From assembly GCA_965200715.1 (NCBI GenBank), contig OZ241374.1, forward strand, positions 1,365,718-1,429,717: DNA of 64,000 nt, given 5' to 3'. Source of the stretch: Arenicellales bacterium (GTDB lineage Bacteria > Pseudomonadota > Gammaproteobacteria > Arenicellales > Poriferihabitantaceae). The notes below the pieces were generated by a model. The model had not been told where the DNA came from, did not search any database, and saw only the letters and a list, made by a program, of their open reading frames with translations. A program made the translations under genes and the position numbers. This document shows positions 1-64,000 of the stretch, in pieces (position 1 is the first letter of the stretch; the number at the start of each line of letters is the position of its first letter).

Positions 1-875
1 TTGATTTCAGACAGCCGCTTAACCCCTTTGTCCATACCCAATAATACCGATCCTAGTGCAACAGCTGTAATACCGATAATTAGTAAGACGACCACGGTAT
101 TTGATGGCTCTATTCCGGAAATTTCTTGCAAGCCAAAAGCGATTTGTTGTGCGCCAAGACCAAGCGAAGTTGTCAATCCAAATAGTGTTGCAAATACTGC
201 AAGTGTATCGATAGTATGGCCCCACCATCCCCAGACTCGCTCTCCTAATAATGGATAGAAGGCCGACCGGAGTGTCATCGGCATCCCTTTGTTATAGGCA
301 AAGATTGCAAGAGTTAAGCCAACAACTGCATAAACACACCATCCTCCAAGCCCCCAGTGATGTATAGTTCCAACAATACCAATATATTCATTTCCAGGCT
401 GAGTAATATCGATATTCAATGGCCTTGCGTTCCCTCCTTCTGAGAAATTGTAATACGTAGGCTCCAATACACCGAAGAACAACAAGCCAATCCCAATTCC
501 TGCAGCAAACATCATGGCTATCCAGCCCGATAAAGAATAATCGGGTTTAGCATCTTTGCCCCCGATGCGAACCGATCCGACAGGCAAGAAAATCAGTACC
601 AGACAAAAGATGAGCATGATGTCGACTGAAATTACTAGAAACCAGTCGAACTCACGAGTTAGAAATGGCCTTAACCAACCAAAAAATTCAGCTGATGCTT
701 GCTGATTGGCCAACGCCAAGAGCACAAAAGCGATGATTAAAAGTCCAGAAATCAGAAAAACAGGATTGTGAATATCAAGACCAAATGGTTGAATATTGTC
801 TTGTCCAAGCTTGAAATCAGTTTGGAAATCTGAATCCTGTGATGTTGTCGGGTTTTCAGTTTGTGGTTGATTCAT
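1..875 (-). CDS. BCCT-family (betaine/choline/carnitine/DMSP-type) transporter, N-terminal ~291 aa; C-terminus lies beyond window start
   Basis: Own minus-strand translation from ATG at 875-873: MNQPQTENPTTSQDSDFQ...GWIAMMFAAGIGIGLLFFGVLEP...HHWGLGGWCVYAVVGLTLAIFAYNKG...RSAFYPLLGERVWGWWGHTIDTLAVFATLFGLTTSLGLGAQQI, open to position 1. Blocks are typical of BetT/OpuD/CaiT. Absent from the ORF track because it is open-ended. Confidence 0.85.
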   Translation of the reverse strand, partial: MNQPQTENPTTSQDSDFQTDFKLGQDNIQPFGLDIHNPVFLISGLLIIAFVLLALANQQASAEFFGWLRPFLTREFDWFLVISVDIMLIFCLVLIFLPVGSVRIGGKDAKPDYSLSGWIAMMFAAGIGIGLLFFGVLEPTYYNFSEGGNARPLNIDITQPGNEYIGIVGTIHHWGLGGWCVYAVVGLTLAIFAYNKGMPMTLRSAFYPLLGERVWGWWGHTIDTLAVFATLFGLTTSLGLGAQQIAFGLQEISGIEPSNTVVVLLIIGITAVALGSVLLGMDKGVKRLSEI

Positions 876-1363
876 TTTATTCTCCGAAATACATCGATAA
901 ATGGACGGTTTTACCGATGGTTAAAACTATTTATAAACGAAATTATGTCTATTGCTCGGATTTATTGCAAGCCGAATATCGTTATGAGAATGTTTTTGTG
1001 GACAAACTTCCGACTTTAATAATCGTTCGGATCTCGGTAATCCTAGAGCTGTTATATTTCATAGATTAAGATACATGATTACCAAAAAAGCTCCGACTTC
1101 ACTTGCATAGCCTAGAGACGATATATAAATTTTTCTAGTTTGCCGAGACTGAAATCTCTCAAAACAACCTCTGTGTAATTCTCATCACTTCGAAATTTAA
1201 CATACTAGAATGAAAAATCTTCCCCTCTTTTTGATTTTTTTATCAGAATCCGGATGGTGAAATAAGTCTTGCTTCCACCTCTATTTTAAAATCTGCAAGT
1301 AAGATAATCCTGAGCTTGCAGGCAGTGGGGTAGGGATGCTGTGACTCTTAATTCTGTTTTCTG

Positions 1364-2587
1364 CTATATAAAATCGGCATCATAAGGGTAAGTGGTTAAC
1401 ATTTCGTAACCATTAGAAGTTACAAGTACTTGCTGTTCAAGTTTTACACCATCCATTTCATCAACGATGCCCATATAACTTTCAATACAGAGGACCATTC
1501 CGCATTGTAGAACATCATCAAAAGAGAGAGAACCACGGTAAATGGGTTTCAGATGCGGATATTCATCACACATTCCAACACCGTGAACAAAACAGGGATA
1601 TGCTTGCCTTTGGAATTCTTCTGGAACAGGAAACGCAGATTGTTGAAATTCCGAAAATGAAACGTCGGGTTTAACAATGCTCAGATTATGCTCGATTTCT
1701 TGCATAGCCATACGATACAGAAATTTCTGTTTTTGGGTTGGTTTGCCTGGCCCACAAGAAAATGTTCTCGAAATATCAGCAAAATAGCCCATGGGACCGA
1801 TCATGTCTGTATCAAATGCTACTAAATCTCCAGCTTCCACTTTCCGATTCGAAGCTTCCTGAAACCAGGGGTTTGTTCGGGGACCGGAAGAGAGCATTCG
1901 TCCATCATGCCAGTCTCCATTATTCGCAAGATTTGTATAGTTCAGTAAGCCCCATAATTGAAGCTCAGTAACACCCGGTTTTAGCGATTCCTTGATTTTT
2001 TTAATTCCATGTTCTGCGACAGCAATGGCCCAGCGGATACAGTTTATTTCATCTTCAGACTTGATTAGACGAGCTCTCTCTGTAATCAACACACCATCGA
2101 TTACTTCAATATTGCGTTTTGCTAAAGCTAGTGTAATGCTCGGATTAACATATTCGATAGCCACTTTACGCTTGCTAGCACCAATTTCCGCCAGATATAA
2201 GTCAATGTCGTTTGCAAATAGCTCTGCAAAATACGCAAGATTATCTCCACCATAAAAATAGGAAATTGGACGCCCTAATCGTTGATTTTGTGCTGGAATT
2301 TCAGGGTCAAACCCATTATGCAAAATGAAATTTCCATCTGCAGGGTAGAACAAATACGTACAGGGAATATGCGTCATGAACGCCGCATAATTTCGATAAT
2401 TGATCGCATAGCGGAGGCTGATCGGACTAACCATGACGCACAGGTCAGCATCGTGACGTTGCAATTCCTGTTTGAGTCGATTTGTTCGATACGCATGCAT
2501 TCGGTCAAGATCAATATCGGGTTTCTTGCGGATTCTCTCAAGATCACTCCAATTATCATGCAAGACCAGTTCGTCCGGTGTTGACAT
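1364..2587 (-). CDS. M24 (creatinase/Xaa-Pro peptidase fold) metalloenzyme, DddP-like (candidate DMSP lyase)
   Basis: Track ORF 1364..2629. I prefer the ATG at 2587 (MSTPDELV) because GGAGG lies 5 nt upstream. Pita-bread metal-ligand pattern: FDTDMIGPMGYFADISR, HGVGMCDEYP, CIESY, KLEQQVLVTSNGYEMLTTYPYD. SGPRTNPWFQE block as I recall it from DddP. Confidence 0.7.
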   Translation of the reverse strand: MSTPDELVLHDNWSDLERIRKKPDIDLDRMHAYRTNRLKQELQRHDADLCVMVSPISLRYAINYRNYAAFMTHIPCTYLFYPADGNFILHNGFDPEIPAQNQRLGRPISYFYGGDNLAYFAELFANDIDLYLAEIGASKRKVAIEYVNPSITLALAKRNIEVIDGVLITERARLIKSEDEINCIRWAIAVAEHGIKKIKESLKPGVTELQLWGLLNYTNLANNGDWHDGRMLSSGPRTNPWFQEASNRKVEAGDLVAFDTDMIGPMGYFADISRTFSCGPGKPTQKQKFLYRMAMQEIEHNLSIVKPDVSFSEFQQSAFPVPEEFQRQAYPCFVHGVGMCDEYPHLKPIYRGSLSFDDVLQCGMVLCIESYMGIVDEMDGVKLEQQVLVTSNGYEMLTTYPYDADFI

Positions 2588-3008
2588 TTTGCCTCCAGAA
2601 TTTTGGTTTAAAGTATACTCATTGATCAAGTGATTGAAGCAATTGAGAAAATCTGATTTGGTAAAAATTACCCCGATTGAACCGAACTTCCTGTTAATGA
2701 TTGTGAAAAATTCGGAACTACTTCTTCAATTTCAACTTCAAATTAACTACTTCTGCCATAGGATTGTTCGATTGGAATCGACTGATGATTGATGGTGTCA
2801 AGTTCGAATTCCATCATTTACCTCTGTAGATTGAAATCATTACTATTGGGGAAAAGTTTGAATTTTCGCACAATTACCTATGTGTAATCTTTCAATAGTT
2901 CGATGTATTTACGCTCTGTAAATATCTTATCCTGCAAACTTGATCTGATTGTAGACAACAAAAATTCACAATCTCAAAAGGCAGAAGTTCCACTAGATAA
3001 AAGCTATT

Positions 3009-4022
3009 CTACTTATGCATCATTCGTGAACGAAATAACAACAAAAACACAAATATAGAGCCTATTGATGTAGTTACAATTCCAACAGGTAATTCTTGAG
3101 GTGCGAGGAGAAGTCTGCTCAACATGTCAGAAACTGTAAGTAATAAAGCCCCGACGATGGCGGCTGTGGGCAGAAGAAGACTGTGCAATGGGCCTGTGAT
3201 TCCCCGAGCAAGGTGTGGGACCATCAAGCCCACAAAGCCAATCACTCCCGCAACCGATACAAACACAGCGGTAGCTAATGCGGCTACAAAAAACATGCTG
3301 AAACGAAGATATTGCAAAGGTACGCCAAGAGTTGATGCAGTAAGATCACCTGCCAAAAGTGCATCCATCCACCTTCTTCGATAAAATGAATAGGCCAAGA
3401 TTAATATCAATCCAGAACTAACGAGTGGAAAACTCTCCCATCTTGCTAAACCGAGACCTCCTAACATCCAGAAAATTACAGAATGAGCTGCACGACTATC
3501 ACCAGAGAAAATCAGATAATTTGTTATCGCAGCGAAGAGAAAGGACACTGCCAATCCGGCAAGAATTAGTTTTTCTGGTGCACTAGTTTGCAATCCATGT
3601 ACTAATGCTAGCACAATTCCTGAGGCAACAAGACCACCACAAAAGGCCGCAAGTGGGAGTGTCCAAATACCTAAAATATCACCTGTGACCGTAATCACAA
3701 AGACAGCACCTGCCGCCGCGCCCGAAGATAACCCAAATAAAAATGGGTCAGCCAAATCGTTACGTGTGGTCGTTTGCAAGACAACACCAACGATTCCAAG
3801 TCCAGCACCGATCACGGTTGCAAAAAGCGCACGCGGAAGACGCAAATCAAACACAATTCGGTGGACAGGAGAGATATCTCCTTCAATAAGTCCAATGTTC
3901 AGGGCAATCGCCTTGACAACTTCGGTAAGTGGTATCGGCGTTGTACCATAGAGTACCGAAGCCAACAAAAGGGTGATCAGAATGACCGCCCCGAGAATGT
4001 TGGCGATAAGTATACGGGTCAA
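3009..4022 (-). CDS. FecCD/BtuC-family ABC permease (metal-chelate type)
   Basis: 337 aa polytopic protein. Blocks LRLPRALFATVIGAGLGIVGVVLQTTTRNDLADPFLFGLSSGAA and GVIGFVGLMVPHLAR are typical of FecCD permeases. The stop/start is packed against the upstream SBP gene (4022/4024). Confidence 0.9.
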   Translation of the reverse strand: MTRILIANILGAVILITLLLASVLYGTTPIPLTEVVKAIALNIGLIEGDISPVHRIVFDLRLPRALFATVIGAGLGIVGVVLQTTTRNDLADPFLFGLSSGAAAGAVFVITVTGDILGIWTLPLAAFCGGLVASGIVLALVHGLQTSAPEKLILAGLAVSFLFAAITNYLIFSGDSRAAHSVIFWMLGGLGLARWESFPLVSSGLILILAYSFYRRRWMDALLAGDLTASTLGVPLQYLRFSMFFVAALATAVFVSVAGVIGFVGLMVPHLARGITGPLHSLLLPTAAIVGALLLTVSDMLSRLLLAPQELPVGIVTTSIGSIFVFLLLFRSRMMHK

Positions 4023-4023
4023 T

Positions 4024-5022
4024 TCAGTTCAATCCATGCATTGCTTCTGCCATTTTTCTTATGGCAAGGATGTTCGCTGGACCAGGGGTTAATTCTTCAT
4101 ATCTCAATCCGATCCAACGCTCATTTTTTACTGCATCAGTCTGAGACATAACCGGATGTTCTTGAAGAAAGTGAAAGGTATCAACTGCCCCGTTTCCTGT
4201 TTGGTAATCAAGAAGTACAAGAAATTGCGGATTGGTGGCAGCTACCGCCTCCCAAGAAGTTCGCCCCCAACTAGTATCAAGATCATGAGTAACGTTTTGT
4301 CCCCCTGCAGCCGAGATCATGGCGTCAGGAATAGCAAATTTGCCAGCAGTGAAGGGCGCATCAGCTGGCCCGTCCAACAAAAACACTCGGAATTTTTCAA
4401 GTCCGTTGGTTTGTGCTCCAATAGAGGCTAGTTCCAATTTCCAGTCAGACACAAGTTTTTTGGCTTTATCTTCAACATCCATCACTTTGCCTAAACGTAA
4501 AACATCATCAAACAACAGATCCATACTCGCAATTGGTCGATCTTTATCCAGATGTACGCAACTTTCGGTCAGAATCATGGTCTGAATCCCAAAACGTGCA
4601 AGTGTGTCGGGTGTTACGTCTCCGCCGGGGCGCATACCATAATACCATCCAGCGAAGAATAGATCAGGATCAACTGATATCAAGTTCTCAATTGTTGGAT
4701 ATTTTGGAGCAAGTTCTGGAATGTTACCACGCAGTTCATCGAACTTGAGGCTTGTTTTATACCAACCAGTAATACCTGTTAGACCTACAATTCGGTCTTG
4801 CAGTTCCAGTGCAAAAGCCATTTCTGCCATATTAATATCGTGCACCACAATTCGTTTTGGTGTAGTTTCGAAGTCTAGTGGTTTACCACAATTGTTGACA
4901 GTGATATTGTTGGCAGTAGCTGTACCTGCGAATATGCTAATTAAACAAACCAGATAGATCGGTCGTAATTTACTCAAGAAAAAATTCAGGTTTGTTGGTG
5001 TTGGGAAAAGACTCTGTAGCAT
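4024..5022 (-). CDS. Periplasmic binding protein of metal-chelate (class III, FhuD/BtuF-like) ABC importer
   Basis: 332 aa with an N-terminal hydrophobic signal-like segment (LVCLISIFAGTATA). Sits between the ATPase and the FecCD permease. PKRIVVHDINMAEMAFALELQDRIVG resembles the PBP_2 'RIV..., ...E.l.aLG' opening. Confidence 0.75.
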   Translation of the reverse strand: MLQSLFPTPTNLNFFLSKLRPIYLVCLISIFAGTATANNITVNNCGKPLDFETTPKRIVVHDINMAEMAFALELQDRIVGLTGITGWYKTSLKFDELRGNIPELAPKYPTIENLISVDPDLFFAGWYYGMRPGGDVTPDTLARFGIQTMILTESCVHLDKDRPIASMDLLFDDVLRLGKVMDVEDKAKKLVSDWKLELASIGAQTNGLEKFRVFLLDGPADAPFTAGKFAIPDAMISAAGGQNVTHDLDTSWGRTSWEAVAATNPQFLVLLDYQTGNGAVDTFHFLQEHPVMSQTDAVKNERWIGLRYEELTPGPANILAIRKMAEAMHGLN

Positions 5023-5030
5023 GATTGTTT

Positions 5031-5819
5031 TTACTCCATATTGATTGTATTTTTTCGGATGTCCAAAGCTGGGATAAGGCGACCTTGATGGGCAAAATGA
5101 AGGTATGTTACGCCAAAAATATCTTCCACTAGATCAGGCGTTAATATGATTTTGACTGGACCAAACCCAGCGAGTTTTGCCTCGTTAATCAAGGCGACAT
5201 GAGTAGAAAATTCTGGAATCATCACAAGATCATGAACGACCATCACTACGGTGATGCCTAGTTCAGTTACCAGAGAAAGCATGCGGCCCTTGGCTTCAGG
5301 GTCAAGATGGTTTGTAGGTTCATCAAGAAATAATAGCGAAGGGTTCTGTGCTAGGGCTCTCGCAATGTGTGCCCTTTGTTGTTCTCCCCCAGATAGTACT
5401 GCCATTCGTTTTTCGGCCAGATCATTTAGACCGGTTATATTTAGAATTCGATTTATGTCGTCAGAATGCGCTTGGTTTGACTTATTCTGCTTGATCGGTA
5501 TTTGACCAAGGGCTATGTAATCGCGCACAAATAGCCTTCCATCGGGCTGTTCTTGCTGACTAACCACAGCAATCATGCGGGCTTTTTCTTTAGCAGATAG
5601 TTGTTTAAGGTTATGTCCACTAACGATTACATCACCACTTGTAGGCATCTCAATACCGCTCAACAGTCGAAGGAGTGTAGTTTTGCCGGCACCGTTCGGA
5701 CCCGCTATAGCTAAAATCCCTCCTTCATCGATGTGGAAGGATATATCCTGCACCAAACTCTTTCCGTTTGTCGCTTGATAGGATAGATTTTTGGCAATAA
5801 GAAACGACTGTTCTGTCAT
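5031..5819 (-). CDS. ABC transporter ATP-binding protein (FecE/FepC-like)
   Basis: Walker A GPNGAGKTT, signature LSGGEQQRAHIARAL, Walker B LLFLDEPTNHLD. Confidence 0.92.
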   Translation of the reverse strand: MTEQSFLIAKNLSYQATNGKSLVQDISFHIDEGGILAIAGPNGAGKTTLLRLLSGIEMPTSGDVIVSGHNLKQLSAKEKARMIAVVSQQEQPDGRLFVRDYIALGQIPIKQNKSNQAHSDDINRILNITGLNDLAEKRMAVLSGGEQQRAHIARALAQNPSLLFLDEPTNHLDPEAKGRMLSLVTELGITVVMVVHDLVMIPEFSTHVALINEAKLAGFGPVKIILTPDLVEDIFGVTYLHFAHQGRLIPALDIRKNTINME

Positions 5820-6356
5820 TTAATCATCGTCTATATTCAGGTAGTTTGCCAATATTTGTAACTGTGTTTTCGGTGGATTTCGATGGTGGTCGAAGGATAA
5901 ATAAACATTTCAAGAGGTCTTGTTTTCTTTACTCAGTGGTGATCCGATTTTCTGCGCTTCAATTATTGTAAATTTGGTTTTCAACTTATTCGGTGAGATA
6001 ATCATATCAAAGGTACTTGCTGTCCTAGAATTCGAGTACGGAGTGATATGGGCCGTTCATTTGGAATCAAATCATTGAGTGCCTCTGTAAGACACGGTTT
6101 TGAAGAATTACGACCAGCGAATAGACACGAGAAGCAATCATTGGCGGCAACCGATACGAATCATGGGCGTTTACCTTGGCTCATGGATTTTACATGATGT
6201 AGCCCAAATTTGGGATTTTGAGCAAAGTCTCTGTATAACATGAAAAAATCAGCCACACGAGTGAATCCACGAATATCATTGTGAACATAGGTTATGACCA
6301 TCTCTACCGATAATGAAAAAGATAAGACTGCTTATGGTGAATTATCTCCACACAAC

Positions 6357-6369
6357 GTAATAATATTAC
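6357..6369. promoter_or_regulatory. Perfect 6-1-6 palindrome GTAATA-A-TATTAC, Zur/Fur-box-like
   Basis: Read directly from sequence. 68 nt upstream of the Zur-like gene start, in the divergent intergenic region. Resembles the core of gammaproteobacterial Zur boxes (GTTATAATATAAC) with a symmetric A/T swap. Confidence 0.45.
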
Positions 6370-6436
6370 ATTGTGTAATATATCTTCATCGTCTAAACTA
6401 TTCAAGAATTAATTATGAAAACTGAGAGAGTGCTCA

Positions 6437-6826
6437 ATGCTGGCGACCACACGTTTCACACATGCCGAGCGGGTGCTTAAATATCTCAAGCAGCAAAAGC
6501 GCCCACTTACTGCCTATGAGATTCTGGAAGGGCTTCGTGAAGATGGAGTTACGGCTCCGACAACCGTCTATAGAGCTTTGAACAAACTGCTTGAAGATGG
6601 CCAACTCCACCGAATTGAATCCTTAAACGCTTGGACTGTATGTTCGGAACTTCATCATACTGGGACTCCAATCTTTGAGATTTGCGATTCTTGCAGCAAT
6701 GTTAGGGAACGTGTTGATTCACGTCTTTCCATGAACATTAAAGCTATATCGTTAGATTCAGGTTTTACTCCGGACCGTTCGATCATCGAAATCCATGGAC
6801 TTTGTAGTGATTGCAGTACATCTTGA
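6437..6826 (+). CDS. zur: Fur-family regulator, Zur-like
   Basis: 129 aa. LTAYEILEGLREDGVTAPTTVYRALNKLLEDGQLHRIESLNAWTVC parallels E. coli Zur (ISAYDLLDLLRE..PPTVYRALDFLLEQGFVHKVESTNSYVLC). Two CxxC pairs (CDSC, CSDC). Confidence 0.8.
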   Translation: MLATTRFTHAERVLKYLKQQKRPLTAYEILEGLREDGVTAPTTVYRALNKLLEDGQLHRIESLNAWTVCSELHHTGTPIFEICDSCSNVRERVDSRLSMNIKAISLDSGFTPDRSIIEIHGLCSDCSTS

Positions 6827-6904
6827 TCAAACATCAGAAAAATCTTGATCGATTCACATAGGACCCTATTGACGAGTTTTATCGCTTCTCGATAATTAAT
6901 CACC

Positions 6905-7798
6905 ATGAAAACGAAAATCATGAAAGGTATCATCTGTCCAATCCTAACCCCATTTAATCATGATTTAAGTTTCAATGATGATCTTTACTTACAACATGCA
7001 AAATATTTACTGGAGTCTGGTATCCATCTACTTTCTCCGTTTGGAACGACTGGTGAGGCACTCTCCATGGCCGTTGAGGAAAGAATTACCGCGGTAGATT
7101 GTCTAATCAATGGAGGTATTCATCCAGCAAAAATTATGCCGGGTGCTGGTCTTTGCAATTTTCCAGAAACTCTTCGTCTCGTTCGTCATGCCTTACATCG
7201 AGGCTGTCTTGCAGTTATGTTATTGCCTCCCTTCTTTTATAAAAATGCTACTGATGAAGGTCTGTACACCTATTTCGTGAAATTAATCGAAACCATAGAC
7301 AATCCAAGTCTCAAAATCTGTCTCTATCACATACCACCCATGGCGGGCATGGGTTTCTCACCAGCATTGACGAAAAAACTGAGCATCGAATTCCCAGAAA
7401 CAGTAATCGCATATAAGGATAGTTCTGGACAAATGGAACATACCTTGAATATTCGCACATCGGCCCCCTCATTATCTGTGTTTCCGGGATCAGAGGTTTA
7501 TCTAAAATCGGGTCTAGAAAATGGATGTGAAGGATGTATATCCGCAACATGCAATGTCAATTCGCAGGCAATAAGAGATGTCTTCGACATGATCGTTGGT
7601 GATCATCAAGGCGAACTGGAAGCCAGGAATGGGGAAATCCTAGACTTTAGAAAAAAAGTGGATACCTATTCACCAATCGCATTAATGAAAGGCTATCTCG
7701 CTCTAAAGAATCAAGATCCTCGCTGGCGTAATGTCCGACCCCCGTTAATGCCTGCAAACGATCAGGAGATTTCCTCGGTATTTCAAAAGTTTGGTTAA
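6905..7798 (+). CDS. Dihydrodipicolinate synthase / N-acetylneuraminate lyase family (class I aldolase) protein
   Basis: 297 aa. ICPILTPFN...LSPFGTTGEALSM...YHIP...VIAYKDSSG (Schiff-base Lys context). Substrate cannot be assigned. Confidence 0.8.
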   Translation: MKTKIMKGIICPILTPFNHDLSFNDDLYLQHAKYLLESGIHLLSPFGTTGEALSMAVEERITAVDCLINGGIHPAKIMPGAGLCNFPETLRLVRHALHRGCLAVMLLPPFFYKNATDEGLYTYFVKLIETIDNPSLKICLYHIPPMAGMGFSPALTKKLSIEFPETVIAYKDSSGQMEHTLNIRTSAPSLSVFPGSEVYLKSGLENGCEGCISATCNVNSQAIRDVFDMIVGDHQGELEARNGEILDFRKKVDTYSPIALMKGYLALKNQDPRWRNVRPPLMPANDQEISSVFQKFG

Positions 7799-7821
7799 GA
7801 TGATCAGGGGGTAGAATCACA

Positions 7822-8439
7822 TCAACTACGGGTTGGGGATAATGAGCATTGGCCCCGGTCAGGATTGGGCTCGATTTGATCTAGATTCAGTAATTCCTTG
7901 AGTTTATCTGCACCACCAACATATTCTCCGTCTAACCAAATTTGCGGAACAGTAACTGGAGTCCGAGGTCCAATGATTGGTTTTACCCTGGCCAGCATCT
8001 CATAAAGTGCACCAGGTTCCTTGACCACATCATGGTAGTGATATTGGACATTGGCTTGGTCAAGGTAGGCTTTGGCATTAACACAATGCGGGCAGGTCGC
8101 TTTGCCAAATACGTGATTCCCCTCTATGGGTTTGTGATGCACTGCTTCTTCAATCACTGACTGGGTAAGAACACCCCTGTTAAGAGCTGCCCCTTGCGAC
8201 ACCATTTTGCCATTCACGAGAACAATCGGTGCGTGCCAGCCGCCTTTCGGTAATGGTTTCCACCATTCAGTCAGCCAGTCTCGTAATTCCAGTTCCACAT
8301 CCAATCCTTGAAGATCAGTATCAATACAGTCCTGAATAATGTCTTTGGTAAGAGAGCACTCCCCGCAGGGAATTTTTACTTTAAACGGGCCCCATGCACC
8401 GGCCCAACGAAATACGGTTATATTTACTGATTTATCCAT
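7822..8439 (-). CDS. Two-domain glutaredoxin/thioredoxin-fold protein (CGEC + CPHC)
   Basis: 205 aa. C-terminal half is glutaredoxin-like (VFGKATCPHCVNAKAYL...VPQIWLDGEYVGGADKLKEL). N-terminal half has a second redox-like motif, KIPCGECSLTKD...IVLVNGKMVSQG. Confidence 0.6.
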   Translation of the reverse strand: MDKSVNITVFRWAGAWGPFKVKIPCGECSLTKDIIQDCIDTDLQGLDVELELRDWLTEWWKPLPKGGWHAPIVLVNGKMVSQGAALNRGVLTQSVIEEAVHHKPIEGNHVFGKATCPHCVNAKAYLDQANVQYHYHDVVKEPGALYEMLARVKPIIGPRTPVTVPQIWLDGEYVGGADKLKELLNLDQIEPNPDRGQCSLSPTRS

Positions 8440-8562
8440 GGTTAATCAAAAGTTAAACTATTCAGAGCAGAACTCAACAGATTAAAACATGAATACAACA
8501 GAACACAAGGAAATAGTAAATATTTCAAGAGAATACGAAATTCCAAGTTCATGTATCGCGCC

Positions 8563-10440
8563 TCAACCCTTGCCCCGCCAAGGTATCGTCTTATCAATTA
8601 CAATACGCATAATTAGATCAAACAGAAGCCCCAAAACCCCCATGACGATAATTGTCATCCAGATAATTTCATAATCTGATTGTTTTCTTGCGACATTCTC
8701 AACAAAGCCGATTCCAGTTGTCCCAGCCAGCATTTCTGCAGCAACCAATGTGCCCCAACATACGCCAATCGATATACGAATGCCAGTGAGAATTTCTGGC
8801 AACGAGTTGGGAAGGATCACTTGCTGGATAATTTGTCGATTGGATGCACCTAAAGAGTGTGCAGCATGAATTTTGGAGAGTTGGGTTCCCGTTGCACCGG
8901 TTCGTGCAGAAATAACCATAATCGCAAATGCGACCATAAATAACAGGAAGATCTTTCCATCATCTTGGATGCCGAAGATGGTCAGAATCAGCGGAGCCCA
9001 GGCTAATGGTGGAACAGGTCTGTAAAGCTCCACAAGTGGATCAAAATACCCTTTTGCAAATCGAGACAAACCCATGAATAGTCCCAAAGGTACACCAAGC
9101 AAAATTCCTAAAATTAAACCTGCCAACACGCGCAAGATTGAATCCCAAATGTGCCCGGTAGGCACAGGCACGGAAAACGAATCAAAGTCTCCGGAAGCAA
9201 AATTGTAGATCCTGTCCTTAAAACTGGAATGGATATTTCCTTCTTCATCGTGGTGACCATACTCGCCAGGTATCAAGTCTGCAACCGAATCAGGAACTAA
9301 AAAGTCTACCATCTCGGAAACCGGCTTCATTTTGTACCAGAAGAGCGGGAACCCCTTATACCCTTGTGCTGGATCAGCCATCCAAATAAAGGTAGCCAGA
9401 GTATCGGAAGGTTTGGGTAACCAGCGCCCTGATCCTTGCTCTGAACAGGCGTTATTGCCGGCTAGAATATCTCCTCCAGGCAGTACTAAAGTATCGATAA
9501 ATCGTAAGGACCCTTGTCTATCTTGCATCGCTTGTTCAAGTAGTATCAGGGATGCTTCAATTCCTTGAGTTACTTGAGTTGGAAATACTCGAAAGTCATC
9601 AACTCGTTTCGAAATTTTTTCAATATCTTTTAAAACCTCCTTGTATGCTTCTTGGTCTGCTATGCCCTCTAATTCCTGAATCCTCTCACGAATATTTTCA
9701 ATCCGTTTTGTCAACTCAGGTCCATCGTTGCGAATTTCACTAAAATCCTCGGTAATGCCTTCCATAATTTCAGCAGCTACATCGAAAATACGTCCTCGCT
9801 GGGTTTTTGGTAATACTGGAATTTCTGTACTCGATTCACCCCAACCGGGTTGGGCAAGGGCTTCGGCCATTTTTGCCTCATCAACCGGCCCCGGAAATTC
9901 ATGGTTTTGCAGGTCTAGGGCGAGTTGTTCAATGCGGGTTGCTATATCTTGAAATCTCTCCGGTATGTCAGGTGCTATAAACTCGCTACTAGCCTGCAAT
10001 ACTAGTGCTTCCCGGACTTCGTCAATCAACAATAGAAGATTTCCCCGATCTGTATCCGTCAGATCCAGTTCGTTCAGTTCTTCAGTTAATAACTCAATCT
10101 GATACAAATCCCGGCTGAGAATTCGAGTACCTAATAGATGGCGATTATCAAGAGGGAAGGCGGATCGAATAGGATTGAGAGCGCGGTTTAGTTTTGCAAC
10201 CTGACACAATTCATTTGCCGAATTTGGAAAAAAAGCTCGCCCAGCATCCCATGAAAATGTAAACCAGACAAGCATGAGACTCGATACTCCGCAAGCCACC
10301 CAGTGATATCCCCCTTGCGTTCGAATTGGGTTTCCAAATACGGCATCGGTTCGTTCCGTTCGAACGACCTTTCTTCCATGAAGAATCGACCAAAAGAAGA
10401 CGATTAACAACGCGATATATAGAACAGCAACGATCATCAT
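8563..10440 (-). CDS. NitT/TauT-family ABC permease with ~420-aa N-terminal extension
   Basis: 625 aa. The last ~200 aa are a standard BPD_transp_1 core (AHSLGASNRQIIQQVILPNSLPEILTGIRISIG EAA-loop). They are preceded by two N-terminal TM segments and a long acidic helical region. Confidence 0.85.
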   Translation of the reverse strand: MMIVAVLYIALLIVFFWSILHGRKVVRTERTDAVFGNPIRTQGGYHWVACGVSSLMLVWFTFSWDAGRAFFPNSANELCQVAKLNRALNPIRSAFPLDNRHLLGTRILSRDLYQIELLTEELNELDLTDTDRGNLLLLIDEVREALVLQASSEFIAPDIPERFQDIATRIEQLALDLQNHEFPGPVDEAKMAEALAQPGWGESSTEIPVLPKTQRGRIFDVAAEIMEGITEDFSEIRNDGPELTKRIENIRERIQELEGIADQEAYKEVLKDIEKISKRVDDFRVFPTQVTQGIEASLILLEQAMQDRQGSLRFIDTLVLPGGDILAGNNACSEQGSGRWLPKPSDTLATFIWMADPAQGYKGFPLFWYKMKPVSEMVDFLVPDSVADLIPGEYGHHDEEGNIHSSFKDRIYNFASGDFDSFSVPVPTGHIWDSILRVLAGLILGILLGVPLGLFMGLSRFAKGYFDPLVELYRPVPPLAWAPLILTIFGIQDDGKIFLLFMVAFAIMVISARTGATGTQLSKIHAAHSLGASNRQIIQQVILPNSLPEILTGIRISIGVCWGTLVAAEMLAGTTGIGFVENVARKQSDYEIIWMTIIVMGVLGLLFDLIMRIVIDKTIPWRGKG

Positions 10441-10462
10441 TCAGAACACCGATAATTTCGAT

Positions 10463-11266
10463 TTATGCCGCTTCAACCTTGCCCATAATTTCTTCTTCCA
10501 TATTCCAGATCATGGTAAGAATTTCTTCTCGTGTTTGAACAAACTTTTCTTCATTCTTAATTTCACGAGGATCTCCGTCAAGCCCCATTTCTGCGAATGG
10601 CAACCGATATTGTTTATGTAGGCGACCAGGTCTCGGAGCCATGACAAACAGTCGCTCACCCAAAAGTAATGCTTCTTCCACCGAATGCGTGATAATCATG
10701 ATGGTTTTTCCGGTTTCTTTCCAAATTTTCAGAACCAATGATTGCATTTTTTCACGCGTTAGCGCATCCAATGCTCCAAGTGGTTCATCCATCAAGATCA
10801 GGTCCGGGTTATTGATTAAGCAGCGAGCTAAAGCTACACGTTGTTGCATCCCGCCTGATAATTGGTAGGTAGGGGTATCTCCAAAGCCTTGAAGTCCAAC
10901 AATATCTAACCATTCTTCAACTTTTTGCTTGGTTTCTTCCTTATCAGCATTTTTCATGCGCAAACCGAAATTCACATTATCAGCAACGGTTAGCCATTCA
11001 AAGAGTGCTCCTTGTTGAAAAACCATACCACGGTCGACACCCGGTTTTTCAATAATACTTCCACCAAGCTTGATACTTCCTCCAGTTGGGTGCAGGAATC
11101 CGGCTACAATGTTTAACAGAGTTGTTTTGCCGCAACCGGAAGGACCAAGGACTGAAAGGAGTTCACCCTTTTTCAGGGTAAAGGTTACGTCTTTCAAGGC
11201 ATGGACACTACTGCCGTCGGGCAGTTCAAACACCATATTGAGTTTGTCAGTAATGAGATCACTCAT
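10463..11266 (-). CDS. NitT/TauT-family ABC ATP-binding protein (TauB/SsuB-like)
   Basis: Walker A GPSGCGKTT, LSGGMQQRVALARCL, Walker B LILMDEPLGALD. Confidence 0.9.
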   Translation of the reverse strand: MSDLITDKLNMVFELPDGSSVHALKDVTFTLKKGELLSVLGPSGCGKTTLLNIVAGFLHPTGGSIKLGGSIIEKPGVDRGMVFQQGALFEWLTVADNVNFGLRMKNADKEETKQKVEEWLDIVGLQGFGDTPTYQLSGGMQQRVALARCLINNPDLILMDEPLGALDALTREKMQSLVLKIWKETGKTIMIITHSVEEALLLGERLFVMAPRPGRLHKQYRLPFAEMGLDGDPREIKNEEKFVQTREEILTMIWNMEEEIMGKVEAA

Positions 11267-11359
11267 CGGAAGGTGGGCCGTGATAAAACTGTATCAACGA
11301 TATACTCTGAGACTCGAATGAGCCGAGCAAGATACCCGGCTCATTCTCAAAGACACAGT

Positions 11360-12337
11360 TTACTGCATATAGGAAGTATCAATAACTGAGCTGTAATCAC
11401 TCAAAGCAGGATTTTCTGGAGTAGCAAATGCACCACCAACGACTGAGATCGCTATACTCGCAATTCCGCCGTCATTGAAATATTTTGATAACTGTTCTTC
11501 GTGACTTGGAAAGTAAAAGTCAGCCATTTGATTTTGGGTCGATTCTACTGAAAGACCTGCATCTTTGGCGATTACATCAATTTTGGACTGATCGGCAGCA
11601 AATGCCATATTTGCTTGCTCGGTAACCTCAAGAAAAGTCTTGACCATATCGGGATTTTCCTGAGCGAAACTTTCAGTAACTGAAACAACATCAAAACTAA
11701 TGATTCCAGCAGCCTCTTTGTCTGCTAGGCTCATCAACGGCTCGCCGACCTCATACATTTTACTCATTGAATCAGCACCAAATCCACAAGCCATGGAAAC
11801 TGCACCATCAGCTAGAGAAACTGCAGCATCAGCAGGAACCTGATCAACAACATTGATTTGTTCAACATCAACATCCAAAGATCGCATCATCATACGGAAA
11901 CTGTAGTCAGCCATTGTTGCAAGTGGTACGGCAACTGATTTCCCTTCCAACTCATTTGCATTGCTCTTATCGATGTCTTCACCGTTACGTACTACACAAT
12001 CATTGGCAGGATACTGCACAGCTATCGAAACGAGTTTAATGGGGGCATTTGCATTCACCGCATTAATGAATGGTGCGAGGCCTTGACTGTATGAAATATC
12101 GATATCTCCGGCGAGCATCGCTTCCGTCATTTGAGTTCCTGCATCAAAATTTGTCCAGTTGACTGGAACACCTAATGCATCATCGTATTGTTTTTCAACC
12201 TTAGCAATCTGATTTGGTGTTGCCCATTCCAGGAAAAAGGCAACATTCACTTGATCAGCTGAATGAGCCACAGTTGACAGGAAAAATGCTGAACTAACAG
12301 CAATTAAGGATTTTTTGAATTTCATTTTTTTCTCCAA
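11360..12337 (-). CDS. TauA/NMT1-like periplasmic substrate-binding protein
   Basis: 325 aa with a signal peptide (LIAVSSAFFLSTVAHSA). Overall layout parallels E. coli TauA (VNV..A...., W..FD.G......L.G..D, C-terminal DYS..IDTSY). Confidence 0.75.
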   Translation of the reverse strand: MEKKMKFKKSLIAVSSAFFLSTVAHSADQVNVAFFLEWATPNQIAKVEKQYDDALGVPVNWTNFDAGTQMTEAMLAGDIDISYSQGLAPFINAVNANAPIKLVSIAVQYPANDCVVRNGEDIDKSNANELEGKSVAVPLATMADYSFRMMMRSLDVDVEQINVVDQVPADAAVSLADGAVSMACGFGADSMSKMYEVGEPLMSLADKEAAGIISFDVVSVTESFAQENPDMVKTFLEVTEQANMAFAADQSKIDVIAKDAGLSVESTQNQMADFYFPSHEEQLSKYFNDGGIASIAISVVGGAFATPENPALSDYSSVIDTSYMQ

Positions 12338-12508
12338 TTGGAAGGAATTATTTTGTAAGCATTCATTTTTGGATTATGACATCAATTTGAATAATTTTTT
12401 CAAAATTTGAAATAAATTTGAAATATTTCATCATTCTCTTGTTGAGTTGAAAATTCATGATCTTCGGAATATTTTGATCTATATCAAAATGAAAAATCAA
12501 GCATGAAA

Positions 12509-14083
12509 TTAATTCCGATATAGATCAAGGGCTCTCCAATTGAAATTACTCGCTGCAGATGAGACGGTATTTTTTTGTTTCTGATATTTATTTCTTAGGT
12601 TAGGGGGAGTTGAATCTGGACCACCAAATGCATCAATAATTTCACTTTCCGAAATCGCACCTTTTTCACCGCCAATCAGTTCACTTCCAGTCTGCTCACA
12701 TATGTCGCCAAGTCGACGGTAGAAATCCGAACGCAGTTGATTCACGTATTCTTTCGCTGAATCCATCATTTCGAGTTGGTCGGCAGCCATAGTCAATCTA
12801 TTATGAGGGTCGATTCCGAACGGATTCATATGTCCATAAACAATGATCTCCCCACTCAACCCATCAGTCTCTCTGATAAATTGCTCCATATCGTTGACAT
12901 AACTTTTGTTACTATCCCACAGAGCTTCAGCACAATAAGCGACCTGAGTGTGATTCAGGCGAACATTCGCATCGGTATGGTTTTTATAGCGATACGCAGC
13001 ATGCGGTTCTCGCATGCGAGCTGCATAGGGTATAGCTTCACGAAGTTCACGCATTTCATTCGATGTTCGAAAAACCTCAGCCGATTCAAGATCAATGCCT
13101 CCAATGCATATTGATTCGCTATCACAATCATCAATCAGCAAATTCAGGAATTCATCAATAGAATCATTTGAACATCCATTTATGAATAATACTCCATCAG
13201 CGTTGATTTGCTTACACTTCTCGGATAATTGCCGAGCACGTTTTGCATAAATATTATCGGAATAATCTTGTATTAACGGCTCCATTGATCCTGAGGTTAC
13301 ATGTTCTATGCCGATAATGACATCGGACTTATCGGTTAAATTGGTGGTCAAATCTTGTCCGAATTCGAAAAAACAAAAACTTGCAAGATGTTCCAGCAAC
13401 TTTGCTATTTCGAGAGAATTATCGTGAACAGGTAGTGCAAATGCAATTTCATTTTCAGGTAGTTTGCCATATCTGCAACGAACTGCGCATACGATTCCAG
13501 TCCACCCATAGGTTCCTGCATAATGAATCAGCTGACCTTGATCAATAATTTCCAGTTGAGTTCCATTGTGCAAAAGGATTTGTGAAACGCTATCAGAAAA
13601 ATACCTTCGTTGTGGGCCCATGCCACCAGTCATAAATGTGGAACCGACCTGTGCATAGGCATAACTTGTCAAATCAGACCCCGGAACTCGATAGGCCGGA
13701 GAAAGCTGATCGGCTAAAGCTTGGTTTAGTTGATCAATCGTTATCGCTGCTCCAGCGCAAACCTCCATTTCTTTCTGGTCGATAACAATCTCGTCCAGGG
13801 ATATCGTTTTTAGATTCGTTACCTTGCCAATGCGGATTTTTGGGTTTGGGGTGGTCCCCACCAAAACTCCGATGATTGGTTTTTCCTCCGATGTTTTCTG
13901 CTGGTAAACCTTACCAGCTGCAGAAACAGCAGATAATGGCAGTAAGCACGCATCCTTTCCATGTTTTCGGTAAATTTCACTGATGGTTGTACTTACTCCA
14001 GTTTCCGCTATTCGGTAAGCAATATCCAGCAAGACTTGGTTGTTCTCACCATCTTTGAACGATTGGTTTAATGGTTTCATCAT
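12509..14083 (-). CDS. Divergent FAD-linked oxidase (FAD_binding_4 / GlcD-DLD family)
   Basis: Track ORF 12509..14089. The ATG at 14083 follows AGAGG. N-terminal PCMH-type FAD-binding pattern (GSTFMTGGMGPQRRYF, YGWTGIVCAV). C-terminal half is poorly conserved. Confidence 0.6.
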   Translation of the reverse strand: MMKPLNQSFKDGENNQVLLDIAYRIAETGVSTTISEIYRKHGKDACLLPLSAVSAAGKVYQQKTSEEKPIIGVLVGTTPNPKIRIGKVTNLKTISLDEIVIDQKEMEVCAGAAITIDQLNQALADQLSPAYRVPGSDLTSYAYAQVGSTFMTGGMGPQRRYFSDSVSQILLHNGTQLEIIDQGQLIHYAGTYGWTGIVCAVRCRYGKLPENEIAFALPVHDNSLEIAKLLEHLASFCFFEFGQDLTTNLTDKSDVIIGIEHVTSGSMEPLIQDYSDNIYAKRARQLSEKCKQINADGVLFINGCSNDSIDEFLNLLIDDCDSESICIGGIDLESAEVFRTSNEMRELREAIPYAARMREPHAAYRYKNHTDANVRLNHTQVAYCAEALWDSNKSYVNDMEQFIRETDGLSGEIIVYGHMNPFGIDPHNRLTMAADQLEMMDSAKEYVNQLRSDFYRRLGDICEQTGSELIGGEKGAISESEIIDAFGGPDSTPPNLRNKYQKQKNTVSSAASNFNWRALDLYRN

Positions 14084-14159
14084 TCCCACCTCTTTTACCG
14101 GAATAGTGAATACTCAGGCATATCAGACCCAGGTTTGCTGGAACGAATAATTGACTTGG

Positions 14160-14687
14160 CTAGTGTTCAGTCCATGTACCTCGAGTTGGATAACGATTCT
14201 CTTTAATCCATTGCAAACCACTTGTCAGTGTCTCTATGTCGGGTCTAACGAAAGGATTATTTGATATGTCTACAATATGCAAGTCCAGTTCGCCATTGAT
14301 CACAAACAATCCAGGCTCGGCATAACGGTGATCGGTTTCGGTTTCTGATCGTGGTGTTGAAATTCTCAATCCTAGAGCCTTCATTTGCTCCAGAGTCAAG
14401 CCATGATAAATTGGATAACTGATATCCAGTTTTTCCAGATGCTCGAGAAGCTGCTCTCGACTGTCTGCAGATACAGCAATGACTTCAATCCCCTTATCTT
14501 TGAGTTGCTGTACATATCCTTCAAGCTTATTGAGATATTTGGTGCACATAGGGCAATGTTTACCTCGGTAGATAACGATTACTCGCCATTCAGCATCTTC
14601 TGAGGGTTTACCGATATTCTCGATATTTCCATCAAGATTCGTAGCCTTGAGTTCAGGGAAAGGCGTTCCGGGATTGAGTGCATTCAT
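14160..14687 (-). CDS. AhpC/TSA (redoxin) family thiol-disulfide oxidoreductase
   Basis: 175 aa. VIVIYRGKHCPMCTKYL...IEVIAVSADS is a thioredoxin-fold CxxC context. Confidence 0.75.
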   Translation of the reverse strand: MNALNPGTPFPELKATNLDGNIENIGKPSEDAEWRVIVIYRGKHCPMCTKYLNKLEGYVQQLKDKGIEVIAVSADSREQLLEHLEKLDISYPIYHGLTLEQMKALGLRISTPRSETETDHRYAEPGLFVINGELDLHIVDISNNPFVRPDIETLTSGLQWIKENRYPTRGTWTEH

Positions 14688-14748
14688 AGTTTATATCTTT
14701 GATTTGTTGCGTTAGTAATTACCATCAATGAATGGTTTCCTAATTGGA

Positions 14749-15549
14749 CTAAATTCCATTTATTCGTAATTCATCCGGTATGGTGCATACGGGAATCGGA
14801 TTCATTTTGTGTTGATTTGCCTTGTGTAATTTCTGGTAAATTTTTAACACCTTCAATTGTCGACTACTCAAATGGTCAGTCCCTTCCTCATTGTAAGACA
14901 TGGCCCATTCCATTTCTTCATAAGAAGCACCCAGTTGATCTTCATCAGTTCGATTATCTTTATACAACCCGTCGGTAGGTTGGGCTTGCATGATCTCTTT
15001 GTTGATCCCGAGCGCATCACCAATTCGATAAACCTCACTCTTTGTCAAATCAGCGATGGGGCTGATATCAACTCCTCCATCCCCATATTTGGTGAAAAAT
15101 CCAACTCCGAAATCTTCAACCTTGTTCCCGGTTCCAACTACCAGATAATTGTTTATTGCTGCGTAATAGTAAAGGGTAGTCATGCGCAATCGTGCACGTG
15201 AGTTTGCTAAACTTACTTTACGAGAGGATCCTAATCCAATTTCGACTTTCGGTAACGCTTTGACAAATCTTTTGAAAACGGGAGTCAAATTAATATGAAG
15301 ACTGTCAACATTTGAATGGAAGGAACGAAGGTGGTTGATGTGGTTGACTGCGCATTCTACCTGAGCTCGATCCTGGTGGATTGGCATCTCAAGGCACAAG
15401 GTAGGCAGATATGTTTTGGCTGCAAGTTTCGAGGTAACGGCTGAATCAATTCCACCAGAAACAGCTACAACAAATCCTCTGCTACCCGATTCTGCACAAT
15501 ACGATTTCAGCCAGGCGACGATATGATCAATGATTGGAGAAGCTTGCAT
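14749..15549 (-). CDS. nadE: NH3-dependent NAD+ synthetase
   Basis: 266 aa. PP-loop VAVSGGIDSAV, plus VVGTGNKVEDFGVGFFTKYGDGGVDISPIADLTKSEV. Confidence 0.88.
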   Translation of the reverse strand: MQASPIIDHIVAWLKSYCAESGSRGFVVAVSGGIDSAVTSKLAAKTYLPTLCLEMPIHQDRAQVECAVNHINHLRSFHSNVDSLHINLTPVFKRFVKALPKVEIGLGSSRKVSLANSRARLRMTTLYYYAAINNYLVVGTGNKVEDFGVGFFTKYGDGGVDISPIADLTKSEVYRIGDALGINKEIMQAQPTDGLYKDNRTDEDQLGASYEEMEWAMSYNEEGTDHLSSRQLKVLKIYQKLHKANQHKMNPIPVCTIPDELRINGI

Positions 15550-15714
15550 TGAAAATCAATAGTATTTCATTTTTTTGATTCGTAGACATTATACTTTGAT
15601 ACTGGTTCATCATAAACCCACCCGTTCGAGTAATTTCATTCGTTTCGTATCAACCTTATTCTGAATCGAGAGAAATGCCGACGTTTCGTAACCAGAGTGT
15701 GGCTACGATATCAA

Positions 15715-16176
15715 TTACCGTTTGACGGTCTTATTCACTCGCCAGCCATCGGCAGCAATTTCAATATTCCATTTGCCGGGGAGTAGCGCAGGTAAATACA
15801 AATGATAAGTTGTATTGTTATAACGGTTAGCAGAAACTGTTTGATCAAAACCGGAACGGGTTGCATGACGGAATGCTACAGTAAGACTTTCTGGCGGAGC
15901 GTACTCAGGTTTCGAGATGATTTGGATTTCCACTAGAGCATTTTCTGCAAACTCAATGGTGGCTTCAATCCCCAATTCCTTAGCACGAGCCGTTCGCTCG
16001 ATGGATTGATTAATACCCATTCCTTGCTTATAGTAATCGTCAACCACTAGTCCGTCGTAACTAACAATAGATAAAGTTAGAACAATCGCCCCAACAATTA
16101 CTGCGATAGCCGGTATACCAACAATCAGCCATACTGCGGGAATTCTCCATGGACTGTTTTGACTGAATTCAATCAT
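15715..16176 (-). CDS. ccoH: FixH/CcoH-family cbb3 oxidase assembly protein
   Basis: 153 aa with a single N-terminal TM. DDYYKQGMGINQ motif. 4-nt overlap with ccoG. Confidence 0.75.
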   Translation of the reverse strand: MIEFSQNSPWRIPAVWLIVGIPAIAVIVGAIVLTLSIVSYDGLVVDDYYKQGMGINQSIERTARAKELGIEATIEFAENALVEIQIISKPEYAPPESLTVAFRHATRSGFDQTVSANRYNNTTYHLYLPALLPGKWNIEIAADGWRVNKTVKR

Positions 16177-17588
16177 TGCCGAGGTCCAACAAAGCGAGAT
16201 TCATGAGTAACGAATTGATCCGGATTCCTGTAGGATTGAAGTTGAAATTCAAATCCAAAACCATCAGCAGGCATGTTATTTTCCGGTATCTGAGCACGAA
16301 CCACTACCTCTTGAACTTGTCCTGCGGCGACATTCACAACAGGGTCAGCTGCAAATAGAGTGAGTGGTAATTCGCTGTTCACATCAAGCAGGTATTGTTG
16401 TGATATTTCAGTCTTGTTCAAAATTTTCAGTGTAAATACATTTTCGATTTTGTCACCCAAATCTCGATACAGTACATTTCTGTCACGAATGACATCTAGA
16501 GCCATGACCGGGCGTTGACTTATTCCGATGATTGAACCGATTAATAGTGTAACCAGAATAGTTGCATAGATGATGACACGGGGCCGCAAGACCCGAGTAC
16601 GCAATCCCTCCATGGCATTTTCGGTAGAGTATCGAATCAGTCCTTTTGAATAACCCATTTTATCCATTACATCATCACATACATCGATACAAGCCGCACA
16701 ACCGATACACTCGATTTGCAGTCCTTCACGGATATCAATTCCGGTCGGACATACTTGAACACACATCGTACAATTTATGCAATCACCCAGACCAAGACTA
16801 GCTGGGTCTGCTGACTTTCTTCGAGCTCCACGTGGTTCACCACGTTCCTTGTCATAGGAGATAATCAAGGTATCACGATCAAACATTGCGCTCTGAAATC
16901 GTGCATAAGGACACATGTATTTACACAATTGTTCTCGAAGCCAACCCGCATTGCCATAGGTCGCAAAACCATAAAATAAAATCCAGAATGTTTCCCATGC
17001 TCCCAGCTGCAATTCGGTAAACCGATAAAACAACTCACGAATTGGAGTGAAATATCCAACAAAAGTTAATCCGGTCCAGAGAGAGAGAACAATCCACAAT
17101 CCATGTTTGACCGACCGTTTCATGATTTTCTCGATAGTCCAGGGACTGTTTGCCAGTTTTATTTGTTGGGAACGATTACCCTCAACTTTTCTTTCAATCC
17201 ACAGAAAAACTTCAGTCCAAACGGTTTGAGGGCAGGCATAACCACACCAGAGACGTCCGGCAATGGCGGTGAAGAAAAACAAGGAAAGTGCAGCAACAAT
17301 CAACAGGGCCGTCAAGTAAATCAAATCTTGAGGCCAGAATGTCAAAGTAAAGATATGAAATTTACGATCCGGCAGATTCCATAAGACTGCTTGACGAACA
17401 ACCTCACCGGTATTGATCTGAAGCCAGGGTAAGCCATAGAAAATTCCCATCAGGACGATCACTCCGGTTAGTCGTAACGAAGCAAAGAGACCACGAACTT
17501 GCCTGGGGTAAATTCGTTGACGACGTTCGTAAAGCGATTTCTCTACCGCTGAATCTTGTGACTGATTCGATTGCAGTGTCTCAGCCAT
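16173..17588 (-). CDS. ccoG: CcoG/FixG 4Fe-4S accessory protein of cbb3 oxidase
   Basis: 471 aa. CGYACPQT, CKYMCPYARFQ, CINCTMCVQVCPTGIDIR, CIGCAACIDVCD. Confidence 0.9.
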   Translation of the reverse strand: MAETLQSNQSQDSAVEKSLYERRQRIYPRQVRGLFASLRLTGVIVLMGIFYGLPWLQINTGEVVRQAVLWNLPDRKFHIFTLTFWPQDLIYLTALLIVAALSLFFFTAIAGRLWCGYACPQTVWTEVFLWIERKVEGNRSQQIKLANSPWTIEKIMKRSVKHGLWIVLSLWTGLTFVGYFTPIRELFYRFTELQLGAWETFWILFYGFATYGNAGWLREQLCKYMCPYARFQSAMFDRDTLIISYDKERGEPRGARRKSADPASLGLGDCINCTMCVQVCPTGIDIREGLQIECIGCAACIDVCDDVMDKMGYSKGLIRYSTENAMEGLRTRVLRPRVIIYATILVTLLIGSIIGISQRPVMALDVIRDRNVLYRDLGDKIENVFTLKILNKTEISQQYLLDVNSELPLTLFAADPVVNVAAGQVQEVVVRAQIPENNMPADGFGFEFQLQSYRNPDQFVTHESRFVGPRQ

Positions 17589-17621
17589 AGGATCGCTGTG
17601 AAAGGGTAGATTGAATGAGAA

Positions 17622-18524
17622 CTAATTTTGCTCGCCTAAGCTCTGTATATAAGCTGCAAGAAGATAGACACGGTCTTCTCCAAGCAAATTATTGAATGAG
17701 GGCATGACCCCATTTCGTCCTATAGCGATTGAATGATAAATGTCATCATAAGATCCGCCATATAACCAGATATTGTCTGCAATGTTGGGCGCACCCAGAA
17801 GGGCATTACCGGAACCATTGGCTTGATGACAGGCAACACAGAGCTGGTCATACTTCACTTTACCAGCACTTGCGAATTCAGCATTATGCTCCTGCCCACT
17901 TAAGTTGAGAACATAATGAGCAACATCACGCACACCATCTGGTCCCCCCAATGGAGTTTCCCATGGAGGCATGACGCCAACACGTCCGTTGATGATAGTA
18001 TGATAAATCTGTTCGTGATCGGAACCCCACTGCCAGTCCTGGTCAACGAGATTGGGAAATCCAGGGGCCCCATAAGCATCCGATCCATGACATTGAGCAC
18101 AATTATTTAAAAATAAACGCTTACCTGTTCGCATGGCTTCGACATTTTCCATTAAGTCAGCAGGCAATAGCGATGCATATTCTTCAAATATTGGATCAAA
18201 CTGTTCCTTAGCAGTATCGATTTCTTTTTGATACTGCCCTTTGGATGACCAGTTCAATATACCCTGAAATGAGCCCAGACCCGGATAGAAAATTAAATAG
18301 CCTAACCCAAATACCAGCGTAATAATAAACAAATTTAACCACCAGCTAGGTAAAGGATTGTTGTATTCAGTGAGATCTTCATCCCATACATGATCAGATG
18401 TTTCGACATCACCTTCTGGCTTATGTCCACGATTCAAGAGTATCAACGGGAACAGCGCAAGAATGCTGATAACCGTTCCTATCGCAATAAACCAGTGCCA
18501 GAATTCACTTGTGAAGTCAGCCAT
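17622..18524 (-). CDS. ccoP: cbb3-type cytochrome c oxidase subunit III (diheme)
   Basis: 300 aa. Two CxxCH motifs (CAQCHG, CVACHQ). N-terminal FixP-type TM. Confidence 0.9.
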   Translation of the reverse strand: MADFTSEFWHWFIAIGTVISILALFPLILLNRGHKPEGDVETSDHVWDEDLTEYNNPLPSWWLNLFIITLVFGLGYLIFYPGLGSFQGILNWSSKGQYQKEIDTAKEQFDPIFEEYASLLPADLMENVEAMRTGKRLFLNNCAQCHGSDAYGAPGFPNLVDQDWQWGSDHEQIYHTIINGRVGVMPPWETPLGGPDGVRDVAHYVLNLSGQEHNAEFASAGKVKYDQLCVACHQANGSGNALLGAPNIADNIWLYGGSYDDIYHSIAIGRNGVMPSFNNLLGEDRVYLLAAYIQSLGEQN

Positions 18525-18678
18525 CTTTGTTGCTTTCGTAGTTTGGTCTGTCTTCCCTTAGTGGGATATGGGCGGCTTCGTGATACTCTTGAACTCGCTT
18601 ACGACTCCATGCCTTAATAAAAATCAAGACAAACAAAATCATCAAAAGAGCAGTCCAAATGGTATGAAAGACTTCCAT
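18517..18678 (-). CDS. ccoQ: cbb3 oxidase small subunit CcoQ
   Basis: Own translation, 53 aa (below the track cutoff): [53 protein letters not shown]. The start overlaps the ccoO stop (TAATG) and the stop overlaps the ccoP start (ATGGCTGA). Confidence 0.65.
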   Translation of the reverse strand: MEVFHTIWTALLMILFVLIFIKAWSRKRVQEYHEAAHIPLREDRPNYESNKDG

Positions 18679-19289
18679 TATTGCGCTTCCTGAAATGTTG
18701 TCCCTAAACGTTGCAGATAGGTGATCATTGCATCCATCTCGGTTTTGCCGAGCAATTCACCTGCTGCATTTTGTATATCCTCATCCGAATAGGGTACTCC
18801 TAACGCTTTCAGGGCTCGGAGTTTGCGCTGAATGCTCAGGGTCGATAGTGACTTCTCTTCAAGCCATGGATAACCGGGCATGATTGACTCCGGTACAACT
18901 AGTCTGGGATTGATCAAGTGAATCCGATGCCATTCATCGCTATAACGTCCACCAACCCTAGCCAAATCAGGGCCAGTGCGTTTGGAACCCCACTGAAATG
19001 GCCGATCATAGACATATTCACCTGCAACAGAATAGTGGCCGTATCTTTCGGTTTCAGCACGAAATGGGCGAATCATCTGGGAATGGCAATTGTAACACCC
19101 CTCCCGGATATAGATATCGCGGCCGGCTAACTCGAGTGGGGAGTATGGTTTTAGACCGGTGATGGGTTCGGTAGTAGTTGTCTGAAAATACAGAGGAACG
19201 ATTTGAATAAGCCCACCAACGCTGATTGTCAGCAAGGTAAGAATAATCAAGATACCGATGTTTTTTTCTGCTGTTTGCTGAAGTCCCAT
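18678..19289 (-). CDS. ccoO: cbb3-type cytochrome c oxidase subunit II (monoheme)
   Basis: 203 aa. [21 protein letters not shown] is a hallmark CcoO block. Confidence 0.93.
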
Positions 19290-19294
19290 CGATT

Positions 19295-20719
19295 TTAACC
19301 CGTTACTGTCTGTGTCTGACTTTGATTCTGAATCATCGTGACCGGCGAACAGATTGTTTTGTAGAGATTGTACGCCATTAACAACATTCCTACTAAGTAG
19401 AGTAAACCCCCCAGAAAACGTATGATATAAAAGGGATGCATAGCCTGTACACTCTCAATAAAGCTATAGGTCAGCGTTCCGTCAGGGTTTACCGCTCGCC
19501 ACATTAACCCTTGCATAATTCCCGATACCCACATTGCAGTGATATAAAGAACGATACCAATGGTAGCCACTAGAAAGTGTATATTCGCAAGTCGAACACT
19601 GTACAGTTCTCGATTGGCTAATCGTGGAATTAGATAATACATCGCTCCAATAGAGATGAATCCTACCCACCCCAAAGCACCAGAGTGAACATGGCCGATG
19701 GTCCAATCTGTGTAATGTGAGAGTGCATTTACAGTCTTAATCGACATCATTGGACCTTCAAATGTAGACATCCCATAAAACGAAACGGAAACCACCAGAA
19801 ACTTCAGGATTGGATCGGTTCTCAGCTTCTCCCAAGCACCGGAGAGAGTCATGATGCCGTTCACCATGCCACCCCATGAGGGTGCTAGCAAAATCAGCGA
19901 GAATACCATGCCCAACGACTGAGCCCAGTCTGGGAGAGCTGTGTAATGAAGGTGATGCGGTCCAGCCCAGATATAAGTGAACACCAAAGCCCAGAAATGC
20001 ACTACAGACAGGCGATAGGAGTAAACCGGTCTATTGGCTTGTTTGGGTATAAAATAGTACATGATTCCCAAAAACCCGGCCGTTAGGAAGAAGCCAACTG
20101 CATTGTGCCCATACCACCACTGCACCATTGCATCTTGCACACCAGCATATGCCGAATAGGACTTAAATAGGGTAACTGGCATTGCTGCACTATTTACGAC
20201 ATGAAGAACGGCTACAGCAATGATGAAGCCAGCAAAAAACCAGTTTGCAACGTAAATGTGAGGGATTTTTCTCTTTAGAATGGTGCCAAAGAAAACGATA
20301 GCGTAGGAGACCCAAACGATCGTGATGAGAATATCAATTGGCCATTCTAGTTCAGCGTATTCTTTGCTAGTGGTTATTCCCAATGGGAGTGTAATTGCAG
20401 CCAAAACGATGACGGTTTGCCACCCCCAGAAGGTTAATGAAGCAAGAAAGTCAGAAAACAGTCTTACACCGCAGGTTCTCTGGACTACATAATAGGAGGT
20501 AGCAAAAAGTGCACAACCTCCAAAAGCAAATATTACTGCATTGGTATGTAAAGGTCTCAACCGGCCGAATGTTAGCCATGCAATATCAAAATTTAGAGCA
20601 GGCCAGGCAAGTTGTGCTGCGATGACTACCCCTACTAGCATGCCAACAATACCCCATACAACAGTCATTATGGCAAACTGCTGAACAACCTTATCGTTAT
20701 ATTTCACTGTTTCGTTCAT
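19295..20719 (-). CDS. ccoN: cbb3-type cytochrome c oxidase subunit I
   Basis: Track ORF extends to 20764 but that would overlap yip1. ATG at 20719 ([12 protein letters not shown]). Heme-copper blocks [12 protein letters not shown] and [11 protein letters not shown]. Confidence 0.93.
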
Positions 20720-20727
20720 TGGTATGT

Positions 20728-21327
20728 TTAGTAGGTGAAAACAGGCCCAACACCAAAGTCCCACAGAATGACTGAAGCAGCCAACGTTGCGACTAGCGAT
20801 ACCAAACTAGCAGCCAGTACTGCACTAGAAAATAAAAAACCTTGTTGATCCGATATATCCATTATGATCGGCACTCCTCGATAGAGAAGATAAACTGCGT
20901 ATGTCATTCCAATCAATCCAATTAATAGGTTAATCCATAACTCAGGATACACCTGAGCAATACCGGATATGAGCAACGGGATTGCAGAAAAAATCGCGAG
21001 AGCCAGACAACGGGCGAAAGGTTGGCGTTCCCCATAGGTAGACGACATCCAATGAATCAATTGGGCAATGACATAAAATGCAACCAGTAAAGCGAAAAAG
21101 TATAGGATAGAGATCGGTAGAGCGCTATCTGGAGTCAGTTTAACTGGTGGGTTGTTGCCTACCTGCCAGCCGTGATGGGTGGTGCCATAATACCCGGCTA
21201 GTGGGGGAATTAAGGAAAGAGGAATAACAACTTGAAGATACAAACTCGCAACCGATAATGTCTCCGTTCGCAAGGATTTCCAAACTGCATCGGGTTGGCT
21301 GAAGATAGAAAAAACGTGTTTGAACAT
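20728..21327 (-). CDS. Yip1-domain inner-membrane protein
   Basis: 199 aa with 5 predicted TM. N-terminal [14 protein letters not shown] as in Yip1/YohC-like proteins. Its stop is 8 nt before the ccoN start. Confidence 0.55.
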
Positions 21328-21464
21328 TATCCCTGTCTTGCTATAGGATTATCAGAAGCAAAACTTTGAATTAGTCATAAAGACTAATCTATTTTGCTAA
21401 TTCTCAGGAAGACATTGTAATATTAATACGAAAGAAGCGCAACAATTTTTTAGGATAATTTGTC

Positions 21465-23738
21465 TTGTCCAACCAAAAGTCTCAATATACTGAATTTGAT
21501 GATTCCATCGGGTTATCCCCAGCTTTAACGGAACGTTATCTTGCTAGGCAGAATGATAAGTTGACTCAAGTTGTATTCATTATTTCTGGGATTACCTGTG
21601 GTGGTTGTATTCGGAAGATTGAGTCTAACTTACTTAAGTTACCAGGAGTGCGCACGGCATCTGTCAATTCTGTTAGCCATCGGGCAACCATTAGTTTTGA
21701 CCATCGTTTACTCACGCTGAGTGACATTGTTCATCAGCTCAAAAAAATTGGTTATCCATCCACACCCTATGAGCCCCGACTACAAGAACTAAAAATCGAA
21801 TCAGAGCGTCGGCAAGCTTTGCTCAGAATAATGGTAGCTGGTGCTTTGGGCATGCAGGTCATGATGATTGCGACAGCGCTCTATTTTGGTGAAGCCTATG
21901 GTATGGACGAGTCCTTGAGAATTATGCTCGAGTACGTTGCACTGTTGTTGACTGTGCCAATTATGTTGTTTAGTGCAAAGCCGTTTTTTCAGCAAGCTTG
22001 GATGAATATGAAAAATCAGCAAGCTGGTATGGATATACCTGTCTCTTTGGCATTGATTGTCGCATTTTTCGGTAGTGCATGGACAACCATTGGTAATCCA
22101 GGTCAGATTTATTATGAATCGATTGCCATGTTCGTACTATTATTATTGTGCGCGCGCTTTTTAGAACTGTCGGCAAGAAGACGGAGTTTAGCGACAATCC
22201 TGAAAATTGAAAAATCTATTCCGGAAAGTGCGATGCGGTTGATGCATGGCCAATCGGTTCAAGTCGATATCCGTGAAATTGAAATTGGTGATCTCATTGT
22301 TGTTCAGCCGGGTGAGATTATTCCGGTAGATGGAACAATTCAGACTGGTCAGACCACTACGGACGAATCCCTGTTAACTGGAGAAAGCATACCTGTGATG
22401 AAGACTGAAGGCAATCAGGTTGTCGCCGGTAGCGTGAATCTTGAATCTCCGATTACCATTTTGGTTTCTATCTCTACTGACGGTTTTGTGGTCAACCAGA
22501 TCCTGAGTTTAGCTGAAACCGCACAGACTGGAAAAACTCAAACAGCATTAATGGCAGACCGGATTGCGTCCTATTTTATATTAGCTGTTCTGGTCTTGGC
22601 TTTTATTTCAGGCCTAGCATGGTGGGTGATTGACTCAACTCTTTGGCTCGCTGTGGTCATTTCTACATTGGTGGTGGCTTGTCCTTGTGCACTCTCACTC
22701 GCTACGCCTACGGCTTTCATTGCGGCAATGGGTAGACTATCTCGTCAAGGTATCGTTACTTTAAAGAGTGAGTTCCTTGAGGGTATACGCGAACTTGATG
22801 TCATTGTGTTTGATAAAACTGGCACCTTAACGAAGGGTGTTTTTGAATTGAAGGGTACCCAGTTATGTGAGGGTTGGGAGGAATCTCAAGCTCTATTAAC
22901 TGCAGCCTCACTTAATCAGTATTCGTATCACCCGTTTGCAAAAGCATTTCGAGATGCAATCGAGAAAAATGCAGATTTTGAATATCTGGAAATTGAGGAT
23001 CTGACTTCAGTTACTGGTTCTGGAATTATTGGCTCCTATCGAGGTGAAGAAGTTATGATTGGTTCTTCTCGATTCATTCGCTCCTCAGTATCTGCATCGG
23101 ATCATATGCTAAATTGGAAACCAGAAACGGATAATAGTGTTTGTTATTTGGCTCATGGTGGAAAAGTAGTCGCAAGATTTGAGCTGAATGACACTCTGCG
23201 AGAAGATGCCAGAGATGTTATTGAAGAGTTAAAGAGTAGGGGTTTGAATTTGGTTATCCTTTCTGGAGATAGTAGGGATGCAGTAGAGCGAGTATCCCAT
23301 GAAACCGGAATCGACACATTTTATGCAGAAATGTCTCCAAGTGAAAAGCTCGAGTTTGTACGTGAACAAATCAATGCTGGAAATCGGGTAGCCGTGATCG
23401 GGGATGGTATTAATGATGCTCCTATGGCTGCACATGCAAATGTATCCATCGCCATGGGTGAGGCTTCGGATTTAACTAGCCTTCATTCCGATGCAGTTCT
23501 GCTTAATGGTAGGCTAACCGAGATCTTGGAAGTAATTGAAGTTGCGTGGCAGACTCGCAAGACTATTCTTCAGAATATGTCATGGGCCCTTGGTTACAAT
23601 CTACTAGCGATTCCATGTGCCATATTTGGATTGGTTCCACCCTGGTTGGCAGCTATAGGAATGTCGACTAGTTCACTGATTGTGAGTGGTAACGCATTGA
23701 GGATGGGTCAGTCTCCAACTCGGCGTAAACGACAGTGA
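21465..23738 (+). CDS. ccoI: Heavy-metal (Cu) P1B-type ATPase, CcoI/FixI-like
   Basis: 757 aa, TTG start. HMA domain GITCGGCIRKIE, CPC motif VVACPCALSLATP, DKTGTLT, GDGINDAP. Followed by ccoS. Confidence 0.85.
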   Translation: MSNQKSQYTEFDDSIGLSPALTERYLARQNDKLTQVVFIISGITCGGCIRKIESNLLKLPGVRTASVNSVSHRATISFDHRLLTLSDIVHQLKKIGYPSTPYEPRLQELKIESERRQALLRIMVAGALGMQVMMIATALYFGEAYGMDESLRIMLEYVALLLTVPIMLFSAKPFFQQAWMNMKNQQAGMDIPVSLALIVAFFGSAWTTIGNPGQIYYESIAMFVLLLLCARFLELSARRRSLATILKIEKSIPESAMRLMHGQSVQVDIREIEIGDLIVVQPGEIIPVDGTIQTGQTTTDESLLTGESIPVMKTEGNQVVAGSVNLESPITILVSISTDGFVVNQILSLAETAQTGKTQTALMADRIASYFILAVLVLAFISGLAWWVIDSTLWLAVVISTLVVACPCALSLATPTAFIAAMGRLSRQGIVTLKSEFLEGIRELDVIVFDKTGTLTKGVFELKGTQLCEGWEESQALLTAASLNQYSYHPFAKAFRDAIEKNADFEYLEIEDLTSVTGSGIIGSYRGEEVMIGSSRFIRSSVSASDHMLNWKPETDNSVCYLAHGGKVVARFELNDTLREDARDVIEELKSRGLNLVILSGDSRDAVERVSHETGIDTFYAEMSPSEKLEFVREQINAGNRVAVIGDGINDAPMAAHANVSIAMGEASDLTSLHSDAVLLNGRLTEILEVIEVAWQTRKTILQNMSWALGYNLLAIPCAIFGLVPPWLAAIGMSTSSLIVSGNALRMGQSPTRRKRQ

Positions 23739-23753
23739 AGTCGAATTGATAAG

Positions 23754-23900
23754 ATGGACATTCTGTATCTCATGATTCCGTTATCTTTATTGTTGTTAGT
23801 CTTGATAGTGGGCGGTGCGATTTGGGCAGTTCTGACTGGGCAGTTCGATGATTTGGACTCACCGGCACACCGAATTCTGGATAATGATCAAGAAGAATAG
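23754..23900 (+). CDS. ccoS: cbb3 oxidase maturation protein CcoS/FixS
   Basis: Own translation, 48 aa: MDILYLMIPLSLLLLVLIVGGAIWAVLTGQFDDLDSPAHRILDNDQEE. GQFDDL...RIL is typical of CcoS. Confidence 0.75.
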   Translation: MDILYLMIPLSLLLLVLIVGGAIWAVLTGQFDDLDSPAHRILDNDQEE

Positions 23901-24129
23901 TGTACAACCCTGTAAGGGAAAAACACAGGGTCACTGCATCTGCATTCTTCCATACCAATCAATTATGATATGGAAATATTCTTGATAATTCCTTTAAGAA
24001 ATTGACTATACGTAAAAAATACTCTTATTTTTAATTCTGTTTCAGAGTTCAAATATCGAATGGAAAAATGTTGTTAATTTCGGTATCATATATATTCATT
24101 CATTTTATGAACATAAGAGGAAACTATTC

Positions 24130-25761
24130 ATGAAAAAAATCATAGAGCCTCAGAAAATCAGGGGGAAACTCGATTATTCTGATCTATCCGAGAAAGACAA
24201 GTCGCTGGTAGAGGACGCAGTTAAATCTGGATATTCAAGACGCCATGTCCTCAAACTCATGGCGGTCACTGGTGTATCTTTAGCGACTGCACAGAATTTA
24301 TTGAGTACAGGCGGTCAAGCAATGGCCATGACACCAAAAAAGGGGGGTTCAGTTCGGGTTGCGGCAAATACTCATGGCCCGGATGATCAGCTTTTCCCTC
24401 AGCAATTCACTGCTTGGATTGACTATTCCAGAGGCCGTGCAACATACAATGGCCTGTGTCAGTTAGGGGAGGGAATTGTTCCTCAACCGGAATTGGCTAC
24501 CGAGTGGTCTTCTAATGCTGATGCTACGGAGTGGACTTTCCAGTTACGCAAGGGTGTTACCTTTCATGATGGTACTCCATTCACGGCTGATGATGTTGTT
24601 TACACCATGAATCGACATGTAGCAGAAGATTCAACCTCTACGATCAAATCGGTCCTCAGTTCTGTCAAGGAATGGAGGAAAGTCAATAGTCATGAGGTGA
24701 AGGTAGAGATGAATTCTCCGAATTCGGATCTGCCAATTTTGATGGGCCTTTTCCAGTCAAAGATTGTGAAGAATGGGTCGACTGGGGATGGTATTGGAAC
24801 CGGTCCCTTTGTTCTGGATTCATTTGAGCCAGGCATCAAGTCAGTGCACAGCAAAAACCCAAATTACTGGCGAGATGGGGCCAATTTGGATAATATTGAA
24901 ATTACCGGAATTACCGATCCTGCCGCACGTACCAATGCATTGTTGGCTGGTGATGTCCAGTTGATCGTTGCAGTTGATCCGAAATCCTTTCGTCAGATTG
25001 AATCCACCGATGGCGCTGAATTATTGTCAACACCGGCTGCTGTTCAGCTTGGGATTTGTTGTCTGAAGAGTAAAGAACCAGGCGCAAATGATGATTTCGT
25101 CAAGGGCATGCAGTATATTCAGGACCGAGAGCGTATTGTCGAAAAGATACTTCGCAATAAGGGTTCTGTCGGTAATGACACGCCTATCATGTTTGCTCAT
25201 GGAAGGGATTTCTGTGAAAACCTTCCACAGCGTGAATTTGACCCAGACAAGGCAAAATTCCATTTTGAGAAATCAGGACATAAATCGGCTGATCTCCATA
25301 TCGCTCCGGTGGCATCAGGTTTAGAGGATATGTGTTTACTCGCACAAGCTAATGCCGCAAAAATTGGATTTAAGCTCAATATCAAAAAAGTACCAGCTGA
25401 TGGTTATTGGGGTGCTGTATGGTTAAAGGAGCCTCTCAATGTGGTGACTTGGTTCCCACGGCCTACCGCAAATTCCCAGATTGCTATTCAATTCGCACCC
25501 GGAGCTGCATGGAATGATACCCATTGGAATAATGACAGACTTGGAGAATTACTGAAACTTTCCTTGGCAGAAACGAACCCAGAAAAACGAGAGCAAATGT
25601 ACTGTGAAATGCAGACTCTCATTCACAATGGCAGTGGTATGGTAATTCCCGCATTCTCGAATATCAATGATGCTATCGCTTCCAATGTCATGGGTGTGCC
25701 CAATATTCCCCTTGGTAATCTAGGCGGAGCAGAATGGCCCGAATTTATTTGGTTGGGTTAA
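24130..25761 (+). CDS. Family-5 (peptide/nickel/opine-type) ABC substrate-binding protein with Tat-type signal; no cognate permease/ATPase adjacent
   Basis: 543 aa. Twin-arginine SRRHVLKLMAVTGVSLATA. Family-5 blocks EWTFQLRKGVTFHDGTPFTADDVVYT and NPNYWRDG. Confidence 0.8.
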   Translation: MKKIIEPQKIRGKLDYSDLSEKDKSLVEDAVKSGYSRRHVLKLMAVTGVSLATAQNLLSTGGQAMAMTPKKGGSVRVAANTHGPDDQLFPQQFTAWIDYSRGRATYNGLCQLGEGIVPQPELATEWSSNADATEWTFQLRKGVTFHDGTPFTADDVVYTMNRHVAEDSTSTIKSVLSSVKEWRKVNSHEVKVEMNSPNSDLPILMGLFQSKIVKNGSTGDGIGTGPFVLDSFEPGIKSVHSKNPNYWRDGANLDNIEITGITDPAARTNALLAGDVQLIVAVDPKSFRQIESTDGAELLSTPAAVQLGICCLKSKEPGANDDFVKGMQYIQDRERIVEKILRNKGSVGNDTPIMFAHGRDFCENLPQREFDPDKAKFHFEKSGHKSADLHIAPVASGLEDMCLLAQANAAKIGFKLNIKKVPADGYWGAVWLKEPLNVVTWFPRPTANSQIAIQFAPGAAWNDTHWNNDRLGELLKLSLAETNPEKREQMYCEMQTLIHNGSGMVIPAFSNINDAIASNVMGVPNIPLGNLGGAEWPEFIWLG

Positions 25762-25789
25762 ACAATATTCAAACACAGAGGACAATCAT

Positions 25790-25830
25790 CGCTCGTGGGA
25801 AGCTCTTTCTCACGAGCGGCTGGTTTTTGT
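25790..25830 (+). terminator. Rho-independent terminator-like hairpin after the SBP gene
   Basis: CGCTCGTG-N13-CACGAGCG perfect 8-bp stem, followed by GCTGGTTTTTGTT. Confidence 0.55.
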
Positions 25831-25918
25831 TATGTCAGTGGGAACCTGAATCCGGTTGCAAAGACAGAACCGATAAGTTGTGAAACATATTAGCTGAGCA
25901 GAGCAGATCAGACGCGGA

Positions 25919-26662
25919 CTATACTCCACAACAGGAACAGGTAGGATTTCGGTTCAACTTCATGTGTTGCCATTCCATGGTCTTGCAATCGAATAACCAT
26001 ACAGTACCACATAAAGCAGGGTTTCCAAGAAGTGCATTTATCGCTTCCATTGCCTGCATACTACCAATAATACCAACTAGAGGTGCAATGACACCTTCCA
26101 TTTCACAGGTAGCGCTTTCAATAGACCGATCTGGATATAGACATTGGTAGCAAGGGCTTTCTGGATTTCTGGGATCAAATGAAGTGACTTGTCCTTCCCA
26201 GCGGATTGCAGCACCCGAAACCAGCGGGGTTTGTGTTTGTCTTGAAACATCATTCAATTCAAAACGGGTCGGAAAATTGTCTGAACAATCTACGATCAGA
26301 GATACATCTTGAGCCTGCTCCATAAAATCTTCGTAATCAAGAGCATAATTTAAAGTCTCAATCTGTATATCAGGATTGATAGCTCGTAATCGGTTTGCTG
26401 CAGATTCAGCTTTGTGTTGTCCAATATTCGCATATTCATGAATGACCTGTCGTTGAAGATTGGATTCATCAATATGATCAAAATCAGCGATATTTATGGT
26501 ACCAACACCTGCGGCCGCTAGATATAGACCGACTGGTGAGCCCAATCCCCCCATACCGACAATTAGAACTGAGGAATCACGAAGTCGCTCCTGTCCTTCA
26601 ATGCCAATTTGGGGTAACCGGATTTGCCGACTGTAACGTTCTTGAAAACTGCTCGGAGTCAT
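25919..26662 (-). CDS. moeB: MoeB/ThiF-family adenylyltransferase (molybdopterin synthase activating)
   Basis: Track ORF runs to 26692. Likely start is MTPSSFQERYSRQIRLPQIG. GMGGLGSP nucleotide loop, DFDHIDESNLQRQ, CYQCL and CSCCG zinc cysteines. Confidence 0.8.
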   Translation of the reverse strand: MTPSSFQERYSRQIRLPQIGIEGQERLRDSSVLIVGMGGLGSPVGLYLAAAGVGTINIADFDHIDESNLQRQVIHEYANIGQHKAESAANRLRAINPDIQIETLNYALDYEDFMEQAQDVSLIVDCSDNFPTRFELNDVSRQTQTPLVSGAAIRWEGQVTSFDPRNPESPCYQCLYPDRSIESATCEMEGVIAPLVGIIGSMQAMEAINALLGNPALCGTVWLFDCKTMEWQHMKLNRNPTCSCCGV

Positions 26663-27391
26663 CAAAAAATCTCGAATCAATAACACGCACATTATAAGTG
26701 TTACTTAATTGAAAAAAGCCGATGAATCGAAGGTATAACTAATTGTTCAGATGGCCCCTGCAAAAAACTGCATCTATTTCAAAGATATGAAAAACTGATA
26801 GACGATGAACCAATGTTTGTAGTATCTGACAACGTAAAATTAACCGAGAAATCGCGAATCAGGCCAGTACCGCTTTGATTGACCATATCGACATTCCCTG
26901 TCTGATCTTGTCTGCCAAAGACACGGTGAAGAGTCCGAACAAGAATATCAAAGCGAGGTTTGGATTGTATTGGGAGATACGGAACACCGGTTGGACTTTT
27001 CAGCAATAAATTTCGTTTACAAGGCAGAGGAAATCGAAATCTCCATCCTGTCTAAACTTCCCAGACCTGCAGAACCTGCACAAGTACGGTTTAAGAAAAA
27101 CGAAAAATGCAGGCGGTTTTGCAGAGTATAACCAGTAATTCATACTGATTATACGAAGCATATATGCAGTCCTCAATTAATTGGCATCTGGGATTGGACA
27201 ACTGCAAGCGAAAGGTGTTGGTTTAACTACCCTATTAAGCCATGAAATGAACGATGAGATCGTCTGATTTTCAATATCATGTATATAATCTACAAAATAA
27301 GAATTGGGATAAAGCCAGTCGAATTTCTGTATACTTAAGTTTTGGTAATTCAGACATGCAATTGACCGCAGATACGGTGGAGCTCTAACAA

Positions 27392-30181
27392 ATGAAACAA
27401 AATGATAACGGCAATTTATCCGACTTGGGCTTTCTAAGCGGCGGAAATATGCATTATCTCGAATCGCTGTATTCCGAAACCATGAAAACCGGAGGAGCAG
27501 TTTCTTCCGATACTACAGTTGAACAGTGGCGCACCGTTTTTGAATCGCTTCCCGTTATTGTTCCACGTGAGATCAATCTGGAAGGTTCAAAAACTTGGCT
27601 TGAAACAGCTGAACATAAGCAGGAACGAGTAGCCCGACTCATCATGACCTATCGCATGCAAGGACATTTGCGTGCTGATATTGATCCAATTGGAATTATG
27701 CCGAGAGGTGAAGCGACCGAACTTGACTTATCTGAGTTCGATTTAAATGAGAATGATCTCGACAGCGAATTTGATATTGGTGGCATGAGACCCGGAGGCA
27801 GAATGGCTCTCCGAGACATACTATCCTTCCTACAAAAGGTTTATTGCGGCTCTATCGGTTATGAAATCAACCATATTAATTCTAGAGAGAAACGCTTATG
27901 GTTGTGTCGAAAAGTTGAATCAAAATTTCCGGAAGATTTCTGTACAGTCGACGAAAGACTCAAAACGCTTGAGCGATTAGTGGCTGCGGAAGGACTTGAG
28001 AAATATTTGCATACGAAGTATGTAGGTCAAAAACGGTTTTCTCTGGAGGGCGGCGATTCACTGATTCCAATGATAGCTGATCTCGTTCAACAGTTCGGTG
28101 CCAAAGGTGTTAATGAAGTAGTCATCGGTATGGCACACCGAGGTCGATTGAATGTATTGGTCAATATACTGGGAAAATCTCCCAAAGAACTGTTTAGCGA
28201 ATTTGAAGGAAGATATGATTTTGAAATCGACAATACTAGCACTGGCGATGTCAAATATCATCAGGGGTTTTCCTCCGATATTAAAACTCCAGCCGGAAAT
28301 GTACATGTCGCTCTGTCGTTCAATCCTTCGCATCTGGAAATCATTAATCCAGTCGTTCAGGGTTCAGTGCGAGCTAGGCAAGAACGAAGACAGGATACAG
28401 ACAGAAGCAAAGTAGTGCCGATTTTGGTGCATGGAGATGCGTCTTTTGCGGGGCAAGGTGTGGTCATGGAAACTCTGAACATGGCGCAAACACGGGGATA
28501 TTCAACCGGCGGTACTATTCATATTATTGTGAATAATCAAATTGGATTTACAACGAACACCCTAGATGCCCGATCTACGTTGTACTGTACCGAAGTTGCG
28601 AAACTCGTTCAGGCTCCAATTTTTCATGTGAACGGTGATGACCCGGATGCGGTTATGTATGCAACCCGTTTGGCCATGGAATATCGCATGAATTTCAAAA
28701 AAGATGTGGTTTTGGATCTCGTTTGTTATCGTCGACATGGACATAATGAGGCAGACGAACCAAGCATCACCCAACCGGTTATGTATAGCATTATTCGGAA
28801 ACACCAGACACCAAGGGAAATCTATGCAAAAACCCTAATTGACGATGGATTGACAACCGAAAAGGATGTACAAGTCATGCTCAAGGCCTATCGTGACCGC
28901 CTTGACAAAGGAAAAGTAGTGGCTGGTCAGATTATTGACCCGAACAAGGCACTCGTAACCATCAACTGGGAACCTTATCTCGGTGGAGAATGGCGTGAAG
29001 ATGTGAATACGCAAGTGGCAACCAAACGGCTAGGAGAATTGGCCGAGATTCTTTCGAGATCACCCAATGATTTCACAGTTCACCCAAAAGTACAGTCGAT
29101 CCTTGAGGACCGAATTGCCATGGCACAAGGAGATAAACCTATGGACTGGGGTTGCGCTGAAATGCTGGCTTATGCATCTTTGCTTGATCAAGGTTATCTT
29201 GTTCGATTATCTGGACAGGATACAGGCCGAGGCACATTTTCTCATAGACATGCAACCTTGCATGATCAGAAAATTCCAAGAACACACATTCCTATGCAGT
29301 ACAACATTGTTGATAACCCGAGTAATTTTCTGGTTATCAATTCCCTACTATCGGAGGAAGCCGTGTTAGGTTTTGAATATGGATATGCCACCACTGAGCC
29401 AAATGCATTAGTCATCTGGGAAGGTCAGTTTGGAGATTTTGTGAATGGTGCTCAGGTTGTTATTGATCAGTTTATCTCGAGTGGTCAGCCAAAGTGGGGA
29501 CGTATCTGCGGTCTTGTTATGTTTCTTCCGCATGGTATGGAAGGGCAGGGACCAGAACATTCTTCAGCGAGACTTGAGCGATTTTTGCAACTATGCGCCA
29601 ACAACAATATTCAGGTATGTAACCCGACCACTCCTTGCCAAATCTTCCATTTATTGAGAAGACAGATGTTGCGAAATTTCCGCCGTCCCATGATTGTGAT
29701 GACTCCAAAGAGTTTACTCAGACACAAGCTTTCTGTATCCACAACGAACGATCTTGCGAAGGGTAGTTTTCAACCTGTGATTGGCGAGATTGATGATATT
29801 GATTCGTCAAATGTACAACGGGTTGTCCTTTGTAGCGGTAAGGTTTACTACGATATACTAGAGCAACGACGCCTGAAAAAGATCAACGATATCGCAGTAT
29901 TAAGACTTGAGCAACTGTATCCTTTTCCAGATCGTGAATTGGTTCAAAACATGCAGCAATTTAAACAGGCTGTAGAGATCGTCTGGTGTCAGGAAGAGCC
30001 AAAAAATCAAGGTTCTTGGTATCAGATTTACTATCCCCTCTCCAGACTTTTGAAACAAAAACAGAGGTTGAAGTATATTGGTCGAGAAGAATCCGCATCA
30101 CCGGCTGTCGGATACTATCAACTTCATATCCAGCAACAACAGCATATTGTTAATGCTGCTTTGTCTCTCGAAGAACTTTAG
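27392..30181 (+). CDS. sucA: 2-oxoglutarate dehydrogenase E1 component
   Basis: 929 aa. MAHRGRLNVLVNILGK, GDVKYHQG, HGDASFAGQGVV, WEGQFGDFVNGAQ. Confidence 0.95.
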   Translation: MKQNDNGNLSDLGFLSGGNMHYLESLYSETMKTGGAVSSDTTVEQWRTVFESLPVIVPREINLEGSKTWLETAEHKQERVARLIMTYRMQGHLRADIDPIGIMPRGEATELDLSEFDLNENDLDSEFDIGGMRPGGRMALRDILSFLQKVYCGSIGYEINHINSREKRLWLCRKVESKFPEDFCTVDERLKTLERLVAAEGLEKYLHTKYVGQKRFSLEGGDSLIPMIADLVQQFGAKGVNEVVIGMAHRGRLNVLVNILGKSPKELFSEFEGRYDFEIDNTSTGDVKYHQGFSSDIKTPAGNVHVALSFNPSHLEIINPVVQGSVRARQERRQDTDRSKVVPILVHGDASFAGQGVVMETLNMAQTRGYSTGGTIHIIVNNQIGFTTNTLDARSTLYCTEVAKLVQAPIFHVNGDDPDAVMYATRLAMEYRMNFKKDVVLDLVCYRRHGHNEADEPSITQPVMYSIIRKHQTPREIYAKTLIDDGLTTEKDVQVMLKAYRDRLDKGKVVAGQIIDPNKALVTINWEPYLGGEWREDVNTQVATKRLGELAEILSRSPNDFTVHPKVQSILEDRIAMAQGDKPMDWGCAEMLAYASLLDQGYLVRLSGQDTGRGTFSHRHATLHDQKIPRTHIPMQYNIVDNPSNFLVINSLLSEEAVLGFEYGYATTEPNALVIWEGQFGDFVNGAQVVIDQFISSGQPKWGRICGLVMFLPHGMEGQGPEHSSARLERFLQLCANNNIQVCNPTTPCQIFHLLRRQMLRNFRRPMIVMTPKSLLRHKLSVSTTNDLAKGSFQPVIGEIDDIDSSNVQRVVLCSGKVYYDILEQRRLKKINDIAVLRLEQLYPFPDRELVQNMQQFKQAVEIVWCQEEPKNQGSWYQIYYPLSRLLKQKQRLKYIGREESASPAVGYYQLHIQQQQHIVNAALSLEEL

Positions 30182-30237
30182 TTCTTGGTATTTGAATATA
30201 AAATAGCTCCTGCAACTTCACTTGATAAGATATCCGC

Positions 30238-31464
30238 ATGATAGAAATTAAAGTACCCATTTTACCCGAGTCGGTGTCAGATGCATTATTACTGGACTGG
30301 CATAAATCAGCTGGTGATTCAGTAATGCGAGATGAAATTCTGGTCGAAGTAGAAACCGACAAGGTAGTCCTAGAAGTGCCGGCTCCTGAAGATGGTGTTC
30401 TCTCAGAAATCCTTGAACAACCAGGCAGTACCGTCAATGCCGAGCAGGTACTTGCTAAACTAACCCCAGGTACGGTAGAAACCGAAGTATCCTCTGTTGA
30501 TTTGACAAAAGAACCCTCAGTTGATACCGAAGATATTCGCTTGAGTCCTGCGGCCAGACGTATCGTTGATGAACGAGGTCTGGATGCTTCCAAAATACTT
30601 GGCACTGGGAAACATGGTTTGATTACAAAACAAGATGCCCTTGAATATTCAACGCCAAGCAATGAACCGATAATCAGTGAGGCTGGGGATAAGACACCTT
30701 TTACTGGAGTTTCAGCCTTGGCGGATTCCCAGCAAACAGCAAACCAGCCTGTAGCACAGGGTACTAGAGAAGTGATCCGAGAACCGATGAGTCGACTACG
30801 ACAGACCATCGCCAATCGTCTAATTCAGTCACAACAGGGAGCTGCGTTACTGACAACATTTAACGAAGTAGACATGAAAGCAGTAATGGAGTTGAGAGCG
30901 AAATACAAGGAAGCTTTCGAAAATAACCATGGGGTAAGGCTTGGCTTCATGTCATTCTTTGTTCGTGCAAGTGTTGTTGCTTTGAAACGATTTCCATTGG
31001 TAAATGCCTACATCGATGGAACTGATATTGTCCGTCATCTTTATCAGGATATAGGTATTGCAGTCGCATCGCCACGTGGTCTTGTGGTACCAGTTCTACG
31101 CAACTGCGAGTCGATGAGTAATTCGGACATTGAGAAACAAATCAATGATTATGGCGTTCGAGCTCGTGACGGAAAAATCACCATGGACGAATTATCTGGT
31201 GGAACGTTCACAATCACGAATGGCGGTGTATTTGGTTCATTGTTGTCGACACCGATTGTTAATCCTCCTCAGAGTGCCATATTGGGCATGCATAAAATAC
31301 AGGAAAGACCAATGGTTATTGATGGTCAAGTTCAGGCAAGACCGATGATGTATCTGGCTTTGTCCTACGACCACAGGATTGTTGATGGAAAAGAAGCTGT
31401 GCAGTTTCTCGTTACGATCAAGGACATGATAGAAGATCCAGCAAGGTTACTTCTCGATTGTTAG
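30238..31464 (+). CDS. sucB: Dihydrolipoyllysine succinyltransferase E2
   Basis: 408 aa. Lipoyl domain [16 protein letters not shown]3-binding LSPAARRIV, catalytic [14 protein letters not shown]. Confidence 0.93.
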
Positions 31465-31479
31465 TAACAAAACAGAATT

Positions 31480-32907
31480 ATGGTTGATAGTTTTGACGTT
31501 CTAGTTGTTGGTGCCGGTCCAGGGGGGTATGTGGCAGCGATTCGCTGTGCACAACTTGGCTTGAATACTGCTTGTGTTGACAATCAAATCAACCATAAGG
31601 GAGAGCCAGCATTGGGTGGCACCTGCCTCAATGTCGGATGTATCCCATCAAAAGCCTTGTTGGAATCAACAGAGCAATATCACAAATTGATTCACTCATT
31701 CCCTTCTCATGGCATTAAGACCACAAAAGCATCAGTTGATGTTCATACTATGCAACAAAGAAAGGAGTCAATTGTTGAAGGGTTGACTTCGGGTATAGCT
31801 CAGTTATTTAAGGCTAACAAGGTTACTTCTATTCATGGTTTCGGTCGATTGACTATGGACAATACGGTAAACGTGTTGGATGAAAACGAGAAAATTAGCC
31901 GAACACTTATGGCGAGACATATTATTCTTGCCCCAGGATCAATACCATCCCATCTTCCCAATATTCCATTTGATCATGAATTTGTCGTGGATTCTACCGG
32001 AGCATTAAATTTTGAAAAAGTTCCAAAACGATTGGGAATAATTGGAGCTGGAGTGATTGGACTCGAACTGGGTAGTGTCTGGAATAGACTGGGTTCGGAG
32101 GTCACCTTGTTGGAAGCATTAGATGATTTTCTGGCTTTGGCAGATCATCAAGTAGCCGCAGAGGCGAAACGGCAATTTACCAAGCAAGGTTTGAATATCT
32201 GCTTGCAGGCCAAGGTAAACAAATTGTCCAAATCCAAGGAGGGGTTGAATATTCACTATAGCAAAAACGAAACTGATTCCTCAATTGAAGTGGACAGAGT
32301 AGTTGTGGCTATTGGGCGGCGACCTGCTACAGAAGGGTTGATATCCGCAGATAGTGGAGTCAGTGTTGATGATCGTGGGTACATTTTGGTTGATGATGAG
32401 TGTCGGACCAATATTGAAAATGTCTGGGCAATTGGGGATGCCGTTCGAGGGCCTATGCTCGCCCACAAAAGTTCGGAAGAGGGAATAGCAGTTGCTGAAC
32501 GAATAGCGGGGGGCAAGCCGCACGTAAATCTCAATATTGTTCCATGGGTTATCTACACTTCACCGGAGATCGCATGGGTTGGATTGACAGAACAGGAGTT
32601 GCAGGAAACAGGGAGTGATATTCGGGTTGGTTCTTTTCCGTTTGCTGCCACCGGTCGTGCTCGAGCAATGGAAGAACCAACCGGTTTCATCAAAATGATT
32701 GCAGATGCAAAGACCGATCAATTGCTTGGCATACATATGATCGGTCCGCATGTATCCGAATTGATTAATGAATGTGTATTGGCGATGGAATATCAGGCTA
32801 GTTCCGAAGATTTAGCAAGAACCATTCATGCTCATCCATCACTATCCGAAGCAATCCATGAGGCCGCCTTGGCAGTTGACAAGCGGGCAATTCACCGAGT
32901 GAATTGA
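31480..32907 (+). CDS. lpdA: Dihydrolipoyl dehydrogenase E3
   Basis: 475 aa. VVGAGPGGYVAA, GGTCLNVGCIPSKALL, HAHPSLSEA. Confidence 0.93.
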   Translation: MVDSFDVLVVGAGPGGYVAAIRCAQLGLNTACVDNQINHKGEPALGGTCLNVGCIPSKALLESTEQYHKLIHSFPSHGIKTTKASVDVHTMQQRKESIVEGLTSGIAQLFKANKVTSIHGFGRLTMDNTVNVLDENEKISRTLMARHIILAPGSIPSHLPNIPFDHEFVVDSTGALNFEKVPKRLGIIGAGVIGLELGSVWNRLGSEVTLLEALDDFLALADHQVAAEAKRQFTKQGLNICLQAKVNKLSKSKEGLNIHYSKNETDSSIEVDRVVVAIGRRPATEGLISADSGVSVDDRGYILVDDECRTNIENVWAIGDAVRGPMLAHKSSEEGIAVAERIAGGKPHVNLNIVPWVIYTSPEIAWVGLTEQELQETGSDIRVGSFPFAATGRARAMEEPTGFIKMIADAKTDQLLGIHMIGPHVSELINECVLAMEYQASSEDLARTIHAHPSLSEAIHEAALAVDKRAIHRVN

Positions 32908-33030
32908 TTTCTCTCCTACTGGCTTGCATCGAAATGCTTTCAACACCTGATTAAGAATCAGTTTCTGTCTATCGCCATGTAGCAGTTTTCAAGGATACGA
33001 TCATGGAGCAAGTAGAAACCTGTTGCTATC

Positions 33031-34230
33031 ATGTCTGAGTGGCTTGGGATTTCCCATCTATTTGAACTCTCTACCCGAGAGGCAATCGCTGGTTTCTTTA
33101 CTCCACTGGGTGTGTTTGTAGTGGTTTTTTTCTTGCAGATGACTCTGCCCGTGAAAAAAGTTACTGGATATGTTATCGATTCGAAAACGGGTAGACCTCG
33201 TCACTATCGTTTAAATGGGCTTTTGGTATATTTGGTTCTTTTGCTCATCTGGGCGTTTGAACTCTTTGGCTTGCCCCATGACTGGTTTTATCGCTCCACA
33301 ATTTATGCAGTAGCGGGCGGCTCTATTTTTTCAATCATCTTTCTGATTCTTACTGTTTATACCCAGCCAAAACGTGAGGACAGTACGCCCATCACAGATT
33401 TCTGGACAGGTCGTGTACATGAGATATCGTTGTTCAATCAGCGTTTCGACGTCAAAATGTATCTATATGTCGTAGGCGGTAGCATGTTATCGTTAAATGC
33501 GCTATCTGCGGCAGTTTGGCATTATCAGGAGTTTGGTTATGCATCAAACCCCGGAGTCTTCATCTATTCAATATTATTTAGCCTATACATACTCGATTAC
33601 TTCATATTTGAGCGTGCGATGCTTTATACCTTTGACTTGATTCATGAGGGATTGGGTTTTAAATTGTTTTGGGGCGGACTGATCGTTTATGGATGGATGT
33701 TCACTATGCCTTTATGGGGTATGGCCGCTCTACCTCACCCTGATTTTCATTGGCAAGTCTTTTCGACTGCTCATGAGAGTTATGCTTTATTAACTGACTT
33801 TGGTTATACACACGAATGGACTGTGTTTTGGTTATTCGGCACGGCAGGCTTATTTGTTACCGGTTGGAGCATCTCTCGTTTGACAAGCTTACAGAAGTAT
33901 ACTTTTAAACGCTGGCCGGAACGAAAATTTCTTGGAATCATCGAACCGAAGGTGATTGATGCAGGAGACCGCAAGATTCTCTGTAGTGGCTTTTGGGGTG
34001 TTGCGCGACATTTCAGTTATATGGGTGAGGCAATGCTCGCAATAGCCGTAGTTTTCATGTTTGGTTATCCGAATAATCCTTGGGCTTGGACATATACGAT
34101 ATTTATTATTTGCATGATGTTCTTACGCCAGATTGATGATGATAAATTCTGTTCTGAGAAGTATGGACCCGAGAATTGGGCTAAGTATAAAAAAATGGTA
34201 AAGTATCGAATTATCCCAGGTATCTATTAA
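33031..34230 (+). CDS. Sterol-reductase (ERG4/ERG24, DHCR7/LBR-like) family membrane protein
   Basis: 399 aa polytopic protein. Family signature ILCSGFWGVARHFSYMGEAM and C-terminus KYGPENWAKYKKMVKYRIIPGIY. Confidence 0.7.
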   Translation: MSEWLGISHLFELSTREAIAGFFTPLGVFVVVFFLQMTLPVKKVTGYVIDSKTGRPRHYRLNGLLVYLVLLLIWAFELFGLPHDWFYRSTIYAVAGGSIFSIIFLILTVYTQPKREDSTPITDFWTGRVHEISLFNQRFDVKMYLYVVGGSMLSLNALSAAVWHYQEFGYASNPGVFIYSILFSLYILDYFIFERAMLYTFDLIHEGLGFKLFWGGLIVYGWMFTMPLWGMAALPHPDFHWQVFSTAHESYALLTDFGYTHEWTVFWLFGTAGLFVTGWSISRLTSLQKYTFKRWPERKFLGIIEPKVIDAGDRKILCSGFWGVARHFSYMGEAMLAIAVVFMFGYPNNPWAWTYTIFIICMMFLRQIDDDKFCSEKYGPENWAKYKKMVKYRIIPGIY

Positions 34231-34747
34231 TGTTTGACTTGGTCATCCCGATATTGAATAATCAAGTGGAAAGAGTACAGCAGATGTGTAAAGTTATACT
34301 AAAAATGTCTAGAAAAACCCGTTCCAATTGGTGGCTTAATCACTATTTCCGAATCTCGTGTTACGATTAAGTTGCAAAGAATTTCTGCGGTATAAGTTGA
34401 ATCAATAACAAACGTTCCCTAGATAACCTATTACAGGCCCTAATATGATATATGCGAATTCTAAACATATCGTGATTCAAACCGATAGACTGCAGGTTTA
34501 TTCGTACTGGTAAGTCAAGCAGTCACAATGTAGTGCAATGTTCTACTCATGTAAGGAGATAGTTGTCATTGGTTGGCGTGAACATCGATTGCTTTTTGAT
34601 TCATTCTGCGATGTCTGGATTTTCCCAGTGCCCTCGTAATTCCAGTGATGAAACTTGGCTGGGTCTTCGAGGTCAAATTTTGATCATAGAAGAGGTGCAT
34701 CAAGAGTCCGCTGGATTTTGTTGATACACCGATTGCGTGAATTTTCA

Positions 34748-36121
34748 ATGTCCATACCACATGAAATATTTCGAGCTTATGATATTCGGGGGGTAGTTAA
34801 CGAAACATTAAATACCGAGATCGTTCATGCGATTGGTCGTGCATTAGGCACAAACATGCAAATGCTCGACTGTCACATCGCCGCGATTGGGCGTGATGGA
34901 CGCAAATCCAGCCCGGATTTTTCTAAGGCATTATGTTCGGGTCTCCTATCAACAGGTTGTGATGTGATTGATGTAGGTGTAGTTCCAACCCCTACGCTCT
35001 ATCATGCGGCATCTCGAATTTCAGATGGCACAGGTTTCCAGATAACTGGTAGCCACAATCCCCCCCAGTACAATGGAATCAAAATGATGATTAACCGGGA
35101 AACGCTTGCAGGGGAGAAAATTCAAAATCTAAGGGATCTTGTGCTAGATAAAAATTTTTCAGTTGGACAGGGTCAACTCTCCACAATGGATATCCGCTCT
35201 GATTATGTCAATTCCATTATCAACGATATCCAACTCAAAAAACCTTACAAAGTAGTGATCGACTGTGGTAATGGAGTAGCCGGCTCAATCGCCCCTGATA
35301 TTTTCCGAAGATTGGGACTAGAAGTAATTGAGCTTTATTGTGAGATTGATGGTGATTTTCCGAACCATCATCCGGATCCAAGCATACCGGAAAACCTTAA
35401 GGATTTAATCCATTTGGTACGCAACTCAAGTGCAGACCTTGGTTTTGCTTTTGATGGTGATGGAGATCGGCTAGGTGTTATATCTCCTAGTGGACAAATT
35501 ATTTGGCCAGATCGACAAATGATTTTATTTTCGTGGTCGGTACTTAAACAAATTCCGGGGGCCCAAATTATCTATGATGTGAAATGTTCCCAGTTACTGG
35601 CCAAATCGATCGTGAAAGCTGGTGGTAAACCAATTATGTGGAAGACTGGTCATTCATTTATTAAGAAAAAAATGAAAGAATGTGGTGCACCCTTGGCGGG
35701 TGAAATGAGCGGGCATATTTTCTTCAATGATCGATGGGAGGGGTTTGATGATGGAATTTATGCAGCAGCTCGATTGTGTGAAATACTCAGTAAGGAAGAT
35801 GCAACGCCTGGACAAATTTTTGACGCGATACCTGATACTGTCAATACTCCAGAAATCAAGATTGATCTCAAAGAGGGAGAGTCTTCTAAAATCGTAGATG
35901 CACTCGTTCATTCGGTGGTTTTTGAAGATGCTGAGGTTTCGTTAATTGATGGTCTTAGAGTGGACTTTGAAGATGGATTTGGGTTGGTTCGTGCATCAAA
36001 CACTACTCCTTCATTAATTATGAGATTTGAATCAACTGATCACACAACTCTTCATTCGATCATCGATCGATTCCAGAACGAATTAAAGAAAATCAGATCG
36101 GATCTTGGGATACCCTATTGA
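34748..36121 (+). CDS. Phosphomannomutase/phosphoglucomutase
   Basis: Track ORF starts at 34655. Conserved N-terminus begins MSIPHEIFRAYDIRGVV (34748). Active-site TGSHNPPQYNGIKM, FDGDGDR, GEMSGH. Confidence 0.88.
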   Translation: MSIPHEIFRAYDIRGVVNETLNTEIVHAIGRALGTNMQMLDCHIAAIGRDGRKSSPDFSKALCSGLLSTGCDVIDVGVVPTPTLYHAASRISDGTGFQITGSHNPPQYNGIKMMINRETLAGEKIQNLRDLVLDKNFSVGQGQLSTMDIRSDYVNSIINDIQLKKPYKVVIDCGNGVAGSIAPDIFRRLGLEVIELYCEIDGDFPNHHPDPSIPENLKDLIHLVRNSSADLGFAFDGDGDRLGVISPSGQIIWPDRQMILFSWSVLKQIPGAQIIYDVKCSQLLAKSIVKAGGKPIMWKTGHSFIKKKMKECGAPLAGEMSGHIFFNDRWEGFDDGIYAAARLCEILSKEDATPGQIFDAIPDTVNTPEIKIDLKEGESSKIVDALVHSVVFEDAEVSLIDGLRVDFEDGFGLVRASNTTPSLIMRFESTDHTTLHSIIDRFQNELKKIRSDLGIPY

Positions 36122-36600
36122 CCTCCGACTTAACCGGACTCTGCTCTGAAAAAGACTCATTCAAGGAATTTTTAGGATCATTATTTTGGAATTACACCTG
36201 TTATCGAGGTCTCACGCTGGGACTGATCGACACAGGATTTCTAGCTAGGCTCCATCAAATGGTTAGCTGGAACGTCTCCGTCGTTGCACTAAATGGCATG
36301 TCTCTGTAACTCAATACGCTCCACGGGCGTATGATGGCGACCGTACTGGCCGGCGTGTTCAATTCGAACGGGGTTAATCAGCGAGCATGTGAAATCCGGT
36401 CTAGCCGCTGGCTGTTCGAAAACGAGGAGTTAAACTTGGTCGGCAGCCAGATCAACGGCTGAAAGCGGATCGATTGGTGCCAAAAGTCCTTCAATTCATG
36501 GACGAGGGGAGTAGCTATCGGTGGATCGCACGTGACCTCGGTATTAGTAAAATATAGTCCTCGATATTGTGAAATACCGCTGTAAAAATTCCTTAGCGTA
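36118..36600 (+). pseudogene. Degraded serine recombinase (resolvase/invertase) remnant, catalytic N-terminus missing, multiple frameshifts/stops
   Basis: Pieces read in three frames: ...NVSVVALNGMSL*LNTLHGRMMATVLAGV / ..RTGLISEHVKSGLAA / RKRGVKLGRQPDQRLKADRLVPKVLQFMDEGSSYRWIARDLGISK / NIVLDIVKYR. Together they follow the resolvase E-helix plus HTH_7 layout. Confidence 0.5.
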
Positions 36601-36940
36601 GGATTCTACTCCTTTTCGGAATCGACCGTATAATCGGGATTCTTGAGGATATAATCTGCACGGATCTGATTCTATGGGTTTTTTGTAAAACACATGGATA
36701 ACCGAACCCGATCCCCTCAATCCAGCGAGACTAAGCATCCCCTCATTTTCATCCCTGAATTTGTCTAGCCTTCAAGGCTGGAAAAGTCTCACATATCTCT
36801 GTACCGGCATCCCCACAATCGCTTAAATCCAGCCGACGAGAAATGGCTACTGACTATACCATCCGATAGGCTGACAGAAGATCTTGAAAAGCTTTCAGCA
36901 ACTGTCCTACTCGTATGAGTCAATCAGTTTGTCCATCGCG

Positions 36941-38301
36941 TCATCTCGGCGGATCTGCAAGAGGATTCGTAATCAGTTTCTGTTCTATCTCATTTTCTGC
37001 ATACTGTGAGGTTGCCATCCAAGCACCATACAATCGAGCCTCCCCTTGGGGCTCCCCTGGGAGGGGGGGGGGGGGCCCCTTGCGGTAAAAAATATTCCGG
37101 ATTGACAGGGTTATCCTTCCAATTCCCGCTAAATGTACCAGCAAGCACTTTCGGTTGACCGTTTTGATGCTTTGCCCCAGATGGTACCCCGCCCCACTTA
37201 CCACTGGATTCTACGACATAATAAGGGTGTCCAGTATTCCAATAACGGGCATCTATTTCTCCGGTAAAACTCCCATCATTTTGAATTTTGGCATCTTGGA
37301 GTAAGATATAGTGTCCAGTTTGATTTACAGCAAATTCGGTCTGAAGTTCTTCGGGAACCCTTTCTCGGTTGGTAATCGTTTTCAAACCAATTCCTCTAGT
37401 ACACCCAATACAGCCAGAAATACTATTTTCATCAAAATCCGCTTGCAGGGTTATGTCAGCGGAAAAATCACCTGCTTCCACAAATGATCCGGGAAATAGC
37501 GGATGTTTTGGAGCATCTACGTCGTAGGTTAAAATTCCTCCAGCTATTCCACGATAGGTTGCCTTACCAGATGCTTGAATGGGACCCGCATCCTTCAATT
37601 CAGTACCGATGGAAAAAGTCCCAACATTCGCTTGATCAAGATTGTTCTTATCTGCGTGGAGCCAATAACCAAATATTAGATATTCTCTTGGAAAATTAGG
37701 ATCAGTCACATTAAAATCATCCCCTATAGGGTGAGAAATATCAGGATGACGATCATCAATGAACCAACTCGTAAAAATTTGTCCTATAGTTATATCATTG
37801 TCCTTTACAGCAAATAGATCCTCGCGTTTTGTGGCAGTCCAAAACCTTAAAGGTGAATATAATTGGGCGCCTTCCTGGCGGTGACGACGAGAGTTAAGCA
37901 AGATTTGAGTATTGTCCTTATCTTGTAAGTCAATCGTAATGCGTGAATCAATCGAATTGTTGACTTTTGCCGACACTTTAATGTTATTGGAATTGGCATT
38001 TGACTGTACTACAACACCATTACTAGCATCTCTAGAAAAAAGTGGTTCACTGCTTATACTATTTTTGAATGCCTTGAAAAGTTCTGATCGATTCCCCTTT
38101 TTGATCAGAAGATCAGTTGTGTTCTGATAGTTTGTGGTTTCAATGGAGGATTCAATGGACGACCCACCACATCCAGTAAGTATTAGAAATCCTATCAGCA
38201 GGAACGAGCGTACGATAAACCTACTTCTCGCAGCGATATTACTTACAAATGCATATCGAATGTGGTTGTGAGGGGGGGGGGGATAATGCTATTAATTTCA
38301 T
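36941..38301 (-). CDS. Putative surface lipoprotein with TbpB/fHbp-like beta-barrel features, interrupted at two homopolymeric C tracts (candidate phase-variable gene; out of frame as assembled)
   Basis: ATG at 38301 then the C11 tract. The downstream frame encodes ARSRFIVRSFLLIGFLILTG-C-GGSS (lipobox) and is continuous with track ORF 36990..37976. The C13 tract then shifts away from the 36941..37204 frame, which ends ...GEARLYGAWMATSQ... Body motifs: GKATYRGIAGG and DFSADITLQADFDENSISG. Confidence 0.55.
37063..37075. repeat. G13 (C13 in coding sense) homopolymer near the 3' end of the lipoprotein gene
   Basis: Counted directly: gag[g x13]cccct. Confidence 0.95.
38272..38282. repeat. G11 (C11 in coding sense) homopolymer 19 nt after the putative ATG of the lipoprotein gene
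   Basis: Counted directly: gtga[g x11]ataatgc. Confidence 0.95.
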
Positions 38302-38304
38302 AAT

Positions 38305-38338
38305 TTAAAAACGAACTTAGATTAAAAACGAACTTAGA
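38305..38338. repeat. Perfect 2 x 17-bp tandem repeat TTAAAAACGAACTTAGA immediately upstream of the lipoprotein ATG
   Basis: Read directly. The units are 38305-38321 and 38322-38338. Confidence 0.9.
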
Positions 38339-38507
38339 ATTTCCGATTCACTCATAATAGCAAAAAAATCCTTTCGGGTTAAGAGTGGAAATGCGCTACT
38401 ACATCAGCCCATACAACACTAATTCCTGCGATGGATCAGTTCACAAAAGAACATACATTTGGTCTCGTTAATTAACGAGTAAAAACATTATTGGTCATCA
38501 ATTTTAA

Positions 38508-40808
38508 TTAGATTCTGTTACCAATATCGTCTGGAATATCCTCAGGGATATCGTCAACAGAGACAATCACACCAACGTGGGAGTCCGATTGTTTTAATTT
38601 TTGTCGGGTATTTCTGCTTCTGTTTGATTGAGGTTTACGGTTTGTATTCTGTTTTGTAGAAGATTTTGCTTCAGAGGGTTTTGATGTTTGATTGGTATTT
38701 CCCTGTGTCGAACCTTCCTGATTCGTCTTTTTTGTATCCGCAGGTAATTTTTTTGAGCGTTGGTTTTTTGCTTGTGTAGCTTCTTTTTGTGAGTTGATCT
38801 TTTGTTCTTGTTTGACTCTGCCTTGTGCGCTTTGGCTTTTCACCTTTTCTTGCGAGACTGTGTTCGGTCGGGTGCTTGAACCATCTCGCCTGGTGCTGCC
38901 TGTTTGTTTGCTATTTGGTGGCTTACTACCTGTTTGTTTCTGTGTTTTTTTGCTAGATTTTAGTTTTTGTCCGCTAGAAGCCGGTTTACGTCTTTGTTGA
39001 TCGGTCTGTTTGCGTGTTCCTTTTCCTTGCCTCTTACCTTTCGTAACTGTCTTTCCTTCGTTCCTAGGTGTTCTATTTTGTTCTGTTTCACTCGATTTAA
39101 ATGAAGAGACCAATCCTGAGATAAGTTTGATTAAGCCGGATTTCTGCGATTCTTTAACTTGATTCTTGGGTTTAGGAGACGAGATTAAATCCATGTGTTC
39201 GGAACCAATCACTGCTCTTTCAGAGTCCTTATGTTCCAACATCCGTTTGACTTTACTATTGCTAATCCTTGAATCATGGGGAATTTCAAAACTCATCATC
39301 TCCTTATCTGTATTGGTTCCCTTATAGTCAATGGCCTTTACGCTAATCTCGCAGTCAACGATATTATCTTCCGGAATGATCACGATCCTGCATCCGAATT
39401 TAATCCGAAGTCGATCAAGTTCGGGATTCATTTCATTGACCAGATAAATTGCGGTATCGGTTGGTACCCTACACTGTACCTCTGCAACCATGGGCTTGTA
39501 AGCACTCTCTTCGATTTTTCGCAACACTTGAATTGTAGAAGCCTCCACTGTTGGAATGAGTCCAGTGCCATGACATTTATCGCAAAGATGATGATTCGTA
39601 TCAACAAGCGAGGTGCGTAAACGTTGTCGAGACATTTCAAGTAGGCCAAATTCGGATATCTCGCCGACCAAGGTTTTTGCTCGATCAACGCGTAATTTAT
39701 TCTTCAGTTCTTTAACGACCATATTCCGATTGGATTTGTCACTCATGTCGATCAAATCAGCAACAATTAATCCACCATGATCTCTTAGTCTCAACTGGTT
39801 AGCAAGCATTTCAACTGCTTCGAGGTTAGTTTGCAATGCGGTTTCTTCCATATAAGTGCCTTTCGTCGCTTTACCCGAATTGACGTCAACGGACAACAGC
39901 GCTTCGGTAGAGTCAAAAATCAAATAACCGCCAGAGGGCAAATCGATTTTGCGGCTAAAAACATCATTTACCTGATCCTGAATCTTATATTTTATAAACA
40001 GCGGTACTTTGCCTCGGTGTAGCTTTAGTTTGACTTCTTTGTCCGGCATAACCTGCTTGATATATCGCTCTGTACGTTCATAAATCTCTTCATCATCAAC
40101 AATCAGTTCCTCAACATCTTTACCCAAATGATCACGAAGTGTTTGGGTAATCAGGTCATCCTGCTTATAAATTAGAAAAGGTCCCTTGGTACTGTTTGCT
40201 GCTTGTTCAATTAGATCCCACAATCGAGTCAAAAAGTCCAAATCCCACTGCAATTCTTGAATGGTCTTTCCGGCACTTTCGGTTCGGGCAATCAGAGCAT
40301 GTTTCGGGTCCAAATCAAGTTGTTTTAGGTTTTCCCTGATATCAGCACGCCTTGCAGCTTCGATAGTTCTGGATATTCCACCGCTTTTCTGGTTATTCGG
40401 TTTCAACACGAAATAGTTTCCAGGTAAAGAAATAATGGTAGTTAGAGTTGCTCCTTTCTGAATTGAACCTTCCCCCCGTTCATCTTTATCGACCTGTACA
40501 ATTACTTCCATACCCTCCTGTAAACTTGGTATTGGTTTTGCATTGCCCGAATTCTGCTCATCCTTAGAAGAATTGTAAAACTCCTCGGAAATTTGCTTGA
40601 ATGGCAAAAATCCCTGTTTGCCCCGGGAGTAACTAACAAAACAAGCTTCAAGACTATGCTCGATTTTGGTAATGACTCCCTTGTAGATATTACCTACTTT
40701 GGTTATAGCCTCAGAAGGTCCAATATAGAGGTTAAACAGAGTCTTTCCATTGATTATTGCTACTCTGAGTTCTTCAGCATAGGTGCCGTTTATGAGTATT
40801 CTTTTCAT
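38508..40808 (-). CDS. rne: Ribonuclease E
   Basis: 766 aa. MKRILINGTYAEELRVAIING, S1 domain, zinc-link CDKCHGTG. Long K/Q/S/T-rich low-complexity C-terminal scaffold. Confidence 0.92.
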   Translation of the reverse strand: MKRILINGTYAEELRVAIINGKTLFNLYIGPSEAITKVGNIYKGVITKIEHSLEACFVSYSRGKQGFLPFKQISEEFYNSSKDEQNSGNAKPIPSLQEGMEVIVQVDKDERGEGSIQKGATLTTIISLPGNYFVLKPNNQKSGGISRTIEAARRADIRENLKQLDLDPKHALIARTESAGKTIQELQWDLDFLTRLWDLIEQAANSTKGPFLIYKQDDLITQTLRDHLGKDVEELIVDDEEIYERTERYIKQVMPDKEVKLKLHRGKVPLFIKYKIQDQVNDVFSRKIDLPSGGYLIFDSTEALLSVDVNSGKATKGTYMEETALQTNLEAVEMLANQLRLRDHGGLIVADLIDMSDKSNRNMVVKELKNKLRVDRAKTLVGEISEFGLLEMSRQRLRTSLVDTNHHLCDKCHGTGLIPTVEASTIQVLRKIEESAYKPMVAEVQCRVPTDTAIYLVNEMNPELDRLRIKFGCRIVIIPEDNIVDCEISVKAIDYKGTNTDKEMMSFEIPHDSRISNSKVKRMLEHKDSERAVIGSEHMDLISSPKPKNQVKESQKSGLIKLISGLVSSFKSSETEQNRTPRNEGKTVTKGKRQGKGTRKQTDQQRRKPASSGQKLKSSKKTQKQTGSKPPNSKQTGSTRRDGSSTRPNTVSQEKVKSQSAQGRVKQEQKINSQKEATQAKNQRSKKLPADTKKTNQEGSTQGNTNQTSKPSEAKSSTKQNTNRKPQSNRSRNTRQKLKQSDSHVGVIVSVDDIPEDIPDDIGNRI

Positions 40809-41533
40809 TCTTTCGTCCTCAATCCAATATGTTGATCACGGATTGAAGAGGTGAACGACTTCGCTAAGACGATCGCGCATGGGCGACTAGCGCTGATTGA
40901 TTTTAATTGACAATCAGCATATGCCAAAACCGATTTGGTTTCAGCATTAGTATCAGGAGGGTGTCATCAATAAAGTATGTATAACCATTTCATTGTTATC
41001 ATTTTGATAACATGATGAATTCATATATGGCTCGCTAGCCAGAAAAAACTTTTCTGATGTATTATATTTCCAAATATATAACTTATGTTCAGTATATTAT
41101 GTGTGTAGGTTTGATGCGATTACTGTTTGGATTTGCTTACACTTTTAATTGGTGATGGGCAAATCATAGTGTTACAGAACATGTTTATTTCTAGTATTGA
41201 TGGACTCCATATAAAACTTCATTGGAAGTTTAGTCCTGATTGGTTTACTGCGGCTTTGCCGTCTTAGATAATCGAACCTCTTTCGGTTCGTGAATCAAAA
41301 AATCTTATTTCGTTGGTATTCCAGTTTTGAATCGAATCATGAATGCTGTTCATGAAGCTGATTTTGAATTATGTACTCTGAAATCCAAATATTTGATGCT
41401 AAGTATACCAATGAGTTAGAAAAGAATCAACCGCTAATGACTGAAAATTGCAAAGGATTGGTTTTTTTCATCAACTTGGTATCATAATTATTGAAATTCA
41501 TGTAGCCAGGCTTTACACTCCGAATCTTTACAA

Positions 41534-41610
41534 AGGCGCGTAGCTCAGTTGGTTAGAGCACCACCTTGACATGGTGGGGGTCGGTGGTTCGAATCCACTC
41601 GTGCCTACCA
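41534..41610 (+). tRNA. tRNA-Val (anticodon GAC)
   Basis: Hand-folded cloverleaf: acceptor AGGCGCG/CGTGCCT, D-arm GCTC..GAGC, anticodon stem CCACC/GGTGG with loop TTGACAT, T-loop TTCGAAT, encoded CCA. Confidence 0.9.
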
Positions 41611-41758
41611 TTTCACAGAAACGAAAATAGATATTCTACAGTACGTAGAATTACTAAAAATGGCTTCAAAGCCAAATCGAATATATTCTCTTACAGACTT
41701 TAATCATATATCAAGCGCTCTCCCGTATGGGGCGCCACTGTACTAAGGACTCAAAACA

Positions 41759-43654
41759 ATGCCTCAAATTACACTCCCTGATGGATCTAACCTCCATTAT
41801 GACCATCCTGTTACAATCGCTGATGTAGCATTCGATATTGGTCCCGGACTCGGCAAGGTAGCAATTGCCGGAAAGCTGGGGAATAAATTGGTTGATGTTA
41901 AAACCCAACTCATCGATGACTGCAAGTTGCAAATATTGACTGCCAAGGACGAAGAGGGGCTGGAGATAATCCGTCACTCTACCGCTCACCTGATGGCGCA
42001 TGCGATCAAGCAACTTTATCCATCTGCTCAAGTTACTATAGGACCGGTTATTACCGATGGTTTCTATTATGATTTTTACTATCCAGATGGATTTACTGAA
42101 TCGGATCTGGAACAAATTGAATCACGGATGTCGGATATAGCTCGACAGGAGCTTGAGGTTGACCGGTATGTTATGGGTCGTTCCGAAGCCATTGATTATT
42201 TTCAGAACATTGAAGAGGAATATAAAGCTGAAATAATCCGCTCAATTCCAGATCAAGAAAAACTTTCCTTTTATAAGCAGGGAGACTTCACTGACCTATG
42301 TCGTGGTCCACATGTGCCCAATACTCGTCATTTGAAAGCATTCAAACTAACGAAGATCTCCGGTGCATACTGGCGCGGTGATCCGTCAAATGAGATGTTA
42401 CAGAGAGTATATGGGACTGCTTGGGCGGATAAAAAACAATTGAAAAATTATCTTCGGCAAATTGCAGAAGCAGAAAAGCGAGATCATAGGCGTATCGGTC
42501 GTAAACTTGATTTGTTTCATTTCCAGGAGGAAGCACCGGGCATGGTATTCTGGCATCCAAGAGGTTGGACGCTTTATCAGACCTTACAGCAATATATGCG
42601 CGATGAACAGAAAAAGCGGGGTTATTTCGAGCTCAATACTCCAGAAGTTCTCGATTTCTCGTTGTGGGAGAAATCGGGACATGCCGATAAGTTTGCAAGC
42701 GATATGTTTTCGGTTGAATCCGAAGGGCGTGCATTTGCCTTGAAACCCATGAGTTGTCCGGGACATGTTCAAATTTACAACCAGGGACTCAAAAGCTATC
42801 GTGAATTACCACTTCGATATTGTGAATTCGGTTCATGCCATCGCAATGAGCTTTCTGGAGCGTTACATGGATTAATGCGGGTTAGGGCGTTCGTCCAAGA
42901 TGACGGTCATATTTTTTGCACTGAGAATCAAATCCAAAGTGAAGTTTCTGATTTCATAGATTTCTTGCACCATGTTTATGGCAAGTTTGGATTCACAGAA
43001 ACTCTTTATCGACTCTCAACTCGACCGATAAATCGAGTAGGGAGCGATGAAGTTTGGGATACTGCCGAAAAAGCCCTTGCTGATGCATTAGATAGTAAGC
43101 AGCTCTTGTGGGAAGAAAGCCCCGGTGAAGGTGCATTTTATGGCCCAAAGATTGAGTTTTCATTGCGTGACAGTATTGGCAGGGTTTGGCAATGTGGTAC
43201 CATGCAGGTTGATTTTTCCATGCCGGAAAGACTCGGGGCCTCCTATATCGATGAACAGGGCGAGAAACGCACACCAGTTCTATTGCATCGAGCAGTACTT
43301 GGTACATTTGAACGGTTTATTGGAATCCTGATAGAGCATTGGGAAGGCAAATTTCCAGTATGGTTTGCTCCGGTGCAAGCAGTGGTCATGAACATAACGG
43401 ATCGTCAGCGTGATTATGCCCAGTCTCTGGTACATCAATTGGAAAAACAGAAGTTCAGAGCGATCGCTGACTTGAGAAATGAAAAAATTGGATATAAAAT
43501 TCGCGAGCATACACTCCAGCGGGTGCCGTATCTGCTGGTAGTTGGTGATCAGGAGCTCGATAACGATATGCTTTCTGTACGATCTCTGGGTGGCAACGAC
43601 CTTGGTACGATGTCTATGGATCAGTTCGTCTCGGATTACCTAGTCGAATCCTGA
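41759..43654 (+). CDS. thrS: Threonyl-tRNA synthetase
   Basis: 631 aa. [13 protein letters not shown] domain, [10 protein letters not shown], class II motifs. Confidence 0.95.
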
Positions 43655-43751
43655 TGAAGCGAAAAAATGGTGCAATAGGTAGAAAATACTATTGCCTTGA
43701 TGTGAATTATATATAATTCACAAACATATAAAATTTACGAGGAACACCGAA

Positions 43752-44276
43752 ATAGCAAAACAAAAACAGTTAAGGGTAAACGATCAAATTACCCACGACC
43801 CCATTCGCCTCATTCAATTTGATGGACAACAGCTTGGAATTGTTCCGTTGTCAGAGGCTTTTGAAGCCGCCGATAAAGTCGGCGTTGATCTTGTCGAAAT
43901 CTCACCCAATGCTGATCCTCCTGTATGTCGCCTGATGGACTATGGGAAATATCTTTATAATGAGAGCAAACGCCGACAAGACGCTAAGAAGAAACAAAAG
44001 CAGATGACCGTCAAGGAAATCAAATTCAGACCGGGAACTGATGTTGGTGATTATGATGTCAAGGTTCGAAAATTGACTGAATTTTTGAATTCTGGGAACA
44101 AAACCAAAGTAACGATGCGGTTTAGGGGTAGGGAAATGGCTCACAAGGAACTTGGAATCGAAATGCTTGATCGAGTGAGGGATGACCTTGAGCCAATTTC
44201 TGATGTCGAACAACATGCCCAGATGGAAGGTAGACAGATGGTAATGATATTGACACCGAAACGACAGACAAGCTAA
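43752..44276 (+). CDS. infC: Translation initiation factor IF-3, non-canonical (ATA) start
   Basis: The track ORF starts at a TTG at 43848, but the conserved N-domain ([26 protein letters not shown]) lies upstream in-frame. That frame has no ATG/GTG/TTG after the in-frame TGA. ATA at 43752 is 8 nt after GAGGA. Confidence 0.8.
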
Positions 44277-44398
44277 GCAAAGGAGTTGGGGGTTGAATAT
44301 ACCTCTGATGGTAACAACAGTGAGAAGCAGTCAATTCCAGAACTGCAATCGCATGATTCAAAAAACGATATAACCGATAGAAATTCTGGAGAAAATCA

Positions 44399-44596
44399 AT
44401 GCCAAAGATGAAGACCAACCGTGGTGCGGCGAAACGCTTTAAGCGAACGGCATCCGGTAAATTTAAGCGATCTCAGTCGCATCACAACCATATTCTGACC
44501 AAGAAATCCACGAAACGAAAAAGACAGTTGCGTTCGGGTCTACTGGTCCATCCTGCAGACCACAATTCTGTGCGTCGACTACTTCCCAATCACTAA
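44399..44596 (+). CDS. rpmI: 50S ribosomal protein L35
   Basis: [24 protein letters not shown]. Confidence 0.95.
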
Positions 44597-44608
44597 GGAG
44601 TTCTTCTT

Positions 44609-44974
44609 ATGCCTAGAGTAAAACGAAGTGTCGCTGCTCGATCACGACACAAAAAGGTTCTTAATCAAGCAAAGGGATACCGAGGTGCTCGTAGTAAAAC
44701 GTTCAAAGTTGCCAAGCAGGCCGTTGATCGAGCGGGACAGTATGCCTACCGTGATCGTCGTCAGCGAAAACGTCAAATGCGCTCCTTGTGGGTAGTACGA
44801 ATCAATGCAGCCGCCCGAGAACACGATATTAGTTATAGTCGGTTCATATCTGGTTTGAAGCTTGCTGAAGTCGAGTTGGATCGGAAAGTATTATCAGATA
44901 TTGCCGTTCACGATAAACCAGCTTTTAAACTGCTAACCGATCAAGCCAAACAGGCTTTGGCTCAGGCACAATAG
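44609..44974 (+). CDS. rplT: 50S ribosomal protein L20
   Basis: [29 protein letters not shown]. Confidence 0.95.
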
Positions 44975-45092
44975 TTTCGGCCCTAATCGTTCTTTGTGCA
45001 TTGGCTAAATTAAGATTATGTTCGTGATTGATGATCGAGCATCAACTTTATCCAGCAATTTTGACTGTTTGCTTCCAGTTTCGTGATCTTCA

Positions 45093-46115
45093 ATGTCTGT
45101 TGAAAATTCAATACAAGCGATTGAGAATTCCGCTACTGAATTAATCGGGCGAACCAATTCGTTAGTTGACCTAGAAGCGGTCAAGATCCAGTACTTGGGA
45201 AAAAACGGAATTGTTACCCAGCAGTTAAAACGTATCAGTTCTTTGCCTGCCGAAGAACGAAAAGGTTTTGGTCAGGCTGTAAACCACACCAAGATTCAGA
45301 TTTCCGAACGGATACGTGAGAGACATGAATGTCTGGAGAAAATATCCTTAAATCAGCAATTTTCCGATCAATCCATCGATGTTACATTACCAGGACGTGT
45401 CAAAACACTTGGAACTATACATCCAATCTCAAGGACATTGAGACGTATGGAGCAGATCTTTGATCGTCTGGGGTTTCATGCGGTTGAAGGTCCCGAAATT
45501 GAGAATGACTATTACAATTTTGAAGCGCTCAATATCTCGGCCAATCATCCCGCCCGAGCGATGCATGATACATTTTATATTGACGATCATGTTTTGTTAC
45601 GGACGCACACCTCTCCTGTTCAAGTGCGTTTCATGCAGGCGCATAAACCACCAATCCGAATTATTGCTCCGGGCAAAGTGTTCCGTTGTGACTCAGATGT
45701 TACTCATACCCCGATGTTTCATCAACTCGAAGGCTTGTCGGTTGATTTGGATGTTACCTTTGCTGACTTGAAGGGAGTGATTATTCATTTTATTCATGAA
45801 TTTTTTGAGGCTGAACCAAAGGTACGTTTTCGCTCTTCTTACTTTCCATTTACAGAACCATCGGCAGAAGTTGATATGGGCTGTGTATTTTGTGGCGGCA
45901 AAGGTTGTCGAATATGCAAACATACGGGTTGGATTGAAGTTCTTGGATGTGGAATGGTGCATCCTGAGGTGCTGAAGCATGGCAAAATCGATCCGAGTCA
46001 ATATTCAGGTTATGCATTTGGACTGGGCATTGAAAGATTTACCATGTTGAGATATGGAGTAAGTGATCTTCGCTATTTTTTTAATAGTGAATTATCTTTT
46101 TTGCGTCAGTTTTAG
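45093..46115 (+). CDS. pheS: Phenylalanyl-tRNA synthetase alpha subunit
   Basis: 340 aa. HPARAMHDTFY, FRCDSDVTHTPMFHQLEG, GFAFGLGIERF-type C-terminus. Confidence 0.95.
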   Translation: MSVENSIQAIENSATELIGRTNSLVDLEAVKIQYLGKNGIVTQQLKRISSLPAEERKGFGQAVNHTKIQISERIRERHECLEKISLNQQFSDQSIDVTLPGRVKTLGTIHPISRTLRRMEQIFDRLGFHAVEGPEIENDYYNFEALNISANHPARAMHDTFYIDDHVLLRTHTSPVQVRFMQAHKPPIRIIAPGKVFRCDSDVTHTPMFHQLEGLSVDLDVTFADLKGVIIHFIHEFFEAEPKVRFRSSYFPFTEPSAEVDMGCVFCGGKGCRICKHTGWIEVLGCGMVHPEVLKHGKIDPSQYSGYAFGLGIERFTMLRYGVSDLRYFFNSELSFLRQF

Positions 46116-46126
46116 AGTGAAACATC

Positions 46127-48517
46127 ATGCATGCTAGTATTTCATGGCTAAAACAATGGGTTGATCCCGGCGATATTGAGAAATTGACTGAGCAACTGAC
46201 TCTTGCTGGTCTTGAAGTAACTCGAGTTGAATCGGCAGGTGGGTTATCCGATCAGATCAACGTAGTTGTCGGGCAAATTGTCTCTTGCGTTCAACATCCT
46301 GATGCAGACCGCCTTCAGATTTGTGAGGTTGATATTGGACAAAAAGCGAATTTATCCATTATTTGCGGTGCTCCTAATGCACGAAACGGACTGCTCACAG
46401 CCTGTGCAAAAGTCGGGGCAACTCTTCCGAACATGCATGTAGAATCAACTTCGATCCGTGGTATTGAATCCCAGGGGATGCTCTGCTCGGCTATGGAATT
46501 GGGATTAGATACTTCCAGTGAGGGTATCATTGAATTTGATCATGTCGCACCGGTTGGTCAAAGTGTTTTCGAGTACTTGAAATTATCGGATTCGATTATT
46601 GAATTTGAATTGACGCCAAATCGTGGTGACTGTCTGAGTATTCTCGGGATAGCGCGAGAAATTGCCGGAATTCAAAATACTTCCATTCAACAACCTGAGA
46701 TCCAACCGGTTGTTGCAGACATCGTAGATGTTTTATCTGTCGATCTCATGGCAGTCCAAGAATGTCCAAGATATGTAGGACGTGTCTTGTGTGGTGTCGA
46801 TTATTCTCAAAAAACTCCTGACTGGATGGTTGAACGACTGAGAAGATCTGGCCTGCGTAACATCAATCTGATTGTCGATATTACAAATTATGTTATGCTT
46901 GAGATTGGACAGCCAATGCATGCGTTCGACTTGAAACGAATTCGTGGAGGCATACAGGTACGTATGGCGAGTCAGGATGAGATTGTTGGTCTACTTGATG
47001 GAAATGAGGTCAAACTGGATCCCAGCTATTTGGTGATCGCGGATGATGAGCGTGCAATTGCACTTGCTGGCATCATGGGGGGTGCAGATACAGCAATAAC
47101 TGAGGAGTCCGACACCATTTTTCTTGAAGCTGCCTACTTTTCTGCGGATTCAATCCGTGGAAAAGCACGAAAATTAGGTATGCAGACCGATGCATCCTAT
47201 CGTTTCGAGCGAGGAGTTGATCCTGAAATTCAGGTAACAGCAATAGAAATGGCAACAAAACTAATTGTTGGTATTGCTGGGGGAAGTCCAGGACCACTGA
47301 TCGAAGCCATCAGTGAAGAGAATATACCGAAAAATAGTCCGATCTTGCTTGAACCGGATGATATTCAACGAGTTCTTGGTGACTCAATCGAACCCATTCG
47401 ATCGGAATCTATCCTCCTTAATCTTGGCTTCAAAGTAGAACAGCAAAAGGAAGGTTGGCTTGCGACTGCACCTAGTTGGCGATTTGATATACAAAGTTCC
47501 TATGACCTAGTCGAAGAGGTCGGTCGTTGTTTTGGCTACGATGCCATTGAACCGAGGGTTCGGTCATTCTTGTCGAACAAACTAGTGAAAAATGAAACTC
47601 GCGTTACTGTTCATGATATCAAACTCAGAATGATGGAACTCGGCTATCATGAAGCGGTAACCTACAGCTTTGTTGACCCAACAATACAGGATCTTTTGTT
47701 TTCTACTAATGGTTATTCAATCCCGCTCAAGAATCCAATTGCTGAGAATATGTCGGTAATGCGTAAAAGCCTATGGACCGGATTACTTGAAGCAGCCAGC
47801 AAAAACTTAAATCGACAGGAAAAACAAATACGTTTGTTTGAAGAGGGTGCCATCTTTGAGGTAAGTCAGCGTGATTGTGAGAGTCATCAGGAAAAACAAA
47901 TGCTGGCTGGAGTTGCTTGTGGAACGATAATGCCACGTCAATGGGCCTCCAAAGAATCTTTTATTGATTTTTTTGATGTGAAGGGTGATTTGAACAATCT
48001 ATTCTCATTGACTCGTGCTCCTTCATCGTTTCTTTTTGAGCCAAGCGATCTCTCGATTTTTCAACCGGGGCAGGGTGCCGATATCTTGCTCGATAATCAA
48101 ACAATTGGGAAAATCGGAAAGTTGCATCCAGCCCATGCGAAACAACTTGATATTGATTTAGATGTATTCATGTTTGAGTTGGAAATGAAATATTTATTGA
48201 ATTCAGCATTACCCCAATTTACCGATGTTTCTCGCTTTCCTCCGGTTCACCGTGATTTGGCTTTGGTGGTAGAGGAAGAAATTCCGGTGAAATTTCTTGA
48301 AGACGAAATCCACCATTCTGCTGGAAACCTTTTGAAGAACGTAATCTTGTTTGATGTATTTCGAGGAAAAAATCTAAGAAAAAATACAAAAAGTATGGCT
48401 TTTGGATTGACTTTTCAATCAAATTTCGGCAATCTTACGGCTCAGGAGATTGATAAATTAATCGAAAAAGTTCTTCAAGACCTCAAATCAAAAATGTTTG
48501 TAGATCTTCGAGAATGA
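46127..48517 (+). CDS. pheT: Phenylalanyl-tRNA synthetase beta subunit
   Basis: 796 aa. N-terminal tRNA-binding domain, B3/4, B5 and FDX-ACB layout. Confidence 0.95.
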   Translation: MHASISWLKQWVDPGDIEKLTEQLTLAGLEVTRVESAGGLSDQINVVVGQIVSCVQHPDADRLQICEVDIGQKANLSIICGAPNARNGLLTACAKVGATLPNMHVESTSIRGIESQGMLCSAMELGLDTSSEGIIEFDHVAPVGQSVFEYLKLSDSIIEFELTPNRGDCLSILGIAREIAGIQNTSIQQPEIQPVVADIVDVLSVDLMAVQECPRYVGRVLCGVDYSQKTPDWMVERLRRSGLRNINLIVDITNYVMLEIGQPMHAFDLKRIRGGIQVRMASQDEIVGLLDGNEVKLDPSYLVIADDERAIALAGIMGGADTAITEESDTIFLEAAYFSADSIRGKARKLGMQTDASYRFERGVDPEIQVTAIEMATKLIVGIAGGSPGPLIEAISEENIPKNSPILLEPDDIQRVLGDSIEPIRSESILLNLGFKVEQQKEGWLATAPSWRFDIQSSYDLVEEVGRCFGYDAIEPRVRSFLSNKLVKNETRVTVHDIKLRMMELGYHEAVTYSFVDPTIQDLLFSTNGYSIPLKNPIAENMSVMRKSLWTGLLEAASKNLNRQEKQIRLFEEGAIFEVSQRDCESHQEKQMLAGVACGTIMPRQWASKESFIDFFDVKGDLNNLFSLTRAPSSFLFEPSDLSIFQPGQGADILLDNQTIGKIGKLHPAHAKQLDIDLDVFMFELEMKYLLNSALPQFTDVSRFPPVHRDLALVVEEEIPVKFLEDEIHHSAGNLLKNVILFDVFRGKNLRKNTKSMAFGLTFQSNFGNLTAQEIDKLIEKVLQDLKSKMFVDLRE

Positions 48518-48596
48518 ATATTCAGAGATTGAAAATCCCTAGTCGAATTCGGTATCATTAACACTAATCACAATCAAACCTATAAGACATAGAAAA

Positions 48597-48914
48597 ATGA
48601 CAGTTACCAAAGCAGAGTTGACAGAAGCCTTATATGAAGAAGTAGGTTTCAATAGACGTGAAGCAAAAGATTTTGTTGAGTTATTTTTCGAAGATATACG
48701 TGTATCGCTAGAAAATGGTGTACCGGTAAAATTATCTGGATTTGGTACATTCAGTTTGCGGGACAAGAGACCGCGACCTGGACGTAATCCGAAAACAGGT
48801 GTTGAAATTCCGGTTTCTGCACGACGGGTGGTGACCTTCCGTGCTAGTCAGAAACTAAAGGGTAAGGTATTGAACAATACTACAGAATTGTCCAAGAAAT
48901 TGAACACAGGTTGA
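48597..48914 (+). CDS. ihfA: Integration host factor alpha subunit
   Basis: [32 protein letters not shown]...[25 protein letters not shown]. Confidence 0.92.
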
Positions 48915-48921
48915 TTTTCCC

Positions 48922-49308
48922 ATGTTAGACGCAAAAGGCTACGAGCTCCCACCAATTCCGCCGAAACGTTATTTTGCGATTGGAGAAGTAAGCAAGTTAT
49001 GTGAAGTAAAGCCCCATGTATTGCGTTACTGGGAGCAAGAATTTCCGCATCTGAAGCCGGTGAAACGCAGAGGAAATCGTCGTTACTACCAGTTTCATGA
49101 GGTCGAGTTAGTTCGTGAAATTCGCCGCCTTTTGCAAGTTGAAGGTTATACGATCCCTGGGGCTCGTACCCAACTGGATTCAATGAAGCAATTCGAGCCG
49201 AAATCAAAAAACAAAAAAAATCAGAAGACTGATAAACTGGAGATTGAGGGGGAATTTCTTTACTGGCTAACATCCGAATTAAGAGCAATCAGAAAGATTC
49301 TGGAATAA
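48922..49308 (+). CDS. MerR-family transcriptional regulator
   Basis: 128 aa. YFAIGEVSKLCEVKPHVLRYWEQEFPHLKPVKRRGNRRYY. Confidence 0.8.
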   Translation: MLDAKGYELPPIPPKRYFAIGEVSKLCEVKPHVLRYWEQEFPHLKPVKRRGNRRYYQFHEVELVREIRRLLQVEGYTIPGARTQLDSMKQFEPKSKNKKNQKTDKLEIEGEFLYWLTSELRAIRKILE

Positions 49309-49363
49309 GCGACGCGACTCCTTCGTGTGTCGTTGTTGCCTTTGTGAAGTCAACGTTTAATTT

Positions 49364-49440
49364 CGGGGTGTAGCGCAGCCTGGTAGCGCACCGCAATGGG
49401 GTTGCGGTGGTCGGAGGTTCAAATCCTCTCACCCCGACCA
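49364..49440 (+). tRNA. tRNA-Pro (anticodon GGG)
   Basis: Hand-folded: acceptor CGGGGTG/CACCCCG, anticodon stem CCGCA/TGCGG with loop ATGGGGT (G37), T-loop TTCAAAT, encoded CCA. Confidence 0.9.
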
Positions 49441-49487
49441 ATGTTCCAACACCGACAATTCCGAAAGCATTAAAAGTTTAGCTACCT

Positions 49488-50906
49488 ATGCAGGTTATCA
49501 CGCGTTTCCCTCCAAGCCCGACTGGGTATCTGCACTTAGGCGGGGCAAGAACTGCTCTGTTTAACTGGCTTTTTGCCCGCAAATCGGATGGAAAGCTGGT
49601 TCTTCGCATCGAAGATACAGACCGCCAACGCTCAACAGATGAAGCGACCCAGGTGATTCTTTCGGCAATGGAGTGGCTTGGTCTTGATTGGGATGAAGGT
49701 CCGTATTACCAGACGCAGCGGCTTGAACGATATAAAGAGGTTATTGCGCAGTTGCTTGAACAAGGGGATGCTTATTTATGTTCCTGTACTCCAGAGAGGC
49801 TTGGTAAGCTTCGTATGGAGCAAAAAGATAAGGGAATCAAGCCTCGTTATGATGGACACTGTCGAAATGCTGGGTTGAGTCGAAAGCCTGGGGAAAATTA
49901 TGTAGTTCGATTTAAGAATCCGCTATCGGGTTCAGTCTCGTTTACCGATCATGTGCATGGCACTGTTACGGTACAAAATAGTGAACTAGATGATTTAGTC
50001 CTAGAGCGTAGTGATGGCATGCCAACCTATAACCTTGCAGTTGTAGTGGATGACATGGATATGAAGATTTCGCATGTGATCCGTGGTGATGATCATATCA
50101 ACAATACGTTTCGGCAAATCAATCTCTTTCGGGCTTTGGGACATCCCTTACCAGAGTTTGCCCATGTACCATTAATTCTTGGTTCAGATCGAAAACGGAT
50201 GTCTAAGCGGAATGGAGATGTGAATGTTCTCGATTATCGAGATCGTGGCATTTTGCCCGAGGCATTGATAAATTATCTGGTTCGTTTGGGATGGTCACGT
50301 GGCGATCAAGAATTTTTCACGAGAGAGGAAATGATTCAGCATTTTGATTTTGCTCAAATAAACAAATCCTCAGCCGGTTTTGATATGGAGAAACTGTTAT
50401 GGATGAATCGACATTATATTGGACAGACATCAATCGATCGTCTTGTTCCGGAAGTAAAGAAGTTTCTCTCTTTTCGGATGCATGATTTAGAGAATTGCCC
50501 TGACCTCGGTTCTGCGATAAAGCTTCATCAAGAACGTGCATCGACCCTAGTCGAGCTTGCGAATCAAATTGAGTACTTGTTCAAGCCTGTAAAAAACTAT
50601 GATGCACAAGCTTTATCCAAACATTGTGATGAGTTTACTGCTGAATTGCTTCAAGAGATTTGTATCGTTTTTTCGGACCTTGAGTGTTGGACACAAGAAT
50701 CAATTAGTACAGCACTGAAAACAGTTGTGAGATCCAAGAAAATGAAATTTCCCCATCTAGCTCAGCCACTCAGAATCGCTATATCGGGATCCGTTCAGAC
50801 TCCGTCAATCGATGCTACTTTGGCTGTATTGGGGTGTTTTGAGACGATACAGCGCACTCAATCATTTATCAAATATCTTGACAAAGAAACAATTTCCCCA
50901 AATTGA
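49488..50906 (+). CDS. gltX: Glutamyl-tRNA synthetase
   Basis: 472 aa. RFPPSPTGYLHLGGARTALFN (HIGH), KMSKRNG (KMSKS). Confidence 0.95.
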   Translation: MQVITRFPPSPTGYLHLGGARTALFNWLFARKSDGKLVLRIEDTDRQRSTDEATQVILSAMEWLGLDWDEGPYYQTQRLERYKEVIAQLLEQGDAYLCSCTPERLGKLRMEQKDKGIKPRYDGHCRNAGLSRKPGENYVVRFKNPLSGSVSFTDHVHGTVTVQNSELDDLVLERSDGMPTYNLAVVVDDMDMKISHVIRGDDHINNTFRQINLFRALGHPLPEFAHVPLILGSDRKRMSKRNGDVNVLDYRDRGILPEALINYLVRLGWSRGDQEFFTREEMIQHFDFAQINKSSAGFDMEKLLWMNRHYIGQTSIDRLVPEVKKFLSFRMHDLENCPDLGSAIKLHQERASTLVELANQIEYLFKPVKNYDAQALSKHCDEFTAELLQEICIVFSDLECWTQESISTALKTVVRSKKMKFPHLAQPLRIAISGSVQTPSIDATLAVLGCFETIQRTQSFIKYLDKETISPN

Positions 50907-51195
50907 ACTGAAGATAATTTTGCACGCTTGCGCTTTCGAATTACCTGTAGTACGAAAATCATCGAAAAATTTGATCTAATATCATGAAATTACCAAAAAA
51001 ACCGTTTATCAAATTACCCATGAATGGTAAATGAATTGCGGAACTATCAATCAAATTAACCGTAATATTAATGTAAAAAATAGGATTGGGATTGCACCCT
51101 ATGGTTTGTCCCTGTGTTCCTAGTGAGTGCTTTGACCTTATGAGTTACATATGAAAACTGCATTTACCTGTTGTATTTTCAAAAGAACAATATCA

Positions 51196-51990
51196 ATGAA
51201 TGATGATCAAAAAAGATAGCTAGAGGCATTCCTCAAACAAATGGAGGGTGCACCTCCGCCTGTTTTTGTTGGAAGAACTCCCATCATGAATGATATTGCG
51301 TTGGGGGTTGAGCAGGTGTGGAAGGGTATAGAAGCCCGTATCATGGTATGGAAAAAACGACGCGCATTATCCAAGGAGCACCTGGAGCAGGTAAGAGTTC
51401 GATCCTGAATGAAATGGCACAGAATTCAGAAAGGCTATACAAGAAGAGCGGAACAGCGCCGATGGTGATAACTCTCAAGTCTGGTGACATCCAGTCATCG
51501 GTAGATATTCTCAATCCAGTAGCTGAGAAGATGTATCCTGAGAAAGCTCACGAATTCATGGTCAGGATCGTAAAAAAATTGGCAACGAGACCAGCTCATA
51601 ATTTGAACTGTTGCAAAGTCTCCATGATAATTGTCGACTGCCTATTGTTTTGGTTCAGGCTGGGCTCAGCGATACCAAACACTCTGCTGGCAAGATGGAC
51701 CTGACCCGTATTCCAGCTGGGCAAATACACAACATCGATATGAGGAAATCATCAATTTCATCAATACATGTAAAATACTTCTAGCTATTCACTTCCAGAA
51801 GGAATGGGCGCAAAAGAATTCTTTGTTCATCTCTTGCATAAGGGAGTTTTGCATGAGGAATCTGTTAATCGATTTTGTCTGCTCGAACCCATCTTTCCGT
51901 ACCTATTTGCTTGATCAGGGCGGAGCAGTAGAGAGTTCTACTTCAACGGCAAGCTCTAGTAACAGCAATTCTCTACCAATTGACTGACCT
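51196..51990 (+). pseudogene. Degraded P-loop NTPase (AAA/STAND-like ATP-binding protein) remnant
   Basis: Fragments in shifting frames: MNDDQKR*LEAFLKQMEGAPPPVFVGRTPIMNDIALGVEQV / TTRIIQGAPGAGKSSILNEMAQ (Walker A, track ORF 51318..51704) / PIVLVQAGLSDTKHSAGKMDLTRIP. Contains an in-frame stop and at least 2 frameshifts. Confidence 0.5.
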
Positions 51991-52198
51991 CTTCAAGATT
52001 CTTCATTCGTTTCGTTTCTAGAATTCATCATCTCTGGATAATTCCACATTTAAAGTTCAAATCGGAAAATATTGACCATTTAAGAATTATTTCACTCAGT
52101 CAAACCTCTAATCTTCAATAAAAATTAACATAAATGAATAAATCCTGTAATTTTGCTCTTGATAATTCAGAATGCCAAGAATAGAATACATGCTCCTA

Positions 52199-52274
52199 GG
52201 GGCCATAGCTCAGCCGGGAGAGCGCAACACTGGCAGTGTTGAGGTCGGCGGTTCGATCCCGCCTGGCTCCACCA
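52199..52274 (+). tRNA. tRNA-Ala (anticodon GGC)
   Basis: Acceptor GGGGCCA/TGGCTCC with the G3:U70 identity pair. Anticodon stem CAACA/TGTTG with loop CTGGCAG. T-loop TTCGATC. Encoded CCA. Confidence 0.92.
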
Positions 52275-52311
52275 GTAAAACCCGAATTGAATGTGACACG
52301 GGTTTTGGACG

Positions 52312-52388
52312 GTCCCCATCGTCTAGTTGGCCTAGGACATCGCCCTTTCACGGCGGCAACAGGGGTTCGAATCCCCTTGGGGACGCCA
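52312..52388 (+). tRNA. tRNA-Glu (anticodon UUC)
   Basis: Acceptor GTCCCCA/TGGGGAC, anticodon stem TCGCC/GGCGG with loop CTTTCAC, T-loop TTCGAAT, encoded CCA. Confidence 0.9.
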
Positions 52389-52440
52389 TATACTTTGTGT
52401 GGCATCAGTTTGTTTCATTTGGGTAATTCTATCCTGCATG

Positions 52441-55245
52441 AAGTATAAGTTTAGCCATATTATTCTGGCATTATCGCTATCTTACATGGCCTCGGCGGAT
52501 ATCGTAAAGAGTCCAGAAGATGATAAGCAATACCGCTATCTAGTTCTGGATAATTCATTGAAAGTATTGTTGGTAAGCGACCCATCAGCGGAAAAGGCGG
52601 GCGTTTCTCTTGACGTGCATGTGGGGTCTGGATCAGATCCTAATGACTGGGCTGGACTGGCCCATTTTCTTGAGCATATGCTGTTTCTCGGTACTCGCAA
52701 ATATCCAGATTCAGGTGAGTATCAAAAATTTATAAGTACGCATGGCGGTACTCATAACGCGTATACCTCTCATGCTCATACCAACTATTTTTTTAGCATC
52801 GGAGCCGACTATCTTGAACCTGCCATGGATCGGTTTTCGCAGTTTTTTCTTGAGCCTTTGTTTGACCCTAATCTAGTCGACAGTGAACGAGCGATCATTG
52901 AATCGGAATATCAATCTCTAAAAAAGGATGAATTTCGGCGTCTCTGGGATGTGCAAAAAAACTGGTTGAATCCCGAACATCCCTCCTCGAGATTTTCCGT
53001 AGGTTCTTTGGAAACATTGAGAGATCGTGAAGGATTATCTGCTAGAGAAAAGCTCATCCAGTTTTATGAGAAATACTATTCTGCTAATTTGATGGCACTT
53101 GCTGTGGTAGGAAGAGAACCTTTGGATCAGTTGGAAGTATGGGCTACTGAGAAGTTTTCAAACATTACCAATAATGACGAAAAAATACCAAGGCACGAGC
53201 AAACATACTTCAATCGCAAAATTATGCCCGCAAGAATTGATGCGATTCCGGAAAAAGAGTTATACAGTTTGAGTTTTACATTTCCGGTACCTTCCACCTA
53301 TACGGAGTATAAATCAAATCCGCTTGGCTATATCTCTCATTTACTGGGACATGAGGGGCCTGGGTCTTTGTTTGATGTTCTCAAGCGAAAGGGTTGGGTT
53401 GAATCGCTCAATGCTGGGCCTAGTTTTATGGACCATGTTCAGGGTAGTTTTTCTGTATCCATGAATCTAACAAAGGCAGGACTCAGTGAAATTGCGAATA
53501 TCGGTGAATTACTATTTCAGATGATTAATCTGATCAAGGAAAAGGGGATACAAGAATGGCTCTTTAAAGAGCAAGAAAAATTGGGAGAAATTGCCTTCAG
53601 ATATGCCCAAGAATTGGATCAGGGTAGGCTAGCACAATCTCTATCTTCACGTTTGCAGCGTTATCGATATCATGATGTTTTGACTGGACCCTACCTCACC
53701 GAACATTTTGATTCGGAACGAATTGGTCAATTATTGGATTATCTGACGCCACAAAATGTGAATTTACGCGTCGTTGCGCCAGATCTTGATACAAATCAAG
53801 TAAGTGAAAACTACAACGTCCAATATCGACTTTCCGGTATAGAAAGTCAAATGATCGAGCGTTGGGTTAATGTAGAGCATAATCCGCTTCTGACAATTCC
53901 TACTCCAAATCGTTTTATTCCGAGCCGTCTCGATTTGCTTGAGGACCAAGTAGCTTCTTCAACCCCGATCAGGCTAGATAATCAATATGGCATTGATTTA
54001 TGGTATCAATACGATGATGAGTTTAAAGATCCCAGAGCTAACCTGTATATCAATTTCATGTCCCCAATATCCAATCGTAATCCTGACAATCGGATAATTA
54101 CAGAGCTATATGTACGACTTGTCATCGATCAGTTAAGTGATATTGTTTACGATGCATATCTTGCTGATCTTGGTTATGAATTATTTTCACATTATCGGGG
54201 AATTACGTTAAAGATTTCCGGTTTTGAAGACCCACAGGCAGATTTGCTACAAGTAGTTCTGAATGCACTATTCAATCCGAATTTTGAACAACAACAACTA
54301 AATATAGTGCGTCAGAGTGTTGAGCGGAGCCTGAAGAATATTTTTCTTGACACCCCAGTTAATCAAACAATTCATGAACTTTATCGAATTCTTCTAATTC
54401 CTTACTGGACGGAAACTGATCGTCTTCATGCACTCAAGGGTGCAAATATGGAATCTCTACAAAATTTTCAAAAGCAATTTTTTCGTGATATGCAAGTTGT
54501 CATGCTTTCGCATGGTGACGTGAGTTCAGAATCTAGCTTGCAGAAGGCTGAGAAGGTTGCAAAATTGATATCCGAGCATCACCCAAAGGCGGATACTCCA
54601 CGTATTGAATTACGCAAGCTCGACCAAGACCGATCATGGTTGCGTACGATTGATGTCGATCATTCTGATGCCGCATTGACAGTGTATTTTCAGAGTTTCA
54701 GTAATTCGCTAGATGAACGTTCCAAAATGGCCCTGCTTGCTCAGATTCTACGTCCAAAATTCTATAACCAGATTCGGACCATTAATGAAGTTGGATATAT
54801 TGTACATTCGGGATCATTCAATCTTGAGCGTACTCCGGGTTTATTTTTTGCATCTCAAAGTTCTACGCATTCTCCATCTGAAATGTTTGGTTTGTATGAT
54901 GAATTTCTAAAATATGCTCAAGCTTATCTCGCAAATATGTCAAATGAGGAATTCGAAAAAATCAAAAAGGGATTGATTACGCGAATTTTAAGAAAGCCAT
55001 TGAAATTGTCTGATCGTACTTCAAGACTGTGGCAGGAAATCGATCTAGAGGAATTTGATTTTGATACCCAAGAGAAACTAGGGGACAGAATTAGTGAACT
55101 GTCTATCGAAGAGATTCAGTTGTTTTATGAAACGAGAATCTTAAACAATCTATCCCGCTTGGTTGTCCAATCGACAGGAAATGATTTACAAGGACCCATT
55201 CAGGGAAATTTTCTTGCGATCGAATCTGCTTCTTCTCTGAACTGA
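52441..55245 (+). CDS. M16-family zinc protease (pitrilysin/insulinase-like)
   Basis: Track ORF starts at 52399. Likely start is MKYKFSHIILALSLSYMASA (signal peptide). Inverted zinc motif GLAHFLEHMLFLGT (HxxEH). Confidence 0.88.
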   Translation, partial: KYKFSHIILALSLSYMASADIVKSPEDDKQYRYLVLDNSLKVLLVSDPSAEKAGVSLDVHVGSGSDPNDWAGLAHFLEHMLFLGTRKYPDSGEYQKFISTHGGTHNAYTSHAHTNYFFSIGADYLEPAMDRFSQFFLEPLFDPNLVDSERAIIESEYQSLKKDEFRRLWDVQKNWLNPEHPSSRFSVGSLETLRDREGLSAREKLIQFYEKYYSANLMALAVVGREPLDQLEVWATEKFSNITNNDEKIPRHEQTYFNRKIMPARIDAIPEKELYSLSFTFPVPSTYTEYKSNPLGYISHLLGHEGPGSLFDVLKRKGWVESLNAGPSFMDHVQGSFSVSMNLTKAGLSEIANIGELLFQMINLIKEKGIQEWLFKEQEKLGEIAFRYAQELDQGRLAQSLSSRLQRYRYHDVLTGPYLTEHFDSERIGQLLDYLTPQNVNLRVVAPDLDTNQVSENYNVQYRLSGIESQMIERWVNVEHNPLLTIPTPNRFIPSRLDLLEDQVASSTPIRLDNQYGIDLWYQYDDEFKDPRANLYINFMSPISNRNPDNRIITELYVRLVIDQLSDIVYDAYLADLGYELFSHYRGITLKISGFEDPQADLLQVVLNALFNPNFEQQQLNIVRQSVERSLKNIFLDTPVNQTIHELYRILLIPYWTETDRLHALKGANMESLQNFQKQFFRDMQVVMLSHGDVSSESSLQKAEKVAKLISEHHPKADTPRIELRKLDQDRSWLRTIDVDHSDAALTVYFQSFSNSLDERSKMALLAQILRPKFYNQIRTINEVGYIVHSGSFNLERTPGLFFASQSSTHSPSEMFGLYDEFLKYAQAYLANMSNEEFEKIKKGLITRILRKPLKLSDRTSRLWQEIDLEEFDFDTQEKLGDRISELSIEEIQLFYETRILNNLSRLVVQSTGNDLQGPIQGNFLAIESASSLN

Positions 55246-55278
55246 ATTTAGTATTTGTCTGAATGAAAAGCAGATCGA

Positions 55279-55515
55279 ATGTTCAACAATTCAGACCATG
55301 ATTCTCTATTTCAACTGAGTTCTAGAATCGGTGATCGATTAACTGCTAAAGGTCAAACTATTACTACAGTAGAGTCATGTACTGGTGGTGGCGTTGCCTA
55401 TGCTCTGACTATGGTTCCGGGTAGTTCCAAATGGTTTCATCGTTCATTTGTAACTTATACCAATCAGGCGAAAACCGAGCTAGTTGGTGTTCCAGAGGAA
55501 CTCTTTATTACTCAC
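55279..55515 (+). pseudogene. pncC: pncC/cinA-C-domain (NMN amidohydrolase) 5' fragment, 79 codons, truncated by IS insertion
   Basis: TTVESCTGGGVAYALTMVPGSSKWFHRSFVTYTNQAKTELVGVPEELFITH parallels E. coli PncC up to ...LAQH|GAVSE. Confidence 0.8.
55512..55515. repeat. Target-site duplication TCAC (left copy)
   Basis: TCAC directly abuts both IS ends. Removing the IS plus one copy restores ATT ACT CAC GGT GCG (ITHGA). Confidence 0.7.
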
Positions 55516-57701
55516 CCGAAGTTTAACATGTAGTGTTCCAACCTATTGATAATTTGCAATTAAAAAAATCGAGTGGCACTACAAGTGCATTCATCCACCG
55601 ATTTTCGGTGGATGAATGGAGGTTGAGTCTGACTTAGACGACGGTTTTTTGCAGTCTACGAGGTGGGGTTTTCAATCCCATTGCCTGGTAGAACGTGGAC
55701 TGGATGGCATCCGGCATGGCGGTTTTTCGCAAATGTAGGGTGCGGCCATCCCGTCGCTGGAAGGTGGTTGTGGTTCTGCAGATGGTGCTGAGAGTTTCAC
55801 GAATCATGCCCCAGCTGTCATGATGGCCCTGCGCCTTCATGCGGGTGCGTAACACACATACCGCCTGATACGCCAGTACCGCGATCAATAGATGGGAACA
55901 ACAGCGCTCAGTGGTCTGGTGATACACCGGTCGCATGCCCAGTTCGGATTTCAGAGCACGAAACACCGACTCCACTTCGGTCAGGGTATGATCGATCCTC
56001 CAGAGTGTCTCCCCATCCCAGTTGAGGATGTTACTGCGCAAGGCATAGACGCCAGGATGGGTCATCATGGTGCCGGATTTTGGGTCAAACTGCCAGTCGA
56101 CCCGACTCACCCGGGTATCGTCATCGGTAGTGATCAGATTCAGCTGATAATGCCGGGCGACTCGGGAATGAGATTTGTGCAGACGACCAAGACGTTGCTG
56201 AATCACGGCGATGGTATTGCGGGCTTTGGGCTTACCCAGTGATTGATTGAGTTGCGTGAGCTGTTCTTCATAGTTCTTTTGATGATGCCTCAGCAGTGAC
56301 TGTTCCTTGTCGGCTCGCGCCTCCGAGTAGCAACGCACATAGGATTCCTGCCAAGTCTCCCCGTTTTCCTGATGCTCCACCAACTCCTGGTAATACTGTA
56401 CTTCCCGGTTTGCACGATTGGTCAAGGTTTCAAGCTGGGCATGTTCGAAATCGAATTCCCGCGTCTGCTCACGAGACACCACCACATATTGATAGCCCTG
56501 CTCACGCAGCCAAGCCAGGTTGGAAGCCGAGGCAATGCCGCGGTCCATGACCACAACGGCTCCCGGTTTCCCACCAAGCTGACCCATCATCGTCTCAAGA
56601 GTCTGAACTTCGGCAACATTACCGGCAAACATGCGGGATTTCATCACAAATCCACTGGCATCCACCACCAGTCCAAGGGTCAGCAACCGGCAGTCACTGC
56701 GCTTTTCTTTCGAACGCCCAAACTGGGCTTCGGGAATCTGCTCCGCCGAACCTTCAAAATAAGTATTGGTTAAGTCATAGAATGCCAGGGTTGGTTGCAG
56801 CTGAAACAGCGAGCAAGCCCGCTCAAATACCTGCTCTTCGATGCCCTGCTGATGATCCAGCAGCTTATCCGAGACCCGATGCAACGTCATCTCGCTCAAG
56901 GCACCAAAGTCCTGACCGAGCAACTCCCCAGTGGCACTGATATTGCTCAGCCAGTGATGCGTTTGCCGGTCGGATGCCGGAGCAATCATGCGGGCGATGA
57001 TCAAACCCAGGGCAACCCGCTGCTGACGAGGGTTGAACCCCAATTCCAACAGCCGCTCGGGCAGGCCCAGTTCCTGCACCGCCTGAAGTGCCGCATATTC
57101 ACCTCCAATGCTCCGCACATCATGATCCTGGACCGAATTGAGGTCTACGGTTTGCCAGTCCGGTCCCGACTCGACCGAGACGCGTTCCGGGACCGCCTGC
57201 CCCTGACGCTGGTTGAGAAGATTGGCAATGCGGTGCGCTTCCGCTTCGAGTGTTGGGTCGATCTCTCCATATCCAATGGGCACCTGACCGCTACGCAACT
57301 CTTCAATGCGCTGGCAGAGTAGCGGCCAGTACTCCCGCTCAATTGAAAAATACCGGCCCAGATTCAATAAGGTAAGCTGTCGGACTTGTGCGCCATTTCG
57401 AACGCTCTCGACGAGTCGGAAACTGTAGTGGACCGTTCCATCCGAGCTGGTTCCGGTCTTAGCTTGACGAATGTACATGATCGATTGGAGCTATTCAATA
57501 TTTCGGAACGGTCAATCGTAGCAGTGGGTTACAAGCGCTGTCAATACCCATACCTTATTACATGTCACTACATTTTCTAGAAGGCCTCGAAATCCGTAAA
57601 AAAGGGGCTAAAAAGGCCATAAAAGGACATATTTATGGACCAGAGATAGACCAAATAGGATTTTGACCTAGATCAGATAACGCAAAAATGTTAAAGATCG
57701 G
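55516..57701 (-). mobile_element. IS1634-group (IS4 superfamily)-like insertion sequence, 2186 bp
   Basis: Imperfect terminal IRs CCGAAGTTTAACATGT / rc CCGATCTTTAACATTT (13 of 16). One 614-aa transposase. A sampled line has ~58% G+C versus ~45% or less in the flanks. A perfect 14-bp-stem hairpin (55588-55618) lies just after the transposase stop. Confidence 0.85.
55634..57478 (-). CDS. IS1634-family DDE transposase
   Basis: 614 aa. Family-typical opening MYIRQAKTGTSSDGTVHYSFRLVESVR, then FYDLTNTYFEG...GRSKEKRSDCRLLTLGLVVDASGF...FAGNVAEVQTL. Confidence 0.88.
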   Translation of the reverse strand: MYIRQAKTGTSSDGTVHYSFRLVESVRNGAQVRQLTLLNLGRYFSIEREYWPLLCQRIEELRSGQVPIGYGEIDPTLEAEAHRIANLLNQRQGQAVPERVSVESGPDWQTVDLNSVQDHDVRSIGGEYAALQAVQELGLPERLLELGFNPRQQRVALGLIIARMIAPASDRQTHHWLSNISATGELLGQDFGALSEMTLHRVSDKLLDHQQGIEEQVFERACSLFQLQPTLAFYDLTNTYFEGSAEQIPEAQFGRSKEKRSDCRLLTLGLVVDASGFVMKSRMFAGNVAEVQTLETMMGQLGGKPGAVVVMDRGIASASNLAWLREQGYQYVVVSREQTREFDFEHAQLETLTNRANREVQYYQELVEHQENGETWQESYVRCYSEARADKEQSLLRHHQKNYEEQLTQLNQSLGKPKARNTIAVIQQRLGRLHKSHSRVARHYQLNLITTDDDTRVSRVDWQFDPKSGTMMTHPGVYALRSNILNWDGETLWRIDHTLTEVESVFRALKSELGMRPVYHQTTERCCSHLLIAVLAYQAVCVLRTRMKAQGHHDSWGMIRETLSTICRTTTTFQRRDGRTLHLRKTAMPDAIQSTFYQAMGLKTPPRRLQKTVV

Positions 57702-57705
57702 TCAC
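57702..57705. repeat. Target-site duplication TCAC (right copy)
   Basis: See left copy. Confidence 0.7.
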
Positions 57706-57978
57706 GGTGCGGTCAGTCTTGAAGTGGCGGCAGCGATGAGTCGTGAAGTGCGGAAGGTTGTGGCGGCTGATTATAGTATTGCAATTACGGGCATTGCAGG
57801 CCCGGGTGGAGGTACCAAAAACAAACCTGTGGGTACGGTCTGTTTCGGCTGGTCAACACCAGTTCTTAAAGTTAGTGTTGAGCGCATGCAATTTTCGGGC
57901 AATCGAAATTCAATCCGATTTCAGTCAATTTATCATGCGCTTAGCTTGATGCTCAAACTGATCAAAAATGAGACATAG
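57706..57978 (+). pseudogene. pncC: pncC 3' fragment (90 codons)
   Basis: GAVSLEVAAAMSREV...DYSIAITGIAGPGGGTKNKPVGTVCFGW...FSGNRNSIR parallels E. coli PncC (GAVSEPVVVEMA...[29 protein letters not shown]...FSGDRDAVR). Confidence 0.8.
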
Positions 57979-58119
57979 CCCGATTTTCTAAACCTGTATG
58001 AGATCTTAAATAAATCCAACGAATTTGACCTAAAACTACCTATAACTACTCCCCTCAAAAAACTGAAATAGAGTGTTATTGAGTGTTTATCCAAACAATT
58101 CATGTGTTGCGGTATTTCT

Positions 58120-58320
58120 ATAATTTTTCTTCGAGTATGCTGACTGTATTTCCTTTCAGTATCTGTTCAATCGCAGTCAATGGGTTGTATTCGAGCCGAG
58201 CCGGTTCATCGTTTGCAGGTAGCTAGTGACTCGACAATAAGTTTCTGCCATCTTGAAGGAGTGGAAGGTCCTGAACATTTTCTGTTTGACTTTACTCATC
58301 GTAATCTTACGCCGAGATGC
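58120..58320 (-). pseudogene. C-terminal remnant of a transposase (IS66-family-like tail), frameshifted
   Basis: Own minus-strand translation: ASRRKITMSKVKQKMFRTFHSFKMAETYCRVTSYLQTMNRLGSNTTH*, then in another frame YNPLTAIEQILKGNTVSILEEKL*. This matches, from memory, the ...ERDIRM.KVKQKISG.FRS..GA..FCRIRSY.ST..K.G.N tail. No upstream DDE region is present. Confidence 0.4.
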
Positions 58321-58751
58321 TAATTTAAAATATAAGGGATTTATATACATCAGTTGACATCAAACCACTTGATATATCATTCAAACTCTTGGAAAGGTCA
58401 AACCAACAATGAATCAGAGCTAGAAAATGAATAACATGGCTCATAAAAAGCTTGATGGATATTCGTTATAAGCGCCATCGAATAACTAGCATTCATACGG
58501 CAATCATGGTTTAGCCACATTGGAACTTTCGTGACTTAGCCAGGACCAGCCGCCAATGGTGGTGTTTTCCGGGACTCATGCACATAGGTAGCCGGTATTC
58601 TCGTCGACAAACAGTCGCAATAGATGTACTAGTGGGATTTTTGCAGGACATGCGAGCCTATACAGGTAATCGAATTTTTTGATCCTTGCCAATTTATAAT
58701 ATAAGTCCCTAATTACCTTGAATATGACCAGTTGCGAAAATTTGGGTAACA

Positions 58752-59219
58752 CTATTTATTCATCAGTTCCCTTAGAACCTGATCTGGATGATCAGACATT
58801 GCGCTAACTTTCTTCCAGTGTTTAACTACGTTGCCATCGGGCCCTATCCAAACGGTTGAACGGATCACTCCTAGTCTTTTGACCCCATACAGCATTTTTT
58901 CTCGATAAGCATCGTATTCGGTCATCATTGTCATATCTGGATCACACAATAAATCAAACGGCAGTTCATATTTGCTAATAAACTTGGTATGTGATTTTGG
59001 TTTGTCTGGAGAGACTCCTAGAACAACCGATCCAGTTGCAAGAATATCTTCCCAAATATTCCTGAAATTACATGCCTGTTTTGTGCATCCTGGTGTATTG
59101 TCCTTTGGGTAGAAATATATGATCACATCCTTTCCACGAAACTCCTTAAGAGTACGAGGTTTATCATGTTGATCATTCAAAACAAAATCTGGGGCGGGTT
59201 TTCCAACTTCGAGAGCCAT
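58752..59219 (-). CDS. bcp: Thiol peroxidase Bcp (peroxiredoxin)
   Basis: 155 aa. GKPAPDFVLNDQ...VIIYFYPKDNTPGCTKQACNFR. Confidence 0.88.
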   Translation of the reverse strand: MALEVGKPAPDFVLNDQHDKPRTLKEFRGKDVIIYFYPKDNTPGCTKQACNFRNIWEDILATGSVVLGVSPDKPKSHTKFISKYELPFDLLCDPDMTMMTEYDAYREKMLYGVKRLGVIRSTVWIGPDGNVVKHWKKVSAMSDHPDQVLRELMNK

Positions 59220-59855
59220 GATGATAATCCTGCTTCAAGAATAATAAATTTTAACGAAATGATGAGTTCATGAATAATATCGCTTCAGGAGAGAGTAAAG
59301 ATCCAACTGCCATGTTAAGATTAGATGGAATTTCCTAGATCGAATAAGATCTATTCTACGCCTTTCATTGATTTATTGACTCAGGCCAGTGTTACGACCC
59401 CAAACTCTAAAGGACACAAGCATACACTCAAAATATTGCTTTACATAGAGTCAGAGCAAATACAAATCTCAACAGGTAGATGGCGGCAAAGAATCAAGGC
59501 ACATGGTGCTCTAGGCACGGATGATCCGGTTGCTCAAGACTCTTTACCATAAGTTTACTCATTCGAATAATACCTATAACTGTAACACACTTCTATAGAC
59601 ATCAACAAACTTCTTGAGTTGTCTATAAATTGCCTAAATGGATCATCCATTTCATGAAACTTTATGTAATGAAAGACAAATAGTTCACTGTTTTGTCAGT
59701 CGATTATGCTATCTCAACTTGTAATTAACGGGTAAAAATACGAATAAACGAGTCGATCACAAGAGTTCGATACGATTATTCAAGTCTCAAATGTAAGAAT
59801 AATCTCTTCGTGTTATACATTTGTCTCCCAATGTTGTACAGATTGGATTAACCCA

Positions 59856-60301
59856 TTGCATACGTTAACAACATTGCAGGCGATGAAAGAGCAAGGCGAG
59901 AAGATTGTCTGTGTTACCGCCTATGACTATTCGAGTGCACATGCTGCCAACGAGGCTGGAGTTGAATTGATTCTGGTGGGTGATTCTCTGGGGATGGTAA
60001 TTCAGGGTCATGATAGTTCCTTGCCGGTTACGATTGGTGATATGGCCTATCACATGCGATGTGTCAAATCGGGCAATCGTCAATCCTTGTTGTTGGCGGA
60101 TTTGCCGTTCATGAGTTACTACAGTGAATCGAAGAGTTTGGAGAATGCGGCGATTTTGATGCGTGAAGGTGCGCAGGCGGTCAAGTTGGAAGGGGGTGCA
60201 TGGTTAGCCGAATCGACCCGTTTGTTAGCGGAACGTGGGATTCCGGTTTGTGCGCACATGGGCCTAACTCCGCAGTCTGTCAATCATCTTGGTGGGTATC
60301 G
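59856..60301 (+). pseudogene. panB: panB (ketopantoate hydroxymethyltransferase) 5' fragment, interrupted by IS
   Basis: TTG start. [40 protein letters not shown]...[16 protein letters not shown] matches E. coli PanB up to GGYK|VQGR. Confidence 0.88.
60292..60301. repeat. Direct repeat GTGGGTATCG (left TSD; identity extends to 14 bp from 60288)
   Basis: Read directly. The same 10-mer is at 62484-62493. Confidence 0.8.
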
Positions 60302-60394
60302 CAGGGCAATTTTATGTTTAGCCTCAAATATTCAATTATAAATAAATAACACAAAAAGCTGGACTTTTGCATTTCAGTTTGTTATGCTCTCGGC

Positions 60395-61495
60395 ATGAAC
60401 AGTCCAGTTAAGCCCTCGAAATCCGATCCACGGGTGCTCAATTTGCGCCTGGTGCGGTATGATGAAATGGCGCAATACGATGATTTCATGGATCAATCCC
60501 ATCGTCGTGGTGCTTTGAGACGTATCGGTCACGAACTGCACTATGTGGTTGAAGATCAGGGGCAGTGGATTGCACTGATCAGTTTTTCTCCGGCCGCGCT
60601 GAAGTGTTCGGCCCGAGATCAGTGGATTGGCTTGATCTCGCAAATCCAGAACGACCGGTTGCGGTTTATCGTGAACAATTCGCGCTTCCTGATTTTGCCC
60701 GGTCATGCTGCTCCGAATCTGGGCTCGCGGATTCTGTCGGCCTGCCGCAAGCGGCTAGCGAGTGACTGGATGAGGCATTTTTCCCAACCGTTGTTATTGC
60801 TTGAGACCTTTGTTGATACGGATTTCCACACGGGCACGATTTATCGTGCCGATAACTGGGTGTTGGCGGGAAAGACCCGAGGCTACCGGCGGGTGCATGG
60901 TGGCTATAGTCCGACTCCGACCGAGTCGGTCAAGTTGGTATTTGTGAAACCCCTGCATGCGGATGCCCAGGCGATCTTGCGAGCCCAGCCGCTTCCGGAT
61001 GTGGATCAATATCGAGTGAAGAAGATGAATTTGGCAATTGAAGACTATGGTTCCCTGTACGACTATTTCCAGGGCATGAAGGATGTTCGCAGTCGCCAGG
61101 GCAGACGGCATGAACTGGCCAGCGTATTGTCCCTGATCGCTGCGGCGATGTTCAGTGGTGCGATCGGGTATAAGGGCATCTGGATCTGGTGCGATGAGTT
61201 ATCGCAGGCCAATCGTCGGCATTTCCACTGTCGAAGATGGAGAGGCAAGCGAATCACCCCTTCCATCACCTGTATTCGCAATACCATGATCCAGGTGAAT
61301 CCCGACCGCTTGCAACAGCTGGTCAACCGGTTCAGCATCCAGCATTTCGGTTTGCCTTTTGAGCCGCTTGCGATTGATGGCAAGGTGCTGTGTGGTTCGA
61401 AAGGCGAGCACCATCGTCAGACCCAGGTTATGAATGTGGTGGGGCATGATAGTGGGTTTTGCTATGCGAAAAAAAGTAGGGACGTTGCCGGTTGA
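60395..61495 (+). CDS. Transposase part 1: DUF4338-like N-terminal domain fused to the ISAs1 N-terminal (DDE_Tnp_1-associated) region; ends by frameshift at the A7 run
   Basis: LRFIVNNSRFLILPG, LLLETFVDTDFHTGTIYRADNWVLAGKTRGYRR (DUF4338-like, from memory). Then FQGMKDVRSRQGRRHELASVLSLIAAAMFSGAIGYKGI and LAIDGKVL (ISAs1). Confidence 0.7.
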   Translation: MNSPVKPSKSDPRVLNLRLVRYDEMAQYDDFMDQSHRRGALRRIGHELHYVVEDQGQWIALISFSPAALKCSARDQWIGLISQIQNDRLRFIVNNSRFLILPGHAAPNLGSRILSACRKRLASDWMRHFSQPLLLLETFVDTDFHTGTIYRADNWVLAGKTRGYRRVHGGYSPTPTESVKLVFVKPLHADAQAILRAQPLPDVDQYRVKKMNLAIEDYGSLYDYFQGMKDVRSRQGRRHELASVLSLIAAAMFSGAIGYKGIWIWCDELSQANRRHFHCRRWRGKRITPSITCIRNTMIQVNPDRLQQLVNRFSIQHFGLPFEPLAIDGKVLCGSKGEHHRQTQVMNVVGHDSGFCYAKKSRDVAG

Positions 61496-62258
61496 GGGAT
61501 CAGACGAGGAGAAGCAGTCGAACGAGATCAAGTTTTTCGCCCCGACTCTTGAGCAGATGGATATTGCCGGAAGGACGATCACGGCGGACGCGATGAATAC
61601 CCAGATTGAATCGGCCAATTATGTGATCGAACGAGGGGCGGATTTTCATTTTTCGGTCAAGGGCAACCAGCCCGGTCTGCTGGAGGATATCCAGGTCTGG
61701 TATGAGCAGCAAGGTCAGTTTCAGGAGCCGGATTTCGAAGAGCCGTTGGAAAAGGATCATGGACGCATCACCCAACGCAAGATCTGGGTAACCGATCGGT
61801 TGAATGAATATGTTGAATTCCCACATGTACAACAGGTATTTGTGATTGAGCGCAACGTCCAAGACCCCAAGGGAAAAAATCCAGATCGTGTCGAGATCGT
61901 ATATGGGATTACCTCGCGAAGCAAAGAGGAGTCGAACGCAGAAGAAATTCTCAGCACCAACCGAGGCCATTGGGCAGTAGAAATCGCCCATCATGTATTG
62001 GACAATCCGCAGGCCTTCAATGAAGATGGCAGTCGCATCCGTTGCGGGCATGGTCCGGAAAACATGGCCTGCATGCGACGCCTTGCCCTGACCCTGCTAC
62101 GCTATTATCAGCAGCGCAATCGTCAGCCGATCACGGAACAGATCGAACGACTGAAGTACAATCCACGACGCGTGCTCGACTATCTCAAGCTGACCGGCAA
62201 CACCCGGCCTAGAAGGCGATCACCAACCGAGTGTTGGCCGCTATCGCTGGCTACCTAA
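61434..62258 (+). CDS. Transposase part 2: ISAs1-family DDE catalytic region (+1 frame relative to part 1)
   Basis: KQSNEIKFFAPTLEQMDIAGRTITADAMNTQ, FSVKGNQPGLLEDI, DHGRITQRKIWV, YGITSRS, RGHWAVEIAHHVLDNPQAFNEDGSRIRCGHGPENMA. Confidence 0.8.
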   Translation: MWWGMIVGFAMRKKVGTLPVEGSDEEKQSNEIKFFAPTLEQMDIAGRTITADAMNTQIESANYVIERGADFHFSVKGNQPGLLEDIQVWYEQQGQFQEPDFEEPLEKDHGRITQRKIWVTDRLNEYVEFPHVQQVFVIERNVQDPKGKNPDRVEIVYGITSRSKEESNAEEILSTNRGHWAVEIAHHVLDNPQAFNEDGSRIRCGHGPENMACMRRLALTLLRYYQQRNRQPITEQIERLKYNPRRVLDYLKLTGNTRPRRRSPTECWPLSLAT

Positions 62259-62483
62259 GACAACCGACTGATATCTGCTGATTTTCGGTGGTGCCCGATG
62301 GGCACCAGGCATGCGCTCGTGCCGGTGTTGCCCACAGCACCGAAATCCTGGCGAAAGGATGCTCAATTCCAACGGATTAGCCGAATATCCGTCTAACCAA
62401 CGCCCCCTGACCACATACAAATGGAAAAACAACCTCTGAAACCGAGCAAAAACGAGCGAATAAAAAAGAATAAATTTGCCTTG

Positions 62484-62493
62484 GTGGGTATCG
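62484..62493. repeat. Direct repeat GTGGGTATCG (right TSD)
   Basis: See left copy. Confidence 0.8.
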
Positions 62494-62845
62494 AGTGCAG
62501 GGTCGGGACCCGGCCAAGCGTCAGAGTATTCTGGATGAAGCGCGGGTACTGGAGGATGCCGGTGCATCGCTGATTCTGATCGAATGTGTTCCGGAATCGC
62601 TGGGTCAGGAGCTAACCAAGGCCCTGACCGTGCCGGTGATTGGGATTGGGATTGGGGCGGGTGCCTCGACCGATGGACAGATTCTGGTATGGCATGATCT
62701 GCTTGGCTTGTATCCGGGTAAGCCGGCACGGTTTGTGAAGGATTTTCTGCGGGGCAATTCGGGAGGAGTTCAAGGTGCATTGGCAGAGTATGTTCGACAG
62801 GTGAAGAGTGGAGAATTTCCAGACTCGGAACACAGTTATGTTTGA
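62494..62845 (+). pseudogene. panB: panB 3' fragment
   Basis: (R)VQGRDPAKRQSILDEARVLEDAGASLILIECVPESLGQELTKALTVPVIGIGIGAGASTDGQILVWHDLLG...GEFPDSEHSY matches the PanB C-terminal half. 446 + 352 nt = 266 codons. Confidence 0.88.
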
Positions 62846-63089
62846 AATTAGATTGGAGTATTTCACGATGTCTAGTTCGCAAATTCAATCGCTATCGGTG
62901 TTGCTTGATGGCTAATTTGCAACAGGATGGATTCTTCAGGATGGCTCCAGTGACTTTGCTAAAGAGCGATAGTATTTCGAAGCCAGTTAGAATCAGAAAA
63001 CATTTCACTGAATTGAGACATGAATCAATACAACCAGCCGAGTCGTTTGTACAGTAAAATTATGTTTAGCCAATAAATAGTAATTTCTA

Positions 63090-64000
63090 ATGAGTCTGAC
63101 ATTTTTAGAGTTCGAAAAACCAATTGAAGAGTTAGAGCAAAAAATCGCTGAATTACAACGTATTAACAAAGATGGTGATCTGAGCTTAGAGCAGGAAATC
63201 CAACGTTTACAGTATCGAAGCCTTGAACAGACTCGTGAGATATTCTCCAAATTAGGCGCCTGGCAGATCATTCAAATCGCCCGACATCCTGAAAGACCTT
63301 ATACTCTGGATTATGTCGATAGAATTGTCGATGACTTTCAAGAAATTCATGGTGATCGAATGTTTTCAGACGATCCGGCAATCATCTCGGGAATTGGATT
63401 TATCGATTCCTATCGAGTTGCCGTTATCGGACATCAGAAAGGAAGGGATACAAAGGAGAGAACCTATCGTAACTTCGGTATGCCGAAACCAGAAGGCTAC
63501 CGTAAAGCTCAACGCGTAATGGAATTAGCAGATCGATTCAGCCTACCTATTGTTACTTTAATCGATACTCCTGGTGCATTTCCGGGAGTAGATGCAGAGG
63601 AAAGAGGGCAAAGCCAAGCAATTGCTAGTATCATTCAGTTAATGACCTATATTTCTACACCAATTGTTTCAATCGTCATTGGCGAGGGAGGTTCAGGTGG
63701 TGCTTTGGCAATCGGCGTTTGCGATCGCCTGATTATGCTACAGTACTCAACCTATTCGGTAATCTCACCGGAAGGTTGTGCCTCAATTTTGTGGAAGAGT
63801 TCAGACAAGGCAGACCAAGCAGCTGAAGCCATGGGATTGACTAGTAAGGATTTAATGGAGATGAATCTTGTCGATGAGGTTGTAAGTGAACCTTTGGGAG
63901 GAGCTCATCGTAATTATGATGACATTGCTCATTCTGTGAAATTGTCGCTAGTAAAAGCGCTGGATTTTCTGAGCGTCATCCCGTCTAAAGAATTGCTCGA
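63090..64000 (+). CDS. accA: Acetyl-CoA carboxylase carboxyltransferase alpha subunit (3' end beyond window)
   Basis: Own translation from ATG at 63090: [23 protein letters not shown]...[12 protein letters not shown]...[50 protein letters not shown]...[13 protein letters not shown]. Open to the window end, so absent from the ORF track. Confidence 0.92.

Follow-up and report, generated by a model that had tools for sequence, protein, structure and literature searches.

The window, a stretch of 64,000 nucleotides from contig OZ241374.1 of an Arenicellales bacterium, contains a single copy of an insertion sequence that interrupts the vitamin B5 gene panB, with a peroxiredoxin gene and an IS1634 transposase gene as the neighbors. 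At 51.9%, the GC content of the element exceeds that of the window (43.1%). The features are listed below, with positions counted from the first letter of the window.

59856..62845, + strand: host gene panB, interrupted (5' part, 59856-60301; 3' part, 62484-62845)
60292..60301, no strand: target-site duplication, left copy, a 10-bp direct repeat of panB sequence, GTGGGTATCG
60302..62483, + strand: whole insertion sequence, 2182 bp, with boundaries made exact by the alignment with the relative L081
60302..60315, + strand: left terminal inverted repeat, CAGGGCAATTTTAT, of which 12 of 14 bases pair with the right end
60395..61495, + strand: ORF1 (OrfA), 366 aa, with the C-terminus ...CYAKKSRDVAG, then stop
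60440..60982, + strand: Mom-like GNAT domain (DUF4338/Pfam DruA), residues 16-196, from Pfam, AlphaFold2, Foldseek and PHROGs
61061..61333, + strand: DDE_Tnp_1_assoc domain, residues 223-313, Pfam E-value 4.5e-13, helical in the model
61376..61378, + strand: first catalytic Asp, D328 (LAIDGK), in ORF1 upstream of the slip site, an invariant column
61434..62258, + strand: ORF2 reading frame, an open frame overlapping ORF1
61469..61476, + strand: putative recoding site, A7 followed by G, read in ORF1 as GCG AAA AAA AGT
61476..62258, + strand: ORF2 part of the transposase (VGTLPVEG... to stop), +1 relative to ORF1
61587-61589, + strand: D398, in the ORF2 part
61980-61982, + strand: E529, in the ORF2 part
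62470..62483, - strand: right terminal inverted repeat, reverse complement CAAGGCAAATTTAT
62484..62493, no strand: target-site duplication, right copy, a direct repeat, GTGGGTATCG
Predicted junction peptide of OrfAB: ...CYAKK(K)VGTLPVEGSDEEK

The boundaries of the element were set by its nearest relative, a copy on a metagenome contig (L081; 96% identity), the alignment of which begins and ends exactly at 60302 and 62483. Together with the inverted repeats and the target duplication, this alignment confirmed the 2182-bp element that had been delimited in an earlier, sequence-only reading of the window. The inverted repeats are imperfect, starting with CAGGG on the left and CAAGG on the right, and the consensus for the clade, drawn from multi-copy genomes, is CA(G/C)GG(T/C)nAATTTGTTCT. 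As the element boundary is fixed by L081, the target duplication is 10 bp long; a 14-bp duplication (CTTGGTGGGTATCG) was ruled out, the CTTG being part of the right inverted repeat according to L081. Excision of the element and one repeat copy in silico restored an intact PanB of 265 aa (TIGR00222, 318.8 bits). A scan of the element for promoters and terminators found none above shuffled expectation.

ORF1 and ORF2 were both found where the sequence-only reading had drawn them, as was the run of seven A (61469-61475) at which they part: removing one A yields a continuous ORF of 620 aa, reading ...CYAKKVGTLPVEG..., in line with the joined length of about 620 aa and the continuous A6 frame given there. 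ORF1 comprises the GNAT domain and the helical DDE_Tnp_1_assoc domain, which presumably binds the element ends, and it extends into the DDE domain as far as the third strand. In the joined protein, DDE_Tnp_1 matched residues 371-567, and the NCBIfam ISAs1 transposase model NF033564 matched residues 244-568 over its full length (positions 1-314 of 314; 165.5 bits against a cut-off of 70), so that the assignment of the C-terminal part to ISAs1 was upheld. The DUF4338-like domain that had been suspected within residues 1-200 was recovered at residues 25-168 by Pfam DruA (PF14236, formerly DUF4338; E-value 8.8e-20, 71.5 bits against a cut-off of 27), the alignment covering profile positions 53-224 of 297; the A-corrected protein thus bears all three Pfam families that had been predicted for it. 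The triad of D328, D398 and E529 is invariant in the alignment of relatives and intact in the window copy. By fold comparison, the ORF2 part resembles the Tn5 transposase. When the whole-protein alignment was used as a profile against PDB sequences, nothing was retrieved at an E-value of 1 or below, Tn5 and Mom (see below) being reached by fold comparison only, and the plasmid collection gave three weak matches, all annotated as 'ISAs1 family transposase'. ISAs1 elements measure about 1.2-1.5 kb and carry one uninterrupted transposase ORF, and the family is not known to use a frameshift. At 2182 bp and with a split frame, the window element lies outside this description, and the elements of its clade range from 1.92 to 2.2 kb. 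The element is oversized for ISAs1 because its transposase bears the N-terminal DUF4338/DruA-family domain.

The sequence-only reading had left that domain as one of unknown function. AlphaFold2 (pLDDT 84-89 for the models, 89 for the N-terminal domain) gave it a GNAT fold, with Mom as the best PDB match in Foldseek (8bv8, chain 8bv8_B; E-value 3.8e-8, TM 0.63). Mom of phage Mu modifies adenine N6 in DNA in a Gly-tRNA-dependent manner, and its R111 and S124 are essential (PDB 8bv8; PMC13219725). Phage Mom-like proteins were among the top BFVD matches of the N-terminal domain, and the PHROGs 'Mom-like' family phrog_1384 matched with an E-value of 1e-6. Pfam Mom matched 48 of 65 relatives at an E-value below 0.01; the window domain itself scored 19 bits, under the cut-off of 27.1, and profile comparison with Mom was weak (hhalign E-value 0.0087, 12% identity). 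The motif alignment equates H36, R97, S111, D141 and Y150 of the domain with H58, R111, S124, D149 and Y159 of Mom, respectively. Among these, R97, S111, D141 and Y150 are invariant or at least 90% conserved. By fold, the domain is closest to Mom. Judging from the fold and the conserved residues, the domain is most likely an active Mom-type acyl- or aminoacyl-transferase acting on nucleic acid. The alternative, which we find doubtful but worth retaining, is a GNAT-like module without enzymatic activity that would multimerize the transposase or bind DNA or the target. Such a role would suit motif A, where PNLGS stands in place of the canonical Q/RxxGxG/A glycines, and the lack of conservation of the equivalents of Mom Y59 and R151 in the subclade of the window element, non-catalytic N-terminal domains being frequent among transposases. 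However, the polar residues at the catalytic positions of Mom are kept across relatives, and H36, R74, D75, R88, N108, D124 and E137 are also invariant or nearly so in relatives sharing 36-70% identity, which argues for an enzyme.

The 'DruA-type' label of the sequence-only reading goes back to the name of Pfam family PF14236. Some database entries of this kind are titled 'Druantia anti-phage system protein DruA' (P0071), and the Pfam DruA match could be taken to mean that ORF1 is DruA of the type I system, the operon of which also encodes DruB, DruC, DruD and the helicase DruE. Nevertheless, no defence or Druantia model in PADLOC-DB matched at an E-value of 0.1 or below, on which ground the Druantia reading is rejected, and the NCBIfam search returned ISAs1 only. 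No DruB-E neighbors surround the element in the window, the gene is part of an insertion sequence that is bounded by inverted repeats and has duplicated its target in panB, and the C-terminal part of the protein is an ISAs1 transposase. With its insertion-sequence context, the Druantia reading of ORF1 is refuted, and we give it virtually no weight. Elsewhere, the DUF4338 domain adjoins or is fused to IS66, Tn5-like/IS4-type, DDE_5 and UPF0236 transposases. This occurrence with several transposase families indicates a transposon-associated module rather than a marker of Druantia; the domain being mostly a passenger of transposons, in at least five transposase families, the annotation 'Druantia protein DruA' is misleading. 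Apparent fusions of 820-834 aa at two loci (L128 and L139) were artefacts with stop codons within the tblastn matches.

The division of the transposase into two frames is a conserved state of the clade and marks a predicted -1 recoding site. In a tblastn-based census, 70 of 76 related loci had A_AAA_AAG (67 loci) or A_AAA_AAC (3 loci) in ORF1, always in phase, and ORF2 of these loci lies in -1. The loci belong to Gamma-, Beta- and Alphaproteobacteria, Desulfobacterota and Acidobacteriota, and isolate genomes among them include Acidithiobacillus ferruginosus CF3, Desulfosarcina variabilis and Thiohalocapsa halophila. The zero-frame stop lies 0-7 codons downstream of the heptamer, and homologues consisting of ORF1 only end at the same KK site. 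In the rest of ORF1, CAA and CAG, and likewise AAA and AAG, are each used at about 50:50, and the fixed CAA AAA AAG against this background implies a constraint at the nucleotide level. Copies within a genome are 99.7-100% identical and each has its own duplication of 8-10 bp, from which it follows that the -1-type form transposes. That the split is the norm of the clade, and no accident of one copy, was missed by the sequence-only reading, which had offered inactivation, slippage or mis-assembly; these options stand for the A7 copy. A second, different candidate recoding site, T_TTT_TCC_CCC with a +1 shift, was seen in a sister clade.

That ribosomes slip in the clade elements is a prediction from these sequences. 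The same proteins would result if RNA polymerase gained or lost an A, and we consider it rather unlikely that the recoding of the clade is of this transcriptional kind. The run varies from A6 to A9 in the subclade of the window element, all three junction phases occur, and the in-frame (A8) variants found in genomes (L002 and L090-L094) have exactly one A more, so that the run length is evidently mutable; all of this would suit polymerase slippage, as would the fact that a -1 ribosomal slip is of no use to +1-type copies. Mixed direction of frameshifting has been argued to favor realignment (Antonov et al., PMC3711429). Against transcriptional slippage, a -1 direction prevails, at 70 of 76 loci, and the phase of the heptamer is the one needed for tandem tRNA slippage. 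Moreover, A-runs of about nine slip efficiently, and the run of the main clade is only A7. The G following the A-run also opens a conserved Val codon of ORF2, and is therefore not independent evidence on whether the slippage is ribosomal or transcriptional. Per-sequence MFE folds of 56 junctions had no common downstream structure, and neither of two recurrent candidate hairpins (GGCA...TGCC and TGCCC-GTAGA-GGGCA) showed covariation above shuffled controls in a 51-sequence alignment.

Unlike the clade, the window copy has no in-phase X_XXY_YYZ heptamer with ORF2 in -1. The junction of L081 reads GCG AAA AAA AAG TAG, i.e., A8 with ORF2 in -1, and this, not the continuous A6 frame considered in the sequence-only reading, is the reference state of the lineage. 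With A7 against A8 in L081, ORF2 of the window copy falls in +1, and the copy is dependent on slippage, defective or mis-assembled. We regard it as somewhat improbable that the copy is dead, i.e., that a 1-nt deletion from A8 to A7 around or after the insertion uncoupled ORF2, abolished the transposase and left a fixed remnant in panB. For a dead copy speak the +1 configuration, which is the only one among the 77 junctions surveyed, the A8 of L081, and the lack of a recognized stimulator for a +1 slip at this site. On the other hand, apart from the A-run, the copy has kept its ORFs, inverted repeats and target duplication intact, suggesting a recent insertion, and a sister element of the +1 layout (GCA AAA AAA AGT AGG) is multi-copy: it is 100% identical across four assemblies, and three or more distinct left flanks border the identical copies. 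The spread of that element implies that the +1 layout is no bar to spread, albeit transposase supplied in trans could explain it. The same four assemblies, at least one of which came from a short-read assembler (k141 contig names), speak against A7 being a homopolymer error in assembly or sequencing that hides a true A8 and an ordinary -1 frameshift element. Under-called homopolymers are frequent in long-read assemblies and a single base separates A7 from the expected A8; nonetheless, we judge an error distinctly unlikely, since the long ORFs of the window are intact throughout and, among its 107 homopolymers of six or more bases, no other joins two gene halves convincingly by a 1-nt change.

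Altogether, we propose, with a probability of roughly 75%, that an insertion sequence of a large ISAs1 clade, which would express OrfA and OrfAB by a slip on an A-run and bears a Mom-like N-terminal domain, lies in panB in a copy that is one A short. The element landed in panB and generated the 10-bp target duplication. In the clade elements, two proteins would be made from the overlapping frames: ordinary translation would yield OrfA, with the Mom-like GNAT domain, the helical end-binding domain and three DDE strands carrying the first Asp, and a frame slip on the A-run in the catalytic domain would yield the full transposase OrfAB, which gains the second Asp and the Glu. By analogy with IS1 and IS3, OrfA would be abundant and the OrfAB transposase rare, keeping transposition low. 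For the window copy, the only routes to OrfAB would be slippage of RNA polymerase or a +1 shift of tRNA-Lys on AAA_AAA_A; failing these, it would rely on the transposase of a sibling copy.

Apparently, a large group of ISAs1 elements with an extra Mom-like domain has gone undescribed: in the literature outside ISfinder and TnPedia, no account of the DUF4338-ISAs1 architecture or of recoding in ISAs1 was found. Few insertion sequence groups govern the transposase by a conserved recoding site, and this one would join them with a site in an unusual location, within the catalytic domain. Gene callers annotate the two halves of such transposases separately, as a 'DUF4338 protein' and as a 'DDE transposase', an error that knowledge of the heptamer allows to be corrected. 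The Mom-like active site also gives a lead to the function of a domain that names a defence-system protein, for which R97A and S111A mutants with modified adenine as the read-out would be suited, and raises the question of what a transposon does with a GNAT enzyme. As a speculation that we think quite unlikely, DUF4338/'DruA' may be a Mom-type nucleic-acid-modifying transferase captured repeatedly by transposons of five or more unrelated DDE families (ISAs1, IS66, Tn5-like/IS4-type, DDE_5 and UPF0236), with OrfA marking element, target or host DNA and the DruA of type I Druantia being an exapted transposon enzyme. If so, the mark made by OrfA would control transposition or evade restriction, and DruA would supply the DNA mark in type I Druantia, a role that falls in type II to DruM, a methyltransferase.

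The N-terminal domain has the Pfam family PF14236 in common with DruA of type I Druantia; relative to the Pfam DruA profile, it lacks the first ~50 and the last ~70 positions, and is borne by a mobile element here. Mom of phage Mu is its best structural match, and the two have the motifs N-x-R-[FM]-[LW]-[IL], N-x-x-S-R-[AI]-[IL]-S, F-[VA]-D and G-x-[IV]-Y-x-A-x-N-[WF] in common, the essential R111 and S124 of Mom being among the motif residues, whereas the sequence similarity is marginal and Mom is a stand-alone late protein of the phage rather than part of a transposase. As to the ISAs1 family (ISAs1 and the H-repeat/YhhI-type elements of Escherichia coli), of which the terminal inverted repeats of ~14-22 bp start with CAGGG and the target duplications are 8-10 bp, the likeness extends over the full NF033564 model, DDE_Tnp_1_assoc and DDE_Tnp_1, the CAGGG start and the size of the duplications. 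In contrast, the window element is ~0.7 kb longer with an extra N-terminal GNAT domain of 200 aa, and the transposase of its clade is split at a conserved recoding site within the catalytic domain. A_AAA_AAG in IS911/IS3 and A_AAA_AAC in IS1 are the classical motifs of bacterial -1 ribosomal frameshifting, and the clade resembles the OrfA/OrfAB arrangement of these elements in its identical in-phase slippery heptamers with ORF2 in -1, its short product of the upstream frame and a fusion that is the transposase. The transposase family is nevertheless unrelated, the window copy has its ORF2 in +1, and the clade has no supported downstream structure as judged by the covariation of the two hairpins against shuffles. 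Furthermore, the slip site of the clade lies past the first catalytic Asp, in the RNase-H-like domain, in contrast to that of IS3 and IS1, which lies between the DNA-binding and catalytic domains.

Alignment of the element with L081, a copy of 96% identity carried by an unrelated metagenome contig, ended exactly at positions 60302 and 62483 of the window, and the boundaries proposed by the sequence-only reading hold to the base. At its ends the element carries CAGGGCAATTTTAT and CAAGGCAAATTTAT, an imperfect inverted-repeat pair with 12 of 14 bases in agreement, and the 10-bp direct repeat GTGGGTATCG is present on both sides. In-silico excision of the element together with one repeat copy restored an uninterrupted PanB of 265 aa (TIGR00222, 318.8 bits). 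The element was found once in the window, with a GC content of 51.9% against 43.1% for the window. The interrupted gene, panB (59856-62845), serves pantothenate biosynthesis and is single-copy in most bacteria; either the host relies on external pantothenate or another route, or the assembly caught a minority variant. The parts of the element are as follows.

60395..61495: upstream open frame (ORF1, or OrfA), 366 aa
61434 to 62258: second open frame (ORF2)
61469-61475: run of seven A (A7), next base G
62259-62483: non-coding tail of ~225 bp from the transposase stop to the right inverted repeat, longer than that of the 1.92-kb clade members

The two frames and the A7 run lie where the sequence-only reading had placed them, and deletion of one A gave, as it had predicted (~620 aa), a continuous ORF, of 620 aa, containing ...CYAKKVGTLPVEG... 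The Pfam search of this one-A-deleted protein matched DruA, DDE_Tnp_1_assoc and DDE_Tnp_1, and together with the NCBIfam match bears out the assignment to an ISAs1-type element with a DUF4338 (DruA) N-terminal domain. Altogether, the earlier observation is confirmed and its interpretation supported, with the refinements described below.

Domains of the joined transposase
Residues 25-168: Pfam DruA/DUF4338, E 8.8e-20, 71.5 bits (cut-off 27)
Residues 223-313: Pfam DDE_Tnp_1_assoc
Residues 371-567: Pfam DDE_Tnp_1
Full-length model match: NCBIfam ISAs1 transposase, 165.5 bits (cut-off 70)
Residues 16-196: GNAT-type alpha/beta domain (AlphaFold2 model)
Residues 221-318: helical domain, corresponding to DDE_Tnp_1_assoc (AlphaFold2 model)
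RNase-H-like domain (AlphaFold2 model): closest in the PDB to structures of Tn5 transposase (1muh, E 9e-10)

The AlphaFold2 model of the joined protein (mean pLDDT 84.4) comprised the last three parts listed. Within the catalytic domain the slip-site lysines, K359 and K360, belong to strand three; ORF1 therefore encodes the first catalytic Asp, D328 (LAIDGK), and ORF2 encodes D398 (TADA) and E529 (HWAVE).

A homologue search of a collection of 5.8 billion proteins yielded 2672 matches. The top matches were mostly proteins of 350-366 aa bearing the DruA and DDE_Tnp_1_assoc domains only, and nearly all of them terminated at one site (...CYTQKK, ...CYTQKKSxxCR or ...CYAKKK, each directly before the stop). 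We then examined 80 related loci (at least 516 confirmed) taken from GTDB species-representative genomes, in which the junctions were placed by flanking tblastn matches; 76 were parsable. The heptamer A_AAA_AAG stood in the ORF1 phase (CAA AAA AAG or GCN AAA AAA AAG) at 67 of the 76 junctions and A_AAA_AAC at three; at all 70 heptamer junctions ORF2 occupied the -1 frame and the zero frame closed with a stop 0-7 codons 3'. A_AAA_AAG is the slippery heptamer of IS3/IS911 frameshift sites, and A_AAA_AAC is that of IS1. A motif analysis of slippery heptamers has been published (PMC4066793). The census covered Gamma-, Beta- and Alphaproteobacteria, Desulfobacterota and Acidobacteriota, including the isolate genomes of Acidithiobacillus ferruginosus CF3, Desulfosarcina variabilis and Thiohalocapsa halophila. 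In the rest of these ORF1s, CAA/CAG and AAA/AAG were each used at ~50:50, which argues that the fixed CAA AAA AAG is under constraint at the nucleotide level. Copies within a single genome were 99.7-100% identical (1.92-2.2 kb), occupied different sites with their own 8-10 bp duplications and shared the end consensus CA(G/C)GG(T/C)nAATTTGTTCT; near-identity combined with individual duplications implies that elements of the -1 layout are actively transposing.

Ribosomal -1 slippage and RNA-polymerase slippage adding one A would both produce ...QKKVG... and are inseparable by sequence. No stimulator downstream of the heptamer gained support, as the two hairpins that recurred there had covariation not above that of shuffled controls. 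In-frame 'fused' database proteins are encoded with precisely one additional A (CAA AAA AAA GTN). Such single-ORF transposases of the main clade were seen at L002 and L090-L094, and one fused variant turned up in three JGI metagenomes, with an occurrence on a contig of 13.5 kb. These could be constitutive-fusion mutants, with RNA-derived assembly as an alternative source.

The ORF1 junction in the window reads GCG AAA AAA AGT AGG with ORF2 in +1, the sole +1 case in the junction census. L081, its closest relative, reads GCG AAA AAA AAG TAG: the run is A8, the canonical heptamer is in phase and the stop comes next. The window copy therefore lacks one A of its lineage's -1 layout. We regard the window element as a member of a recoding-dependent DUF4338-ISAs1 clade whose slippery run is short by one base in this copy (probability about 0.75). 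The frame split is present as the sequence-only reading described it, but the continuous A6 ORF does not serve as the reference, the family norm being two frames.

The short run itself has three readings. As a real variant it would need a +1 event, either perfect re-pairing of tRNA-Lys with AAA_AAA_A after a forward shift by one base or the loss of an A by RNA polymerase; we put slightly below even odds on a genuine run in a copy still able to make some transposase. The copy may alternatively be dead, but not necessarily so, as a sister element (P0013 type, 2185 bp) is equally one A short (GCA AAA AAA AGT AGG) and is nevertheless 100% identical in four assemblies with at least three different left flanks. 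The third reading is a homopolymer miscall; it is disfavoured by the 107 homopolymers of at least 6 bases in the window, among which only A7 convincingly joins two halves of a single gene by a 1-nt change. L087 is another example of the +1 layout, and the subclade of the window element holds runs for all phases, namely A6 fused (P0005), +1, -1 and A9 fused (P0002), favouring some contribution of transcriptional slippage or merely a mutable run.

In a sister DUF4338-ISAs1 clade, the ORF1 products (430-470 aa; at least 10 cluster representatives) end just past a conserved '...FSPS' motif. The junctions of two of its loci, L095 (1470-1500) and L096 (~3245-3275), both read T TTT TCC CCC TCA with the remaining DDE domain encoded in +1, and their proteins are only ~35% identical. 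This stretch is a candidate second recoding site ~80 codons 3' of the KK site.

Modelled alone (pLDDT 89), the N-terminal domain found its best solved-structure match in phage Mu Mom (8bv8_B, E 3.8e-8, TM 0.63), with ordinary acetyltransferases ranking behind. The leading matches in a viral structure library were phage Mom-like proteins and GNAT-nuclease fusions, and PHROGs returned 'Mom-like DNA modification protein' (E 1e-6). Pfam Mom was matched at E<0.01 by 48 of 65 relatives; the window protein scored 19 bits, under the cut-off of 27.1, and the profile-profile comparison with Mom was weak (E 0.0087). Mom was recently shown to move glycine from Gly-tRNA(Gly) onto N6 of adenine in double-stranded DNA, with essential roles for R111 and S124 and contributions from H58, Y59, D149, R151 and Y159 (PMC13219725). 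The Mom sequence from the Mu genome record was aligned with the window protein.

Motifs of Mom and the window protein
ELNRMWL in Mom, NNSRFLI in the window: R111 = R97
NSESRAIS in Mom, NLGSRILS in the window: S124 = S111
SFADER in Mom, TFVDTD in the window: D149 = D141
GVVYQASNF in Mom, GTIYRADNW in the window: Y159 = Y150
KHY in Mom, (H)H in the window: H58 = H36

The positions of R97, S111, D141, Y150 and H36 are at least 90% conserved or invariant across the family, and equivalents of Mom Y59 and R151 are absent from the window's subclade. The domain probably has a functional Mom-type active site, as predicted from these comparisons; that it works on nucleic acid as an active transferase of the Mom type we rate as somewhat less likely than not. 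DUF4338 has been termed a GNAT domain, in passing, by an Aravind-group paper (PMC10853773), and our literature search found no DruA-Mom link.

A sensitive search with residues 1-200 retrieved at least 5001 cluster representatives at E<=1e-3 (2327 at E<=1e-10). In the 80 metagenome loci retrieved by way of a relative (L097-L174 among them), an ORF of ~300 aa for DUF4338 lay immediately 5' of a co-oriented transposase gene, mostly overlapping it. The partner was an IS66-family transposase in 38 loci and a UPF0236 transposase in 6; other sampled loci had IS66 again, a 432-aa DDE_Tnp_1 protein, a Tn5-like (Tnp_DNA_bind + Dimer_Tnp_Tn5) or an ISAs1-type partner, and two carried single-ORF fusions to a DDE_5 (L112, 740 aa) or Tn5-like transposase (L127, 729 aa). 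Thus, the 'DruA' domain is mainly a transposon-associated module. The frame relation between the paired ORFs was mixed, so they may use separate initiation rather than frameshifting. The PADLOC Druantia models left the window protein unmatched, and no Druantia neighbours surround the element. P0071 and similar NCBI records name the OrfA of such elements 'Druantia anti-phage system protein DruA', apparently via the Pfam family name, which is likely a systematic misannotation.

Other features of the window were also recorded.

55634-57478 (- strand), ~3 kb upstream of the element: unrelated mobile element with a 614-aa IS1634-family transposase (NF033559, 284.6 bits)
38508-40808 (- strand): RNase E gene, matching model positions 1-736 of 1068 only
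38272-38282 and 37063-37075: G11 and G13 runs just downstream of the RNase E gene
36990-37976: next ORF after the RNase E gene, no family match
41572-41715 (- strand): Rfam match to HPnc0260 (Helicobacter antisense RNA), 67.5 bits, overlapping an opposite-strand tRNA gene (41534-41607)

The G runs may reflect sequencing errors, phase variation or a broken reading frame in the part of rne for the C-terminal half, and the HPnc0260 match is probably a tRNA-related false positive.

In NCBI such proteins go by 'ISAs1 family transposase' or 'DUF4338 domain-containing protein', so the architecture is already in the databases. Of the five papers in the searchable literature that name DUF4338 or PF14236, none ties it to insertion sequences, and a literature search, with ISfinder outside its scope, gave nothing relevant on ISAs1 with a frameshift. 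The general finding, comprising conserved recoding in an ISAs1 clade, a predicted Mom-like active site and recurrent domain capture by several transposase families, is of greater interest than the possibly crippled window copy. The element shares with ISAs1 the model match, domains, DDE triad, CAGGG ends and 8-10 bp duplication. ISAs1 members are 1.2-1.5 kb with one ORF and, to our knowledge, without a frameshift, and the element differs from them in size, in the extra enzyme-like domain and in the recoding site. The window element has the OrfA/OrfAB logic of IS1 and IS3 but is not related to them; in contrast to IS1 and IS3, in which the slip parts the DNA-binding from the catalytic portion, the slip site of the window element falls inside the catalytic domain.
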